From contig CAYXJN010000003.1 of the NCBI GenBank assembly GCA_964464605.1, positions 62,001 to 126,000 on the forward strand: DNA of 64,000 nucleotides, in the 5' to 3' direction. Every line of letters starts with the position of its first letter. Within the stretch, counting starts at the first letter, position 1. This document shows, in pieces, positions 1-64,000 of the stretch. Made by a program: the position numbers and the translations under genes. The stretch is from an uncultured Ignavibacteriales bacterium. Its GTDB lineage: Bacteria > Zixibacteria > MSB-5A5 > GN15 > FEB-12. The notes beneath the pieces were generated by a model. It worked only from the letters and a program-made list of their open reading frames with translations. It did not search any database and had not been told where the DNA came from.

Positions 1-2
1 GC

Positions 3-2699
3 GCGACCTCTATCTCCGCCGATCAGAATGGGTATTTGTATATCACCGGAACAACTGAATCAGCGAATTTCCCGCTCAAAAATCCGTTCGACAACAGCCT
101 CAACGGCACCGAAGGATTTTTGGTCAAATTCAATCCGGATAACGGCGTCCTTGCCTATAGCACGTTCCTCGGCGGCAGTGAAACCGATGCACCGGCCGGA
201 GTGGTGGTGGATGAAGTGAGTCGCGAAACCTATGTGTTCGGCAGTACTCACTCGACCAGCGATTTTCCGTTAGTTGGCCAATTGCCGCGTTCTACATCTG
301 CCGGTCAGGATAATGCGTTTGTCACCAAAGTTTCCCCATTCGGTTCGCAGATATTGTTCAGCACCTTTGTGATGTCCGAACCGCAGTCGGTTATTACCGA
401 CGCTGCTATTTTCGATGACGGCAGCCTATTGTTCGGCGGTCAATATTCTGATGGCGTCAACCCGACCCAGGTAGTGGTTGGCCGTATCGGTTTTGATACC
501 GACGAAGATGGTATTCCGGATGGCGCCGACAACTGCCCGACATTGGCCAATCCGCTTCAGGAAGACAGTGACAATGACGGTATCGGTGATGCCTGCGATC
601 CGGAGTTTACGGTCGTTCCGACCGGTCAACCGGCGGATATATTCTATCTCGCTTCCGGTGACTTCGACCGAAACAACTATGTCGACTTCGCCTACACCGG
701 TATTTCCGATCAGGGCGCTGGTTCACTGCATATCATTTTCGGGAACAAATTCGATACGCTCGAAGTGCCGCAGCATTACGCTGATTTCTTCAATGCTGCG
801 CTGCTTGCCGACTATGTTGATGATGACACCCTGCTGGATATCGTAGCACGGTCTGCCACGCATGTCTACATTCTGAAAAACAAAGGTAATCGAGTGTTCG
901 AGATCGACTCTATTGAGGTCTCACCGCTTGCTTCGCAATCAAGCGTCGTGCGGGAACGGAATAGCTCGAAAGCATCGTCAATGCTCGATCTTTCTCCTGT
1001 ACCGATATTTGACCAGATTCCGACTCATCCAAAATTTTTCTCGGTTTCTGAACCAAGCCAACTCGCGTTGCGTGAACGCGCCCCGGCCATGATGGAATCA
1101 GGATATCCCTCCATCACCGCTGGCTATTTCAACAACGACATAGAACTCGACCTTATCGTCAACCCGAGCAATCTACTGACAGGCAACGGCTTAGGCGATT
1201 TCTCCAACGGCCCTGCCTTGCCTTTCACCTTCGATAAATCGGACGCCGCCGATGTCGACAATGACGGCGACGATGATTTAGCGGTCGTCGATGCGACTGG
1301 TTCATTTCGCATTTACTTAAATGACGGTTCAGGCGGATTTACGCAATCGTATCAGTATCTTATCAACGCATTCGGTTATGACTTCGCCAATGTCGCCACC
1401 GGTATCGATCTGAACGGGGACTATCTGACTGACTACGGCGTTGTCACCGGTAATATCACGTCGACCACTGATACGGCAGCTGTATATCTGTTCCTCGGCG
1501 ACGGTCACGGTTCAGCCGCGCTGAATCCGATTACGTTTATCCTGGTAGGCGGTTCACTCGTGAATCTCGATTTTACCGATTATGACGGTGACAAAGACCT
1601 TGATTTGACGGCTGTCGACGCAACGACGCATGACCTGTATGTCGTGCTCAATGACGGCTTCGGTAACTTTACTACGAGCATTATCATTGATGTTGGCAAC
1701 GGCACCAGCCCGCTTTTCTCTATCGCCGGCGCTGATGTCGACCGTGATGGCAACGCCGACTATCTGTTGGGCGGCGAAGAGGGTTCAGAAATCGTTCTGG
1801 CGATTAACGATTTACCCGATCAGCCGATCAGTGATTCGGAAATGACCGTAACGGCATTTAACAATTTCAACGTTACTATTACCAATCCGAAGGGCTTAAC
1901 TATTTCTGACCTTGAGCAGTCGGTCGCAGGTTCGGAATATCGTGAACTTGATTTCGACAATGACGACACACTCGATACCAGAACGTTCGACTATAACCTG
2001 CAGGAAGGCGACTACGAGCTTATTTTCGAACCGAATGAAGGCCCCGGCGCAACCGGCGGCGAACTTTCCGCGATCGTCGGTATCGACGGCTCGCAGCAAG
2101 CTCGCATTGTCCACAGTTACGAGTTCTCAGGCGGCAGTACACGCCAGGGTAATGGAGAGTCGAATTCTCTTACCTTCATTTACAACCTGAAAGAATCAAT
2201 GTTGATCCATCCGAAAAATGGTATTCTGACTCAGAGTGTACAGCCTGCCTTCGACTGGAGTCAGATAATTAACCCGACCGGTATTCAAAAGTACCACTAT
2301 CAGCTTGATAAGCGGCTCGATTTCCTGGCACCGCTTTTTGATGACTCGACATTGGCTATTCCGTCATTTGTTCCTGAATCACCATTGGGCGCCGACTCAG
2401 TCTACTACTGGCGAGTTAGAGCTTTTGACGGTATCAAATGGTCAGACTGGTCACATGCATTTGCAGCCAATATTGGTCCCGGCTGCTGTATCGGATACCG
2501 TGGCGATATCAATCTTTCCGGCTCGATTACGATTGCCGACATATCGACAATTGTCGGGTATTTTTACAACAATAAGCCTACGCCACTCTGCTTAGTTGAA
2601 GCTGATGCGAACAATGATAAGCGGCTCAGCATAGCTGATATCGTTTATTTAGTGGCATATCTGTTCAACAACGGACCTAACCCGACCTTCTGCCCGTAA
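3..2699 (+). CDS. Large secreted multidomain protein (5'-truncated by window edge): SBBP beta-propeller repeats, thrombospondin type-3 repeat, FG-GAP/VCBS repeats, FN3-like domain, C-terminal dockerin-like domain
   Basis: Frame open from base 3 (ATSISADQNGYLYITG). Contains YSTFLGGS (SBBP), DTDEDGIPDGADNCP..DSDNDGIGDACD (TSP3), several DxDxDGxxD FG-GAP loops, YYWRVRA, and ends CCIGYRGDIN..ADANND..IADIVYLVAYLF..GP.P. Confidence 0.85.
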   Translation, partial: ATSISADQNGYLYITGTTESANFPLKNPFDNSLNGTEGFLVKFNPDNGVLAYSTFLGGSETDAPAGVVVDEVSRETYVFGSTHSTSDFPLVGQLPRSTSAGQDNAFVTKVSPFGSQILFSTFVMSEPQSVITDAAIFDDGSLLFGGQYSDGVNPTQVVVGRIGFDTDEDGIPDGADNCPTLANPLQEDSDNDGIGDACDPEFTVVPTGQPADIFYLASGDFDRNNYVDFAYTGISDQGAGSLHIIFGNKFDTLEVPQHYADFFNAALLADYVDDDTLLDIVARSATHVYILKNKGNRVFEIDSIEVSPLASQSSVVRERNSSKASSMLDLSPVPIFDQIPTHPKFFSVSEPSQLALRERAPAMMESGYPSITAGYFNNDIELDLIVNPSNLLTGNGLGDFSNGPALPFTFDKSDAADVDNDGDDDLAVVDATGSFRIYLNDGSGGFTQSYQYLINAFGYDFANVATGIDLNGDYLTDYGVVTGNITSTTDTAAVYLFLGDGHGSAALNPITFILVGGSLVNLDFTDYDGDKDLDLTAVDATTHDLYVVLNDGFGNFTTSIIIDVGNGTSPLFSIAGADVDRDGNADYLLGGEEGSEIVLAINDLPDQPISDSEMTVTAFNNFNVTITNPKGLTISDLEQSVAGSEYRELDFDNDDTLDTRTFDYNLQEGDYELIFEPNEGPGATGGELSAIVGIDGSQQARIVHSYEFSGGSTRQGNGESNSLTFIYNLKESMLIHPKNGILTQSVQPAFDWSQIINPTGIQKYHYQLDKRLDFLAPLFDDSTLAIPSFVPESPLGADSVYYWRVRAFDGIKWSDWSHAFAANIGPGCCIGYRGDINLSGSITIADISTIVGYFYNNKPTPLCLVEADANNDKRLSIADIVYLVAYLFNNGPNPTFCP

Positions 2700-2732
2700 T
2701 CAAGCTGTAATATCGACAATGACGAATACTAT

Positions 2733-2765
2733 ACCGGGAGTCAGTGACTCCCGGTTTTTTGTTTT
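2733..2765 (+). terminator. Intrinsic terminator
   Basis: ACCGGGAGTC-AGT-GACTCCCGGT followed by a T-run. Confidence 0.85.
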
Positions 2766-3138
2766 CGACGTTGTGATTGTTGTCACATAGCCCGCATTCT
2801 GTTCGCATAGTGCTGTTCAAGTTTTGCACGATTCAGCCGATAGAGATAACGAAGAAAAACCACCAGGCTGTAATGCGATAATCGCATGAGAGCCAACGGG
2901 AAATGTTAGAAACCGGTTAAGTTTTATTTGACAACGAAAATAAAACTACGTCCTTATAGATAGGAGAGTTGAACAAAATGAAGGACCAGAATCAATCTCC
3001 ACGGACTGTGCAGAGCTATAGCGCGGGCATACCAAAGCCTCAGGGTATGAAGCGTGCTCTTTTATATACATTCGTATCACGTAGAACAAATAATCATCTT
3101 TATAACATCTAATCAGATTTCATAGGAAAGGATGCTCT

Positions 3139-5904
3139 ATGAAACGAAGTTATTTGGCCTGTACGCTCGTGAGTGTGCTCATTCTGGCGTTGTCCCTGTT
3201 TGCAGGTACAACGGGAAAGATCACCGGAGTAGTTACAGACGCTAAAACCAAAGAGCCTATGCAGGGTGTTTCCGTCTCCGTTGTCGGAACAACCATGGGC
3301 GCAAAAACCGATCTGGAAGGACGGTACACGATATTGAACGTCCCGGTCGGAACGTATGTCCTGAAATTTACATCCGTTGGATTCTCAACGGTTGAGGTTT
3401 CCGGCGTTTCTGTTTCTGTTGACCTGGCAAGCTATCAGGATCAGGCGCTCACGCAGTCTGTTACTGAGCTGGATAACGTTATTCAGGTTACCGCGGAACA
3501 GCCGCTGATTATTAAAGACAAAACAAACTCGGTCAACATCATCAAGAAAGAAGAACTGGATGCCCTGCCCGTTCGCGGTTTGGATCAAGTCGTTTCGCTG
3601 CAGAACAGCACGGTAAAGACCCGCTCATTCTCCGCACTAAACACTCGCGGAGATCGTGAAGCTATCAACGGCAGTGAAATCAATATCCGCGGTGGTCGTC
3701 CCTCTGAAGTTGCGTACTTCGTTGACGGTTTTTCCACCCAGGACCCGCTTTCCGGTAACTCAACGGCCAGAATTGCCACATCAGCGGTACAGGAAGTATC
3801 GGTGCAGGCAGGCGGATTTACGGCTGAATACGGGAGCGTTTCTTCCGGTGTTATCAACACCACCACAAACAGCGGTAGTGATTTGATCACCGGCTCGGTC
3901 AATCTGTTAAGCGATGACTTCAGCGATAAATCATCCGGATCAAGCTATTACGAGGGAAACATAAACGGCCCGGTACCGCAGATTGATGAACTTTATTTTT
4001 TACTGGTCGGTGCCCGCTGGTGGGCGGCGGACAGAAACCCGTCCGCAAAAACGCATGACTTTTTGCCGAGCGGTAACTATGGCTTGCCGAACAATAGTTC
4101 CAAAGGCTGGTCATTTTCAAGTAAACTGGACTATGCCTTTACCCCGAACTTGAAAGCAACAGTAGCCAGTTCCGGTTCTCGAGATGAATGGCGGGAATAT
4201 ATCCATTCCTATCTGTTCAATCAGCCACATATGCCGTACTACGAAGACCGTAACTTCGGTATTAACGGCCGTTTGACACATACATTAAGCGCGAAAACAT
4301 TTTACAATGCTTCTGTCTCGTATAGCCAGATTCGCCGGTTCCGCGGCGACGGGGTACATCAGAAGAACATTTACGGATACTACCGTCCGGTGAATCCGAA
4401 TTTTGATGCTCAATCCCTCTTCTGGCAAGACGGCCACGTATTCGATGATTACCTTAGACGTCGCTCCGAGTATGTTGGATTCAAAGGCGATTTATCGAGC
4501 CAGATCGGCGAGTATCACACGCTGAAACTGGGGCTTGAAGCGGCACGTTACACGTTGAGATATTATCACCACCTGCTTCCCGTCCAAGTCGATAAGACAG
4601 CCAACTCTAATTTCAATGATGTTGATCGGTACGGATATGATGAAACCGGCGCGTTATCAAATGACGATGGCCTGGACGGCGCGAAGCATCCGATTGATAT
4701 CGGTTTCTTTGCCCAGGATCGTTTCGAATGGCGCGGCATGATAGTCAATGCCGGCTTGCGTTTCGATTACTTCGACTATAAGTCGAAACGAATTAAAAAC
4801 CTCCAGGATCCGTTCGATCCGAACGATCTCAACGATTCCTTATCAGCAGTTCTTGATGAAAGCGATCTTGAAGAAAGTGAAAAATTCACCCGGTTGTCAC
4901 CCCGTCTTGGCGTCGCCTTCCCGGTCAGTGACAAAACCAAACTGCACTTTAACTATGGGAAATACTACCAGCGACCTGACCTGCAATATCTCTACGTCGG
5001 GTACCAGTATTTCGAGCATAAAGTCAAACGCGGCGGTTACTATTATCCGTTCGGCAATCCGAATCTGAAACCGGAAAAAACAACCGCATACGAGGTCGGG
5101 TTCGAGCATGCCATGAACGACAATACGCGCCTGTCTGTTACCGCGTATCTGAAAGATCTCACCGATCAGGTACAGGTGTACAGCCAGGGAGCAAACCCTC
5201 GCAGCTATGAAACATACCAGAATAGTGACTACGGTACGGTGCGAGGAATTGAATTAGAACTCGAAATGAGCCGCACCCGAAATATCCAGCTTGATGTTAA
5301 ATACACGCTGCAATATGCCGAAGGTACCGGTTCATATGCCAACACTGCCCGCAATTCAGCATGGACCGATGCTGATGCACCAAAACAAGTTGCCCCGCTC
5401 GATTATGACCAGCGCCATAAGCTGACCACGATAGTCGACTGGCAGCTTGGTAAAAAGCAAGGTCCGGTATTCGGTGATATTTTCCCGCTTGAAAATGTTC
5501 ACATGAACTTCATTACGAACATAGCAAGTGGTACACCATATTCTCCACAACAGACATACAATGAAGTTACGTTGGCCAACGTCTCACCGACGCCCGCTGC
5601 GCGCCGTAATTCAGGATATGGTCCCTGGACATTCACGATTGATCTGAAGATCTCACGTGAATTCAAAGTCGGCCGCTACGGCATTAAGCCGTATCTCGTT
5701 GTTCTCAATTTGTTAGACAGAGACAACGTACTCGGCGTATATGAATCATCCGGCCGTCCGAATTCGACCGGATTCCTTGCAACACCGGAAGGTCAGGATT
5801 TCGCGGAAACATTCGGTGTCGAACGATACAATCTCAAAGAAAATAACCCGACGAATTATGCCAACCCGCGCCTGATATTCTTAGGCGTGTCGGCCTCATT
5901 CTAA
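3139..5904 (+). CDS. TonB-dependent receptor with N-terminal carboxypeptidase-regulatory-like domain
   Basis: Signal peptide, GTTGKITGVVTD, plug motif IRGGR..EVAYFVDG, GGFTAEYG, GLRFDYFD, SPRLG, GNPNLKPEKT, C-terminal Phe. Confidence 0.93.
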   Translation: MKRSYLACTLVSVLILALSLFAGTTGKITGVVTDAKTKEPMQGVSVSVVGTTMGAKTDLEGRYTILNVPVGTYVLKFTSVGFSTVEVSGVSVSVDLASYQDQALTQSVTELDNVIQVTAEQPLIIKDKTNSVNIIKKEELDALPVRGLDQVVSLQNSTVKTRSFSALNTRGDREAINGSEINIRGGRPSEVAYFVDGFSTQDPLSGNSTARIATSAVQEVSVQAGGFTAEYGSVSSGVINTTTNSGSDLITGSVNLLSDDFSDKSSGSSYYEGNINGPVPQIDELYFLLVGARWWAADRNPSAKTHDFLPSGNYGLPNNSSKGWSFSSKLDYAFTPNLKATVASSGSRDEWREYIHSYLFNQPHMPYYEDRNFGINGRLTHTLSAKTFYNASVSYSQIRRFRGDGVHQKNIYGYYRPVNPNFDAQSLFWQDGHVFDDYLRRRSEYVGFKGDLSSQIGEYHTLKLGLEAARYTLRYYHHLLPVQVDKTANSNFNDVDRYGYDETGALSNDDGLDGAKHPIDIGFFAQDRFEWRGMIVNAGLRFDYFDYKSKRIKNLQDPFDPNDLNDSLSAVLDESDLEESEKFTRLSPRLGVAFPVSDKTKLHFNYGKYYQRPDLQYLYVGYQYFEHKVKRGGYYYPFGNPNLKPEKTTAYEVGFEHAMNDNTRLSVTAYLKDLTDQVQVYSQGANPRSYETYQNSDYGTVRGIELELEMSRTRNIQLDVKYTLQYAEGTGSYANTARNSAWTDADAPKQVAPLDYDQRHKLTTIVDWQLGKKQGPVFGDIFPLENVHMNFITNIASGTPYSPQQTYNEVTLANVSPTPAARRNSGYGPWTFTIDLKISREFKVGRYGIKPYLVVLNLLDRDNVLGVYESSGRPNSTGFLATPEGQDFAETFGVERYNLKENNPTNYANPRLIFLGVSASF

Positions 5905-5923
5905 GGATGGACAGGAAGTCATT

Positions 5924-8900
5924 ATGAAAAAAATACTTGTATTACTGTTAGCAGGAACACTGCTGACAGTTACTGCCTTCGCTGCTGCGCCGACCGGTAA
6001 CAAGTCGGAACGAAGCAAGAAAAACCAGGCACTCGATACAGATACGTATGTAAATGCGAACAAACTGCTTATGATCGCGGCGAACAATGGTGCGTTTGCC
6101 TATGATCTGGGCGGGTTCCTCGGTAAAACCGATGGTCTGTATTTCCCGTACACCACAGTGCAGAAAATCCTCGATGGCGAAGATGACAAAACAGTCGTGT
6201 ATGCCTCGGGGGTTTGGCTTGGCGCAGTGGACTCTGCATCTAACGATACTCTTGTTACGGTCGCTGAATACAGCCAGGAATATTTCCCGGGATCAATGAT
6301 CGGCGGAACATTTGATCCCGCAGGGGAAACCAACCCGGCGTACCGAGTCTACAAACTGTACAGCGACAGCCTTGCGGACAACCCGAACCAGGATTATCTC
6401 GACTGGCCGGTTGCTCAAGGCGCACCAGTCGACAGTTCCGGCAATCCGGCAATCTTAGGTGACCAATTTCTCTGGTGCGTTTATAATGATGCAAATTCTG
6501 CCACTCATACCAATGATGCTGGTGCTGGTGTGCCGATGGGTGTGGAAATGCAACAGAGTATCTTTGCGTTCAATCGTGAAGATCCGCTCGGAAATATTGT
6601 ATTTATCCGATTTAAGATTTTGAACAAAGGTACGAAAACCTTAACGAATATGTTCGTCTCTTTGTGGGCGGATCCGGACCTGGGCGGTGCTACAGACGAC
6701 TTAGTCGGTTGTGATACACTGCTTTCTCTTGGTTACTGTTACAATGCAAACAACAATGACAACGCATATAAGTCACGACCTCCGGCAGTTGGATACGACT
6801 TTTTTCAGGGGCCGCTTGATTCTACCGGTGACCCGGCTGACACTGCCAAAATGTTTGGCCAGCAGTATCCCGGGTATCGCAATTTACCGATGTCATCGTT
6901 CAACAAGTACATCAACGGTACCGACCCGCACAGCTATATCGAAACATATCGATATCAAAACGGATTGGACAAAGACGGAAATGCAGACCCTAACGGCACG
7001 AAGTTTAGTGTCCCGGGTGATCCTGTCAGCGGAACAGGTGACTTAGATGTGAGTCCAGCAGATCGTCGTTTCATGTTAACGACAGGACCGTTTACATTCC
7101 GTGCCGGTGACTCGACAGAAATTCTCGCAGCTATTGTTGTGGGTCAGGGTGGTGATCGCCAAACCTCTGTTTCAGCAATGAAATATTTCGATCGCTTTGC
7201 CCAAACGGCCTATGATTTGGATTTTGATCTTCCGGAACCACCGGCGGCTCCGGTCGTTAGCGCGACTCGCCTTGAAAACAAAGTCATCCTGACGTGGGGC
7301 ACAGAATCAGAAGATGATCCTGGCGATTTCCCGTTTGAGGGATACACTGTGTTTCAGGGTGAATCCTCAAACGGCCCCTGGAAGCGCATTGCCAATTTTG
7401 ACTTGAATAACGGGACCGGTATTATTTCTGACGAAGTATTTGATATCAGCGAAGGTGTGCTGAATATTCAAGCCGTCAAATTCGGATCGGATAACGGCAT
7501 GAACCGAATTGTCGAAGCTACTCAGGACGCGCTTGAGGGTGGTAAACTGGTCAACAACACACAGTATTACTATCGTGTTGAGGCGTACTCCTACGATGAG
7601 ACACAAACACCAAAAACCCTGACATCAGCAACCGGTGTAACCGTGACACCTCAGGCACCACCCGCAGAAATAATCCCTGAAGAAGTCGCTGGCGATACCC
7701 TTGCCGTCACACACAGCGGTGGCTCTGATGGTATCGTGGCTCCGATTGTAGTCGACCCCAGTGCGCTCACAGGCCATACGTATGCTGTAAGTTTCAGTGT
7801 CGACAGTATTCTCGGTAACGTCTGGCATCTGGTAGATCAAACAAGCGGCGACACGATTCTTGCCAACCAAACCAACCAACTCGGTGACAATAATTACGTC
7901 ACAGTCGATGGTTTCTTGCTGAAAGTTTCCGGTCCGCCGGTTGACTTCAAGAGCTTTGAAGTAGTTGCGAACGCGAACGGTCCGGTCGATCCACCTGCCG
8001 GTGGTTCATTTGGATTCCAAGGCTTTCCATCCATAGATCCCGACGCAGAAACACAACAATCAAATGGATCACGCTGGGGAATTCACACTGCCGATAATGG
8101 CGGTACACTGGATGGTGGTACTCGTGGGTCATATTCCGCTTTCTTTTCACGGTGTACCCGTGACGGCGATAATTTTACCGAAATTGGAACATACGACTTT
8201 GAAGTTCGCTTTACCGGCGATGTTACCAACCCTGGCGTTGGAGGAAGCTACGCTTGGGCTGCGTTCACCGATGAAGCCACAGTATGGGTGCCATTTGAGC
8301 TTTGGAATATCGGAGTCGGAACACCAAATGACGCGAGTGATGATTATCGATTGGTCCCATGGCTGAATGATGTCGCAGAAGATCATGTTTTCTCATTGGA
8401 AGCCTGGGGAAGCAGCGGCAACGGTGGTGGTCCCGGTGGATTTGAGCACTCCTTCTCCGGTGGTGACAATGATCCCTTCACTGACTGGGTATATTGGATG
8501 AGACCAAACAACACCACGCCAGGTGAGGCAGGATACTTGCTGTCTGAAGCAGAGTTGATTGGTGCAACTTACGACGGCAGCCACGAAGCAGCAGAAGTGT
8601 TTGCCCGTATGGTATTCGGACAATGGAATGGCGGTTCGGAGCCACCTTTCTTGGCGGATATGCCAGAACCAGGAACTGTCTTCCGCATTTCGACAACCAA
8701 GCCGAATACACCCACTGACGTATTTACTTTTACTGCCCCGGCTCCATCGGAAGTTTCAAACAGCTCTCGACTGGCAAATGTTCGGGCAGTGCCGAATCCG
8801 TATTATCTGTATGCGTCTTATGACGTAAATACAGTCGAACGGCGCGTGAAATTCACGAATTTGCCGACTGCATGCACTATTTCAATTTATACGATTTCCG

Positions 8901-9085
8901 GTGATCTGATAACGACCATCAAGAAAGATTCACCAGAATCGGAAATAGCATGGGATGTCGAAAACCGCTTTGGTGTTCCTGTCGCATCCGGTCTCTACAT
9001 TTACGTTGTAGAAGCACCGGGAATGGGACAGAAGATCGGCAAGATGGCGATCTTCACCGAAGAAGAACAGTTGCAAACGTACTAA
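5924..9085 (+). CDS. Secreted protein with FN3-like region and T9SS type-A-like C-terminal domain
   Basis: Signal peptide; WADPDLG..DDLVGCD; C-terminus VRAVPNPY..FTNLP..ISIYTISGDLI..WD...VASGLYIYVVE. Confidence 0.8.
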   Translation: MKKILVLLLAGTLLTVTAFAAAPTGNKSERSKKNQALDTDTYVNANKLLMIAANNGAFAYDLGGFLGKTDGLYFPYTTVQKILDGEDDKTVVYASGVWLGAVDSASNDTLVTVAEYSQEYFPGSMIGGTFDPAGETNPAYRVYKLYSDSLADNPNQDYLDWPVAQGAPVDSSGNPAILGDQFLWCVYNDANSATHTNDAGAGVPMGVEMQQSIFAFNREDPLGNIVFIRFKILNKGTKTLTNMFVSLWADPDLGGATDDLVGCDTLLSLGYCYNANNNDNAYKSRPPAVGYDFFQGPLDSTGDPADTAKMFGQQYPGYRNLPMSSFNKYINGTDPHSYIETYRYQNGLDKDGNADPNGTKFSVPGDPVSGTGDLDVSPADRRFMLTTGPFTFRAGDSTEILAAIVVGQGGDRQTSVSAMKYFDRFAQTAYDLDFDLPEPPAAPVVSATRLENKVILTWGTESEDDPGDFPFEGYTVFQGESSNGPWKRIANFDLNNGTGIISDEVFDISEGVLNIQAVKFGSDNGMNRIVEATQDALEGGKLVNNTQYYYRVEAYSYDETQTPKTLTSATGVTVTPQAPPAEIIPEEVAGDTLAVTHSGGSDGIVAPIVVDPSALTGHTYAVSFSVDSILGNVWHLVDQTSGDTILANQTNQLGDNNYVTVDGFLLKVSGPPVDFKSFEVVANANGPVDPPAGGSFGFQGFPSIDPDAETQQSNGSRWGIHTADNGGTLDGGTRGSYSAFFSRCTRDGDNFTEIGTYDFEVRFTGDVTNPGVGGSYAWAAFTDEATVWVPFELWNIGVGTPNDASDDYRLVPWLNDVAEDHVFSLEAWGSSGNGGGPGGFEHSFSGGDNDPFTDWVYWMRPNNTTPGEAGYLLSEAELIGATYDGSHEAAEVFARMVFGQWNGGSEPPFLADMPEPGTVFRISTTKPNTPTDVFTFTAPAPSEVSNSSRLANVRAVPNPYYLYASYDVNTVERRVKFTNLPTACTISIYTISGDLITTIKKDSPESEIAWDVENRFGVPVASGLYIYVVEAPGMGQKIGKMAIFTEEEQLQTY

Positions 9086-9104
9086 GGTCAAAAGGATGGT
9101 TATT

Positions 9105-10112
9105 ATGAAATACAAACTTACCATAGCCATGGCGATGCTTTTGACCATAACCGGGTCAACAGTCTTCGCCGGTTCAGAAAGTAAAGTCGGCACCGCCGGC
9201 GCCCAGGAACTGCTTATTCCGGTCGGCACCCGTGGTGTTGCCATGGGCGGCGCAGTTGTTGCCAATCCGATTGGTTTAGAATCCATTTACTGGAATCCGG
9301 CCGGCTTGACGTCGATTGAAGGCACTGAAACTATTTTCTCCTATCAGCCGTACTTGGCCGATATGGAAATGAATTTCTTTGGTGTAGCAACTTCCATCGA
9401 ATCATTCGGTACTCTGGGCGCTTCAGCCCGTGTGCTTTCGGTCGGTGATATCGAAGAGACTACCGAAAGCCAGCCGGAAGGAACGGGGCGTGTCTACAGC
9501 CCAACATTGAGTGCGATAACTGTATCCTATGCGAAAGACCTGACCGCCTCAGTTGCCTTAGGGGCAAATGTCAGCTTTTTGCATGAATCGATATTTGAAG
9601 TCAGCGCCAGTGGCCTTTCGTTCGACTTCGGGGTAACCTACCGTCCACAGTGGCGTGGGTTGACCATGGGTATCGCGATCAAGAATTTCGGTCCGAAGAT
9701 GAAATTCTCCGGCCCCGGGTTCGACCGCCGTTTTGAAGAAGGTGGACAGCGTACCTACTCGCCGAAATCAGCCGACTTTGATCTGCCAAGCTCCATCAAT
9801 CTCGGGCTTGCCTATACCCTGTACAACGAAGGGATGAACTCTGTCACGGCGATGGGAAATTACAACGCTAACAATTTCTCTACTGACGTTTGGCAGGGCG
9901 GCGCCGAATACTCATACAACAACCGCTATTTCCTCCGTGCAGGCTACAATATGGCCGCTTCGACAGGGGATGCGGACAATCTGTATGGATTCGCGCTGGG
10001 TGCCGGTCTTGAATATCCAATGGGCAACACGACCTTAAAAGTCGGGTATGCCTGGAATCAAACCGAAGTGTTCGATGACAACCAGTATTTTTCGGTTGGG
10101 CTTAACTTCTAA
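9105..10112 (+). CDS. PorV/PorQ-family outer-membrane beta-barrel
   Basis: GTAGAQELLIPVGTRGVAMGGA..SIYWNPAGL signature, LRAGY, terminal Phe; alternative start at 9096. Confidence 0.88.
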   Translation: MKYKLTIAMAMLLTITGSTVFAGSESKVGTAGAQELLIPVGTRGVAMGGAVVANPIGLESIYWNPAGLTSIEGTETIFSYQPYLADMEMNFFGVATSIESFGTLGASARVLSVGDIEETTESQPEGTGRVYSPTLSAITVSYAKDLTASVALGANVSFLHESIFEVSASGLSFDFGVTYRPQWRGLTMGIAIKNFGPKMKFSGPGFDRRFEEGGQRTYSPKSADFDLPSSINLGLAYTLYNEGMNSVTAMGNYNANNFSTDVWQGGAEYSYNNRYFLRAGYNMAASTGDADNLYGFALGAGLEYPMGNTTLKVGYAWNQTEVFDDNQYFSVGLNF

Positions 10113-10131
10113 TCGAAAAGACAGAGAATAC

Positions 10132-10164
10132 AAACGGGTATGCTTTTGCATACCCGTTTTTTTT
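10132..10164 (+). terminator. Intrinsic terminator
   Basis: AAACGGGTATGC-TTTT-GCATACCCGTTT plus T-run. Confidence 0.88.
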
Positions 10165-10200
10165 GCCAATTCATGAGAACACGAGCCGGTCATTTTTTCT

Positions 10201-10229
10201 CTGTCTAAAAAGTGCCGGGCGGGTATAAT
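10201..10229 (+). promoter_or_regulatory. Sigma70-like promoter giving a near-leaderless mRNA
   Basis: CTGTCT-N17-TATAAT; ATG at 10239 lies 9 nt after the -10 box, with no SD. Confidence 0.55.
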
Positions 10230-10238
10230 ACAAAGTAT

Positions 10239-10697
10239 ATGCGCTCCAAACTCGCCATAGTAATGTCAGTCCTTATTGGATTGTACACTATCCCCCCAGT
10301 CTGGCTCTGTGGGCTTTGTGACCTGGTTGTTTTCGCGGAAGAAACTCCGATTGTAATTGTCTGCACCGACAGTCAGCAGTTGACCAATTGTTGTATGATA
10401 GTTGATGATGCAAGTTGTTCTCCTTGTACCGACCCCGAAAATCAAAGCTGTCCCACTGAGAATTCATCCACAACAAGTTGCCCGTTGCAGGATGATTTCT
10501 CCTGCTGCTGCATATGCGAGTTTATCGAACATGACGGCACTTTACCGCTTGTCAAACAGGCGTCATATGAATTCACCCATACGCCGTATCAAATTACCAA
10601 TCCGTTTGAAATCGTATGTGCGGGAATTCTTGATGTCCGCTCTTCCCGCCCGCCGGGAGTTAATCCAATCATTACCACAGCCATTCTGAGACTATGA
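10239..10697 (+). CDS. Cys-rich exported leader-type protein with C-terminal RPP motif (DUF2946/HYC_CC_PP-like)
   Basis: Hydrophobic N-terminus, 14 Cys incl. CxxC, CC and CCCxC; ends SRPPGVNPIITTAILRL. Confidence 0.6.
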   Translation: MRSKLAIVMSVLIGLYTIPPVWLCGLCDLVVFAEETPIVIVCTDSQQLTNCCMIVDDASCSPCTDPENQSCPTENSSTTSCPLQDDFSCCCICEFIEHDGTLPLVKQASYEFTHTPYQITNPFEIVCAGILDVRSSRPPGVNPIITTAILRL

Positions 10698-10766
10698 TTT
10701 TTCGGCACGATCACGCATGTGGTCATGCTTATTAAACGTTTCGGCTAAAAAGCCGGAAATCATAGT
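10691..10766 (+). promoter_or_regulatory. Long-range RNA stem overlapping the upstream stop codon, with a competing hairpin
   Basis: ACTATGATTTTTCGGC (10691-10706) is complementary to GCCGGAAATCATAGT (10752-10766); alternative hairpin TTCGGCT-AAAA-AGCCGGA at about 10740-10757. Confidence 0.55.
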
Positions 10767-10790
10767 AACAAAAAAAGAATGGAGTATTCT

Positions 10791-11111
10791 ATGCTGTTAA
10801 AAAGCATGTTTAGGAATATGACCGCGTTTTTGGCTTTAACTTTTGCCATTGGCGCTGTCTCCCTTGTTGCCAGCGATTCACAAACAGTTCCCCCGGCTAA
10901 CTGTGCGGTTGCCTGCACCTCATCCGGCACAGCCTGCATGGCCGATAATGCCGGCGCTGTTTCTTGCCTGAATGCGTCCGGAGCGACCGGTACCTGCTCA
11001 GTTGCTGCGTGTCAACCCTGCCCGGAAGGACCGGAGTGCGAAAAGTGCTGCTGTCCTCGTTCGGTATGCGCCGCAATGGGAGCATCCGTACAATGTGGAA
11101 ATACGTTGTAA
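10791..11111 (+). CDS. Small secreted Cys-rich (metallothionein-like composition) protein
   Basis: GGAG SD before ATG 10791 (alternative 10779), signal-like segment, 13 Cys incl. CQPC and CEKCCC. Confidence 0.7.
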   Translation: MLLKSMFRNMTAFLALTFAIGAVSLVASDSQTVPPANCAVACTSSGTACMADNAGAVSCLNASGATGTCSVAACQPCPEGPECEKCCCPRSVCAAMGASVQCGNTL

Positions 11112-11142
11112 GAGTAAAAATAGCTCTCAATTGAGCTAAAAC

Positions 11143-11172
11143 GCACGGGCTGTACATCGTACGGCCCGTGTT
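11143..11172. terminator. Hairpin between convergent genes (likely terminator)
   Basis: CACGGGCTGTAC-ATC-GTACGGCCCGTG followed by TTTATTTT. Confidence 0.7.
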
Positions 11173-12554
11173 TATTTTGTGGTGAGAATATTTCCGGATA
11201 CGAGACTTGTAGATAAGATTACCGATTGCACTGCTGCCGCCAGTTTTTTTAGATTCGCAGGTTCAAGTGAGTTTGGGCTTGTTACCGGATCAATAACGTT
11301 CCCTTCAAATGAATTCTCCAAGATATACCGCTCAAACTGGCCGGTATCTCCGATTTGCTGCGGAATCAACTCATGAATACTCGTACAGCGCTGTAAATCA
11401 GTCAGAGTAACATGTCGGCAGTGCGGAATTCGGTTGAAATACATCGATGCAAAGGTAATCGCCGGTTTTTTTAAAAGGGCAGCTTCATAGGCGACCGTAC
11501 CAGAAACCGTAACAACAAGACGGCAGTGCCGGATCAGACTATGCGAATCAGCTTTTTCATTTACCAAAACGATTCCGGGGTAACGGAGTAAACCTTTGTA
11601 AAAATCGATTCCCCTGTCCCCCAGCGCATTGGTATGCTCCTTAATTACCAACAACCAATCATCCGGCAGAACCCGCCAGATATTCAGGATATTTTGATAT
11701 TGATCATCGTAGTAGCGGCCGAGCACATCGACTGATGACTCCGGCTGTTTATGCAGGGCAAGAAAGACAAACGGGTGCTTTTCGATCTCTTCCATCGGCG
11801 TCCGCTGCAACAGACGGTAGCTTTCCCGGTTCATTTCCTCTTTCGCCCGTACAGAGAGTCGTTTCCAGTTATTGTCGATATGCGTCGGGTCGGTTTCTAA
11901 AATATTTTCACGAGTGAAAAAACGTTTCAGTTTCGCAAGACGGCCGCGGACTGTTCCACGTTTTTGCATTATGGCATCGTTGATTTCCAGGTAATCCGGT
12001 TTTTCGACAACAATTTCCCGCTGCAACAGAACCGCCTGATCCCGCCGATGCGTAATTTCAACAATCCTGTCCTGTTCTTCTCCCAGAAAAAATGCAAAAC
12101 GTCCGTTGGGAATACGAACCACTTCCGGCTTCAAATAGATGCACCCTAACTCCTGTTTTTGTTCGACGATACGCTGAATCAGAATTTCATGCGCCCAGGT
12201 TATTTCTCCGAACAGATGGGATATCCGGTTTTTTGCAAGAAAATCATAAATCGGTTTTTGGATATTCACCAAATAGCGAATGCCCTCTTCCGGTGTATGC
12301 ATGAGCGCGCGATCACCGTAAATAAGCTCATTGAGTTTGTATTCACCGATTTTTTCCGAAGGGATATCGGCGAAGGTCTTGTTCAGATGCAGAATGGAAT
12401 CAGCCGGGTATCGCTTTAATAACTCATCATAAATACGGTCATTGACCGTTATCCAGAATGATTGGTATTCAGAATTAGGCAGATATTGCGCGATACCGTC
12501 AAACAACCATGTTTTCGAATAATTGGAGACAAAGCAGATATTATTTACGGACAT
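11172..12554 (-). CDS. Capsule-synthesis/KpsS-like glycosyltransferase (candidate ulosonic-acid transferase)
   Basis: LHKQPESS, VIKEH and VVTVSGTVAYEAALLKKP motifs; last gene of the nonulosonate operon. Confidence 0.65.
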   Translation of the reverse strand: MSVNNICFVSNYSKTWLFDGIAQYLPNSEYQSFWITVNDRIYDELLKRYPADSILHLNKTFADIPSEKIGEYKLNELIYGDRALMHTPEEGIRYLVNIQKPIYDFLAKNRISHLFGEITWAHEILIQRIVEQKQELGCIYLKPEVVRIPNGRFAFFLGEEQDRIVEITHRRDQAVLLQREIVVEKPDYLEINDAIMQKRGTVRGRLAKLKRFFTRENILETDPTHIDNNWKRLSVRAKEEMNRESYRLLQRTPMEEIEKHPFVFLALHKQPESSVDVLGRYYDDQYQNILNIWRVLPDDWLLVIKEHTNALGDRGIDFYKGLLRYPGIVLVNEKADSHSLIRHCRLVVTVSGTVAYEAALLKKPAITFASMYFNRIPHCRHVTLTDLQRCTSIHELIPQQIGDTGQFERYILENSFEGNVIDPVTSPNSLEPANLKKLAAAVQSVILSTSLVSGNILTTK

Positions 12555-13263
12555 AGTTCCCTGTTCCTGTTTTCAAAAGATGCGCCGACTCGGAGTAGTC
12601 AGGAAGATCAGCTTTGCGTATAAGCCCGGATGAAATATAAAAGCCGGATTCACTAATCGACTTTGACACCACGGTTCCGGCGCCGATGGACACCCGATTG
12701 CAGATTCTCACTCCCTGAATAATGATCGAGCGCGACCCGATATAGACATCATTGCCGACAAACACCGGTGCCTGCACTTTGATATGGTTGATATCGAAAC
12801 CGTGCGTCCAGACTTCACAGGCGTTACCGCCGAAAGTTACGTTTTCTCCAATGGTAATACTGTCAGATAAATCGAAGGAATGCCCGATCGTGATAATACT
12901 GTCTTTCCCGATACGGATATTCTCTTCGTCTTTAAACGGTGCATCAAATCCGCGCGTACCAACAAAGGAGTTGCGGGAGCGAATAGTAACATTCGGACCG
13001 ATTTCGACAGCGTTGACGTACAAAAATTTGTTCATCCGGATAACCTGCGACCGGGTTTCAAGCGAAAATGACCGGCAGGCGATGTAATTAAAAAAACCGA
13101 CCCGCCCGCTTTCGATACGGCACTGTTCGCAGCGGATAATAGAGCCAAATCCTATTTCCGAGTTCCAGCTAATCTGGTACCCGCATAAGATTCGATACAA
13201 CAAAATCCGCAGCGCGCTAAACGGCAGAACTGCTATGAGAGCGGTGAGCCATAGTGGACGCAT
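12541..13263 (-). CDS. Hexapeptide-repeat (left-handed beta-helix) acyltransferase
   Basis: IRIGKDS, ITIGENV, VGNDVYIGSRSIIIQGVRI..IGAGTVV repeats. Confidence 0.8.
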   Translation of the reverse strand: MRPLWLTALIAVLPFSALRILLYRILCGYQISWNSEIGFGSIIRCEQCRIESGRVGFFNYIACRSFSLETRSQVIRMNKFLYVNAVEIGPNVTIRSRNSFVGTRGFDAPFKDEENIRIGKDSIITIGHSFDLSDSITIGENVTFGGNACEVWTHGFDINHIKVQAPVFVGNDVYIGSRSIIIQGVRICNRVSIGAGTVVSKSISESGFYISSGLIRKADLPDYSESAHLLKTGTGNYVRK

Positions 13264-14467
13264 CCGTGCCAATAATTCTCCATAATGCTATAACGACTAA
13301 TACCAAATTTACGCTTATGCTAACCGCCATCGCCGTCGCAATGCGCGTGAGTGGTTCAAACGGCAATGAAAACAGAAGCGTGAAATAGATAGCCGAGGCT
13401 ATCACAGCAAAAACTAAAATCAGCATATTCTTATTCAGTTTGTTCAAATACATTTCCAAATATGCTCCAAAACACCAGAGCACAGTAAAGGCAACCAGTA
13501 GTAACCCGGGAACGGTGAATAACGAAAATGGCTGACCGGTCACAAATTCTAACACATAGGGAGCGATAAACACTAAACCGATACTCCCGACAATCATGAC
13601 CGAATAGGTCAACAGATGCTTGGCGTTAATAGTCCGGTTAGTATCGACAAAAATCCCTTTCGACAAATAGCCGACGGCCGATGAATGCGCTAATTGAATT
13701 ATCATCGCCAGCCGCTGGGTAAACGAAAGCGTGTACATATCCATATCGCTTAGGTAGTTCCTCGCATAAATTTTACCATAATTGGTGACAAACATGAACA
13801 TAAAAACGGTGAGTGTTACCGGCCAGGTATACCGCCAGGCGGCAATCAGATATGCCTTCGCATCTTCCCATGACAACTGTTTCCATGCCTGTATTCCCCC
13901 GAACAGCATCGCCGCCACCAAAGCTGCCTGACCTAAGAAAAAGAGAGGCAGTGCCGCTTCCGGAAACAGGTAATTCGCGCTCAAAAGCAGGATAATTGAG
14001 GTGATATTAACGGCATATGACGCGATAAAAATGCGGGAGGGGCGGTCAATCAGCCGGTACTGGATTGCCAAATACCAGAGCGCATAGGAAAACAGTGTTC
14101 GTATTCCGACAAAAAAAAGCGTTCCGCTCATCGACATATCGACAAGCCAGTAAATAGCAGTGCCGACTATTCCGATTACGGCATAGATAAGAAACTGTAA
14201 TAGAAAGCAGCGCTGCACACGAAGCAGGAGCGCGTCACGGTCTTTCGCTTCTTTGTATGCATACAGAAAGTAAGTAACTAAGCCGCCTTCGATAGCGATA
14301 ACCAAAATCGCTGCGATAGAGTAGATATATTCGATTTCTGTGTAGAACAGTTTGTCTTTGCAGACATAAAGAACTAACAGCGGAATCAAAAAGGTCAGCA
14401 GCTTGTCGCCGTAGTTAAGCAGCGTGTAGGTTATCAGCCCCGAATGTCGTTTCAGAAGCGCCTTGAT
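13217..14467 (-). CDS. Wzx-like polysaccharide/oligosaccharide flippase
   Basis: Many hydrophobic helices, inside a glycan operon; the frame extends upstream of TTG 14389 to an ATC at 14467 preceded by GGAG. Confidence 0.7.
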   Translation of the reverse strand: MKALLKRHSGLITYTLLNYGDKLLTFLIPLLVLYVCKDKLFYTEIEYIYSIAAILVIAIEGGLVTYFLYAYKEAKDRDALLLRVQRCFLLQFLIYAVIGIVGTAIYWLVDMSMSGTLFFVGIRTLFSYALWYLAIQYRLIDRPSRIFIASYAVNITSIILLLSANYLFPEAALPLFFLGQAALVAAMLFGGIQAWKQLSWEDAKAYLIAAWRYTWPVTLTVFMFMFVTNYGKIYARNYLSDMDMYTLSFTQRLAMIIQLAHSSAVGYLSKGIFVDTNRTINAKHLLTYSVMIVGSIGLVFIAPYVLEFVTGQPFSLFTVPGLLLVAFTVLWCFGAYLEMYLNKLNKNMLILVFAVIASAIYFTLLFSLPFEPLTRIATAMAVSISVNLVLVVIALWRIIGTDASTMAHRSHSSSAV

Positions 14468-14469
14468 AC

Positions 14470-15585
14470 CTAACTCCGTTTCAGAGAATGATCCGCATGA
14501 TTCATCGCCATCATTTGCTCAACTACCCGCTCTGTTCCCAGCCCATCGACATACTGCAAACAACGTTCAGACATTTCGCGGACGTCGTCAGGATTGTTCA
14601 TACATGAGAGCAGTGTATTGCATATTTGCTGCGGCGTTATCTCTGCATGATTACCGAGCGAAATCCCCAAATCAAAATACGCTAATCCATCGGCTACATC
14701 CTGCTGGTTATCGGCTAAGACTGCTACGATAGAGGGCACACCAAGGCAGCAGCGCTCCCATGATGTTGTCCCCGCCGCACCGATAGCGAAGTCCGCAGTT
14801 GAGAGCAGTTCCGACATCCTACTTACCTGTGTATGTAACTGAACATTCGGAAGTTTTTTGGTCATTTGCTCCAGCGCTTGACGCTCCGGATTCGCGCTGC
14901 CGATAACTATATCGAATTGGATATGCCTAAAAGCGGTATCACTGATCGCCTCAATTGTTTTAGTGGTCATATTGACTAAATCAGCTCCTCCGAAAAAGAC
15001 AAAAACACGTTTTATATTCCCATCTCGTTTTCGCAAATGCTGACGAGCTTCTTTGAATTCCGGACGTAACAACGCAAACTCCGGTCCCAACAATTCTGTC
15101 GCTGATTCAGGCAGAAGCCCATCGTATCGAGTTGACATATTGTGATACAAATTTTGATCGAGCAGTAAATCGCAGTCTTGCGCCCGGTTCGCTAAATCAT
15201 CGATAACGAACAGATGTTCTGAATAATTCCGCAAAGCCGCCTGCCATGTTCTATCTAATGCATAATGATCAATGACTAACCAATCCAGTGTTTGCGGTAA
15301 CTGCTTGAGGAGAACAATAGTCTGTTCCGCATCAGTTTGCTGGGTCGTCCCCAGCCAATCGGCATAGGTAGATTCGGTCGATTTTTCTTTGTTACTTACT
15401 GACGGAAGCAAGTGAACTTCATACCCACGCTGTCTGACTAAAGCCAGGAAACTAGCTTCATGGTCGCGCATAATAAACATGCACCCCATGCCCTGCGAAC
15501 GAAGTGCATCGGCCAATGTCAGGCATCGCATCAGATGCCCGGTTCCGATCAATGGTGATGCATCCGTCCGAATACCTACGTTCAT
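14470..15585 (-). CDS. pseG: UDP-2,4-diacetamido-2,4,6-trideoxy-beta-L-altropyranose hydrolase
   Basis: IRTDAS..IGTGHLMRCLTLA, WLVIDHY, VIDDLANR, DLLLDQN, FGGAD, AAGTTSWERCCLG. Confidence 0.88.
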   Translation of the reverse strand: MNVGIRTDASPLIGTGHLMRCLTLADALRSQGMGCMFIMRDHEASFLALVRQRGYEVHLLPSVSNKEKSTESTYADWLGTTQQTDAEQTIVLLKQLPQTLDWLVIDHYALDRTWQAALRNYSEHLFVIDDLANRAQDCDLLLDQNLYHNMSTRYDGLLPESATELLGPEFALLRPEFKEARQHLRKRDGNIKRVFVFFGGADLVNMTTKTIEAISDTAFRHIQFDIVIGSANPERQALEQMTKKLPNVQLHTQVSRMSELLSTADFAIGAAGTTSWERCCLGVPSIVAVLADNQQDVADGLAYFDLGISLGNHAEITPQQICNTLLSCMNNPDDVREMSERCLQYVDGLGTERVVEQMMAMNHADHSLKRS

Positions 15586-15591
15586 AGCCTA

Positions 15592-16932
15592 TTAATTCAG
15601 TCTCTTAAAACCGGCGACCGATGGTTTCCCGCGCAGTGCAGACTTCAACTGGCCGAGCGTAATCTGTTCGGAAACTTCACCAAAGGCTCGGTCCGCCGCT
15701 TCCAAATAGCGGTCGACATTCTGCTCAGTATGTGCGAACATCGGATAAAACGAGGTCGACGCCAAAATTCCGCGCTCCAGCATACACTGCACAAAAAGCG
15801 CTTTCATCGACAGGCTGTCCTCATGCAAAAACCCGAAATGACTGAGCGGCGCAATACCGCCGACATCAAGTTTGAGCCCATGCTGTTTTCCCAATTCCGT
15901 CCAGCCTTGCTGAATTTTGGTCCCGATAGCATTCAAATGCTCAGCAACAGAGCAATCATTATGTTTGCGGATAGTCGCCAGCGCTGCTGTCGGACCGATT
16001 CGCTCTGTCCAGTTCGTACTTGAAATGAACGTTGACTGCGCCGCATCCATAACCGAACCGCGACCGATAATGGCCGACATCGCATAGCCATTCGCAATTC
16101 CTTTTGAAAAGACGGCAATATCGGGCGTAATACCGAAAGTCAAATGCGCCCCTCCGGTGCAAAGACGGAATCCTGCGGAAATTTCATCAATAACCAGTAC
16201 TGCGCCGACCGAACGGGTTAGTTTTGTTACTGAATCCCAGAATCCGGGTTCGGGGGAATCATTGCGAATCGGTTCCATCACTACTGCGGCTAAATTGGAA
16301 CCATGCTCCGAAACAATTTTCTGTAATTCTTCGATATGGTTAAACCGGAACGGATATGATGTCCCTTTCAATGATTTCGGCACTCCGTTCGGCTCTAATC
16401 CTGCTATCAAATGCTCACCGAGTGCATTTTCTGTTCCGAGATTAGCCGATAAATACCAGTCATGCCAGCCGTGGTAACCACAGAATGCGACTACATCTTT
16501 GCCGGTATGCGCGCGGGCGATTCGCACCGCTATTGCCATCGCTTCTCCACCAGAGCGGGCATAGCGAACTTTTTCCGCCCACGGGTGCAAATGACAAAGC
16601 AAATCAGCCAGTTCAACTTCTTCCGGGCAGTTAAGGGTTGTGCTCACTCCTTGCTGTACCGCTTGAATAACGGCACGGTCGACATCCGGATCGGCATATC
16701 CTAAGATATTGGCGCCGATTCCGCTCATACTCATGTCGAGATATTTGTTGCCATCCATATCCCACACATCCGCACCCTTCGCCGCCCGGTAATACCCCGG
16801 CCATACGCCGTAGGAATACAAATCGGGTCGCTTGGAAAGCAGTTGGGTCATGCCGGGAATACGTTTTCGCGCCCGTTCCTGTAACGCTAAACTGTCAGGA
16901 GTTTCGATTTCCGTTTTTGTGCGAAAGGTCAT
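15592..16932 (-). CDS. Class-III PLP aminotransferase (glutamate-1-semialdehyde aminomutase-like)
   Basis: VWDMDGNKYLD, SGGEAM, GYHGWHDW, IDEISAGFR, FSKGIANG. Confidence 0.85.
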   Translation of the reverse strand: MTFRTKTEIETPDSLALQERARKRIPGMTQLLSKRPDLYSYGVWPGYYRAAKGADVWDMDGNKYLDMSMSGIGANILGYADPDVDRAVIQAVQQGVSTTLNCPEEVELADLLCHLHPWAEKVRYARSGGEAMAIAVRIARAHTGKDVVAFCGYHGWHDWYLSANLGTENALGEHLIAGLEPNGVPKSLKGTSYPFRFNHIEELQKIVSEHGSNLAAVVMEPIRNDSPEPGFWDSVTKLTRSVGAVLVIDEISAGFRLCTGGAHLTFGITPDIAVFSKGIANGYAMSAIIGRGSVMDAAQSTFISSTNWTERIGPTAALATIRKHNDCSVAEHLNAIGTKIQQGWTELGKQHGLKLDVGGIAPLSHFGFLHEDSLSMKALFVQCMLERGILASTSFYPMFAHTEQNVDRYLEAADRAFGEVSEQITLGQLKSALRGKPSVAGFKRLN

Positions 16933-17693
16933 ATCTGCTCCGTTTTTTCCGAGGCTTGCAATTCTTTTGTCAGCGCTTCATTGCGCATAAAGCCGTCATT
17001 TATTTTTTCAATTTCCGGGTGCTGTTTGATAAAATTGAGAATATCGGAAAATCCGAACGCCGGATTCTTCGGATAGAGAGATTCATAGATTTCGGTCACG
17101 ACCGCCAAATCTTCTGCCCGGTCGACTGTCCAGCGCATACGGGAGAGATCTTTCGACGCAGTGACATTTCCTAATTTGAACCGTTCCGGCTGCTGCCACA
17201 TAAACGGTGTCACATGTTCCCGTTCATATTGCTTGGCCGCCTCTTTCCATGCCTGTTCTAAAACTGAGAACTTAAACACTTCCACGTCTAACCCATCCGG
17301 AAAGGTCGGCGGTCGACAATTGCTGGTGTAATCAAACCCGTTTTTTAAATGATGCACCACGACCTGATCGATAATCGCCGGATCAGCCAGCGGACAATCT
17401 CCCGTCAACCGAACGACATGATTCGGTTGATAAGGCTTCGCGGCGGTGTAAAAACGGTCGAGAACGTCGTTGAGACTTCCGCGATGACATGCTATTCCCT
17501 CATTCGTACATAACTCTGCAATCGGGTTATCGGAAAGTTCGCTACTGGTTGCCACCAGAATAGTGTCTAACTGCCCGGCACGGCGAACCCGCTCGATATG
17601 CAGAGAAAGCATCGGACGCCCCAGAATCGGCTTCAAAACTTTTCCCGGTAAGCGCGTTGAGGACATCCGTGCCTGAAGAATCGCCAATACCAT
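16929..17693 (-). CDS. spsF: SpsF-like cytidylyltransferase-family protein (PseF functional candidate)
   Basis: AILQARMSSTRLPGKVL, RGSLNDVLDRF, VRLTGDCP, EREHVTP, RWTVD. Confidence 0.85.
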   Translation of the reverse strand: MVLAILQARMSSTRLPGKVLKPILGRPMLSLHIERVRRAGQLDTILVATSSELSDNPIAELCTNEGIACHRGSLNDVLDRFYTAAKPYQPNHVVRLTGDCPLADPAIIDQVVVHHLKNGFDYTSNCRPPTFPDGLDVEVFKFSVLEQAWKEAAKQYEREHVTPFMWQQPERFKLGNVTASKDLSRMRWTVDRAEDLAVVTEIYESLYPKNPAFGFSDILNFIKQHPEIEKINDGFMRNEALTKELQASEKTEQI

Positions 17694-17697
17694 CGCT

Positions 17698-18636
17698 TCA
17701 GACCCTTTCGTACAATTCCCGATGCATTATCTGCCAACGGGATGGATTCAAAAACAACTCATCAGCAAGCGCACAGTCGGAATAATCGATTTTATTTTGC
17801 GGTAGATTCCGGTAAGCGGTGCATACTTCCTGTAGTTCCTGCGCCGATGTTACTCCAACGATAACAGCGTCGATACAATCATGCTGAAGGACCGCATGCA
17901 GCGCTCCCTCTATTAATGTTTCATCATGATCCCGAATAAACGAGCGTACTTTTTCCAAATGCGGCCGGATCGGCGTAAAAAATGCATCTAACTGCTCAGG
18001 GGGCATGAGTAGTAACCCCTGAAGAAAAATAGAGCGGGCATGGATTTCGACACCGGCATCATGCAAATCATGCAGAAGTCCGCTGCTCAACAACCGTTGA
18101 TCCAAAATCCCGACCGGCGCCTGAATGATATCCGGCGTGAACACACCGAGTACCTTCTCCAGTGTTACCCGGTTGTAAACCGAAACACCGATTTTTTCTA
18201 CTTGCTTGTCTTGTTGCGCTTTTTGCAGCATCTCTATTAAACCTGCCCCCGCCGGGGTAAACAGATCGGCAGCGGCGTGCACCAATAGCGCATAGACAGA
18301 ATGCTGCTTGAGCCGTTTAAGCGAGGAAACAAAGGTGTCGAAAATCGTCCGCACCTGTTTCGTTGTGGTAAGCGGCTCTTTGGGTGAGATCGTTTTGGTA
18401 ATAACATGAAAGTGATGTTTCTCACCCAAAAGTTCACCAAGTATCTGCTCGCTTTCGCCGTACATGGCGGCGGTATCAATAAGTTCGATCCCATTTTGCG
18501 TTGCCAACTGCAGAATCCGCTGCGATTCTGTCTTATCAATTTGTCCTCGAGTATTCGATATACCATACGGCATACCAAACTGCGCTGTTCCCAGACCAAT
18601 TCTATTCAGGCGGCTGCCCTCCGCACGATTGTTCAT
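17698..18636 (-). CDS. Aldo/keto reductase
   Basis: GLGTAQFG..YG, IDTAAMYGESE, IGVSVY, HARSIFLQGLL. Confidence 0.88.
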   Translation of the reverse strand: MNNRAEGSRLNRIGLGTAQFGMPYGISNTRGQIDKTESQRILQLATQNGIELIDTAAMYGESEQILGELLGEKHHFHVITKTISPKEPLTTTKQVRTIFDTFVSSLKRLKQHSVYALLVHAAADLFTPAGAGLIEMLQKAQQDKQVEKIGVSVYNRVTLEKVLGVFTPDIIQAPVGILDQRLLSSGLLHDLHDAGVEIHARSIFLQGLLLMPPEQLDAFFTPIRPHLEKVRSFIRDHDETLIEGALHAVLQHDCIDAVIVGVTSAQELQEVCTAYRNLPQNKIDYSDCALADELFLNPSRWQIMHRELYERV

Positions 18637-18651
18637 GTTGTCTATCGTTTC

Positions 18652-19878
18652 CTAACGGCTTAGAACGCTATGAAGTGTTTCCACTACTCGTTCGATATCT
18701 TCAAACGTCAAATCCGGATACATCGGCAAACTTAATGCCTGTCGGTAAAACGCCAGCGCCTGCGGGTATTGCTCGGCTGCAAATCCCAGTTTTTGATAAT
18801 ACGGCTGCATAGGAATCGGTATATAGTGCACCTGTGTACCGATTCCTTCCGCCTTGAGACTGCTCATCACGTCGGCGCGGGAGATATGTTGCTTTTCAAA
18901 ATCGATCTGGACGATAAACAGATGCCAGGCATTTGTGCCGCAATTGTTGGATCGCAGCGGTTTTACGCGGGAGTCGGGAAAATATTCCGCGAGTAATTTC
19001 TGGTACTGAACAGCAAGCTGACGGCGTGTCGCCAACGAACGCGGTAGTTTCTGCATCTGCGAACTTCCCAATGCCGCCTGTAAATCAGTCATCCGGTAAT
19101 TAAAGCCAAGCTCTTTCATTTCGTAGTACCACGGATTTATTGCGCCGGAAGCATCTTTGGCTTCCTGTGTGTTCACAAAGGATTCCCGTTCGATGCCGTG
19201 TGTTCGCAGCATCGAAGCACGACGCATCAGTGTTTCATCATACATCGCCAGCGCTCCTCCTTCACCGGTTGCAACATGTTTGACCGGATGAAAGGAAAAA
19301 ACCGAGATATCACTGTATTGATTACCGCCGATAAACAGCTCTTTGCCGTTATCGCTCAGTGTTGCGCCTAAGGCGTGACAGGCATCATCGACAACAAAGG
19401 CGCCATGCGCTTTTGCCATTTGATACATCTGCTTCAAATCGACGGGCTGACCGGCCAAATGCACGGGAATAACAGCTCTGATTTTTCTTTGGGTATCGTT
19501 TGCGAAAAGGCGCTGCAAAGATTCGATGCTCATCAACCCGGTGCCGGCATCAATATCAGCAAACAGTACTTCCGCGCCGACATACCGGACGCAATTGGCC
19601 GAAGCTGCAAACGAGATTGGGCTGGTGACGACGATATCCCCTGATTTGATACCGAGCGTGAGCATCGCCAAATGCAGCGCCGCCGTTCCGCTCGAACACG
19701 CACAGACATGCTGCGCACCGATAAAATTCGCAACTGAATGCTCAAACGCAGGTACTGCCGGTCCCTGGGTAAGCCAGTCCGACTGCAAAGCGGCAATAAC
19801 AGCCGAAACATCGGCATCATCGATACGTTGCCTACCATACGGTAAAAACTGAACTGGGCGCGGACGAATAGCTTTCAT
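18652..19878 (-). CDS. pseC: UDP-4-amino-4,6-dideoxy-N-acetyl-beta-L-altrosamine transaminase
   Basis: LPYGRQ..DWLTQGP, DDACHALG, FSFHPVKH..GEGG, LGFNYR, QVHYIP. Confidence 0.92.
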   Translation of the reverse strand: MKAIRPRPVQFLPYGRQRIDDADVSAVIAALQSDWLTQGPAVPAFEHSVANFIGAQHVCACSSGTAALHLAMLTLGIKSGDIVVTSPISFAASANCVRYVGAEVLFADIDAGTGLMSIESLQRLFANDTQRKIRAVIPVHLAGQPVDLKQMYQMAKAHGAFVVDDACHALGATLSDNGKELFIGGNQYSDISVFSFHPVKHVATGEGGALAMYDETLMRRASMLRTHGIERESFVNTQEAKDASGAINPWYYEMKELGFNYRMTDLQAALGSSQMQKLPRSLATRRQLAVQYQKLLAEYFPDSRVKPLRSNNCGTNAWHLFIVQIDFEKQHISRADVMSSLKAEGIGTQVHYIPIPMQPYYQKLGFAAEQYPQALAFYRQALSLPMYPDLTFEDIERVVETLHSVLSR

Positions 19879-19908
19879 ACGGCTATCGCATTCATGCTAT
19901 TTGGTAGC

Positions 19909-21009
19909 TTACTGGGTTTCGGAAATCGCTTCTTCGACGATTTGTCGGGGGGAGGAATAAATAGTATCTCGTCGGGAAAGCGGTTTTGGGGCGGAACCGT
20001 TTACGGCAAAAGCCGGATCAACATGGGCGCGAATAAGGGAACGAAGTTCCTCCACGCTCAACCATTCTGTATTGCCGTCACTGCTGTAGCTGTATCCGTT
20101 CTCACAGCGTTTTCCGCCGAAGGTATACATGAACTTGTCGATATCCCAAAGCGGGACGGATGGCAGAATGACAAAGTAATCATCGAACTCGACTGAATTA
20201 TAGGCATCGGTCGGGGTAATCATTTCTTCGTGCAGCTTTTCACCGGGACGGATACCGACACATTCCTGCCGAACGCCGGGGGCGATCGCTTCGGCAACAT
20301 CCAAAATCTTGTAGCTTGGAATTTTCGGAACGAACAATTCCCCGCCCCACATATTGGCTAAGGCATAGAGAACCAGATTGACGCCTTCTTCGAGCGTAAT
20401 ATTGAACCGGGTCATGCGCGGATCCGTAATCGGAATAACACCGCTGTCGCGACGAGCCAAAAAGAAAGGAATCACGCTGCCGCGACTCCCTAATACATTT
20501 CCGTAGCGAACGACGGAAAAGAGGATGTTTCGCTTTCCCTTATAATTGTTCGCGCTGATAAACAATTTATCGGAACAGAGTTTGGTGGCGCCGTACAGAT
20601 TAATCGGCGCGGCTGCTTTGTCGGTACTGAGCGCGACCACTTTTTTCACTCCCCGGTCGATACAGGCTTCAATCACGTTCTGCGCACCGAGCACGTTGGT
20701 TTTGATCGCTTCGAACGGATTATATTCGCAGGCCGGCACCTGTTTTAAGGCGGCAGCATGGATTACTACGTCGATATCCTCCATCGCGCGATAGACACGG
20801 TCTTTATCCCGAACATCACCGACAAAAAAGCGAAGCTGCGGAAAGTCACTCTCCGGATACATCTGGCTCATTTCATACTGCTTGAGCTCATCCCGGGAGA
20901 AAATGACCAAACGGCGGATACGCGGATACCGCGCGAGTACCAACTCCGCAAACTTTTTCCCGAATGATCCTGTACCGCCGGTAACTAAAACCGATTTTCC
21001 GGACAACAT
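19909..21009 (-). CDS. pseB: UDP-N-acetylglucosamine 4,6-dehydratase (inverting)
   Basis: TGGTGSFG, SRDELKQ, HAAALKQVP, STDKA..PINLYGATKL, VRYGNV.GSRGSV, RPGEKLHE. Confidence 0.95.
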   Translation of the reverse strand: MLSGKSVLVTGGTGSFGKKFAELVLARYPRIRRLVIFSRDELKQYEMSQMYPESDFPQLRFFVGDVRDKDRVYRAMEDIDVVIHAAALKQVPACEYNPFEAIKTNVLGAQNVIEACIDRGVKKVVALSTDKAAAPINLYGATKLCSDKLFISANNYKGKRNILFSVVRYGNVLGSRGSVIPFFLARRDSGVIPITDPRMTRFNITLEEGVNLVLYALANMWGGELFVPKIPSYKILDVAEAIAPGVRQECVGIRPGEKLHEEMITPTDAYNSVEFDDYFVILPSVPLWDIDKFMYTFGGKRCENGYSYSSDGNTEWLSVEELRSLIRAHVDPAFAVNGSAPKPLSRRDTIYSSPRQIVEEAISETQ

Positions 21010-21226
21010 GGTTGTACTACCTCCGTTAGATTCAAAGCGTACCGGAACGGGAGATTCGTTTCAACTAAAACTTTGGCTGCAACAGCATGCCGCAAAAGAG
21101 GAAAGCAACGCGCTGTCGCATTGCATTCAGGAATACTTCAAAACCATTTTTTAGCCAAATTTTCTCGCCATTCTTACCCCCTTTCGGGTATACTGAAAAG
21201 ATAAACCGCATAATTCAGGGAAATGC

Positions 21227-22372
21227 GTGCCCCAACGAATTCTCATCGCCGCAGGGTACCTCGGAAACTGGGGGGAAACTGACGGTGTAGTAACGACTTA
21301 TCGGAATCTTATCCCCCGCATCGAACAGGCGGGTATTGTCGCTGATATCTTAGCCTATGGCCCTGCTGATAAAATCGAACGGCATGGTTCCGTCACCCTC
21401 ATCACTCATAAACCACGCATTCCAGTTAAAATCGACCCAACCCGATGGATCGACCCGGTCATCTCATTCTCTCACACTGCTGATATTATCAGACAAAACA
21501 GATATGACCTGGTACAAAGCAGCACACCGGACCCGGCCGGACTTTTCGTACTGAATATCGCCCGCAAGCAGCAATGTCCGATGATAATGATCTACCACAC
21601 CGCTCTTGATCACTATGCGCAGATTCGATACGGCAGAGTTGTCGGTGCGGCAATCGGAAAACTAATGGGCGGGATTATGTCAAAGTACATGAACTGGTAT
21701 TACAATCAATGCGATCTGATTTTAGCTCCATCCCGGCACACCATGGAAGAACTCCGCCCGAAATTCAAACCGGAAGTCGCTGTGCTCTCCCGCGGCGTGA
21801 GTACCGAAAAATTCAATCCACGCTATCGCACCCGAACCGATGCACGGACAAAAGCGCTCTATGTCGGCCGGGTCGCCCCGGAAAAAAATCTCTCTGTTCT
21901 TGTCGATATCTTCAAAAATCGTTCTGATGTCGATTTAGTGGTTGTCGGCGACGGCCCCTATTTACAGGAGATGAAAACAGCGCTACCAAATGCCGAATTT
22001 TTGGGTAAAGTAACCGGCGAACAATTATCGCAGGCATATGCCAACGGAGATTTCTTCGTTTTCCCCTCACGCACCGATACGCTGGGGAATTGTGTGCTGG
22101 AAGCGATGAGTTCCGGGTTGCCGGTAATTGTTTCTGATGCGATGGGACCCAAAGAATTAGTGAAACAAGGAGAGACCGGATTTATCACGACCTCAAATGA
22201 AGATTTCTCCCGATCCGTTAACACGCTCGCAACAGATAGCGGGCGACGACAACGGATGGGACAGGCGGCGCTGGCATCGGCAAAACTTCGCTCCTGGGAT
22301 GAAATTTTCCATCAATTGACCGGCTACTACGATTCACTCACACATAAGCAAACTGCGACCATTCAGGTGTAA
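21227..22372 (+). CDS. GT4-family glycosyltransferase (glycolipid synthase-like)
   Basis: YHT, LYVGRVAPEKN, VVGDGP, FVFPSRTDTLGNCVLEAMSSGLPV. Confidence 0.88.
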   Translation: MPQRILIAAGYLGNWGETDGVVTTYRNLIPRIEQAGIVADILAYGPADKIERHGSVTLITHKPRIPVKIDPTRWIDPVISFSHTADIIRQNRYDLVQSSTPDPAGLFVLNIARKQQCPMIMIYHTALDHYAQIRYGRVVGAAIGKLMGGIMSKYMNWYYNQCDLILAPSRHTMEELRPKFKPEVAVLSRGVSTEKFNPRYRTRTDARTKALYVGRVAPEKNLSVLVDIFKNRSDVDLVVVGDGPYLQEMKTALPNAEFLGKVTGEQLSQAYANGDFFVFPSRTDTLGNCVLEAMSSGLPVIVSDAMGPKELVKQGETGFITTSNEDFSRSVNTLATDSGRRQRMGQAALASAKLRSWDEIFHQLTGYYDSLTHKQTATIQV

Positions 22373-22435
22373 CTAATCTATCGACTCCTTGCTCAGTATG
22401 AAATCAATCGGTACAACAGATTACAAAGGAGTTGT

Positions 22436-22936
22436 ATGAACATACTCAGCATCATTCTACTTTATTTAGCCGCTTTTGTATTACTCATGTTCGTAACCAA
22501 TCATCTCAGTTATAACGTCATGAAGCGGCGGATTCTCAACCGTCAGAAATGGGGACTCAATATCTGTTGCGGGAAAACGGATGGGGGTGGAGTAAATGTC
22601 GATATCGTCAAACATGCCGATGTACCGAATTATATCCAAGTTACCGATGTCTACCATCTCCCTTTTGCCGATAAACAATTTGATACCGTGCTCTCATCGC
22701 ATACGATTGAGCATGTCGATGATCCGAAACGGTTCTTCGATGAACTGAGCCGGGTCGGTAAAGAGGTAACGCTGGTCATCCCACCCCTCTGGGATATTTC
22801 GGCTGCACTCAATTTACTCGAGCACCGCCATATTTTTTTGACGTTGACCAAAGAACACCGCACCCTCCCCTCGCATGTCGTTTTGCCCTTCGCCGCTGCC
22901 ATCCAACGGCTTATCGGTCAGCGCATCCATGCGTAA
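22436..22936 (+). CDS. Membrane-anchored methyltransferase-domain protein
   Basis: N-terminal TM, LNICCG, LPFADKQFD..SHTIEHVDDP. Confidence 0.75.
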   Translation: MNILSIILLYLAAFVLLMFVTNHLSYNVMKRRILNRQKWGLNICCGKTDGGGVNVDIVKHADVPNYIQVTDVYHLPFADKQFDTVLSSHTIEHVDDPKRFFDELSRVGKEVTLVIPPLWDISAALNLLEHRHIFLTLTKEHRTLPSHVVLPFAAAIQRLIGQRIHA

Positions 22937-23039
22937 GCTGCACCCATAACGAAAAAATAATATTCCTGAAACACGCAGGTAATTTGGAGAATCGTTTTTT
23001 GCCCTGTCATTAGGAGGCACACTAAACAGGAGCAAGAAG

Positions 23040-23216
23040 ATGCCAAACCGGCCACGGAAATTTTCACGGCGCACCGTCAACTCGAAAGAGTGCTGGCACA
23101 CCTATGGATTACAATCGCTGCCACCCGCCAAATTCGCGAGCGTGGTCAAAAAGATCATGCTTGATCCATCACTGCTTGTCGCAGCGCGAGCCAATGAAAC
23201 CCTGGGTGTGAGATAA
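23040..23216 (+). CDS. Putative 58-aa small protein (below ORF-track cutoff)
   Basis: AGGAG SD 7 nt before ATG; MPNRPRKFSRR...NETLGVR; fills the gap before csaA. Confidence 0.4.
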   Translation: MPNRPRKFSRRTVNSKECWHTYGLQSLPPAKFASVVKKIMLDPSLLVAARANETLGVR

Positions 23217-23229
23217 AAAATACGAGAGA

Positions 23230-23571
23230 TTAGTACAACCGGCCGCCGATTTCGGCTTCATCAACCGGACGTGCCATTGACAGTCCGCCGCCGACTTTCG
23301 GAATACCGAGCACGAGTACTTCGGACATAAACCCGCCGATATTTTTCGGCGCAAAATTCACGACGGCGAGGCATTGCTTGTTGAGCAACTGCTCGACTGA
23401 ATAATCGGATTTAAACCGGGCAGAGGAGCGCTTGATGCCGATTTCCGGCCCGAAATCGATCGTCAATTTATAGGAGGGAATTTTGGCGCGCTCGAAATCT
23501 TCGATGGCGATAATTTTGCCGACCCGAATGTCGACTTTCTCAAAATCTTCGTAAGATATAGTCTGAGTCAT
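23230..23571 (-). CDS. csaA: CsaA/Trbp111-type tRNA-binding OB-fold protein
   Basis: FEKVDIRVGKI, IDFGPEIGIKRSSA, VVNFAPKNIGGFMSEVLVLG. Confidence 0.88.
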   Translation of the reverse strand: MTQTISYEDFEKVDIRVGKIIAIEDFERAKIPSYKLTIDFGPEIGIKRSSARFKSDYSVEQLLNKQCLAVVNFAPKNIGGFMSEVLVLGIPKVGGGLSMARPVDEAEIGGRLY

Positions 23572-23611
23572 TTCGTACCATTACCGACAACAGTTAACAA
23601 AAGCAGCAAAG

Positions 23612-25414
23612 CTACCGTTCAATCTTCAATGCCGCCAAGAAAGCCTCCTGCGGAATTTCCACACTGCCTAACTGCTTCATCCGCTTCTTTCCTTCTTTCT
23701 GGCGTTCCAGCAGTTTTCGTTTACGGCTGATATCACCACCGTAACATTTCGCCGTTACGTTTTTACGAAGCGGCTTAACGGTCGAGCGGGAAATAATCCG
23801 GCTGCCGATAGCTGCCTGAATAACGACTTCGAACATCTGCCGCGGTATCAGGTCTCGCAGTTTTTCACCGAGATTCATCCCCCAATTATAGGCGCGGTCA
23901 CGATGAATAATTACTGAGAGCGCGTCCACCGGATCGCCATTAATCAGAATATCCAGTTTTACCAGATTGGAACGACGATAATAGGGCAATCCGTAATCGA
24001 ACGAGGCATACCCGCGCGTTCCGGATTTCAGTTTGTCATAAAAATCGAAAATGATTTCTGAAAGTGGGAAGGCATACGATAAATTCGCACGAACAGGCGA
24101 TATATAGTCGGTCGTTTTGTATTCACCCCGCCGTTCAGTGGAAAGTTTCATGATCGCGCCGATATATTCCGACGGGGAAATCACCTGTGCATCGACATAC
24201 GGCTCTTCGACGTAATCAATTTCCTGTACCGGCGGCATTTCGGATGGGTTATCGACTTTTATCATCTCACCGTTCGTTTTATAGACATGATATTCCACGT
24301 TCGGAACGGTATTGATAAGCGTCTGATTATATTCACGCGACAACCGCTCGGTCACGATTTCCATATGCAACAATCCAAGAAACCCGACACGGAAACCGAA
24401 TCCCAAAGCCGAAGATGATTCCGGCGTAAAGGACAATGATGAATCATTCAGTTTTAATTTTTCAAGCGAGTCACGCAGCTCGGTGAAATCTTCCGCTACC
24501 GCCGGATAAAGACCGGAAAACACCATCGGTTTGACATCAACGAACCCCGGCAAGGGTTCATCGGCCGGATTGTTTTCATGCGTAATCGTATCGCCGATTT
24601 TGGTGTCGGCAACTTCTTTGATCGAGGCGACAAAATATCCGACGTTTCCGGCACCGAGCTCTTCAAGCGGCATCGTTTTAAGGCGTAAAAACCCGACCTC
24701 ATCGACATCGAATGCTTTTCCGGTCGAGAAAAATTGGATTTTATCCCCTTTTTTGAAACGGCCGTTGACGACTTTCACGAACGGCATAGCGCCACGGTAG
24801 GCGTCATAAATCGAATCGAAAATCATTGCCTGAAGCGGCGCATCCAGATTCCCTTTCGGCGACGGTATCTGCTTGACGATAGCCTCCAAAAGTTCATCGA
24901 TACCGATTCCCATTTTCGCCGAGCAGCGAATCACTTCTTCATTTTTGCAGCCCAAGAGATCGACAATTTCCTGCACCACTACATCCGGCTGGGCGGCCGG
25001 TAAATCGATTTTGTTGACGACCGGAAGAATTTCTAAATTATTTTCCATCGCCAAATACAAATTGGAAAGCGTCTGCGCTTCGATTCCCTGCGAAGCATCG
25101 ACCACCAAAATCGCGCCTTCGCAGGCGGATAATGAACGGCTGACTTCGTACGTGAAATCGACGTGGCCGGGAGTATCAATAAGGTTCAAAACATACTGCT
25201 TTTTGTCCCGGGCGGTGTAGTCCAGACGGATGGCGTGGGCTTTGATAGTAATCCCGCGCTCCCGCTCTAAATCCATGGAATCGAGCACCTGCGCCTTCAT
25301 TTCCCGGTCGGAAATAGTTCGGGTGTTTTGCAGCAACCGGTCGGCAAGGGTCGATTTCCCATGGTCGATATGGGCGATAATCGAAAAATTGCGGATATAA
25401 TTCAAATCAGACAT
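23612..25414 (-). CDS. lepA: Elongation factor 4
   Basis: [51 protein letters not shown]. Confidence 0.98.
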
Positions 25415-25491
25415 AGTTTCTTTTCATTTTGTCACGGGTTTCAAGAGGGCAAGTATAGAGGGAATGACACGGGAAGTCAAACAACAGTATA

Positions 25492-26250
25492 TCAGGATTG
25501 TTTTTTGAAATATGCGGCCAGCCGCTCACGAAATTCCGATTTCGGAATATCGGAATCCATGACTCCTTCACAGACAATCGAAATTGCGCTGGTTTCCTCG
25601 GAAACAACCACCACCACGGCATCTGACTGTTCACTTACGCCGATAGCAGCCTTGTGTCGCATACCGTACAGTTTTTTGTAACGCGGATCGGCAGTTAAAG
25701 GAAGCGATGCCGCCGCCGCAACAATCGTGTTGCCGGAAATAATCACGGCGCCATCATGCAGCGGGGTGTAGGGTGTAAACAATGTTACCAATAGTTCGGA
25801 TGATACTTCTGCGTTAATTGCTTTTCCCGATTCCGCAAAATTCCGCAGGCCGGTTTTTCGTTCGATGATGATTAATCCACCATAGCGGAGCTCCGACAAG
25901 CGAATCGCTGCGCGCGTGACTGACTCTAACCATTTTCGCCGCTCACTGACGCCAAACCCGCGCCAAAGTGGGCTTTCCCCCCAGCGCGCCAGGACCGTTC
26001 GCAATTCCGGTTGAAACACGATAACTAACACGATAAGCCCGAATGTTGCCAAATTGGAAAAGAGCCAGGTAAGCCCCTCCAATTGAAACCAGTAGGCGAC
26101 AAAGGCAACAATGAAAATAAAGGAGAGCCCTGCCGTTATCTGCGCCGAACGTGTGCCCTTCATCAGTTTGAGAACTTCATAGATAATCACCGACACAATC
26201 AGAATGTCGAGAATATCTTTCCAGCCAAACTGTATGAATTCAAACTGCAT
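25492..26250 (-). CDS. cdaA: Diadenylate cyclase CdaA
   Basis: Three N-terminal TMs, VFQPELR, PLHDGAV, GMRHKAA, VSEETS. Confidence 0.93.
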   Translation of the reverse strand: MQFEFIQFGWKDILDILIVSVIIYEVLKLMKGTRSAQITAGLSFIFIVAFVAYWFQLEGLTWLFSNLATFGLIVLVIVFQPELRTVLARWGESPLWRGFGVSERRKWLESVTRAAIRLSELRYGGLIIIERKTGLRNFAESGKAINAEVSSELLVTLFTPYTPLHDGAVIISGNTIVAAAASLPLTADPRYKKLYGMRHKAAIGVSEQSDAVVVVVSEETSAISIVCEGVMDSDIPKSEFRERLAAYFKKQS

Positions 26251-26252
26251 GT

Positions 26253-27134
26253 TTATTCCTGTTTATCCGTAACTGCTTCGAGCAGGCGAAGCGCCTGTAC
26301 CGTTTCGGCAACATCATGAACCCGTACGATCGCCGCGCCGCGCTGCACACTAATAAGTGCCGCGGTCAGTGAACCGCCCAAGCGACTATCGGCCGGTATA
26401 TGAGTACCCATCAGTTTCTCAATAAAGCTCTTTCGTGATACGCCGACAAGTACCGGGCAATTGAGTGTTGTGAACATCTGCAAATGTTTCAAAATCGCCA
26501 GATTATCTTCCAAACGCTTTCCGAATCCGATACCGGGATCAATAATAATACGATCATGGGCTATCCCATTTAGTTCGCAAAATTCCTTTCGCTCTTGTAG
26601 AAAGACAATAATCTCCTTCACAACGCTATCATACTGCGGCGCCTGTTGCATTGTCTGCGGTGTCCCTTGCATATGCATCAGTATCACCGGCACTTGAGAT
26701 TCACGCACGACCGCCGCCATCTCACTGTCAAACGAAAGTGCGGAGATATCGTTGATGATATCCGCACCGGCTGCTATCGCCGCTCTGGCGACGCTTGCTT
26801 TAGTCGTGTCGATTGAAATCGGTATATCGCTTTCTGTACGAATCGCGGCGATTACCGGTACTACCCGTTTTCGTTCTTCTTCGGCTGAAACCTGCTCTGC
26901 ACCGGGACGAGTCGATTCTCCGCCGATATCGATAATCGCCGCCCCTTCTGTTTCCATTCGTACTGCTTGCGCGACCGCGGAATCAATTGAGTTAAATTTA
27001 CCGCCATCCGAAAATGAATCCGGAGTACAATTGAGAATCCCCATCACCAGCGGATGAGCAAACGAAAGCGTTCTACCGCGCGCTAAACACATTTCGCCCG
27101 GGGATTTCAATTCTGTCACGGTCACGTTCTTCAT
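26253..27134 (-). CDS. folP: Dihydropteroate synthase
   Basis: MGILNCTPDSFSDGG, DIGGESTRPG, DPGIGFGK, SRKSF, VRVHDV; exact start uncertain. Confidence 0.95.
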   Translation of the reverse strand: MKNVTVTELKSPGEMCLARGRTLSFAHPLVMGILNCTPDSFSDGGKFNSIDSAVAQAVRMETEGAAIIDIGGESTRPGAEQVSAEEERKRVVPVIAAIRTESDIPISIDTTKASVARAAIAAGADIINDISALSFDSEMAAVVRESQVPVILMHMQGTPQTMQQAPQYDSVVKEIIVFLQERKEFCELNGIAHDRIIIDPGIGFGKRLEDNLAILKHLQMFTTLNCPVLVGVSRKSFIEKLMGTHIPADSRLGGSLTAALISVQRGAAIVRVHDVAETVQALRLLEAVTDKQE

Positions 27135-27176
27135 TACGTAAGTAAAGTACAACAAATACGGGATTATTGGTAAAAC

Positions 27177-27206
27177 AAAAAAGCCAGTGACGAATATCAC
27201 CGGCTT
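27177..27206 (-). terminator. Terminator-like hairpin after ftsH
   Basis: Minus strand AAGCCGGTGA-TATTCG-TCACTGGCTT followed by TTTT. Confidence 0.7.
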
Positions 27207-27232
27207 AGAAAAGTCAGAACAAAGTAGGTTGA

Positions 27233-29182
27233 CTATGCCGGTGCAGGAGCCGCAACCGGTTCCATATCGCCTGAGGCGCGGCCGATAATGACATCGACTT
27301 CACGACCGTCGATAATCTCTTTTTCCAAAAGCGCTTTGGACAAGGCATGCAGTTTTTCGACATTCTTGGTCAAAATCTCACGCGCTTTATCCTCGGCCCG
27401 TTCGATAAATCCGCGAACCTCCTCGTCGATAATTACCGCAGTCGCTTCGGAATAATCTTTGGTATGCGCCATTTCACGACCGAGGAAAATATGCTCTTCG
27501 GTACGACCAAACGTTACCGGACCGACCTTTTCAGACATTCCCCAGTTACAGACCATCTTGCGGGCCAATTTCGTCGCCCGTTCCAGATCATTACCTGCTC
27601 CGGTATCGAGCTGGTTGAACACAATCAACTCGGCAACACGGCCGCCCAAAAGAACAGCGAGCGTCGATTCAAGATAATCGCGCGAGTGTGTATGCCGTTC
27701 ATCCACCGGCAATGATTGCGTAACACCGAGCGCCATTCCGCGCGGAATAATTGTGACCTTATGAATCGGATCGGCTTTCGGCAGGAATTTGGCAACCAAG
27801 GTGTGACCCGCTTCGTGATAGGCGATAACTTTCTTTTCTTCATCGGAAATCACAAGTGATTTACGCGCAGAACCCATCAGCACTTTATCCCGCGCCTCTT
27901 CGAAATCATCCATCATGACTGAATCACGATTACGGCGTGAGGCTAAAAGCGCCGCTTCATTGACCATATTCGCCAAATCCGCACCGGACATGCCCGGAGT
28001 CGCTTTCGCTAAAATCGGAATATCGACATCGGTACCAAGTTTCACTTTGCGAACATGAACGCGAAGAATGCCTTCACGCCCTTTCACATCCGGCGGGGCA
28101 ACGACAATCTGCCGGTCGAAACGGCCCGGGCGCAGGAGCGCCGGGTCGAGCACATCCGGACGGTTAGTGGCCGCTATGAGAATGACACCTTCGTTCGATT
28201 CGAAACCATCCATCTCAACCAACAACTGATTGAGTGTTTGCTCACGTTCATCATGCCCGCCGCCTAAACCGGCGCCGCGATGACGACCGACGGCATCGAT
28301 TTCATCGATAAAAATAATGCACGGTGCATTCCGCTTCCCTTGTTCAAACAAATCGCGTACACGGCTGGCGCCGACACCAACGAACATTTCAACGAAATCG
28401 GAACCGGACATCGAGAAAAACGGCACACCCGCTTCTCCGGCAACGGCCCGCGCCAACAATGTCTTTCCGGTACCGGGAGGGCCCAATAACAACGCACCTT
28501 TCGGAATTTTTCCACCCAAGCGTTGGAATTTACCCGGCTCTTTCAGAAACTCGATAATCTCCTGAAGCTCCTCTTTCGCTTCATCGGCACCGGCAACATC
28601 GCTGAAGGTTACTTTCGGACGTTCATCCGTCATCAGTTTCGCTTTGCTTTTACCGAAACTGAATAAGCCTTTCGGGCCGGATGCTCCCTGCATCTGCCGG
28701 AAGAAGAAAAACCAGATACCGATCAATAGAATCCAGGGACCGATGGTGAGCAGCAATTGGAAAACACCGGTGCTTTGCTCTTTGGCAATAATTTTTGCTC
28801 CGGCCAGCTCTAGTTTGTTAACGACTTCATAATTGGTATCCGGAAACGGGATACGGGTTTTAAACCGGGTCGCTTCTTTTTCCTTGGAAACTGCGAACTT
28901 GGTCGGCTTGGTTAAGACACCTTCGATTTGCCGCTCGGTGAAGGTAGCTTCCGCTATGTTTTTTGCCTCGACCTGCTGGATGAATTCGGTATAGGTAATT
29001 TCAGCAACCGACTGCGTGGCGCTGCTGTACAAATTCCAGACGAGAATCATCACCAAAGCGAATCCGAGCCAGAAAATCAATGACCTACCGGGACCTTTCA
29101 TGAAACCCGGTTCTTTGGGACGCTCCCCTTTATTTTTTATCTGCCGTGGAGAATTTTTGCGCGGCGATTCGAAGTCTGACAT
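27233..29182 (-). CDS. ftsH: ATP-dependent zinc metalloprotease FtsH
   Basis: Two TMs, [30 protein letters not shown]. Confidence 0.98.
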
Positions 29183-29271
29183 TTTTTACTTACCACTCTT
29201 TTCTTAATTTTTTAGTGCTGTGTTTCACAGCCTCATCTTCTTAGACACAAAACTATGATGAAAAGTTGCTC

Positions 29272-29826
29272 TTATTTTTTCTCTACGACTTTCCCGATAA
29301 ACGGCAAGTTTCGGTAACGCTGCGTGTTATCCAAACCGTAGCCGATCAAAAAGTCATTCCCGACCGTAAAACCGACATACTTGAGCTCAAAAGCCGAAGT
29401 ACGGCGGCTGGCCGGTTTATCAATCAATGTAACAATTGCGACCGATGCCGGTTCCTGACGGGAAATCGTCTTCAAAATTTCAGCCATTGTTTTCCCGGTA
29501 TCGACAATCCCCTCAACGATTAAGACATGTCGTCCTTTCAGCGGAATCGCCAGCGAGTCCTCAAACAGTACCGGCTGGCCTGAACGCATTCCCCGGCGAT
29601 ACGATGAAGCGGAAATAAACTCCATTTCAATCGGTATACGAATTTGCCGCACCAAATCAGACATGAAAATAACGCAGCCTTTCAAAACGCCAAGCAATAC
29701 CGGCATGGTATGCTTGTAATCCTGCGTTATCTGCGAGCCCAGTTCTCCGATACGCCGGGAAATGGTCGCCTGATCGAGCAAAAGCTCAAACGGAAGCTGC
29801 TGTATTTCTTTTTCAGCGGTTTTCAT
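29272..29826 (-). CDS. hpt: Hypoxanthine phosphoribosyltransferase
   Basis: GVLKG, SSY, VLIVEGIVDTG (variant PRPP motif), GYGLD..RYRNLP; tilS-hpt-ftsH synteny. Confidence 0.9.
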   Translation of the reverse strand: MKTAEKEIQQLPFELLLDQATISRRIGELGSQITQDYKHTMPVLLGVLKGCVIFMSDLVRQIRIPIEMEFISASSYRRGMRSGQPVLFEDSLAIPLKGRHVLIVEGIVDTGKTMAEILKTISRQEPASVAIVTLIDKPASRRTSAFELKYVGFTVGNDFLIGYGLDNTQRYRNLPFIGKVVEKK

Positions 29827-31186
29827 ATCGTAATCGAATCAGTCGTTTGGTATTTTTCGTAACTTTTACGCGTTCGGCGATAGTGAATCCCGGCAGCCAC
29901 ACAATTCCTGCTTCATCACACATCACCGGAACTTCATCCCGAAACAACGCCGGAACTTTCCGGTCGGTTAGTATATCCGCAACCTTCTTCGTTCCCTTCA
30001 TTCCCAAGGGCTGAAAACGATCCCCCGGCCGAACGTTACGCAACGAAAGCTCACCCTGCACCGCGTCGGTATCGAGCGTCGCGCGAAAGCTGTCCTTTGT
30101 ATATATCGGCGTTTTGCCGGTTCTCGTTTGCACTCTGCGGGTGACTACAGAACTAAGCTCCGGAACTGCCGTAGACGGTCTGGTCATACGATGCTCAAAC
30201 TGCTGTTTCCGACGGACAAAAAGAACCAATTTCCCGTCCACATGCTCGGCGGAAACTCGTCCGGAAAGCATAACTGGCCGGGACATCGGGTTAAGGCAGA
30301 ATGAATCAAGTCGCTCCACAGTCTCCCAATCGACGCCGGCATCCGTACCGATTACATGTTCCAAACAATACCGTAAAAGCCTGCGTCTAAGCCACAAATC
30401 ATATTGGGGATAACGGGATAAGGCAAGTTGAATCTTCCCTCCCGGCGTACGGGAAACTAAACGGGTAGAATACTGACCGGCAACCTGCTTAATATACCCC
30501 TCTTCAGCCGCCAATATCTCCGAAAGCCTGAGAATCGCCTTGTCGGCTGACGGGTTCAGTCGCTTTCTCACGGCGGGAAGCAAAGAATGACGGATATAAT
30601 TTCGTCGGAATTGTTCATTGGCATTTGAGGAATCAACCCGATACGCAACCTTGTGTCGCTTGAGATAGGTTAGGATTTCAGCTTTGGAAACATCATACAA
30701 CGGCCGGATTACCTGCCCTCGTTTTACCGGTATGCCGACCAATCCGGTTGGGCCGGTTCCCCGGAACAGGCGAAAAAGAATCGTTTCAACCCGGTCATCC
30801 TGATGATGTCCGACGGCGATTTTGGTGCAGTTCAGCGTTTTGCTTAACAGGTCAAAGGTATGATAGCGAACTAACCTGCCCGCTTCCTCTAAGCCGATCC
30901 CTTCCTCCTGGGCAAACGCGGGGACACTCTCACTCACTACAACAAACGGGATCCGAAGCTTTTGGCATAGTTTCTCACAAAACTTTTCTTCCTGACTCGC
31001 TGCTTTTGGCCTGATCTGATGATTCACGTAAACGGCGTGTATCTTCAATTTGAGCCGTCGTTTTAGCGCAGTGAGGACGTGCAGTAAGGCCACCGAATCC
31101 GGTCCACCGGAAAGGCCGACTAAAATTACGTCGTTTGGGCGTATCAGTTCATACCGCCCTAAAGTTGCAAGAACTTTCTCTTTCAT
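29813..31186 (-). CDS. tilS: tRNA(Ile)-lysidine synthetase
   Basis: SGGPDSVALL, GHHQDDRVET, RGTG, IRPL, DSSN, RNYIR; start placed at MKEKVL. Confidence 0.95.
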   Translation of the reverse strand: MKEKVLATLGRYELIRPNDVILVGLSGGPDSVALLHVLTALKRRLKLKIHAVYVNHQIRPKAASQEEKFCEKLCQKLRIPFVVVSESVPAFAQEEGIGLEEAGRLVRYHTFDLLSKTLNCTKIAVGHHQDDRVETILFRLFRGTGPTGLVGIPVKRGQVIRPLYDVSKAEILTYLKRHKVAYRVDSSNANEQFRRNYIRHSLLPAVRKRLNPSADKAILRLSEILAAEEGYIKQVAGQYSTRLVSRTPGGKIQLALSRYPQYDLWLRRRLLRYCLEHVIGTDAGVDWETVERLDSFCLNPMSRPVMLSGRVSAEHVDGKLVLFVRRKQQFEHRMTRPSTAVPELSSVVTRRVQTRTGKTPIYTKDSFRATLDTDAVQGELSLRNVRPGDRFQPLGMKGTKKVADILTDRKVPALFRDEVPVMCDEAGIVWLPGFTIAERVKVTKNTKRLIRLRYENR

Positions 31187-31358
31187 AGAACAGAGTAAGT
31201 ATAGGGAGACAACAGGTTGCGCGTACATAAGAAAAAGGGATGTTTGGCCAAGTTTTTGCACGGATGGTGACATGAAATCCCCATTTCCCGTTTTAGTTGA
31301 CCCAAGCGGTAACCTTCTGTTAGCATTGCGGGTAAAAGCTCCAATGACACACCCTACC

Positions 31359-31757
31359 ATGCTACGCACATTCATCCGCTATCATTTGCCGGTTATTCTG
31401 TATGCCGGCGCCATTCTTACAATATCCTCTATTTCCTATTTACCCGCCCCCAAAATCGGATTGTTACGGGCCGACAGCCTGGTGCATTTTCTCGAATACG
31501 CTATTTTTGCGTTTTTACTTTTCAGATCGATTTCACACATTTCGCCGAAACTGCGTCTTACTACTGCGGCCTTGCTCACGCTTTTGGCGCTCTCATTATT
31601 TGCCGTAGCCGATGAGTACCTGCAGAGCTTCATACCGGGACGGACTTCGGATGTCTACGACGTACTGGCCGATCTGGCCGGAGGCAGCGCGGTAGTTTTA
31701 CTCTTATTACTGATATATTCAAGAAAAGTTAAGACTGACAAGAAGTTAGAGCCCTGA
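31359..31757 (+). CDS. VanZ-family membrane protein
   Basis: DSLVHFLEYA, DEYLQSFIPGRTSDVYDVLAD; alternative start at 31344. Confidence 0.88.
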   Translation: MLRTFIRYHLPVILYAGAILTISSISYLPAPKIGLLRADSLVHFLEYAIFAFLLFRSISHISPKLRLTTAALLTLLALSLFAVADEYLQSFIPGRTSDVYDVLADLAGGSAVVLLLLLIYSRKVKTDKKLEP

Positions 31758-31785
31758 TTTTTTGGTATGTGCCGATGAGTTTGCC

Positions 31786-31814
31786 TTGACAAGGAATCGA
31801 TGAAATTCTATATT
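31786..31814 (+). promoter_or_regulatory. Sigma70 promoter of the large surface-protein gene
   Basis: TTGACA-N17-TATATT. Confidence 0.75.
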
Positions 31815-32041
31815 TTGTTTGTCTTACCAAATAAAACAAAGAGCCGACTGTTAGTCGTCTTGTAATTGTCTGACTACTACAGAATTACGAATGGTTGTGG
31901 CATTTCATTAATGTGGAGTTATGCTGTCTGCTTCGCAGTTTAACAAACAACTGGAAGTTCTGAATCTTTACGTATCGCGTACTACTTACAGCAAATTTTA
32001 GAATGAACATATTTAGAAACAACCCTGAACGGAGATCAAAC

Positions 32042-35000
32042 ATGACAAAAAGAATTTTGTCTCTCCTCATGCTGGTTGCCGCCTTGTTTGTTACAAGCGG
32101 CCACGCGCAGAGTGTAGATCCCAATGCCATTGTGCGGCTTTCCACTGTAAGCCCGCTCCATGGTACTGACACATTGGAAGTCGGACAGTTAATCAACTTC
32201 CGTATCACGTATACGAACAACACTGCAACCGCCATCTTAGGTGCGTCAACCGGGTTTCAGGTTTATTCTCCGACCGGCGCCACATGGGATACGACCATAA
32301 TGACCAATCTCGGTACGATTACCGGTGGCACAGGCGGTATGTGGGACGGCGGTATTTTCGCAAACCACTTCAGTGCCGATGGTATGGGCGCTGATACGGT
32401 TGGTTTCGGCGGATACTCTATTTTCGGAACGGGTGTCGCTCCCGGTTTCACCGGTGAAGTGGTAAACATTCAGATCGGACCGATTCCGGCAGAATTCCAC
32501 GGCGGAACAATCTGCCTTGATTCATCCTTCTATCGCCCGACCAACGAATGGGTATGGAGCGATGAAGGTGCCGGTTACTACCCGGTATGGGATGGACCGC
32601 ACTGCTATACGATTTTTGATCCGAATGCTCCGTCCGGCGCAAACCTTGTCGTTACTCCGGATACATTGAATTTCTCAGCAACCGAAGGTGGTTCGAATCC
32701 TGCTGCTCAGGCGATTTCAATTACCTCTGACGGCACCCCGCTCAATATCTCCTCTATTACTGATGATCAAGGGTGGCTTTCCGTCGCACCGACCAGCGGT
32801 ACCACTCCGTTGAATCCGAGCGCTTCGATTAACATTACCGGTCTTCCCGCCGGTAATTATTCTGCAACTATTACCGTTAACTCTCCCGACGCACAGAATT
32901 CACCGCAGACCGTCATTGTGAATTTGACCGTCGCCGCTGCGCCGATTTCTAATTTGATCGTCGCTCCGGACAGCCTCGCGTTTACGGCGCAAGAAGGTGG
33001 CTCAAATCCGGCTGCGCAGTCGCTCACTATTACGTCTGATAATGCAGTGCTTAATTTCAATGTGAATGATGACCAGCCGTGGATCAGCTTTGCGCCGCCG
33101 CAGGGTCAGACTCCGAACGCAGTCAACATTTCCGTTGACATTACCGGTTTACCAGATGGCGTCTATGTCGGCAGCGTGACGATTGCATCTGCTGAAGCCG
33201 ACAATTCCCCGGTCGTTGTACCGGTTACGCTGACTATCACGGCTGCACCGTCTAATATTAGCTTTGAACCGACCACGATAAACTTTAATGCAGTCGCTGG
33301 CGGACCGGCTCCCGATGATCAGACAGTCGATGTTACATCCGACAACGACCCCCTGACGTTCACGGTTACCGACACTATCATCAATGGTCTTGTTGATTGG
33401 ATTTCGGTTACCCCGACCAGTGGTACGACTCCTCAAACACTTACTATTCATGCCGATCCTACAGGCCTGACACCGGGATTCTACGAAGCAAACGTGTACT
33501 TCGATGCCCCGGGCGCTGCCAACAATGGTTTAAGCACTCTCTATGTGAGCATGTTCGTTGCAGAAGCCAGCGAACCGATTATCACAAATGTTAATCCTAA
33601 CTCTACGTGCGCACCAAACAGCGGCACCGAAACAGTTACGCTTTCGATTACTGCGGTAAACACTACCTTCACAAGTGGTGTAGACTCTGTCCATCTCGTC
33701 GGTGGTACGACTATCGCAGGCACCAATATCAATGTCGTTGATGACACCCATCTCTCTGCCGATTTCGAAATCGCGGCCGGAACTTCCGGTGCCTTTGCCC
33801 TTTCAGTTTGGGGTAACGGCGGCGACGCAACTTTAGCCTCTGCCTTTACAGTTAATGCCCCTTCCGATCTTATTGTCGATCCGGGAACACTTGCGTTCTC
33901 ATATACTATTGGTGATCCGGCCCCGGCATCACAATCGTTTGATATCTCTGCGGTCGGCTCAGCAGTCAACTTCACCATCAGCGGTTTTGACGATTGGTAT
34001 AACCTGTCGGCATCCTCTGGTACGACCCCCGCGACTGTCAACGTGACCATCAATCCGACTGGTCTTGACGTCGGTGACTATACCGACACAATCACTGTCA
34101 GCGGTGGCTGCACCACCGGCGATGAGATCGTCATCATTACTCTCACGGTTAATCCTCCGCCACCCGGCGAATTGGTGTTAACTCCGAGCGCGCTTAATTT
34201 CAGCGCGACCGAAGGCGGCAGCAACCCGGGCGATCAGTTTGTCAATCTGACCTCATCTGATGGTTCGACGCTCGACTGGTCACTGGCTCACACAGCTACC
34301 TGGTCAACTCTGGGTGCAACCAGCGGCAATACACCGGAATCTGTTTCAGTTTCCGTTGATATTACCGGTCTGACGGCTGGAACATATGTCGATACGATCG
34401 TAGCTACCTCTGCGACCGCGTCGAATGACCCGCTTACTACGTTTGTAACATTGACAGTCTCACCTGACCTTGGCGAGAACTCTCTCGTGGTCGGTACGGC
34501 TCCTGCCGTTCCGGGTGCTTCGATTGTTGTGCCGGTCAATTTCACGAATGGCTGCGACTTTGTCGGCGCTTCCTTTGGTTTGGAATGGTCTTCTGAATAC
34601 CTGACGCTGGATGAAGTTTCATTCACCGGCTCACGTGTTGAAGGTCTGACTACCAAGAATGCCGTTATCGATAATGGCGCCAATACGGTGTACTTCACCT
34701 TGGAGGCTGCTGATGTTTCCGAATATGTAGCACCCGGCTCCGGTTTGTTAGCCAGCCTGACCTTTACGGTTTCTCCGATGGCTGTCCCGGGTTCATATTC
34801 AATCGATATCTACACCAGCGGCGATACGTCAACACTGCCTTTCATCGTTGATTGCGGTGAAGGTCCGGTGGCAATCATTCCGGCCATGACTGCCGGTTCA
34901 GTTGTCGTTGATGAACAGGCGAACTTCACCTGCGGTTACGTCGTTGATAACAACGGTGACCCGATTGAAGGCGCTACCGTTGAACTCTGGGCTGACTTCC

Positions 35001-36658
35001 CGTTTGGCTCCCCTGCCTACACGACGACTACCGATCCGACGGGATATTACAGCTTCTCTGAATTCAGCATCAATCCGTTTGATCTCTATGCCTATAAAGA
35101 CGGCTACTACCCGGATAAAGAAGAAAACCTGAACTATGGTTGCTATGGCACCTTGTTGACCCTGCACCCGCTTCAGACCATCACCCCGACCTTTGAATGG
35201 GTGAACTTCTACTGCGGCAGCAATACCTATATGGATGCTCCGCTCCCGGTCGGTTCAGTCATCGAAGCAATGGATCCGAACGGCGTTCTCTGCGGACGCT
35301 GGGTTGTGACCGTAGCCGGTAAATACGGCTTTATGCCGGTCTACCGCGACGATCCGTTCTCCGAAGGTGTAGACGAAGGTGCCGAACCGGGCGACAACAT
35401 CGCGTTCTATGTGAACGGTGTGCTGGCTACCGCGAACGGTGCTACTACCTGGACTCAGAATGGTGATGCGTTTGAAGTTTGTCTTGATGCCGGCAACGCC
35501 GCGGTCAAGACCTGCGCACTCGAAGCCGGCTGGAATTTAGTCAGCTGGAATCTCGACACTGAATCTGATGAACTTGAAGCAGTTCTCGCTTCCCTCGGTG
35601 ATAATGTCGAGCTCGTTATGGGCTTTGAAGAGGGTGGTTTGACCTATGATCCTGCCCTCCCCGATTTCTCGACACTCTGGACGGTCGATCATTTCAGCGG
35701 CTACTGGATCAAGCTGACCGAAGCTGCGACACTTGAAATTACCGGTATGTCGGTTCCGACTACGACCCCGATTCCGGTCACCGCCGGTTGGAACCTGGTT
35801 TCCTACCTGCCGGAAGACACCCGTATGGTTGAAGAAGCACTTGCTTCACTCGATGGTAACTTGCTCGTCGCCCTCGGTTACGAAGGCGCCGGCTTGGTAT
35901 ATCAGCCGGGTCAGGGTGACTTTAATACCCTCGAAGAGCTGATGGCCTGCCACGGTTACTGGGTTAAAGTTGCTCAGGATGCCGATCTCGTTTACGACGG
36001 TATGGAAATGTCAGCCACCAAGCATGAAGTCATCGCGTCACACGCTTCAGCGAAGAACGCTCAGGGCATTACGCCGACCCGCGCTTGGGTGAACATGTAC
36101 AGCCGTAATTTGACCCTCGATGGTCAGACGGTTGGCGCCGGTGTGGAAGTTTCCGCTTACGCGCTTGACGGTACCAAGATCGGTTCCTTCAGCATGAAAG
36201 AAAGCGGCAAGTTCGGATTTATGCCGGTCTATGCTGATGATGAAACCACCGGTGAAGTTGAAGGCGTCAAACGCGGCGAACAGTTTACCATAAGCGTAAA
36301 CGGCGTTGCCACGAACGAAACCTTCACCTGGGCTCAGAACGGTGACAAGATCGAAATCAGCGCTTTGACTGCGAAATCTACCGGCTCTTCATTGCCGAAG
36401 AACTTCGCACTGAACCAGAACTATCCGAATCCGTTCAATCCGAAGACCCGGATTTCCTTCTCATTGCCGAACGCTTCTGAATACAAACTGGCGATCTACA
36501 ACATCACCGGTCAGAAAGTTCATGAAGTCAGCGGCAAGGGCGTTGAAGGCTTGAATGAATTGGATTGGGACGCCACTCAGCAGGCTTCCGGTGTTTACTT
36601 CTACCGCCTGACTGCCGGTGCGTACTCTGATACGAAGAAGATGACGTTCCTGAAATAA
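32042..36658 (+). CDS. Large T9SS-CTD surface protein: BACON-like repeats, Ig-like, cohesin-like and carboxypeptidase-regulatory-like domains
   Basis: GGAG SD, signal peptide, five LxxxPxxLxF...P..Q repeats, cohesin-like VVPV..GLEW..GSGLLASLTFTV, C-terminal LNQNYPNPFNP..SGVYFYRL..KKMTFLK. Confidence 0.88.
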   Translation: MTKRILSLLMLVAALFVTSGHAQSVDPNAIVRLSTVSPLHGTDTLEVGQLINFRITYTNNTATAILGASTGFQVYSPTGATWDTTIMTNLGTITGGTGGMWDGGIFANHFSADGMGADTVGFGGYSIFGTGVAPGFTGEVVNIQIGPIPAEFHGGTICLDSSFYRPTNEWVWSDEGAGYYPVWDGPHCYTIFDPNAPSGANLVVTPDTLNFSATEGGSNPAAQAISITSDGTPLNISSITDDQGWLSVAPTSGTTPLNPSASINITGLPAGNYSATITVNSPDAQNSPQTVIVNLTVAAAPISNLIVAPDSLAFTAQEGGSNPAAQSLTITSDNAVLNFNVNDDQPWISFAPPQGQTPNAVNISVDITGLPDGVYVGSVTIASAEADNSPVVVPVTLTITAAPSNISFEPTTINFNAVAGGPAPDDQTVDVTSDNDPLTFTVTDTIINGLVDWISVTPTSGTTPQTLTIHADPTGLTPGFYEANVYFDAPGAANNGLSTLYVSMFVAEASEPIITNVNPNSTCAPNSGTETVTLSITAVNTTFTSGVDSVHLVGGTTIAGTNINVVDDTHLSADFEIAAGTSGAFALSVWGNGGDATLASAFTVNAPSDLIVDPGTLAFSYTIGDPAPASQSFDISAVGSAVNFTISGFDDWYNLSASSGTTPATVNVTINPTGLDVGDYTDTITVSGGCTTGDEIVIITLTVNPPPPGELVLTPSALNFSATEGGSNPGDQFVNLTSSDGSTLDWSLAHTATWSTLGATSGNTPESVSVSVDITGLTAGTYVDTIVATSATASNDPLTTFVTLTVSPDLGENSLVVGTAPAVPGASIVVPVNFTNGCDFVGASFGLEWSSEYLTLDEVSFTGSRVEGLTTKNAVIDNGANTVYFTLEAADVSEYVAPGSGLLASLTFTVSPMAVPGSYSIDIYTSGDTSTLPFIVDCGEGPVAIIPAMTAGSVVVDEQANFTCGYVVDNNGDPIEGATVELWADFPFGSPAYTTTTDPTGYYSFSEFSINPFDLYAYKDGYYPDKEENLNYGCYGTLLTLHPLQTITPTFEWVNFYCGSNTYMDAPLPVGSVIEAMDPNGVLCGRWVVTVAGKYGFMPVYRDDPFSEGVDEGAEPGDNIAFYVNGVLATANGATTWTQNGDAFEVCLDAGNAAVKTCALEAGWNLVSWNLDTESDELEAVLASLGDNVELVMGFEEGGLTYDPALPDFSTLWTVDHFSGYWIKLTEAATLEITGMSVPTTTPIPVTAGWNLVSYLPEDTRMVEEALASLDGNLLVALGYEGAGLVYQPGQGDFNTLEELMACHGYWVKVAQDADLVYDGMEMSATKHEVIASHASAKNAQGITPTRAWVNMYSRNLTLDGQTVGAGVEVSAYALDGTKIGSFSMKESGKFGFMPVYADDETTGEVEGVKRGEQFTISVNGVATNETFTWAQNGDKIEISALTAKSTGSSLPKNFALNQNYPNPFNPKTRISFSLPNASEYKLAIYNITGQKVHEVSGKGVEGLNELDWDATQQASGVYFYRLTAGAYSDTKKMTFLK
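32642..34461 (+). repeat. Five ~100-aa BACON-like protein repeats (coordinates approximate)
   Basis: LVVTPDTLNFSATEGGSNP / LIVAPDSLAFTAQEGGSNP / ISFEPTTINFNAVAGGPAP / LIVDPGTLAFSYTIGDPAP / LVLTPSALNFSATEGGSNP. Confidence 0.8.
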
Positions 36659-36695
36659 GCGTCAGCTTTTTCAAAAAGACATTTGCGACTTGGAC

Positions 36696-36723
36696 GTCCG
36701 GCCGGTTATCATACCGGCCGGAC
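36696..36723 (+). other. Strong intergenic hairpin (mRNA stabiliser or attenuator)
   Basis: GTCCGGCCGGT-TATCAT-ACCGGCCGGAC with no U-tract. Confidence 0.6.
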
Positions 36724-36748
36724 GTGTTATAACGGAAAGGTTAGAGTA

Positions 36749-37774
36749 GTGATAAAAAAAGTGACCAGACTTGTGTGTATGGCCGTTGTGATCTGCCTGA
36801 TTCGACCGGTGTTTGCCTGTCACCATGACAATGTCCAATTCACTACGCCCAGCTGGACCTCGTTTAAAAGCAATCTGACTACCTACAATGGGCAACCCGT
36901 TCCTGTCTGGTCGATCATAGATGCCTATGATAACGACGGCGTACATTGCGGCCGGGATACGGTCGGTACTGCCGGCCTGTACGGCTTTATGAGTGTGTAC
37001 GGTGATGACGGCACGACGGCCGGAACTGACGAAGGCGCCAATACCGGTGATTCGATTACTTTTTTCATCAACTGCCGTCCGGCGATTGCTACCGGAGATG
37101 TCATCTGGCAGGATTTAACGCAAAAAGATGCGCATCTCTCGGCGACGGCAACTCTTGCTATCGCCTCAGTCACCAACCCGAACGACACAATTGCTGCTCC
37201 GGGTGACACCGTTCGTTTCAAAGCCCGCGTACAGAATACCGGTAACGGACTCGATTTCTATTTAGCTTCCGGTTCGACAGATTTGGGATGGTCATTCATT
37301 CCGCCCACAACTATTACCTATGCTGATGCCGGTGAATCAGTCGATGTCTTTTTCGACGTCGCCCTTCCGGTTTTCCCCGGCCCGGACGACACAATTGCCG
37401 TTGCGACCTTCAAAATCTATTCAGCTATCGACTCAACTGTTTTCGTGACCGACCAGGTAACAATTGTGAACTCGGTCACTGATGTTCCGGATGATCGCGG
37501 TACTTTACCGGCGTTTTTCTCGCTGAAGCAGAATTACCCGAATCCGTTCAATCCGACGACCACTATCGCCTTCAGTCTTGACAGTCGTTCTGACGTCAAA
37601 CTGGAAGTGTACAACGTCCTCGGACAAGCGGTGATGAATGAATCACTCGGTTCCTATGCCGCCGGTGAGCATTCCTATTCGTTCGACGGCGCCGGATTGC
37701 CGAGCGGTGTCTATTTCTATCGTCTGACGACCTCTATGGGAACGCAGACCAAGAAAATGACGCTGTTGAAGTAA
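36749..37774 (+). CDS. Secreted T9SS-CTD protein sharing a repeat module with the upstream surface protein
   Basis: Signal peptide, GLYGFMSVYGDD module, LKQNYPNPFNP..SGVYFYRL..KKMTLLK; start uncertain (36749-36779). Confidence 0.82.
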   Translation: MIKKVTRLVCMAVVICLIRPVFACHHDNVQFTTPSWTSFKSNLTTYNGQPVPVWSIIDAYDNDGVHCGRDTVGTAGLYGFMSVYGDDGTTAGTDEGANTGDSITFFINCRPAIATGDVIWQDLTQKDAHLSATATLAIASVTNPNDTIAAPGDTVRFKARVQNTGNGLDFYLASGSTDLGWSFIPPTTITYADAGESVDVFFDVALPVFPGPDDTIAVATFKIYSAIDSTVFVTDQVTIVNSVTDVPDDRGTLPAFFSLKQNYPNPFNPTTTIAFSLDSRSDVKLEVYNVLGQAVMNESLGSYAAGEHSYSFDGAGLPSGVYFYRLTTSMGTQTKKMTLLK

Positions 37775-37797
37775 GCTGACTGAGCGAAAGTTTGTGT

Positions 37798-37827
37798 AAA
37801 AGCCCCGGTAAATCGGGGCTTTTTTTT
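37798..37827 (+). terminator. Intrinsic terminator
   Basis: AAAAGCCCCG-GTAAAT-CGGGGCTTTT plus T-run. Confidence 0.88.
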
Positions 37828-37943
37828 CATTGTGCCGACACCGAGGAAACTGGATATTCCGGCTCCGGATACCGTCCTGCCAGTCAATACCAAGTACGGG
37901 ACGAGTGCCTACAAAACGACAGACCAAAAGAAAGAATACCGAG

Positions 37944-38945
37944 TTGCCTCTACAGTACAAAATAGCCGCCAAATCCGACAAAGGATTAGTCCGACCAATT
38001 AACGAAGATTCTCTCCACGTAGATAAAGCCAACCATGTCTTTGCGGTCTGCGACGGCATGGGCGGCCATCAAGCCGGAGAAGTCGCCTCGCAATCGGCAT
38101 CACGTACACTTACCGCTACTTTCACGACTTTGAGCAAGGGGCTTGAACAGGATGTTGCTCTGAACCTGGGAAGAACGCTTCCCACCAGCGGTGATTTATT
38201 GGTTCGGGGAATCCGGTTAGCCAATCGCACGATTCATACCCTTTCGGAAACGAATCAGGGAATGTCGGGCATGGGAACGACGATTGTGGCAATTGCGCTT
38301 GAAAACGACATGATGTCTATCGCGCATGTCGGTGACAGCCGCGCATACAAAATAGACGAAAAACAATTAACCCCGCTGACAATCGATCACTCATGGGTTT
38401 CCGAAATGCAGCAGCAGCATCAACTGACGCGCGAAGAAGCATCATCGGTTGTTGGGAAAAATATCATTACCCGCGCGCTCGGCGTAAAACAGACCGTCGA
38501 AGTCGATTATCGCTTGCTGAAAATTCGCAGTGGCGACCTATTTTTGCTCTGCTCCGACGGACTCTGCGGCTACGCGGATGATGAAGAAATTTTCGATGCC
38601 GTTAAACATCACCGCGACAATATCGACAAAATGGCCGATCAATTGGTACAAATGGCCAACGAACGGGGCGGGTCGGACAATGTGTCGGTTATTATCGTAA
38701 AAATTGTCGAAGCGCCGGAGTCTTCTATTCCGGAACTCTCGGTGTTCACGCTTCCCGCCGAATCACCCGAAACACTGCAGGCTGAAGACCTTTGGATTGA
38801 ACGGATGACGCAGATGGAAGAAGCGCAAGAGGCCGAAGCAGAAGCCGGGGCCAGCAAACCAAGAACTTTGCTGCTGATAATGATTTTCGTGCTTTTCATC
38901 GCTGCGGCTGCGGCAATAGTCTATTTTTCCGCCGGTAAACCGTAA
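37944..38945 (+). CDS. PP2C/Stp1-family Ser/Thr phosphatase with C-terminal TM
   Basis: SDKGLVRPINED, VCDGMGGH..GEVAS, GMGTT, HVGDSRAY, LCSDGL, GGSDNVS; start TTG inferred. Confidence 0.92.
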   Translation: MPLQYKIAAKSDKGLVRPINEDSLHVDKANHVFAVCDGMGGHQAGEVASQSASRTLTATFTTLSKGLEQDVALNLGRTLPTSGDLLVRGIRLANRTIHTLSETNQGMSGMGTTIVAIALENDMMSIAHVGDSRAYKIDEKQLTPLTIDHSWVSEMQQQHQLTREEASSVVGKNIITRALGVKQTVEVDYRLLKIRSGDLFLLCSDGLCGYADDEEIFDAVKHHRDNIDKMADQLVQMANERGGSDNVSVIIVKIVEAPESSIPELSVFTLPAESPETLQAEDLWIERMTQMEEAQEAEAEAGASKPRTLLLIMIFVLFIAAAAAIVYFSAGKP

Positions 38946-38976
38946 CCTATTTCGAATTTTCCCAATCAGAGAAAAC

Positions 38977-39005
38977 TTGACACTCCGGTCTGTAAGGGGT
39001 AGTTT
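38977..39005 (+). promoter_or_regulatory. Sigma70 promoter of tRNA-Arg
   Basis: TTGACA-N17-TAGTTT. Confidence 0.65.
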
Positions 39006-39028
39006 TGCAGTTCAACCCTCGTTGAAAT

Positions 39029-39102
<74 letters not shown>

Positions 39103-39215
39103 TTATGAAATTAATTTTGATGAGGACAAGCAGGTGTCACGAAGTCAAAATATTTCCTCTCGCAACTATCGTTAATGTCGCCAGTCCGATTCAAAAATCG
39201 AAACGGAATCTACCG

Positions 39216-40784
39216 ATGCACCAAGTAGCGTGGTTATTAGTACTATCACTCCTCATAGGCGTACGTGCAACTGCATCGGTAGTTGATGACTCGAAATTTT
39301 CTCATTCTCTCAAACGATCGAAATGGATTGGCGGCAGAATACTGACCATTCCGGATACCGCCATACATTTCCTCCCTGATCTTGACAGCAGCGAAAAAAA
39401 AACAATCGAACAAATTGCTGATGCCATTGCAACGGAAAAACTCCCGCTTGCCGATTCACTGCTCAGACAGTTGGAACGGAAACGGCATTCTTCGCCGACA
39501 GTTGCGTTTTACCGAGGGAATTATGCGTATGTTACACGACAATTTATAGCGGCGCTCGGTGAGTTTGATCGAAGCAGAAAACTACTGCCCAATTTTGCCC
39601 GCGCATGGAATAATCGCGGTGTTGTACTTGTGCAATTGCAGCGATTGGAAGAATCTATCGCATCTTACGATTCAGCGCTTGTTTATGACCGCCGGCTTCC
39701 CACCGTTTGGTTTAATAAGGGTTCAGCTTTATTTATGTCTCTCCGTCTTGAAGAAGCACTGATATGTTTCGATACATCTATTCAGTTGAATGCAAAAAAC
39801 GAAGAAGCCTGGTGTTATCGCGGCTTGACATTGCTGGAATTAGGACGTTTACCAGAAGCAATCAGTAATTTGGATACTGCAGTTTGGCTTGCTCCGCAAA
39901 TTGCGCAGATGTGGACAAACCGCGGTCTTATCTTTTCTGAGATGGGTGACAATAATAGCGCACTAAGGGATTACGAAAAATCATGCAAACTTGCGCCGGG
40001 TGACCCTGAACCATGGTATAATCGCGCACTTATATACCAGGAACAGGGAAAACTGCAGCTGTCACTGGCTGCTTTCGATTCTGCTATTACAAAACAACGG
40101 GATGAACCTGATGCCTGGCGTTATCGTGCAGAACTTCTTTCAGAAATGGGGCGTCAAACAGACGCACTGGCAAGCTGTGATTCTGCTATTCACTATGCGC
40201 CAAAATATGCGCCAGCGTGGACAAGTAAAGCGCAGTTGCTCGACATCTACGGATATTTACCGGAGGCGCTGGCCTGTATCGATTCGGCGGTTTCGTACGA
40301 TAGAAAAGATCATTGGCTTTGGACAAATCGCGCGATGCTTCTTTTGCAGGGTGGATGGTTCTGGATGGCAATGAGCAGTTGTGACTCCGCGCTTGCCCTG
40401 GAACCAACCTATGCAGAAGCTTGGTTCATGCGCGCGAACGCGTGGGATATGCTTGAAGCTCCCGGTAAAGCTATCTCAGATTACGATTCCGCCCTGTACT
40501 ATAAGCCCGGCTTTGCTGATGCATGGAATAATCGGGCTTATGATCTCGCTCAACTTGGTCGACTTGAAGAGGCACTCCGAAACTATGATTCAGCGATTCA
40601 CTATATGCCCGCTTTGGTAGAAGCATGGGCAGGTCAGGCAAAAGTTCTCATCGACATGAAAGATTATCAAGAAGCGCTCATATGCCTTGATTCGGCATCT
40701 CGGTATCCAATCGAAGACAGTCTAACGATCAATCAAATTAACAACCTACGGGCAACGGCAAAGCGAAAATTGCAAAAGAAATAG
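39216..40784 (+). CDS. Exported tetratricopeptide-repeat protein (~12 TPRs)
   Basis: Signal-like N-terminus (MHQVAWLLVL...), AWNNRG / AWxxRA / EEA..YDSAL repeats. Confidence 0.88.
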   Translation: MHQVAWLLVLSLLIGVRATASVVDDSKFSHSLKRSKWIGGRILTIPDTAIHFLPDLDSSEKKTIEQIADAIATEKLPLADSLLRQLERKRHSSPTVAFYRGNYAYVTRQFIAALGEFDRSRKLLPNFARAWNNRGVVLVQLQRLEESIASYDSALVYDRRLPTVWFNKGSALFMSLRLEEALICFDTSIQLNAKNEEAWCYRGLTLLELGRLPEAISNLDTAVWLAPQIAQMWTNRGLIFSEMGDNNSALRDYEKSCKLAPGDPEPWYNRALIYQEQGKLQLSLAAFDSAITKQRDEPDAWRYRAELLSEMGRQTDALASCDSAIHYAPKYAPAWTSKAQLLDIYGYLPEALACIDSAVSYDRKDHWLWTNRAMLLLQGGWFWMAMSSCDSALALEPTYAEAWFMRANAWDMLEAPGKAISDYDSALYYKPGFADAWNNRAYDLAQLGRLEEALRNYDSAIHYMPALVEAWAGQAKVLIDMKDYQEALICLDSASRYPIEDSLTINQINNLRATAKRKLQKK

Positions 40785-40810
40785 TCTATATCTGCAAAGT
40801 TTGGCTTTAC

Positions 40811-42346
40811 TCACCCATGCAAATCCAAACTCCGCAAGAAATCATTGGCAAATACATTTCGTAATTCAGGTGTTGGAAGTAATGTCTGACGCGCGTTTAC
40901 CCATGCATTGATGCGAGTATTACCGTACTTTTGCCGGACATTGGTTTTATTCAAGTTATGGCATTTTCCCCAATGAAAAGTATAGGTAATCCCCGCTTGA
41001 TCAAGCGCATTCCAGACACGGGAGGCAAGATCTCGTACGCGGTCCGACCAGGGACCGTCAATCTCGACAATACAGGTAACCGGATCGATATTGGTAAAGG
41101 CGAGCGTCGCCCGGGAATTACGCACAAACCGCAGCGCCACAAGTGCAGGCGCCCATTCTTTGTCATACTCGGCAAAAATGATATCCAACGTCTGTTTGAC
41201 CTTACCCAGCGGAATCCCCATTGCGGTGCTGAATGCTTTGCCATGGGTGGTAGTATCTGAAAACGTGTCGCAAAGTGGTCCGCACTTTCCTGATGATTCT
41301 TTATAAAAACTCTTGAACATTCCTGAAATCAGATCTTTGGTCATTCCGCCGAGCAGATCGGTTATCGAGGCAAGAACCGCAAATGCTTCATCGCTTTGAC
41401 CTGATGGTGACGCCGCAGTCGTCGGCTCGCAACCCGGAATTTGTTCTGCTCGTGTATACTGATAAATAACTTCCGCAATAACCTGATCCCGTTTGTTCGG
41501 ATCGATTACGACTTTGAAATGGTACGGATCACGACCGGGAAACGGTTTCGGAATATTCAGACCGGAAAAATCGAGCGAGGTAATCGCATTCCACAATGCG
41601 TTGTCAAAATTCAAGAATGTTTTTGATGTGTGCAGGTAGAACATATCGGTAGATTCAAGCACCACGCCGTGAATAATACCGAACGAACCAAAACTGACTA
41701 GTGCGGCATTAAACATATTATCCTTTCGGATAATCTTATCTGCGAATTTCTTTGCAAAATCATCGGCAATTGTCTGTTCTTTTTCCCGTTCCAGCCAGAC
41801 ACTTTTATTCGGAGCGGTAATCAGATGAATCGAGCGAATATAGTCCTGTACCGAACCGATATTGATTGCCGAACCGTGCGTACCGGTCGAAAGTGCTCCC
41901 GCAATTGTTTGTCCGTTGCTGGCTCCGGTTGTTTTCAACGATTTATTTAAACTGAAAAGATATCTACTGATACTGGCAATCTTATTGCCGCATTGCACAA
42001 AATGCAGGTCCTTCTCGCTTCCTTTGTACTTAGCATGTTTTTGTGCCGCGCTGATACTGAAACGATAAGACAAGGGCCAGGTATCAATCAATACGCCGTT
42101 CGTTGCCGCTACTTCTGAAAATGACCATGAACCGCCGAGCGCCCGTAGTTCCGCCGGAACTGCCATCGCTTCGGCCAGCACCCTTTGCAATGCCTGTGTC
42201 GTTTTGATGTAGTTGATTGCGGAGCTTTTTGTCGGATTCGTGTTCTTTGCGGTAATGCGCTTCTGAAGCTGTGTGCTGACAGTATTGTGCCAGTTAACGA
42301 AAGAGCTGCCGTTTACGGTTTCGAAATTGTCATTGGGCGGTGGCAT
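40811..42346 (-). CDS. FAD-linked oxidase (VAO/ALO sugar-lactone oxidase-like)
   Basis: RALGGSWSFS, QTIAGALSTGTHGS, VSFGSFGII, FHWGK; GGAGG SD before ATG 42346. Confidence 0.8.
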   Translation of the reverse strand: MPPPNDNFETVNGSSFVNWHNTVSTQLQKRITAKNTNPTKSSAINYIKTTQALQRVLAEAMAVPAELRALGGSWSFSEVAATNGVLIDTWPLSYRFSISAAQKHAKYKGSEKDLHFVQCGNKIASISRYLFSLNKSLKTTGASNGQTIAGALSTGTHGSAINIGSVQDYIRSIHLITAPNKSVWLEREKEQTIADDFAKKFADKIIRKDNMFNAALVSFGSFGIIHGVVLESTDMFYLHTSKTFLNFDNALWNAITSLDFSGLNIPKPFPGRDPYHFKVVIDPNKRDQVIAEVIYQYTRAEQIPGCEPTTAASPSGQSDEAFAVLASITDLLGGMTKDLISGMFKSFYKESSGKCGPLCDTFSDTTTHGKAFSTAMGIPLGKVKQTLDIIFAEYDKEWAPALVALRFVRNSRATLAFTNIDPVTCIVEIDGPWSDRVRDLASRVWNALDQAGITYTFHWGKCHNLNKTNVRQKYGNTRINAWVNARQTLLPTPELRNVFANDFLRSLDLHG

Positions 42347-42347
42347 C

Positions 42348-42857
42348 TTAGCGCCCTCCGGCGGAATCGACCACAACCATCGTATCGCAAGTCATTCTGC
42401 CGCACTCGATAATATATTTTTTGCAGCAAATTATCTGACTGACGCTTACTGTATCACACGATTCAGAAACTAAAGTCGTATCGCACCCTAAGTCGTTTGC
42501 ATCATCGGGTACCCTTCCGGGTGTAGGATTCGGCTGTGCACAATACCACTCAACTGTTTTCGGACACGCTAACCCAAGCGTCACGACCGAAATAAGATCA
42601 AAAAAGAAATTGCTTTTAACTGTTACTACCTGCAACCCTGCTCCATCGCATTCATTCGGATCGGTTATCGGGTTTTTTGCTGTCTGCACCCAAAAAAATG
42701 ACCAGACAACTTTGCTGCGGTTCGGTTGCGGTGTTTCTCCTCCTGTTTGCGGAATCATCACTCGATAGGTCGAGCATCCAATCACACAGAGAGTAAACAG
42801 CAGCGCAGCAATAGCAAGGCAAAGCAGTCGATAGTTACGAGACACCCTGAAAAACAT
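42348..42857 (-). CDS. Bor/Iss-like lipoprotein with Cys-rich C-terminal tail
   Basis: GGAGG SD, lipobox VIGC, SFFW..C...V.VKSNF...ISVVTLGLACPKTVEWYC. Confidence 0.65.
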   Translation of the reverse strand: MFFRVSRNYRLLCLAIAALLFTLCVIGCSTYRVMIPQTGGETPQPNRSKVVWSFFWVQTAKNPITDPNECDGAGLQVVTVKSNFFFDLISVVTLGLACPKTVEWYCAQPNPTPGRVPDDANDLGCDTTLVSESCDTVSVSQIICCKKYIIECGRMTCDTMVVVDSAGGR

Positions 42858-42987
42858 AGTTCCTCCCTTTTTCAGATAGGCAACGATACTAACCTGAGAT
42901 GTCAAATCCTGACACTAAGAGAGAAGATTATGCATCACAATCGGCAGAGATATATGAGGTTACGAATTGATAAGAAATGGCGGACGA

Positions 42988-43488
42988 TTAGTCAGCGTCG
43001 GCCAAGAGCGCGTCGAGGTCAAGCTGATGCACGAACATAGCTAAGTTACCATTGGCATCATGCGGCCATTGATCGCGTGGGCGATCATGATAAATTTCTA
43101 CTCCGTTGCCATCAGGGTCACGCAAATAAATTGCTTCACTGACACCGTGGTCTGCCGCACCTTCTAACGGCCAGTTGAAATCGGTGAGCCGTTTCAGCGA
43201 ACGCGCCAACTCTTTTCTACTCGGAACAAGAATAGCGAAACGATACAGTCCCGTGCTACCGGGTGGCGGCGGTGAACCGTTGGCGCTTTCCCATGTGTTG
43301 AGCGCTATGTGATGATGATACCCGCCTGCCGAAAGAAAGGCAGCCTGTCGCCCGTATCGGGTGGTTACTTCAAACCCTAACACTTCGGTGTAAAACGTAA
43401 CCGCCCGTTCAAGATCAGCCACTTTAAGATGGACATGGCCGATTACCGTTCCGGCTGCTATCGGTTGCATAGGTAGTTTATCTGACAT
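42988..43488 (-). CDS. VOC/glyoxalase family protein (CatE-like)
   Basis: IGHVHLKVADLERA..FY, AFLSAGGYHHHIALNTW, DHGVSEAIYLRDPDGNGVEIY. Confidence 0.9.
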   Translation of the reverse strand: MSDKLPMQPIAAGTVIGHVHLKVADLERAVTFYTEVLGFEVTTRYGRQAAFLSAGGYHHHIALNTWESANGSPPPPGSTGLYRFAILVPSRKELARSLKRLTDFNWPLEGAADHGVSEAIYLRDPDGNGVEIYHDRPRDQWPHDANGNLAMFVHQLDLDALLADAD

Positions 43489-43622
43489 AAAACCAAGGTA
43501 TACAGTATCAGTTAAATTGTGAAGCCTGAACGATCTCCCCCAGCTAAAAACCGCTCTCGGAGTGCCGGTTGACAATTTGCCACAATTCTCCGAAATTGGA
43601 CGCCTGAACGTGCAAACGTCAC

Positions 43623-43712
43623 GGAGGAGTGGCTGAGCGGTCGAAAGCGGCGGTCTTGAAAACCGTTGTACCTGTGAGGGTACCGTGGGTTCGAATCCTA
43701 CCTCCTCCGCCA
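43623..43712 (+). tRNA. tRNA-Ser(TGA), long variable arm, CCA encoded
   Basis: GGAGGAG/CTCCTCC acceptor stem, GCGGT-CTTGAAA-ACCGT anticodon arm, GTACC-TGTGAG-GGTAC variable arm, GTTCGAATC, GCCA end. Confidence 0.96.
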
Positions 43713-43733
43713 TAAATTACGAAACCTTTATTC

Positions 43734-44318
43734 ATGCAAAAAAAGATATCCAAAACTCGCTGCAACTGGGCCGGGACAAACCCACTCATGATCGAATACC
43801 ATGACACGGAATGGGGCGTACCGGTTCATGATGACCGCGTTTTGTTTGAATTTCTGATTCTCGAAGGGGCGCAGGCCGGATTGTCATGGCAAACCGTTTT
43901 AAACAAACGGGAAAACTACCGTAAAGCATTCAGTAACTTTGATGCCAAAAAGATTGCTAAGTATGACGCAAAAGATGTGAAACGTCTATTAGCAAACGAA
44001 GGTATCATCCGCAACCGGCTCAAAATTGCAGCCACTATTCAGAATGCCCAGAAGTTCTTAGAGGTACAGAAAGAGTTTGGCTCCTTTGACAAATACATCT
44101 GGCAATTTGTTGGCGGGAAGCCTGTGAATAATAAAATTAAAACCATGAAAGATATTCAAGCGAAGACCAAGGAATCGGACGCAATGAGTAAAGACCTACA
44201 AAAACGGGGATTCAAATTTGTCGGTTCGACGATTTGCTATGCCTTCATGCAAGCTGTCGGCATGGTAAACGACCACACAACTGATTGCTTTCGATACAAA
44301 AGTAAAAAAGCTAAGTAA
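43734..44318 (+). CDS. tag: DNA-3-methyladenine glycosylase I
   Basis: RCNW, YHDTEWGVP, LEGAQAGLSW, IIRNRLKI, GFKFVGSTICYAFMQAVGMVNDH..C. Confidence 0.95.
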   Translation: MQKKISKTRCNWAGTNPLMIEYHDTEWGVPVHDDRVLFEFLILEGAQAGLSWQTVLNKRENYRKAFSNFDAKKIAKYDAKDVKRLLANEGIIRNRLKIAATIQNAQKFLEVQKEFGSFDKYIWQFVGGKPVNNKIKTMKDIQAKTKESDAMSKDLQKRGFKFVGSTICYAFMQAVGMVNDHTTDCFRYKSKKAK

Positions 44319-44326
44319 GGATAAAT

Positions 44327-45043
44327 ATGTCTAAGGTTTTGTCGTTCATCTTTTTCATCGCTCTTTTGAACACGGCGTTGGCAGATACCGATAGAACCGA
44401 CGAGTTTAAAACACTAACCCAGCAACGATTCGATGCCAATTCCGCCGGCGACCGAGCGTTTTACGAACGGTTACTGATGCCGAACTTCGTATTTCTCGCG
44501 CCGTTTACTTCTCCGCAAACGAAACAAGAGTATTTGGACGCTGAATTTCTGTCGCAAACCCGTGGGAGTAAAGCCAGCATACAGAACTTTCGCGCTCTGA
44601 TTGAAGAGAACACGGCAATTACTACCTATGAGGTTATCGAGCCCACAACGCTTGGTGATCAGCAATTTGAATCGCATTCGATACGCGTGGATACCTATAT
44701 AAAAATAGATAATTCGTGGCGACTGCTTTCGATGTCTGTTGCTGTTCCACCGACCTGGCCGGATGTGGCTGTTATAGATACTTCGGTGTACCGGGAATAT
44801 GCGGGAACATACGAACTCACTCCTCAGATACAGATCGCGATATCAAACGAACTCGGTCATCTTATGTTAGAGCAAACCGATCTTCCGAAAGTTGAATTAT
44901 TCCCCGAAAGCCAAACCTCTTTTTTTGATAAGACAGATAGCCCTACTGCCAGAAACATCTTTGAACGGGATACATCCGGCAAAGTCGTTGCCTTGCTCTA
45001 CCGTTCCTCTGGTCAAGAATTGCGGGCGAAGAAGATTAAATGA
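44327..45043 (+). CDS. Secreted SnoaL/DUF4440-like + DUF3471-like protein
   Basis: Signal peptide; NTF2-like N-domain (..DTYIK..WRL); C-domain YAGTYEL..LFPESQTSFF..FERD..GKV. Confidence 0.65.
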   Translation: MSKVLSFIFFIALLNTALADTDRTDEFKTLTQQRFDANSAGDRAFYERLLMPNFVFLAPFTSPQTKQEYLDAEFLSQTRGSKASIQNFRALIEENTAITTYEVIEPTTLGDQQFESHSIRVDTYIKIDNSWRLLSMSVAVPPTWPDVAVIDTSVYREYAGTYELTPQIQIAISNELGHLMLEQTDLPKVELFPESQTSFFDKTDSPTARNIFERDTSGKVVALLYRSSGQELRAKKIK

Positions 45044-45399
45044 AAAAACCAAAAGATGTAGATACCTACATAGCCTCAGCGCCGAAAGAGTTGCAAGGGA
45101 AGCTGAAAGAGCTTCGGGCGTTAATCAAATCAGCCGCTCCTTTGGCGGTTGAAAAGATCAGTTACGGTATGCCGTATTATTCCTACAAAGGAAGACTCGC
45201 CTATTTTCAACTTCACAAAGCGCATATAGGGTTATACATAACTCCCCCGGTGATCGAAGAACTCGCCAAAGAACTGGAAAAATACGTAACCGCCAAAGCG
45301 ACAGTTCAATTTCCGCTCGATAAAAAACTCCCCGCCGTACTTATCAAGAAACTTATCAAAGCGCGAGTACAAAGGAACGATACTGCAGGTAAAAAATAA
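45040..45399 (+). CDS. DUF1801/YdhG-like protein
   Basis: VDTYIA, LRALIK..AP, EKISYGMP, HIGLY, VQFPLDKKLP. Confidence 0.85.
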   Translation: MKKPKDVDTYIASAPKELQGKLKELRALIKSAAPLAVEKISYGMPYYSYKGRLAYFQLHKAHIGLYITPPVIEELAKELEKYVTAKATVQFPLDKKLPAVLIKKLIKARVQRNDTAGKK

Positions 45400-45415
45400 A
45401 CACTGCTTACTGCAT

Positions 45416-45460
45416 TATATTTTCACTGGCATAAAGAAACAAATCTTCTCATACTACTTT
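45416..45460 (+). repeat. Copy A of a duplicated ~45-bp upstream element
   Basis: 36/45 identical to 45877-45920 by manual alignment. Confidence 0.7.
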
Positions 45461-45536
45461 TAGGGTAAAGGTGAGAAAATCTATCATTGCAAGCAAAAGG
45501 ACAACGATAGAACGCACATGAGAAAGGAGTCTGACA

Positions 45537-45812
45537 ATGCTCAAACGATTTTATTCTGCTTTCTTATTATTAGTGGTGGCATTCGGCTCATTGCTCCCGC
45601 TGGGTCCGTTCAATCAATCAGTTGCTGAAAACTGCATCTCGCATTCTTGTTGTCTGGGACCATTCGCCGGCATTCCCGGTGTATGCGGAGGCAATAACTA
45701 TTGGAGAAGCTACTCACAATGTACTTCTATAGGCCATGTTTGCTGCGGCAATTCCACCATTACATGCGGTGGTTGTAACAACAATCCCGATGATTCTTTG
45801 CCTGACTATTAA
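45537..45812 (+). CDS. Small secreted Cys-rich protein (9 Cys)
   Basis: AAGGAG SD, signal peptide ending SVA, mature C-CC-C-C-CC-C-C. Confidence 0.75.
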   Translation: MLKRFYSAFLLLVVAFGSLLPLGPFNQSVAENCISHSCCLGPFAGIPGVCGGNNYWRSYSQCTSIGHVCCGNSTITCGGCNNNPDDSLPDY

Positions 45813-45845
45813 TGCACGACCACATAGCGTAAAACGCAGCAAAAA

Positions 45846-45884
45846 CCGGAGCCGGGCTCATATGCCTGGCTCCGGCTATATTTT
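45846..45884 (+). terminator. Terminator-like hairpin
   Basis: CCGGAGCCGGGC-TCATAT-GCCTGGCTCCGG then CTATATTTT. Confidence 0.65.
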
Positions 45885-45920
45885 ACTGGCATTAATAACA
45901 AAATCACGCCATACTACTTT
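45877..45920 (+). repeat. Copy B of the duplicated upstream element
   Basis: TATATTTTACTGGCAT...AAATC....CATACTACTTT. Confidence 0.7.
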
Positions 45921-45946
45921 GTAGAGAGGCAAGAAACGGAGTTGAT

Positions 45947-46708
45947 ATGAAACGGCAGCATCACTTCGGCATCATCGTTCTGACAATACTTCTTTTTTCA
46001 CATTTAATTGGATGCGACGACAATAATCCTACTGCAAACGATTCAACTATCAAATATCTCGTTATCGGCAGTGTCGTTCTTTGGCCATCAATCAGCTTCT
46101 ACGGTACTATAACATCTATCTACGGTGAAATTAACGACATCGATTCGGTTCTGATTGCAGATTCAGCATGTGTCATTGAACAGGCCCCGTCATCGGTTGA
46201 AGGGAATCAGTATTCATACACATTTAGCTATTTCAAGCTCGCCGATTCACTCCGTTTTCAATCGGGAGATACTGCATTTGTGCGAATTGTAAGAGATGAT
46301 GAAGTAGTAGTCGTTCCTGTCAAACTGCTGCAATCACCGCAAGATACGATAGTGGTCATCTCGCCCTCGAATATGTCGTCAGTACAGCCGAACGAAGATA
46401 TTCCAGTCGTCTGGCATAAAATTCCCAATGCCGATTGGTATGGCATCTATATTATTCATGACACATCCGCCTTCTCTGCGCCGACACGTCAGGCATATCG
46501 ATATTCACTTGATACCACTTACACAATTCCCGGAAACGAGCATCCGATGGAAAGCGAATATCATATTTACATCAGCGCAACTACCGGCCCTGCCCCGAAT
46601 GAAAATGGAAACATTAATAGTGAGACAATGACCGGTGCAATGTATTCCACCGCTTACCCCAGCGTTCGATTTGGATTGGAAATCAGTGTCGAAACAACCG
46701 CGAAGTGA
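45947..46708 (+). CDS. Hypothetical lipoprotein
   Basis: GGAG SD, lipobox LIGC followed by DDNNP. Confidence 0.75.
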   Translation: MKRQHHFGIIVLTILLFSHLIGCDDNNPTANDSTIKYLVIGSVVLWPSISFYGTITSIYGEINDIDSVLIADSACVIEQAPSSVEGNQYSYTFSYFKLADSLRFQSGDTAFVRIVRDDEVVVVPVKLLQSPQDTIVVISPSNMSSVQPNEDIPVVWHKIPNADWYGIYIIHDTSAFSAPTRQAYRYSLDTTYTIPGNEHPMESEYHIYISATTGPAPNENGNINSETMTGAMYSTAYPSVRFGLEISVETTAK

Positions 46709-47356
46709 CTATCTGTTCTTTTTCAGTTGTTCCAATGCGCTGTTCAACTGCGGGACTAAATCTTTGTAGGCATTAACGCAGATATTAAGGTCACGCAAAA
46801 GACCATCCTGTAATCCGTAAATCCAGCCGTATACGGTTAACTCCTGCCCTCGTTCCCAGGCATCCCGCACTATCGTGGTCTGAGCGACATTGACGACCTG
46901 CTCGATAACATTCAATTCGCACAGGAGATCCCATTGACGGTTCTGCTCAAGCTCTCCGAACAGTTTATAATAGCGAATCCAGACATCCTGAATATGCCGC
47001 AGCCAGTTGTCGGCCAGTCCGAGTTTTTGATTATGCAGCGCGGCATGCACACCGCCGCAGCCGTAGTGCCCGCAAACGATGATATGCTTGACCTTGAGGA
47101 CGTCGACCGCAAACTGAATGACCGATAGGCAGTTCAGATCGGTATGCACCACCACATTGGCGATGTTGCGGTGAACAAAGATTTCTCCGGGCAACAGGCC
47201 GATTATCTGGTTAGCGGGAACGCGGCTGTCTGAGCAGCCGATCCAGAGATACTCCGGATTCTGAATTTTGGCGAGCTGTTCAAAGAACTCCGGATTCCCC
47301 TCCCGCATACTTGCGGCCCAGGCGCGGTTGTTGTCGAAAAGGTTTTTGAGTTTCAT
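46709..47356 (-). CDS. can: Beta-class carbonic anhydrase
   Basis: WIGCSDSRVPA, FVHRNIAN, CGHYGCGGV, LCELNV. Confidence 0.95.
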   Translation of the reverse strand: MKLKNLFDNNRAWAASMREGNPEFFEQLAKIQNPEYLWIGCSDSRVPANQIIGLLPGEIFVHRNIANVVVHTDLNCLSVIQFAVDVLKVKHIIVCGHYGCGGVHAALHNQKLGLADNWLRHIQDVWIRYYKLFGELEQNRQWDLLCELNVIEQVVNVAQTTIVRDAWERGQELTVYGWIYGLQDGLLRDLNICVNAYKDLVPQLNSALEQLKKNR

Positions 47357-47427
47357 GTCCGACTCAAGTATACCGGTTTAGAAAGTGCTTAGCAAATAGC
47401 CGAAATCAGTATATTTTGCGGCTGGGT

Positions 47428-47976
47428 ATGAGCAAACTTACACCATACGTCGCCTTTTTGCGGGGTATCAACGTCGGCGGGAATAAGAAAGTCCCGATGG
47501 CTGACTTGAAAAAAGTTCTCGAGAAAATGGGATATGAAAATATGCGCACCATTCTCGCCTCCGGCAACGTCTGCTTTGAAAAGAAGAAAACGACCAATGA
47601 AAAACTCGCTGCCGAAATCGAAAAAGCACTCAAAGCAAAGTTTGGATTCGAGGTCGGTACACTGGTACGCACAACCGATGAAATTCAAACTCTCGTGGAC
47701 GCCGCTCCCTTCAAAGGAATCAAAGTCACCCCGGAAACCCGGCTGTATGTCACATTCCTTTCCGAAAAACTGAAGGGCAAGCCGACACAGGCGCTGGACA
47801 CAAAAGCCGGATCCTTCAAAATTGTTCGAGCATCAGCCTCGGAAGTTTGCTTTGTACTCGTTCTCAAACCAGGCTTCAGCTCCCCTGATTTGATGAACCA
47901 CCTCGAAAAAGAACTCGGCAAAAAAATCACGACGCGGACTTGGAATACGGTGGAGAAGGTGTTAAAGAAGAAATAG
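47428..47976 (+). CDS. DUF1697 family protein
   Basis: YVAFLRGINVGG..VPMADL, TILASGNV, TTRTWNTV. Confidence 0.9.
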   Translation: MSKLTPYVAFLRGINVGGNKKVPMADLKKVLEKMGYENMRTILASGNVCFEKKKTTNEKLAAEIEKALKAKFGFEVGTLVRTTDEIQTLVDAAPFKGIKVTPETRLYVTFLSEKLKGKPTQALDTKAGSFKIVRASASEVCFVLVLKPGFSSPDLMNHLEKELGKKITTRTWNTVEKVLKKK

Positions 47977-47981
47977 AAAAT

Positions 47982-49031
47982 ATGTTTAAACGTAAGACCG
48001 TTATAGTAGTGGGTGCAGGTGCTAGTTCGGAAGTTGGACTACCTGCTGGGGATGCGCTCAAAACCAGCATTACTGCTAAACTAAACTTTAAGTTCAGTTT
48101 AGATCAATGGAAGCAGCCGATACAGCTTTCCGGCGACAGACAAATCGCCCATATACTCTACCACTTACCATTGGCTCCAAAAGATGGGAAACTTGCTAAC
48201 TTCTTCGAAGACGCTAAAAAGCTCAGATTAATATTACCGCAAGCTCTTTCAATCGACACGGTACTTGACAGTCACAACGATGATGATGGTATTGTGACAT
48301 GCGGGAAACTTGGTATAGTTAGTACGATAATTGAAGCTGAGCGAAACAGTAATCTATTTCACCAAGTCGATAATCCAGACCCCTTTGATTTTAATAGAAG
48401 TGAAAAAACATGGTTTCACAATTTCTTCAAAATATTGAACGAAGGCATTCATCAAACTAATGTTGATGATATATTTAAGAATCTAACTTTTATAATTTTT
48501 AATTACGATAGGTGCATTGAGTTCTACTTGAGCGAAGCAGTTGCCAATTACTATTATAAGCTCACTCCCGACCAAGTGACAAAACTGATGAGCAGCCTGC
48601 GGATATTTCATCCCTATGGTAGTATAGGATCACTAAATTGGCGAGGTACTGGCACTACCAAGGATATTTCGTTCGGTTCAGAAAGTTACGACCTCACAGC
48701 TTCTTCTAGAATGATAAAAACATATACTGAAAGAGTGGATGACGGTCCGGAATTGAAAGAAATGAGAAAATCGATTCAGGATGCAGAAAAGCTTATTTTT
48801 TTAGGCTTTGCTTTTCACGAACAGAACATGAACCTCCTTTCGACACTTGCCAGTAGCGTTCGTGAAGTATATGGGACGGCCTTTAAAATATCTAACTCTG
48901 ATCGTGAAGTAATTAAGGAAACTATCAAAAAGAATCTCAATTCTGTTGATTCTGCAATTGTGATTAACCTCAGGCAGGATTTGACATGTGCTGATCTTTT
49001 TCAAGAATATCGACTTAGTCTAATGCAATAG
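47982..49031 (+). CDS. Stand-alone SIR2-like domain protein
   Basis: VIVVGAGAS..GLP, IIFNYDRCIE, FHPYGSIG, LIFLGFAFHEQN; visibly AT-rich relative to neighbours. Confidence 0.75.
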   Translation: MFKRKTVIVVGAGASSEVGLPAGDALKTSITAKLNFKFSLDQWKQPIQLSGDRQIAHILYHLPLAPKDGKLANFFEDAKKLRLILPQALSIDTVLDSHNDDDGIVTCGKLGIVSTIIEAERNSNLFHQVDNPDPFDFNRSEKTWFHNFFKILNEGIHQTNVDDIFKNLTFIIFNYDRCIEFYLSEAVANYYYKLTPDQVTKLMSSLRIFHPYGSIGSLNWRGTGTTKDISFGSESYDLTASSRMIKTYTERVDDGPELKEMRKSIQDAEKLIFLGFAFHEQNMNLLSTLASSVREVYGTAFKISNSDREVIKETIKKNLNSVDSAIVINLRQDLTCADLFQEYRLSLMQ

Positions 49032-49153
49032 ACCAAATAACCGAATCTTTATCCCCCCCCTCAATTCCGCCTTTTACCCTGCCGATATACTATAGGTTGA
49101 CCCAAATTAACCTAATTCCTCAGCCCACTGAGGAGAGAATCGAGGGTTTCCTT

Positions 49154-49690
49154 ATGTTCGAGCAGGGTTCTTCTACACCGACCATGTCCAAACCACAGAT
49201 GCAGACAACTAAGCCGAATCTTCAGATTTCTCCGTTCAACACCACGAGTTTCGCCCGTGAGGACAACGCCAATTTCGGGATGGGCTTTTTGTTCGGCCTT
49301 TGCGCCGCAATTGCCGGAGCGAGTATTTGGGCGTTTATCACCGCGCTCACCGAATACCAGATCGGATGGATGGCTATCGGTGTCGGGTTCATTACCGGCT
49401 GGGCTGTCCGTATGGGTGGCAAAGGTACCAGCCAGAGCTTCGGTATCGCCGGCGCATGCCTGGCGCTGTTCGGCTGTATGCTTGGCAATTTGATGACATC
49501 TTGCTTCTTTATCGCCCAGCAGTACAACACCGGATTTTTCGATGTTTTCTTCTCGCTCGACGGCACAATAATCGGCGAGATTTTCGCCAATACTTTCCAG
49601 CCGATGGATCTTCTGTTCTACGGTCTGGCTATTTTCGCCGGGTATAAGTACTCGCGGATAGAATCGAATCCGGGTTCATCGAAGAATTAG
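49154..49690 (+). CDS. Hypothetical membrane protein
   Basis: Gly/Ala-rich TMs; W..I...T.YQIG.MAIGVG, DLLFYGLA. Confidence 0.7.
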   Translation: MFEQGSSTPTMSKPQMQTTKPNLQISPFNTTSFAREDNANFGMGFLFGLCAAIAGASIWAFITALTEYQIGWMAIGVGFITGWAVRMGGKGTSQSFGIAGACLALFGCMLGNLMTSCFFIAQQYNTGFFDVFFSLDGTIIGEIFANTFQPMDLLFYGLAIFAGYKYSRIESNPGSSKN

Positions 49691-49732
49691 TATCATAGGG
49701 GCCACCTTAAAAAGTCGGCCACCAAAAAATGG

Positions 49733-49763
49733 AACGGCGCGTAGCGATATGCGCCGTTTTTTT
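49733..49763. terminator. Terminator between convergent genes
   Basis: AACGGCGC-N10-GCGCCGTT plus T-run. Confidence 0.75.
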
Positions 49764-49767
49764 GTGC

Positions 49768-50310
49768 TTAATGAAAATGACGTATCCCTTTTTTGAGCAT
49801 GATAAAATTAACCGGAAACGCCGCAACAAAACCGACTACTAAGGCGGCTAGCATACCATACCAAAAGATAACATCTGTTAATCCGGCTTCCATAACACCG
49901 GGCGTGTAAATCTGCACAAGCACTTCAAAGGCTTCCATAACAGCAATACTCAACCCCTCACTTATCAGCACTATCCGAAACGCCTGCACAAAGGTAAATC
50001 CGGCTTTGAGTACAGGCATCATTCCTAACGCGAATCCAAAAATGAATCCAAGCAGAATACCAAGAATCATGGTCGATACCATTCCCCACCCAAACAAAGT
50101 ACCGATAATAACGCCGACTACTTCACCTACCCCACATCCGATCAAACAGTGAAACGTCGCGCTGATTGCCAAAGCAAAAGCGCTTTTTTCATTGCTCAGC
50201 TTCGCTTGCGATTCGGCGTTAGGCGGGTGATGTTCATGATGATGCTGGTTCACGGTAAAAATATCGACGCTGTATCCGTATAAATCAACCCAAAACGATG
50301 GGGTTGACAC
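49768..50310 (-). CDS. DUF4396-like membrane protein with His-rich N-terminus
   Basis: ATFHCLIGCGVGEV.G, SIAVME, GFVAAFPVN..LKKG; start may be GTG 50253. Confidence 0.75.
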   Translation of the reverse strand: MSTPSFWVDLYGYSVDIFTVNQHHHEHHPPNAESQAKLSNEKSAFALAISATFHCLIGCGVGEVVGVIIGTLFGWGMVSTMILGILLGFIFGFALGMMPVLKAGFTFVQAFRIVLISEGLSIAVMEAFEVLVQIYTPGVMEAGLTDVIFWYGMLAALVVGFVAAFPVNFIMLKKGIRHFH

Positions 50311-50357
50311 AGAGCTTTTAGAAGCCGAAATTTGGGCATACGCAAGGAGGTTTCCCT

Positions 50358-50621
50358 ATGTTCGGTGCAAAATGTCAGAGCTGCGGCATGCCGCTTTCCA
50401 AAGATCCAAAAGGCGGCGGAACAGAAGCGAACGGGACAATCAGCAAGGAGTATTGCAGCAAATGCTATCAGAATGGTAAATTCACCCACCCCAACATGAC
50501 TGCTTCTGAAATGCAGGAACTAGTGCACGGAAAACTCAAAGAGATGGGGTTTCCGGGGTTCATAGCCGGATTTTTCACTAAAGACATTCCGAAACTGAAT
50601 AGATGGCAGGGAAAGAGGTAG
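50358..50621 (+). CDS. Zinc-ribbon protein (Zn_ribbon_2-like)
   Basis: CQSCGMPL..GTEANG..S.EYCSKCYQNGKF..IPKLNRW. Confidence 0.88.
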   Translation: MFGAKCQSCGMPLSKDPKGGGTEANGTISKEYCSKCYQNGKFTHPNMTASEMQELVHGKLKEMGFPGFIAGFFTKDIPKLNRWQGKR

Positions 50622-50624
50622 AAG

Positions 50625-51077
50625 ATGAGGATCGCGACCAAACTGGCTTGTGCTGCAGTATGCGTACTATTGTGTGCGCCCGGACTGACTGTTTCTCAGG
50701 ATACCCAGAAAACTGAGGCCATTCGCACTTTGCTAAGAGCAAACAAAGCAGGTGAGCTTGGTGCGCAAATGATGACGCAAATGATCGAAACATTTCGAAC
50801 AACAGTTCCAGATGTACCGCAAGAGTTTTGGGACCAGTTACAACTTGAATTGAATCCGGATGAACTTACCGACTTGATTGTTCCGATATACGACAGGCAT
50901 TTCACTCAGGAAGATATCAACCAACTGATCGCATTCCATGAATCTCCGATCGGGAAGAAGTTTGTTGAACTGACACCTACAATTTTTAAAGAATCGCAGG
51001 AAGCCGGTCAAAAATGGGCGGAAGCAATGTTGATGCGCGTAATGGAGAAAATGCCAAAACAGGAAGCGGAACAATAA
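50625..51077 (+). CDS. DUF2059-like secreted protein
   Basis: Signal peptide, IYDRHFTQEDINQLIAFHESPIGKKF. Confidence 0.85.
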   Translation: MRIATKLACAAVCVLLCAPGLTVSQDTQKTEAIRTLLRANKAGELGAQMMTQMIETFRTTVPDVPQEFWDQLQLELNPDELTDLIVPIYDRHFTQEDINQLIAFHESPIGKKFVELTPTIFKESQEAGQKWAEAMLMRVMEKMPKQEAEQ

Positions 51078-51629
51078 ATGGAAGTCCCATCCGCCGGACG
51101 AGCCAGCATTACCGATCTTGGCAATGAATTACAGATATCTATTCCGTCCAAAAAGAACGTGTTTATCATTCTCTTTTTACTGGCCTGGAGTTGCGGATGG
51201 TTTTTTGGGGAAAAAGAAGTGATAACGACACTACTCAATCCCGAAACAGCAAATAAGAACAGCGGTTTTTTGATAGTGTGGCTGATCGGATGGACGATCG
51301 GCGGAATGGCAGTATTCGGCACCATCCTCTGGCTTTTATTCGGGCGCGAAATCATTAGCCTGTCACACTCACGAATCAAAATAGAACGTTCGGTCTGGGG
51401 GATCGGCTGGAAAAAGGAGTATGACTTCTCGCAGGCAAAGAACTTCCGGAATGCGCCGGACATGAACATATCCCCATTCGGGTTTCGACAAAAAAACCCG
51501 ATTATCGGTTCACCCAAAATTGCATTTGATTACGGTATGCGGACTATTCGCTTTGCCTGCGACGTTGATGAAGCAGAAGGTGCCCATCTGCTGGATAGAA
51601 TCCGCAAACGATTTTCCCTCAAAGATTAA
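51078..51629 (+). CDS. Hypothetical membrane protein
   Basis: Two TMs, WLIGWTIGG, LFGREII, IAFDYG.RTIRF. Confidence 0.75.
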   Translation: MEVPSAGRASITDLGNELQISIPSKKNVFIILFLLAWSCGWFFGEKEVITTLLNPETANKNSGFLIVWLIGWTIGGMAVFGTILWLLFGREIISLSHSRIKIERSVWGIGWKKEYDFSQAKNFRNAPDMNISPFGFRQKNPIIGSPKIAFDYGMRTIRFACDVDEAEGAHLLDRIRKRFSLKD

Positions 51630-53290
51630 GAAACGCGAGCGATTCCTTTCGGCGTCAGTAATTTCGTTTCAACATACGCAATCGCTTCGTGTGTCCGTTC
51701 AAAAATATGGTCATTGGAGATCAGCTCACGAAAATCACCGTCGGATAGCAGCGTCTCTTTGACCTTCTGCGTCAATCCACTGAATAACACATAGCCTCCC
51801 TGTTTATGGCGATCGGCAATGAAATCATTCAACCGGATCAACCCGGTCGAATCGATAAACGGGACATGTTTCATTCGCAGAATGATAACAGGTTTGGAAA
51901 TATGCATATGTTCATCTATCTTTTTCTCAAACACGCTCATTGACCCAAAAAAGAACGGTCCATGCAGCGTGTAGATAGAAAGATATTTTTGCAGTTCCGG
52001 CTTTTCAAGCACCAGCGCGTTCAGACCCTCTTTTTGGTCGTACTCTTCCATCGTGGTAACATCAGCAAGCGCCACAAGCCTGAGGAATAAAAGCACAATT
52101 GCCAAAAGCATGCCCATCTGCACAGCAAAGACAAGATCGGTAAGCAGGGTCAGTAATAAAGTAAGGAATAATACCATGGCATCCTGACGGCTGATGCGGG
52201 CGATCGCTTTGCATTCATCAATGTTGATCATCCTGAATGAAACGAACATCAGAATACCGGCTAAAAAAGCTTTCGGGATATACTGCACAACACCGCTGAA
52301 CAGCAAAATATACGAGAGTAAAAAGAGGCTGTGAATAATCGGCGAACCGATTGATTTCGCCCCTTCCCGAATATTGACCGCGCTTCGTGCAATTGCCGCA
52401 GTGCAGGCCATTCCACCGAAGAACGGCAGCACTACGTTCGCAATTCCCTGCCCTATGAGTTCTTTATCGCTGTCATGCCTCGTTCCGGTCATGGCATCAC
52501 AGACAACCGCGCAGAGCAATGCCTCAATCGCTCCTAAGAGTGCGATAGTTAAGGCAGCTGGCAAGACGGCATTGAACAGATCGATATTGAATTTGAGCAG
52601 GTTGAATGAGAACAATCCGGACGGTACTTCCCCTACCTGCGGGACATTTATCTGCAGCATATAGACAGCGAGGGTCGATAACACCAGCGGCACCAGTGAG
52701 GCGGGTATCCAGGCTAAAGAATCGAACCGCTGAAAGAGTTTTGGAAGAAAAACAAGCATCAGTACTGTACCCGCACATACGACAAGCGCCAAAAGGTTCA
52801 GCTCAGGCAGACTTTGAAAAATATTCTTGAGGGTAAACCCGATAAACTCTTCGGCCGGAAGGGTCAGCCCCAGCCCATTGGCAATCTGCCCGATAAAAAT
52901 AATTGCGCCGATTCCGGCCGTAAACCCGGAAACAACCGGCAACGGAATGAACTTGATAATTTTCCCGAATTTCAAAGCCCCAAACAGAATCTGAATAAGT
53001 CCCGCCAATAAACCGGCCAACAAAAGCCCTTCGAATCCATGTTTGTTGAGCGTGGCGAGAATAATAACCGTCATTGCGCCGGTCGGCCCGGTTATCGAAA
53101 ACCGTGACCCGCCGAACAGTGCAGCTATAACTCCGGCGATAATAGCGGTTGTCAATCCGACAATCGGGGCAACGCCGGAGGCAATGGCAAACGCAATCGC
53201 CAGTGGTAGCGCGACAACCGAGGTAATAAACCCCGCCTTCAGATCAAAGACGAGATTATTGCGGATGTAGCGAGCGCGTGGGTTCGGCAT
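51626..53290 (-). CDS. SulP-family inorganic anion transporter with STAS domain
   Basis: DLKAG..VALPLAIAFAIASG, ITGPTGA, ELIGQGIAN, GPFFFG, MKHVPFIDSTG. Confidence 0.93.
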   Translation of the reverse strand: MPNPRARYIRNNLVFDLKAGFITSVVALPLAIAFAIASGVAPIVGLTTAIIAGVIAALFGGSRFSITGPTGAMTVIILATLNKHGFEGLLLAGLLAGLIQILFGALKFGKIIKFIPLPVVSGFTAGIGAIIFIGQIANGLGLTLPAEEFIGFTLKNIFQSLPELNLLALVVCAGTVLMLVFLPKLFQRFDSLAWIPASLVPLVLSTLAVYMLQINVPQVGEVPSGLFSFNLLKFNIDLFNAVLPAALTIALLGAIEALLCAVVCDAMTGTRHDSDKELIGQGIANVVLPFFGGMACTAAIARSAVNIREGAKSIGSPIIHSLFLLSYILLFSGVVQYIPKAFLAGILMFVSFRMINIDECKAIARISRQDAMVLFLTLLLTLLTDLVFAVQMGMLLAIVLLFLRLVALADVTTMEEYDQKEGLNALVLEKPELQKYLSIYTLHGPFFFGSMSVFEKKIDEHMHISKPVIILRMKHVPFIDSTGLIRLNDFIADRHKQGGYVLFSGLTQKVKETLLSDGDFRELISNDHIFERTHEAIAYVETKLLTPKGIARVS

Positions 53291-53416
53291 TGTTCTTTTC
53301 TCTATGAAGAACATCGAATAGATTCAAATTGATGTCAATATTGAATCAATTTTCATCTATTGCCCTCAAATGAAATGCTTATTAGCTTCGTATATCAAAA
53401 AAGGAGATTTTGAAAT

Positions 53417-53773
53417 ATGAAACCATCTGTTCTCGTTATGGCGCTCGGCGGATTTATGATTCTCATGGGAATCGTCGGGTATATCCGCACCGGATCACCT
53501 ACCGCTATTTTTATCAACGGCGGCATCGCCGCAGTAACTGTCCTGCTCGGTTATCTTATGGGTAAAGGGAGCCCTATGCTCGCCAACATCACCCTCGGTT
53601 GGGTCGGTTTGGTAACGGTTATCCTGTCGTTCATGACTATCAAACGAGTTAATGCAGCGATGCACGGCACGGCGCGGGAAGGCTCTGAATACATTTTTGG
53701 TTCAATGGCGCTTTTTGCGCTTATCGTGCTGATTGTGCTTATCCGCAATCGGATGAGTGCGTCGGGTACATAG
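53417..53773 (+). CDS. Small membrane protein (TMEM14-like)
   Basis: GIVGYIRTGS motif, four hydrophobic helices, AGGAG SD. Confidence 0.6.
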   Translation: MKPSVLVMALGGFMILMGIVGYIRTGSPTAIFINGGIAAVTVLLGYLMGKGSPMLANITLGWVGLVTVILSFMTIKRVNAAMHGTAREGSEYIFGSMALFALIVLIVLIRNRMSASGT

Positions 53774-53815
53774 TAAAAAAATAAACAGTCTTAAAAATAC
53801 TATCGGGAGGATTTC

Positions 53816-54379
53816 ATGAAAAAACTTTCAATCGCTCTTTTGGTAATGTTAGCAGCATTCGCGTACTGTTCTCTCTGGGCGGATTCCACGCAAACCACGC
53901 CGGCAACGATGGAGATGGGCGCACCGCCGGAAATGAAAGAAGTAGCCTGGATGGTCGGAACTTGGGATGTGGTCAATCAGGAAAAATCACCTACCAGTAC
54001 CGAATGGAAAGAATCAAAAGCAGAATGTGAATTCAGCTATGCGCTTGATGGCGCAGCACTGACGATCAATTATCATGGTCAGTATATGGGAGCGCCGTTT
54101 AACGGCCAGGGGATGCAGTGCTGGGATCGCTTCAACAAACAATGGCAGATGGTCTGGGCGGATGACATGAGCGCGATGATGGTCATGTATACTGGCAAAA
54201 CAGAGGATGGTAAAACAGAGTTTATTGCCAAAACCGACATGATGGGGCACCCCTATTGGGCGCGGATTACCATGTCAAATGTAACTCCGACCAGCTACGA
54301 CTGGACATATGAAGATTCGATGGACGGCGGCAAAACGTGGAATCTGTCTGTCAAATCGAAGTATACGAAGCGGCAGTAA
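53816..54379 (+). CDS. DUF1579-like secreted protein
   Basis: Signal peptide, MVGTWD, PFNGQG, WDRFNKQW..VWADDM, SMDGGKTW. Confidence 0.8.
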   Translation: MKKLSIALLVMLAAFAYCSLWADSTQTTPATMEMGAPPEMKEVAWMVGTWDVVNQEKSPTSTEWKESKAECEFSYALDGAALTINYHGQYMGAPFNGQGMQCWDRFNKQWQMVWADDMSAMMVMYTGKTEDGKTEFIAKTDMMGHPYWARITMSNVTPTSYDWTYEDSMDGGKTWNLSVKSKYTKRQ

Positions 54380-54409
54380 TTGCACACATCTTATAAAATT
54401 TCCCTATAG

Positions 54410-54443
54410 ACCTTCTTGGTAAGCCTTGCCTTACCAGGAAGGT
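54410..54443. other. Intergenic hairpin
   Basis: ACCTTCTTGGTAAG-CCTTGC-CTTACCAGGAAGGT. Confidence 0.6.
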
Positions 54444-54476
54444 GATTTATGGATCGAATATTAAAAGGAGGCAAGC

Positions 54477-55025
54477 ATGTCAAATGATTCTTTCGAATGG
54501 ATAAAATTCATCTCCACTATCGTTGTAATAGGCGGAGGTATCATTGCTGCCTTTAAGGCAATCAGTGAAATGCAGCAAAAACGGCGACAAGAAAACACCG
54601 AGTACAAATGGAAACGAGCGAAAGAGGCATTCGCTATTATCGACGAACTTCTGACAGATCCATTAGCGAGTAAAGCACTCATGATATTGGATTGGAGCCG
54701 TGAACACACATTGCCCGATGGTGCGAAGGTGACTATAGGTGCAAGTGATCTGCCAGGCGCTTTACGAACCTCGGACTTGAGATTCGACGAAAAAGAAATT
54801 TATATCCGAGATTGTTTCGATAGTTTTTTTGGCTATACAGAAAGAATCGAACATGCGCTGCAAATCGATTATGTAGATTTTAACGCGATTAGCTTTCCGC
54901 TTAAGTATTATGTTAAGATCCTCGCCCAAAAAAAACAAAGTATTACTCAATATTTGAACACATATAGCTATACCAGATCACTCGAATTGCTCAATCGATT
55001 CGATAATTGGCAAACGGCTGCATAA
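54477..55025 (+). CDS. Hypothetical protein with N-terminal TM helix
   Basis: AAGGAGG SD, single TM then helical domain; AT-rich. Confidence 0.75.
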   Translation: MSNDSFEWIKFISTIVVIGGGIIAAFKAISEMQQKRRQENTEYKWKRAKEAFAIIDELLTDPLASKALMILDWSREHTLPDGAKVTIGASDLPGALRTSDLRFDEKEIYIRDCFDSFFGYTERIEHALQIDYVDFNAISFPLKYYVKILAQKKQSITQYLNTYSYTRSLELLNRFDNWQTAA

Positions 55026-55042
55026 CAGGGGACAAAAATATT

Positions 55043-55176
55043 CAAAGCCGGCTGTTGCGGCCGGCTTTGTGGATGGGACCTTAGGAAGGGAAAACACTCG
55101 TGGGATCGAGTGAGCACAAGAACATCGTTGCTCATTAAGCTGGTATGAGAGAAACGTAAAACTCTCGTAAAAACCA
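55043..55176. ncRNA. Candidate structured non-coding RNA (four consecutive hairpins)
   Basis: CAAAGCCGGC..GCCGGCTTTG; CACTCG..CGAGTG; TGAGCA..TGCTCA; TGGT-ATGAGAG..CTCTCGT..ACCA. Confidence 0.35.
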
Positions 55177-55444
55177 TCACATTACTGCATCACAGGTTCA
55201 TTTTTTACAATACAGGCACACGAGTATGCTTTTTATTCAACACATTGACATGACGGCTTGGCGGATTCGATAACATATTGAATGGCAATGATTTAGCGGT
55301 GCTGGCCATTCAACCGATGTAATAACAGTATGTGATAGTAGACAGAATAAAAACGGCGTTATATCATGCAACAAAGCTGCGATTGATTCGTCAAGATAGA
55401 CACTAACCAATACATAACAGAACACACAGAAGGAGATTAGACCC

Positions 55445-55810
55445 ATGAGCCACCCAATCGTGCACTGCGAAATCGGCTGTAAAAACAGCGAAAAGCTAAA
55501 AGACTTCTATGCCGACCTCTTCGGGTGGGGCTTCCAGAGCTACGGCAACGCCCAGATGTTCGACACTCAAGTCAAAGAAGGCATGCCCGGCATCAACGGT
55601 CATATCAACGCCCTCGGTCACGAACCGCACAACTATGTCATTGTCTATGTCCAGACCGATGACATTGAAGCGAGCCTGAAAAAAGTAGAATCACTCGGCG
55701 GCAAGCGGATGATACCGAAAACCGAAGTTCCGACAATGGGACATTTCGCCTGGTTTACTGATCCGGAAGGAACGATGGTCGGCCTCTGGACGCCGATGCA
55801 GCAAGGCTAA
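55445..55810 (+). CDS. VOC family protein
   Basis: IVHCEI, FYADLFGW, YVQTDDIE, GHFAWFTDPEG..GLW. Confidence 0.9.
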   Translation: MSHPIVHCEIGCKNSEKLKDFYADLFGWGFQSYGNAQMFDTQVKEGMPGINGHINALGHEPHNYVIVYVQTDDIEASLKKVESLGGKRMIPKTEVPTMGHFAWFTDPEGTMVGLWTPMQQG

Positions 55811-55832
55811 TGGTAGAAGATAGTGATTATGG

Positions 55833-55865
55833 AAATCCGGTTCACGAAAGTGAATCGGATTTTTT
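55833..55865. terminator. Bidirectional terminator
   Basis: AAATCCGGTTCAC-GAAA-GTGAATCGGATTT between convergent genes. Confidence 0.8.
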
Positions 55866-56433
55866 ATTGTTCGATCAATTCCCGAATGCGGTCAGCATCG
55901 ATCGGTAAGCGGGCATCGAACGTAAAGTCCCGCACCTCACCTGACTTCCCGACAATGACCAACAACGGAAAATTCTGAACATGATGCCTGCTCATGAACG
56001 TAAACGCGGTATCGGAATAAACCGGAAACGTCAGATTATTTTTTTTGCGGTAGTACAACACATCATGCGGTTTGTCTGGTGAAATACCGACGACTTTGAC
56101 GTCGGACAATTCGGACACATACGCTCGCTCTAATTTGTCTGTCATCTCTTTACAGGGCGGGCAAGCGAGATCCATAAAGACAACTACGCCACCGGTACCG
56201 GCAAGCAATGATTGCGATTGGACATTTGTGCTCGCTTCATCGATAAGCGCAACATCCGGAAACAGTACGCCCGGTTTTAAGTCTGATTGCGGGGCGTTGG
56301 CGTCGTATTCAGAACTGTTTTCCCCAGTGAGTTTGCTTCCCATACCTAATTTGACGCCAACGAAGGCGGTACCCAGGACAAGCACCATGAAAAGTGCGTA
56401 TTTGAAAAATGAACGGACAGTGAGGTTCGACAT
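55864..56433 (-). CDS. Membrane-anchored thioredoxin-fold redoxin (TlpA/ResA/AhpC-TSA-like), CPPC active site
   Basis: N-terminal TM, LKPG..FPDV.L, FMDLACPPC, VVGISPD, FPVYSD, FP cis-Pro loop. Confidence 0.85.
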   Translation of the reverse strand: MSNLTVRSFFKYALFMVLVLGTAFVGVKLGMGSKLTGENSSEYDANAPQSDLKPGVLFPDVALIDEASTNVQSQSLLAGTGGVVVFMDLACPPCKEMTDKLERAYVSELSDVKVVGISPDKPHDVLYYRKKNNLTFPVYSDTAFTFMSRHHVQNFPLLVIVGKSGEVRDFTFDARLPIDADRIRELIEQ

Positions 56434-56479
56434 ACTGGTATTCCTATGTGCTTAAACGTTCTGTAGTACTCTTATCATG

Positions 56480-56514
56480 AAGGCGGAAAAATCAGAATCC
56501 TTTCTTTCCGCCTT
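56480..56514 (-). other. Hairpin between the peptide array and the redoxin gene
   Basis: AAGGCGGAAA...TTTCCGCCTT, no U-tract on the coding strand. Confidence 0.55.
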
Positions 56515-56561
56515 CCAATCCTTGAACACAATACCTTCCTACTGTGAGGAACAAGTACCGT

Positions 56562-56765
56562 TTAGCAGGTGATAATGGCCAAACACTTAATCTTGCTCGT
56601 CCAAGTGCAGGTAGTAACGCCGTTATTGACACAACAGCGAAGCGGAGCACCGGTGCAAGAACAGGTGTAATAGCAATTTGTGGCTTCGACCTTTTCAGAA
56701 GTCGTAAAGCCGATGGCAAATGCCGCCGCGAAAACGAGTGCAATTGCCGCCAACATCTTTTTCAT
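56562..56765 (-). CDS. Secreted 8-Cys mini-protein, paralog 3
   Basis: GAGGTG SD, MKK signal peptide ending VEA, mature TNCYYTCSCTGAPLRCCVNNGVTTCTWTSKIKCLAIITC. Confidence 0.9.
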   Translation of the reverse strand: MKKMLAAIALVFAAAFAIGFTTSEKVEATNCYYTCSCTGAPLRCCVNNGVTTCTWTSKIKCLAIITC

Positions 56766-56823
56766 GTAATCACCTCATTGTTACAATAGTTCAAAACTCT
56801 ACACTAAGTGAGACTATTCTCCC

Positions 56824-57027
56824 TTAGCACCAGTAGGCCAACGGACATTGGATAACGTTTGTCGGCTTGCAGGTCGTGACGCCATTGTTTACGCAACAAT
56901 ACCGCCCGCCATTACACGGAGTGCAGGTGTAATAACAATTAGCCGCTTCGACTTTACTGTTCGACGTAAAGCCGATGGCAAACGCCGCAGCGAAGACAAA
57001 TGCTAATGTCGCTAATACCTTCTTCAT
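56824..57027 (-). CDS. Secreted 8-Cys mini-protein, paralog 2
   Basis: AAGGAG SD, signal ending VEA, mature ANCYYTCTPCNGGRYCCVNNGVTTCKPTNVIQCPLAYWC. Confidence 0.9.
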   Translation of the reverse strand: MKKVLATLAFVFAAAFAIGFTSNSKVEAANCYYTCTPCNGGRYCCVNNGVTTCKPTNVIQCPLAYWC

Positions 57028-57085
57028 GTAACCATCTCCTTATGATTGGTTAGTGCAAAGTTCTGCTTCATACGGAACCCCCGTT

Positions 57086-57289
57086 TTAGCAGTTGTATAC
57101 CTGCGGACATTCGAATCCGGTAGCTTTCTTACAGGTCGTCACGCCATTATTGACGCAGCAACGAAGCGGCTGGCCCGAACAGGAACAGGTATAGTAGCAG
57201 TTAGCTGCGTCGGCTGTGTTGTTGGAGCTATAGCCAACAGCAAATGAAGCCGCAAAGACAAACGCCATTACGCCCAGCAATTTCTTCAT
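57086..57289 (-). CDS. Secreted 8-Cys mini-protein, paralog 1
   Basis: AAGGAGGTG SD, signal ending ADA, mature ANCYYTCSCSGQPLRCCVNNGVTTCKKATGFECPQVYNC. Confidence 0.9.
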   Translation of the reverse strand: MKKLLGVMAFVFAASFAVGYSSNNTADAANCYYTCSCSGQPLRCCVNNGVTTCKKATGFECPQVYNC

Positions 57290-57499
57290 GATGTTTCACC
57301 TCCTTTCCCGTCTGTAGTCTATGCCCTCCCCCCATTTTCAGGCAAGTTTATTTTCAACTTTGGGTTACAATTGCGATAGAGCGGCACGGTCTAAACCTAT
57401 TGCACTACGGTTTGGTAAAGATTATCTTGTGAACCGAATGGATATGGTAACTGTTTCATTGATAAGAGATTGCATTTCCCCTTCGGGATGGAGGATACT

Positions 57500-58639
57500 A
57501 TGAGTGACGGAATAGACATCAGAGGTTATGACTACGTCGAGTTCTATGTCGGCTCGGCCAAGCAGTGGGCGTATTGGTTTTCCAAGGTCATGGGGCTGGA
57601 AATTACCGCCTATTCCGGACCGGAAACCGGTGTTCGGGATCGGGTCTCCTATTTACTCACCAGCCACCGCCTGAAATTTATCGTTACATCGGCCGTACAG
57701 CCGAACTGCTACGACGTAATGAGTTTCGTGAGCAAACATGGCGACGGCGTCAAGCGTTGGTCAGTAGAAGTTGACAACGTCGAAAAAGCCTTCAAAGCCG
57801 CTACCCGAAACGGAGCGGTGATGGTGACCCGTCCGTACCGGATGGAAGACCACAACGGCTATGTCGAAGAAGCGGCGATCCGGTTGTACGATGACACCGA
57901 AATGGTATATGTCAACCGTTCGAATTATCGTGGCACCTTCCGCCCCCGTTTCTGCAAACCGCTTCAGGAATTCACGACTGATCATCATGAAACCGGGCTT
58001 TTAGCGGTCGACCATGTCGTCGGCAACGTGCGTGAAAATGAAATGAATTTGTGGGCGGATTATTTCAACCGCACCATGAACTTTGAAACGTTTGTTGATT
58101 TCAAGGCAGGCGATATCGGCACCAAATACTCCGCGCTCTTGTCCAAAGTGGTCCGCACCAAGGACAGCGCGATCCGCAATCCGATCAATGAACCGTTCGA
58201 AGGTTTGAAAAAATCGCAGATCGAAGAGTTTATCGAACAGTATCAGGGTTCAGGCGTACAGCACATTGCTATTCGCTCGAACAATATCGTGAAAAGCATC
58301 GAAGCGCTGCGCAAAAACGGCGTGCAGTTTTTAACGGTGCCGGATACGTACTACGACATGCTACGCAAACGCACTGATATGAAAATCAACGAAAATATCG
58401 ACGATTTGCAGCGGGAAGGGATTCTCTGCGATATCGAGGGGAACGGCTACTTATTGCAGCTGTTCACGAAACCGATCGGAGATCGCCCGACCTTTTTCTT
58501 TGAAATTATCCAGCGGGTCGGTGAAAGCCACGGCTTCGGTAAAGGAAACTTTCAGGCATTGTTTGAATCGATTGAACTCGATCAAAAACTGCGCGGGAAC
58601 CTTGAACATAACGCCGAAGAAGTTATGCCCCCGTGTTAA
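57500..58639 (+). CDS. hppD: 4-hydroxyphenylpyruvate dioxygenase
   Basis: DYVEFYVG, KHGDGV, DHVVGNV, KSQIEEF, GVQHIA, LLQLFTKP..DRPTFFFEIIQR, GFGKGNF. Confidence 0.96.
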   Translation: MSDGIDIRGYDYVEFYVGSAKQWAYWFSKVMGLEITAYSGPETGVRDRVSYLLTSHRLKFIVTSAVQPNCYDVMSFVSKHGDGVKRWSVEVDNVEKAFKAATRNGAVMVTRPYRMEDHNGYVEEAAIRLYDDTEMVYVNRSNYRGTFRPRFCKPLQEFTTDHHETGLLAVDHVVGNVRENEMNLWADYFNRTMNFETFVDFKAGDIGTKYSALLSKVVRTKDSAIRNPINEPFEGLKKSQIEEFIEQYQGSGVQHIAIRSNNIVKSIEALRKNGVQFLTVPDTYYDMLRKRTDMKINENIDDLQREGILCDIEGNGYLLQLFTKPIGDRPTFFFEIIQRVGESHGFGKGNFQALFESIELDQKLRGNLEHNAEEVMPPC

Positions 58640-58668
58640 GCAGCAAAAAAAGTCAGGAGGAATAAAAT

Positions 58669-59850
58669 ATGCCGTTTTATCATCGTTTAGGCGAAATGCC
58701 GCGGGTGAAGCATACCACCTTCTACAAGAAGGATGGGCAGTCCCTCTACCGCGAAGAATTGTTCTCCAGCAAAGGTTTTTCCGGAGTCTATTCAAATAAA
58801 TACTGGATTCATCCCCCGACTCAGGTGCTCAGTGCTAAAGAAATCGGCAATGCGCCGAATGTCGACTGGCCCGATGCGCCAGTGCTGTATTTCCATTTTT
58901 TCACCGATGAATTGAAATCCGGTGGTAACTTTATCAACGGCCGCAATACCTTCTTGCGTAACCCGCACTGTGTTATTGCAACAGCTATCGTGACGGAAGA
59001 TACACCTGATTTTTATCGCAATGCCTATGGCAGCGAATATGTGTTCGTGCATCATGGTACCGGCACATTCATGAGTGAGTTCGGCCACATTCCGTTCGAG
59101 CCGGGTGACCAGTTTATTATTCCCCGTGCGGTCACTTATCAATTCAAATTTGATGACTACAAGAGCCGCAATAAGCTGGTGTTCGTTGAATCTGACACTG
59201 CCTACGAAATTCCCGCCCGCTACCGTAACGAATACGGTCAGCTTGAGGAACACGCGCCGTATTGCGAACGTGATCTGAAAGTTCCGCAGGAGCTTCGTCC
59301 GCATGAAGAACATGGCGAGTTCCGGGTAATTGTCAAAGCCGGCAGCAAGCTGTTCGAGCATATCGTCCCGAATCACCCCTACGGCGTGGTCGGTTGGGAT
59401 GGATTCTTATATCCGTTTGCGCTGAATATTCGGGATTATCATCCGAAAGTCGGGCGTATTCACCTTCCGCCGCCGACGCACCTGTGCTTCAAGACGGCGC
59501 ATTTTATTATCTGTAATTTCGTGCCGCGTCCGTACGACTTTTATCCGACCGCTATTCCGGCTCCGTACTATCACTCCAATATCGACAGTGATGAAGTGCT
59601 GTACTACGTCGAAGGGGACTTTATGTCCCGTACCGGCGTGAAAGAAGGTTCGATTACCCTGCATCCGGGCGGCATGCCCCACGGTCCGCAGCCGGGACGC
59701 ACCGAGGCCTCTATCGGCGCCAAAGAGACGAATGAATTCGCCCTAATGATCGACACCTATGCCCCGCTGCGTCCGACTATCAACGTCCAGAAGACATTGG
59801 ATAAAGGATACGCGCAGTCATGGCTCGACAAAGAAATGGTTCGCGTTTAA
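58669..59850 (+). CDS. hmgA: Homogentisate 1,2-dioxygenase
   Basis: VVGWDG, IHLPPPTH, FVPR, PYYHSNIDSDEVLYY, TLHPGGMPHGPQPG. Confidence 0.95.
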   Translation: MPFYHRLGEMPRVKHTTFYKKDGQSLYREELFSSKGFSGVYSNKYWIHPPTQVLSAKEIGNAPNVDWPDAPVLYFHFFTDELKSGGNFINGRNTFLRNPHCVIATAIVTEDTPDFYRNAYGSEYVFVHHGTGTFMSEFGHIPFEPGDQFIIPRAVTYQFKFDDYKSRNKLVFVESDTAYEIPARYRNEYGQLEEHAPYCERDLKVPQELRPHEEHGEFRVIVKAGSKLFEHIVPNHPYGVVGWDGFLYPFALNIRDYHPKVGRIHLPPPTHLCFKTAHFIICNFVPRPYDFYPTAIPAPYYHSNIDSDEVLYYVEGDFMSRTGVKEGSITLHPGGMPHGPQPGRTEASIGAKETNEFALMIDTYAPLRPTINVQKTLDKGYAQSWLDKEMVRV

Positions 59851-61007
59851 TGACTGATAGGCCCCAAAAACCGGTGAAGGCTCCGGGGTATATTGAAAAC
59901 CTCGTTCCCTACAAAGCTGGCAAACCGATTTCGGAACTCAAGCGGGAAAAAGGACTGAAAGATGTCGTCAAACTCGCTTCGAACGAAAATCCGTTTGGGC
60001 CGTCGCCAAAGGCAACAGCGGCGATGCAAGATGCCTTGAGCAATTTGCATCGCTACGTCAACCCCTCCGCACCGGAATTGGTCGAAGCAATCGCCAACAA
60101 GTACGGCAAAAAGCGCTCGGAAGTTATAACCGGCGCCGGTACCGATTCCTTGTTAGCAGACATTATTATCGCGTTTTCGGAAGCTGACGATGAAGTGCTG
60201 ACTTCGGAGGGCACCTTTATCGGTATTTATGTCAGCGCGAACAAACTCGGCCGAAAATTGGTCACGGTTCCACTGAATCATTACCGGTTTGATTTGGATG
60301 CGCTTGCCAATGCGATCACCGACCGAACCCGTATTATCTTTTTAGCCAACCCGAACAACCCGACCGGCACAATGTTCACCAAAACGCAGTTTGAGCAATT
60401 CATGGCCAAAGTGCCGGGGAATGTGGTAGTTATCCTTGATGAAGCGTATTTCGAATACGCGCAGTGGCATCCGGATTATCCGAATGGACTCACTTACGAT
60501 TACCCGAACCTGCTCGTCACGCGCACACTTTCCAAAGCATACGGCCTCGCCGGAGTACGACTTGGTATTGCGCTCGGAAACGAAAAACTGATTAGTTATC
60601 TCTATCGCGTCAAACTCCCTTTTGAACCGAACGGGATGGCGCAAGCCGCCGGAGTTGCCGCGCTTGATGACGATGCGTTCGTTACAAAAACGCTCAAGCA
60701 GAATGAAAAGTCGCTGCAGAAGATGACCGATCATTTTCGGATGATGGGAATCCCGCAGATTGACACGGTCGCAAATTTCGTGTTGTTATTGTTTCCTTCA
60801 ACCGAATTTGCGAAAGCATTTTACGAAGAATGTCTCAATCGCGGATTGATTGTCCGCCATGTCGATACGTTTAAGATTCCCAACGGTATCCGCATCAATT
60901 CCGGGACCGATAAAGAGACCGATTTTGCCTTGCAGGTAATCGATGATGTATACATGCTTTTATGCAAACGATTCAATATCGAATTAGCAGGAACAGCCGC
61001 ACGATAA
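59850..61007 (+). CDS. hisC: HisC-family aminotransferase (likely aromatic amino-acid aminotransferase in this context)
   Basis: KLASNENPFGPS, ANPNNPTG, LDEAY, RTLSKAYGLAGVRLG; ATG overlaps the hmgA stop. Confidence 0.88.
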   Translation: MTDRPQKPVKAPGYIENLVPYKAGKPISELKREKGLKDVVKLASNENPFGPSPKATAAMQDALSNLHRYVNPSAPELVEAIANKYGKKRSEVITGAGTDSLLADIIIAFSEADDEVLTSEGTFIGIYVSANKLGRKLVTVPLNHYRFDLDALANAITDRTRIIFLANPNNPTGTMFTKTQFEQFMAKVPGNVVVILDEAYFEYAQWHPDYPNGLTYDYPNLLVTRTLSKAYGLAGVRLGIALGNEKLISYLYRVKLPFEPNGMAQAAGVAALDDDAFVTKTLKQNEKSLQKMTDHFRMMGIPQIDTVANFVLLLFPSTEFAKAFYEECLNRGLIVRHVDTFKIPNGIRINSGTDKETDFALQVIDDVYMLLCKRFNIELAGTAAR

Positions 61008-61008
61008 C

Positions 61009-62040
61009 ATGAAATTAGTATCATTTCGAAATCAAACCGGTGAAGAGCGAATCGGACTCTATCTGCCGAATGGCACACTCGATTTAGCCAAGACCGCATC
61101 ACAGATAAACAAATCACTCCCTTCCACTATCCTGCCGTTTTTGGAACAGGAACGGAATATGGATATCGCCCGCGAAATCGAGCGGAAAATTCACGATGGC
61201 TCGCTCGCGGCACAATTCGAAAGTAAAGCTACGCCGCTGGCTCCGGTGCCTAAACCACCCTCATGTCGGGATGGGTACGCGTTCCGCCAGCATGTCGCTA
61301 CTGCGCGCCGCAACCGGGGAGTGGAAATGATTCCGGAGTTTGATGAGTTTCCGGTCTTTTACTTCACCAATCATCTCGCGATTTTCGGTGAAGGGGATAT
61401 CGTTGTCGAGCAGGATCATCTTGATAAACTCGATTTCGAATTGGAAGCGGCGATTGTCATCGGTAAACGGGGAAAAAATATTGCGTCGTCCGAAGCGGAT
61501 CAGTATATCGCCGGCTATACGATTATGAATGATTTCTCTGCCCGTACCTTGCAAATGGATGAAATGAAATTGAGCCTTGGGCCGGCTAAAGGAAAAGATT
61601 TCGCCACTTCGATCGGTCCCTGGTTAGTCACGCCGGATGAACTCGAACAGTTCAAAGTCAATTCGCAGTTCGGCGCGAAGCATTACCTTCGCATGCGCGC
61701 CTGGCATAACGGCAAACAGATTTCTGACGGTGATATGGGTGACATGAACTGGACCTTCGCCGAAATAATCGAACGGGCATCATATGGCGTTGAATTGCAG
61801 CCCGGCGACGTTATCGGTTCCGGCACGGTCGGCACCGGCTGCTATTTGGAACTGAACGGCACGGCTTCGCTCGAAGCAAAAGCGAAAGGGCAAGTCTATA
61901 CGCCGGTCTGGCTGAAAGATGGGGATGAAATCAAACTCGATATTGCCGGACTCGGTACGCTTACCAACCGCATCGTAAAGGCTTCCGGCAATCGCAGCAT
62001 TCTTGCCAAGAAAAAACAGGCTGTGGCGACACCGGCATAA
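61009..62040 (+). CDS. fahA: Fumarylacetoacetate hydrolase family protein
   Basis: RDGYAFRQHV, PVFYF, LDFELE, NDFSAR, AKGKDF, PGDVIGSGTVGTGC. Confidence 0.88.
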   Translation: MKLVSFRNQTGEERIGLYLPNGTLDLAKTASQINKSLPSTILPFLEQERNMDIAREIERKIHDGSLAAQFESKATPLAPVPKPPSCRDGYAFRQHVATARRNRGVEMIPEFDEFPVFYFTNHLAIFGEGDIVVEQDHLDKLDFELEAAIVIGKRGKNIASSEADQYIAGYTIMNDFSARTLQMDEMKLSLGPAKGKDFATSIGPWLVTPDELEQFKVNSQFGAKHYLRMRAWHNGKQISDGDMGDMNWTFAEIIERASYGVELQPGDVIGSGTVGTGCYLELNGTASLEAKAKGQVYTPVWLKDGDEIKLDIAGLGTLTNRIVKASGNRSILAKKKQAVATPA

Positions 62041-62052
62041 GCACATTTTGCA

Positions 62053-63018
62053 ATGCTTCATCTCGACCCCAAAGAACTTCCTGTCCAACGTATTCAATCG
62101 CTCATGCTCGGCGGCGTTTCTCCGCGACCGATAGCGTTGGTATCGACGATTTCAGCCGATGGCGCCCCGAACCTCTCCCCATTCTCTTGGTTCAACTGTT
62201 TCGGTTCAAATCCGCCGACGGTTGCGTTTTCACCATCACGCCGTATTCGTGACGGCAGCCTAAAACATACCTACCACAACCTGATGGCGACCAAAGAATG
62301 CGTTATCCAGAGCGTGACGTATCCGATGGTACAGCAGGTATCACTCGCTTCCACGGAATACGCTGAAAGCGTGGATGAGTTTGTTAAATCAGGCTTAACT
62401 AAGATCCCCTCCGACATCGTCAAACCGTTTCGCGTTGCCGAATCCCCGTTTCAGATGGAATGTGTGCTGAAGCAGATGATTCATCTCGGGGATGGCCCCG
62501 GCTCCGGTAATCTGGCAATTTGCGAAGTTATCCGTTACCATATCGCTGAAGATATTTTCGAAAACAATATTATTATCCCCGACAAAATCGATCTGGTCGC
62601 CCGCAACAGCGCTGATTACTACACCCGCGCCAGCGGCAATGCGATTTTTGCCGTCGAAAAACCGGTAACCCGCACCGGAATCGGGTTTGACCAATTGCCG
62701 AAATTTATTTTCAGCTCGCATATTCTTACAGCCAACAACCTGGCACAATTGGCCAATACCGAACAGATACCTACCCAGGATGAGGTTCGCAGCTTTATCA
62801 ACGCCCTTGAACCGGTCGAGTACAATGCGCAGGCATTCGAGCGAGCCGAAAGACAGAAGAACTACCAACAGATGTTAACCATCTCCTTAGGTGCGGTGAA
62901 AACAAATCATGATGACGCTACACATTGTCTCGAACGAGTAGCTAAAACTGCTCTCGACAAAAACGATGCCCTGTTTGGCTTCAAAACACTGTTGTTCGCT
63001 GAATCAGTAACGCACTAA
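62053..63018 (+). CDS. Flavin-reductase-like (FMN split-barrel) protein
   Basis: PRPIALVST, NLSPFSWFN, KHT..N, PFRVAESP..MEC. Confidence 0.88.
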   Translation: MLHLDPKELPVQRIQSLMLGGVSPRPIALVSTISADGAPNLSPFSWFNCFGSNPPTVAFSPSRRIRDGSLKHTYHNLMATKECVIQSVTYPMVQQVSLASTEYAESVDEFVKSGLTKIPSDIVKPFRVAESPFQMECVLKQMIHLGDGPGSGNLAICEVIRYHIAEDIFENNIIIPDKIDLVARNSADYYTRASGNAIFAVEKPVTRTGIGFDQLPKFIFSSHILTANNLAQLANTEQIPTQDEVRSFINALEPVEYNAQAFERAERQKNYQQMLTISLGAVKTNHDDATHCLERVAKTALDKNDALFGFKTLLFAESVTH

Positions 63019-63022
63019 TCCG

Positions 63023-64000
63023 ATGTCTGAACCGCTCTGGATACCGTCACGTCAACGGATTCAAAAATCCCGCATGTATCAGTTTCTGAAAAAGCGGGAG
63101 GCGGCAACCTATCTTTCATTTCCTGATTATCACGCGCTCTACAATTGGTCGATTGCAAACATCGATTCATTCTGGGAAGCAATCTGGGACGAAGCCGAAA
63201 TTATCCACTCACAAAAATATACATCTGTCCGTACCGGAGCAGAAATGCTCGATACCAAATGGTTCACGGGCGCAAAACTGAATTTTGCAGAAAATCTTCT
63301 GCGCTATCGTGACAACCAAACCGCGCTGATCGGTTACGCCGAAGACAGCGAAACAATTCGCATCAGTTATGCTGAGTTGTTTGCACAGGTAGCATCGCTG
63401 GCCGCTTATTTTCGCTCCATCGCCGTAAAACCGGGAGATAGAATCGCCGGGTATATGCCGAATATTCCGGAAACAGTGATTGCGATGCTGGCCACCACGG
63501 CTATCGGCGCTATATGGTCCTCCTGCTCCCCCGACTTTGGTATTCAGGGAGTGCTCGACCGATTCGGACAGATTACTCCGAAAGTATTGATCACCGCACA
63601 CGGAAACCGGTATGCCGGAAAAGAGATCGATACCTACGAACGAGCGCTATTGGTGGCAAATCAGATTCCGGAAATCGAGCAGATCATAGTCGTCACTCGC
63701 TTAAAAGAAATTACCAACAAGTCATTACCGGCAAACGTGACACTCTGGAATACCGCGTTATCACAAAAAACAAATGAACTCGATTTCTATCAGGCACCGT
63801 TTGATTATCCGCTCTATATCATGTACTCCTCCGGCACAACGGGTAAACCGAAATGTATGGTCCATGGCACGGGTGGAACATTGCTGCAGCACTTTAAAGA
63901 ACTCGCTTTGCATACTGATTTACGACGTGATGATGTCATTTTCTATTACACCACTTGCGGATGGATGATGTGGAACTGGCTGATCTCTTCTCTGTCAATC
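63023..64000 (+). CDS. Acetoacetate-CoA ligase (3'-truncated; absent from the ORF track)
   Basis: Translated from ATG 63023: MSEPLWIPS..DYHALYNWS..WFTGAKLNFAENLL..WSSCSPDFG..PLYIMYSSGTTGKPKCMVH..YYTTCGWMMWNWL. Confidence 0.92.
   Translation, partial: MSEPLWIPSRQRIQKSRMYQFLKKREAATYLSFPDYHALYNWSIANIDSFWEAIWDEAEIIHSQKYTSVRTGAEMLDTKWFTGAKLNFAENLLRYRDNQTALIGYAEDSETIRISYAELFAQVASLAAYFRSIAVKPGDRIAGYMPNIPETVIAMLATTAIGAIWSSCSPDFGIQGVLDRFGQITPKVLITAHGNRYAGKEIDTYERALLVANQIPEIEQIIVVTRLKEITNKSLPANVTLWNTALSQKTNELDFYQAPFDYPLYIMYSSGTTGKPKCMVHGTGGTLLQHFKELALHTDLRRDDVIFYYTTCGWMMWNWLISSLSI

Follow-up and report, generated by a model that had tools for sequence, protein, structure and literature searches.

What would a bacterium do with three short, cysteine-rich secreted peptides that are encoded in tandem directly ahead of a membrane-anchored thioredoxin-fold protein? 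The question is raised by a locus on the minus strand of a 64,000-nucleotide stretch of contig CAYXJN010000003.1 (assembly GCA_964464605.1, from an uncultured Ignavibacteriales bacterium), referred to here as the window. We propose, with a probability of about 0.58, that the peptides are Sec-exported four-disulfide mini-proteins with a redoxin of their own that folds or proofreads them, and that array and redoxin together probably form a new self-contained system for disulfide-locked peptides.

The three peptide genes, each recovered in the list of open reading frames (ORFs) and in the alignment, are located at 57086-57289 (gene 1), 56824-57027 (gene 2) and 56562-56765 (gene 3), all on the minus strand, and each encodes a precursor of 67 amino acids; gene 1 also has a profile match of 1.8e-35. 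They recur with a period of 262 bp, separated by 58-bp spacers at 57028-57085 and 56766-56823, and SD-like sites read from the minus strand, AAGGAGGTG (57297-57305), AAGGAGA (57035-57041) and GAGGTG (56771-56776), precede genes 1, 2 and 3, respectively, each 6-8 nt ahead of its own ATG. All three precursors begin with a signal-like N-terminus (M1-A28) ending in A/V-x-A and continue with a tail of 39 residues and eight cysteines; in the product of gene 1 the N-terminus is a 28-residue Sec-type signal with the cleavage motif A-D-A. Both the gene layout and the division into a signal and an eight-cysteine tail had been given in the preliminary description of this DNA, and both hold, the former by the ORF calls and the sequence and the latter by the alignment. 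Gene 2 encodes a variant of the type T-P-C-N-G-G-R-Y-CC, to which both peptide copies at a metagenome locus (L013) also belong. We considered and rejected the possibility that the products are lipoproteins, as the first cysteine lies 11 residues past the hydrophobic core and is preceded by A-N and not by a lipobox.

Substitution patterns indicate that the three ORFs are real genes and not chance open frames, since synonymous divergence among the paralogues is saturated (pS 0.70-0.90) and far exceeds non-synonymous divergence (pN 0.25-0.28), and since 22 base changes in the three genes on contigs of a related strain alter only three amino acids, with all five indels located in the spacers. Purifying selection spans the whole 67 residues, including the signal peptide and the non-cysteine positions. 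The paralogues are old and under purifying selection, with no visible positive selection, and their earlier characterisation as a diversified set applies only in a limited sense. The contigs of the related strain are two in number, come from one run guessed to be RNA and are confined to 56511-57299, a span that takes in the three peptide genes but neither the redoxin gene nor the promoter region. We discarded this coverage as a sign of transcription, or of a transcript end at the hairpin described below, because it derives from a single run of uncertain kind.

Sequence comparison places the peptides in a rare family that has no name and matches no described family. A profile search of 1.84 billion representatives yielded 48 hits, and a metagenome scan based on a 9-sequence alignment found two loci. 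Membership in DUF6520 (PF20130) was rejected, given that the three peptides score 17.2, 17.4 and 15.4 bits against a gathering cut-off of 25.4 and that, across 151 genomes of the class, not one match exceeds this cut-off. Nine weak matches were obtained there, and six of them look like signal peptides, since they extend no further than the first 31-55 positions of the profile and lie in open frames of 136-786 amino acids. The only NCBIfam match was signal-peptide-like (Phr N-terminal) and below cut-off, no match was obtained in a PDB sequence search or by tblastn against plasmids and phages, PADLOC and PHROGs contain no family for the peptides, and Rfam gave no match of note. The best feature score in the ESM Atlas (0.81) was to unnamed clusters of 66-71 amino acids and is a lead at most, and limited literature searches found no description of an eight-cysteine peptide family of this kind. 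AlphaFold2 (AF2) models the mature part, at a pLDDT of 82, with three strands and without a helix, and on this basis the mature peptide is predicted to be an all-beta mini-protein; AF2 is blind to the distinction between a disulfide and a metal site. Foldseek searches of the PDB with the whole precursor and the mature model returned nothing at E<=0.001, the best rows being FnI modules (E ~2-3, TMq 0.55-0.58), and the best Z values in a wide VIA-align search were 2.5 and 3.1, respectively. The fold is thus left unassigned, which is not in itself a sign that it is new. The preliminary description had not recognised the family and had suggested structure prediction with Foldseek as a check; the model was obtained, and no characterised family was matched in Pfam, NCBIfam, PDB sequences or folds.

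The mature peptides follow the cysteine pattern C-x3-C-x1/2-C-x6/5-CC-x7-C-x7-C-x5-C, with cysteine as the last residue, and the blocks CYYTC and CCVNNGVTTC show no differences among the three, as the alignment confirms for an earlier observation. Among 46 proteins (P0001-P0047 minus P0046), the mature part contains eight cysteines in 42, six in two, ten in one and seven in one; all 33 distinct mature peptides derived from loci have eight, and 32 of them end on cysteine. Each of the four six-cysteine proteins (P0044, P0045, P0051 and P0053) lacks exactly Cys3 and Cys8. Since cysteine numbers are nearly always even and Cys3 and Cys8 are lost as a pair, the sequences point to pairing of the eight cysteines as four disulfides, one of which would be Cys3-Cys8, in agreement with the initial view of these products as disulfide-rich peptides. 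Aromatic and hydrophobic positions (Y4, Y5, G, P and I/F) are conserved, no histidine or methionine is conserved in the family alignment, and the Cys6-Cys7 loop is hypervariable. Net charge ranges from -5 to +3 across the family, and cationic membrane-active antimicrobial action was rejected as a general family property on this ground.

These features bear on an alternative in which the peptides function in the thiol state, with a DsbD/CcdA-fed redoxin keeping the cysteines reduced so that they bind metals or metalloids (Cu, Zn, As) in the periplasm, buffer thiols or relay electrons to an oxidant. The C-x-C and CC motifs are reminiscent of metallothioneins, and the top VIA rows, although non-significant (Z 2.6-3.1), are the 4Fe-4S N-terminal domains of Mo-enzymes. 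However, the parity and joint loss of cysteines suit pairs better than ligand sets, the conserved non-cysteine positions and the confident three-strand model suggest a folded core, conserved histidine or methionine is absent, and Sec delivers its substrates unfolded and without cofactor.

The redoxin gene (55864-56433, minus strand) encodes a protein of 189 amino acids with an N-terminal hydrophobic membrane anchor at approximately residues 11-29 (56347-56403) and a CPPC active site at residues 91-94 (56152-56163), both on the minus strand. It matches the Pfam families AhpC-TSA (49.8 bits, 4e-13; cut-off 26), Thioredoxin_8 (40.6 bits, 3.3e-10; cut-off 27) and Redoxin (31.7 bits, 1.6e-07; cut-off 26.6), and its closest solved relative in a PDB sequence search is StoA (3erw, E 2.3e-6). 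In an alignment of 27 orthologues the N-terminus is hydrophobic in all 27 and C91, P93, C94 and P156 are invariant, P156 presumably being the cis-proline; the third residue after CxxC is a near-invariant methionine, and phenylalanine or tyrosine precedes the cis-proline position. The active site reads CPPC in 25 of 26 distinct orthologues and CDPC in the remaining one. Fold families above cut-off, the anchor, CxxC and the conserved proline identify the protein as TlpA/ResA/StoA-like, in keeping with its earlier recognition as a downstream, co-oriented, membrane-anchored CPPC protein of the thioredoxin fold. Assignment as ResA or StoA proper was rejected, since the NCBIfam scores (28.6 bits against a ResA cut-off of 170, and 30.4 against 210, for NF002854 and NF041202, the ResA and StoA models) are far below cut-off and since methionine occupies the +3 position where ResA and StoA have a recognition glutamate. 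According to one report, this residue (Glu80 in ResA, Glu71 in StoA), three residues after CxxC, is important for substrate recognition (PMC5909903).

Between peptide gene 3 and the redoxin gene, folding of the 128-nt gap revealed a 13-bp stem-loop at ~56479-56515 on the minus strand with no U-run after the stem, as the preliminary description had it. For the gap the folding energy is -35.7 kcal/mol (z -2.8), which 3 of 200 shuffles equal, and a long GC-rich stem-loop is present at the same place in 22 of 22 other loci folded, as judged by eye without a shuffle control. This element is a candidate attenuator or 3'-end stabiliser. Its position raises the possibility that the small ORFs are cysteine-rich leader peptides, acting in cis to sense cysteine supply and to control the redoxin through the hairpin; poly-cysteine leader ORFs with a role as attenuators are known from mycobacteria. 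Purifying selection on the signal peptide and the non-cysteine residues, the presence of three copies each with its own SD, and the conserved predicted fold make this reading barely credible. A second stem-loop (55831-55864), identified by a terminator scan and folding, is shared with the convergent glyoxalase-family gene, which it ends; it passed the scan on the plus strand only. A terminator had also been reported after the redoxin gene, and here the stem does form on the minus strand (-13.4 kcal/mol, z -4.0) but lacks a U-run, so that the terminator call stands for the plus strand only.

The link between peptide and redoxin genes is conserved among related bacteria. In 33 of 35 loci the next gene downstream, on the same strand, encodes a redoxin homologue, with locus L052 adding one; because L008, L015 and L021 duplicate L004, L005 and L006, the adjacency amounts to 31 of 33 distinct related places. 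At the two exceptions (L034 and L041) the contigs end 217 and 45 bases beyond the peptide gene. The proposed test of whether homologous peptides keep a redoxin nearby came out in favour of the pairing, as did every other prediction of the preliminary description that was open to computation. Redoxin matches of at least 182 bits occur in 31 of the phylum's 285 genomes, the next best scoring 148 bits, and 29 of these 31 also belong to the group of 30 genomes in which a peptide match is full-length at E<1e-19. The flanks vary by genus, comprising Mfd, inositol monophosphatase with PGM, acyl-CoA dehydrogenase with HypF, glutamate dehydrogenase, GH57, SDR or ArsP, and in the window they are a glyoxalase-family gene and an HPPD-like gene. 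Six-cysteine relatives are grouped in arrays of at least five genes and have divergent redoxins of their own; in G090, G093 and G099, however, no redoxin lies within ~1.5 kb of such relatives, which counts against the coupling.

Proteins like TlpA and ResA usually serve pathways of the kind that mature cytochrome c or copper centres, and the redoxin could do likewise here and merely share a transcription unit with the peptides. In two genomes a high-scoring redoxin is encoded with no peptide gene next to it, namely G089 (58% complete), where it starts 20 nt after a glutamate-dehydrogenase-like gene, and G034 (76% complete), where its motif is CEPC. Nevertheless, we consider it very unlikely that the two are mere neighbours, given that the pair is retained despite changing flanks, that high-scoring redoxins coincide with peptide genomes, that the scanned flanks contain no cytochrome c maturation or copper-centre genes, and that the window redoxin scores so far short of the ResA cut-off. 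A similar scan of 14 loci of different genera and the window detected no conserved RiPP enzyme, peptidase-transporter or immunity gene beside the pair, consistent with the initial report that neither a RiPP-modifying enzyme nor a peptidase transporter is adjacent. It is therefore highly improbable that the peptides are RiPP precursors whose cysteine-rich cores are modified, for example to thioethers, by enzymes whose genes lie at other sites of the genome: short cysteine-rich precursors are typical of sactipeptides and ranthipeptides, but no radical-SAM maturase or other modifying enzyme was found beside the pair in the window or conserved at the 14 loci, the N-terminus has the A-x-A site of a Sec signal and does not resemble a RiPP leader, and the even-cysteine rule speaks against such modification.

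The source genome, which is 100% complete by marker genes, has two DsbD_TM matches (DsbD/CcdA-type membrane domains) and no match to VKOR, DsbB, Thioredoxin_4 or DSBA, and no re-oxidising partner for the redoxin was found in it. Across 108 genomes of the bacterial family, VKOR occurs in 11 and DsbB in one; among the 15 with a full-length peptide match, which are related and not independent, six encode VKOR and nine encode neither VKOR nor DsbB. The two DsbD_TM proteins and the undetected DsbA, DsbB and VKOR favour peptides held in the thiol state, and since the closest characterised redoxins, StoA and ResA, are reductants, the window redoxin might keep the cysteines reduced and not aid their pairing. 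StoA is described as a membrane-anchored protein with CPPC, whose potential is low (-248 mV) and whose presumed source of electrons is CcdA (PMC2665060). Weighed against the cysteine parity and the predicted folded core, we regard a thiol-state function as unlikely.

Under the preferred reading of disulfide-bonded mini-proteins with a dedicated redoxin, the three precursors would be exported by Sec and cleaved after A/V-x-A by signal peptidase I, freeing 39-residue all-beta mini-proteins in which a putative Cys3-Cys8 bond would pin the C-terminal residue to the first strand. The anchored CPPC redoxin would face the same compartment as the peptides and act on them, most likely as a low-potential disulfide isomerase or reductase that proofreads pairings and is supplied with electrons by a membrane protein of the DsbD/CcdA type; net oxidase action appears less likely. 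The stem-loop before the redoxin gene could let the peptide message build up well above that of the enzyme. As a first guess, the folded peptide may be a protease-resistant specific binder, that is, an inhibitor or competition peptide, and less likely a generic cationic membrane-active peptide. We infer the disulfide state, the redox direction (oxidase or reductase/isomerase), export past the periplasm and the activity; the host is presumably diderm, and no route for the peptides across an outer membrane is evident.

More speculatively, FCB bacteria without DsbA, DsbB and VKOR may have a private folding module, a low-potential TlpA-like isomerase or oxidase devoted to one new four-disulfide family (C-C-C-CC-C-C-C, Cys3-Cys8 staple, unassigned all-beta fold) and its six-cysteine relatives. 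Such a family would be a counterpart of eukaryotic toxin and defensin families, with the peptides diffusing as inhibitors or weapons within the communities of sludge and soil; we advance this wider scenario only tentatively and hold it to be doubtful. The combination of a dedicated redoxin with no detected DsbA, DsbB or VKOR poses the question of how multiple disulfides are set correctly without the canonical machinery. Comprising two gene types in ~1.4 kb, the module could easily be moved into an expression host, and should the redoxin prove to be an isomerase or oxidase specific to its substrate, it may be a tool for producing disulfide-rich peptides. With 39 residues and a hypervariable Cys6-Cys7 loop, the scaffold could be a natural binder framework. 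The family and its six-cysteine relatives also represent a class of small genes that lacks annotation in Ignavibacteria-type genomes obtained from sludge and soil metagenomes.

Sec-exported four-disulfide peptides are, to our knowledge, rare in bacteria. The window peptides resemble bacterial cis-defensins and eukaryotic four-disulfide mini-proteins in being small, secreted and cysteine-rich and in forming small families with a conserved signal and cysteine framework. However, cis-defensins consist of a helix stapled to a beta-sheet, whereas AF2 predicts three strands and no helix for the mature part here, and their CS-alpha-beta pattern, C-X(2,18)-C-X3-C-X(2,12)-C-X(4,17)-C-X-C (PMC11561630), matches none of 33 mature peptides and none of 43 precursors when applied as a regular expression. 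The redoxin shares the thioredoxin fold, N-terminal anchor and cis-proline with StoA and ResA, and CPPC with StoA, but differs in its +3 methionine, in the phenylalanine or tyrosine before the cis-proline and in its coupling to a peptide gene, for which we know of no precedent in StoA or ResA. [quoted passage not shown] Unlike the window redoxin, whose isomerase role is putative, DsbC and HP0377 act on a broad range of substrates, and their genes do not adjoin a single substrate family.

The closest parallel in gene organisation is found in bacteriocin loci of Firmicutes, where an exported, ribosomally made cysteine peptide likewise adjoins a CxxC thioredoxin-fold protein thought to set its disulfides. 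Dorenbos and colleagues reportedly described this in 2002 for sublancin 168 with BdbA/BdbB. Pediocin, with PedC, is a further example of a bacteriocin with its own oxidoreductase. The thermophilin 13 cluster is, according to its report, another bacteriocin locus with its own thiol-disulfide oxidoreductase (PMC10059821). These systems occur in monoderm hosts, and their peptides contain one or two disulfides, start with a double-glycine or other leader, and are accompanied by ABC transporter/peptidase, immunity and regulator genes, whereas no ABC transporter/peptidase or immunity gene was found in the window or in the scanned flanks of the 14 loci, where the pair has no further conserved gene beside it. 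The window peptides, which have no sequence similarity to those bacteriocins, instead carry a Sec signal and probably four disulfides and belong to a host of the FCB group. The general logic, in which a peptide comes with its own thiol-disulfide oxidoreductase, is already known, and the array described here is a new version of it.

Three open reading frames of 67 codons each lie in tandem on the minus strand at 57086-57289 (peptide gene 1), 56824-57027 (peptide gene 2) and 56562-56765 (peptide gene 3), repeating with a period of 262 bp, separated by 58-bp spacers and preceded by the SD-like sites AAGGAGGTG, AAGGAGA and GAGGTG. Their products share an N-terminus consisting of MKK, a hydrophobic core and A/V-x-A, followed by a 39-residue tail with eight cysteines, the last at the final position. 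CYYTC and CCVNNGVTTC are unchanged across all three, and peptide 1 aligns with the other two at 55-57% identity. The preliminary description of these genes, including their spacing, SD sites, signals and tails, was exact. No further copy was found in the window's genome. Divergent from the array, a plus-strand run of three genes (57470-61007) resembles tyrosine catabolism, with a two-domain glyoxalase-fold, HPPD-like protein (57470-58639), a weak match to homogentisate 1,2-dioxygenase (58669-59850) and a class I/II aminotransferase (59820-61007). Also on the plus strand are a 182-aa ORF without a Pfam family (54477-55025) and, upstream of a glyoxalase-family gene, a secreted-looking DUF1579 protein (53816-54379).

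The peptide genes are real. In contigs of a related strain from one public run, 22 base changes across the three genes alter only 3 residues, and all five indels fall in spacers; the whole stretch is also present, with 11 differences, on a 63-kb contig from a run that is no candidate source of the assembly. Saturated synonymous sites between the paralogues (pS 0.70-0.90) together with low pN (0.25-0.28) mark them as old duplicates under purifying selection rather than a recent amplification.

The peptides form an undescribed family, whose gene pairing with a redoxin is well supported. The preliminary description had not recognised the family, in line with the lack of any above-threshold family in Pfam, NCBIfam, PADLOC, PHROGs or PDB. 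DUF6520 alone matched in Pfam, below threshold (15.4-17.4 bits, cut-off 25.4), and had no match above cut-off in 151 genomes of the class; six of its nine weak matches there were rejected as signal-peptide noise, since within long ORFs they extend no further than the first 31-55 positions of the profile. NCBIfam gave nothing beyond a sub-threshold signal-like match, PADLOC and PHROGs held no family for the peptides, the best E-value of a PDB sequence search with the peptide profile was 0.35, and a literature search found no description. Relatives do exist: a word-indexed search of 5.8 billion clusters recovered 6, and a profile search of 1.84 billion representatives recovered 48 proteins at E<=0.001, 23 of these at E<=1e-10. 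Once a chimera, two repeat proteins and a handful of marginal or truncated rows are set aside, the hits are 63-117-aa precursors of a common plan, C-[YF]-x-x-C-x-C-x-G-x-P-[LIV]-x-CC ... C-K ... C-P-Q-x-x-x-C. Of 285 genomes in the phylum, 51 have a match at E<=0.001, full-length at E<1e-19 in 30. By their record titles, relatives belong to Ignavibacteriales and, for a more distant copy, to Candidatus Eiseniibacteriota, a phylum with a copy in a second genome as well; library searches of plasmids and phages found none. The cassette holds three peptide genes in the window, at least two at locus L013, two at L022 and L023, and one elsewhere.

Some members, such as P0006 and P0021 (110-114 aa), carry an Ala/Glu/Pro-rich stretch of ~45 residues between signal peptide and Cys domain, and in many others a poly-Gly linker takes this place. 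The 98-aa protein P0046 starts with a cassette-redoxin-like N-terminus (membrane anchor, F-P-E motif) and ends with a peptide-like C-terminal half (L-Y-CC ... C-P-Q-V-Y-N-C); either an assembly chimera or a deletion fusing the two genes in reverse order may account for it.

Eight cysteines are present in all 33 distinct mature peptides from the loci, and 32 end on Cys. Among the searched relatives P0001-P0047 (n=46 once the chimera P0046 is dropped), the count is eight in 42, six in two, ten in one and seven in one, and 20 of 20 further relatives in neighbouring genomes have an even number in the ORF. Exactly Cys3 and Cys8 are missing from all four six-Cys proteins P0044, P0045, P0051 and P0053, a joint absence that fits a putative Cys3-Cys8 disulfide. 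AlphaFold2 models from family alignments (pLDDT 80 and 82) predict a sheet of three strands and, after it, a C-terminal loop, without significant structural neighbours; small 4Fe-4S domains and fibronectin type I modules led the non-significant rows. Most of the variation lies in the Cys6-Cys7 loop. Net charge ranges from -5 to +3, so the family is not uniformly cationic. The published bacterial cis-defensin pattern matches none of 33 mature peptides and none of 43 precursors.

The redoxin gene (55864-56433, minus strand) encodes a 189-aa protein that has a single hydrophobic segment, at its N-terminus, and the motif CPPC, and that passes the AhpC-TSA, Thioredoxin_8 and Redoxin cut-offs of Pfam. 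With the window redoxin as tblastn query against 35 related loci, a homologue lay directly 3' of the last peptide gene, co-oriented, in 33, and a further locus (L052) has the same order. With three places fetched twice removed, 31 of 33 distinct places carry the downstream redoxin, which bears out the proposed co-occurrence; at the remaining two the contigs stop 217 and 45 bases past the peptide gene. Distinct orthologues number 26 and range from 184 to 200 aa, all with a hydrophobic N-terminus and with CPPC (25) or CDPC (1). Searching 285 genomes in reverse with a redoxin profile gave a sharply set-off top group of 31 genomes at >=182 bits (next best 148), 29 of them among the 30 peptide-bearing genomes. 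All exceptions lie in incomplete data: in G145 the contig stops just past the peptide gene, in G089 (58% complete) a glutamate-dehydrogenase-like gene precedes the redoxin gene by 20 nt, and in G034 (76% complete) the redoxin has CEPC and no upstream peptide gene was found. Genes flanking the pair vary between genera, and the flanks scanned held no conserved transporter, immunity gene, regulator or modifying enzyme; the unit is therefore the peptide gene or genes plus the redoxin. Redoxins of a second group, paralogous to these (at G053:C1:37167-37718 and in ten more genomes of genus g81; also in G048 and G057), score 123-148 bits to the cassette profile and have no adjoining peptide gene at the two places checked (L064, L065).

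Weaker matches in related genomes proved to be relatives with six cysteines (C-x3-C ... CC ... C ... C), frequently arrayed in tandem. In G102 (G102:C1:1878500-1885800) an array of at least five copies encloses a DUF1028-TPR protein, DUF1028 being Ntn-hydrolase-like, and a CEPC redoxin; G104 (G104:C1:439500-446000) shares this layout with a CQPC redoxin, and both redoxins are divergent. In G040 (G040:C1:4378500-4383500) an array of three copies adjoins an ABC-2 permease and a CDPC redoxin. Lone six-Cys genes without a nearby redoxin occur in G090, G093 and G099, which carry the eight-Cys pair elsewhere.

The 128-nt gap between peptide gene 3 and the redoxin gene holds a 13-bp stem-loop, supported by a shuffle control and, as first described, without a U-run; the terminator placed after the redoxin did not hold up, since the stem-loop at 55831-55864 scores as a terminator only for a convergent plus-strand gene. 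Minimum-energy folds of all 22 other loci, judged by eye without shuffle control, show a long GC-rich stem-loop in the same gap; the stems vary in sequence, and a U-run comes after several of them. This layout is compatible with expression of the structural peptide genes far above the enzyme, a design known from lantibiotic operons. The sole contigs here of a single run, X20 (tentatively RNA), cover 56511-57299 with the three peptide genes and end within the 5' arm of the hairpin.

The closest solved relative of the redoxin is Bacillus subtilis StoA (E 2.3e-6, PDB sequence search), which PMC2665060 describes as a CPPC protein anchored in the membrane, its potential being -248 mV, its electrons thought to come from CcdA and its action thought to be reductive. 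The main rival reading, in which the redoxin does no more than maintain the peptides in a reduced state so that they bind metal or buffer redox changes, appears rather unlikely. The window redoxin falls far under the NCBIfam cut-offs of both StoA and ResA, and where these use a Glu in substrate recognition, cassette redoxins align a nearly invariant Met; HP0377, a CcmG-family protein with isomerase activity, likewise has a hydrophobic residue there (PMC5909903). The window's genome, 100% complete by marker genes, encodes two DsbD_TM-type proteins, one match lying within a 722-aa ORF, and has no match to VKOR (PF07884), DsbB (PF02600), DsbA (PF01323) or the DsbA-like Thioredoxin_4 (PF13462). 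From the StoA kinship, the Met for Glu and this gene complement we infer a ranking that favours, over a net oxidase, a DsbD/CcdA-fed isomerase or proofreading reductase that would act on the peptides. Among the family's 108 genomes, 11 have VKOR and 1 has DsbB, and both are absent from 9 of the 15 peptide-bearing ones. Ten of 12 VKOR matches in this family (f1) lie inside 604-685-aa open frames (e.g. G091:C2:1286610-1286954), which suggests VKOR fused to other domains.

The logic of the pair resembles that of Firmicute bacteriocin loci with their own thiol-disulfide oxidoreductase. Unlike those loci, the present system has no transporter or immunity genes, its FCB-group host apparently lacks DsbA and DsbB, and it combines a Sec signal and probably four disulfides with a TlpA/StoA-type enzyme.
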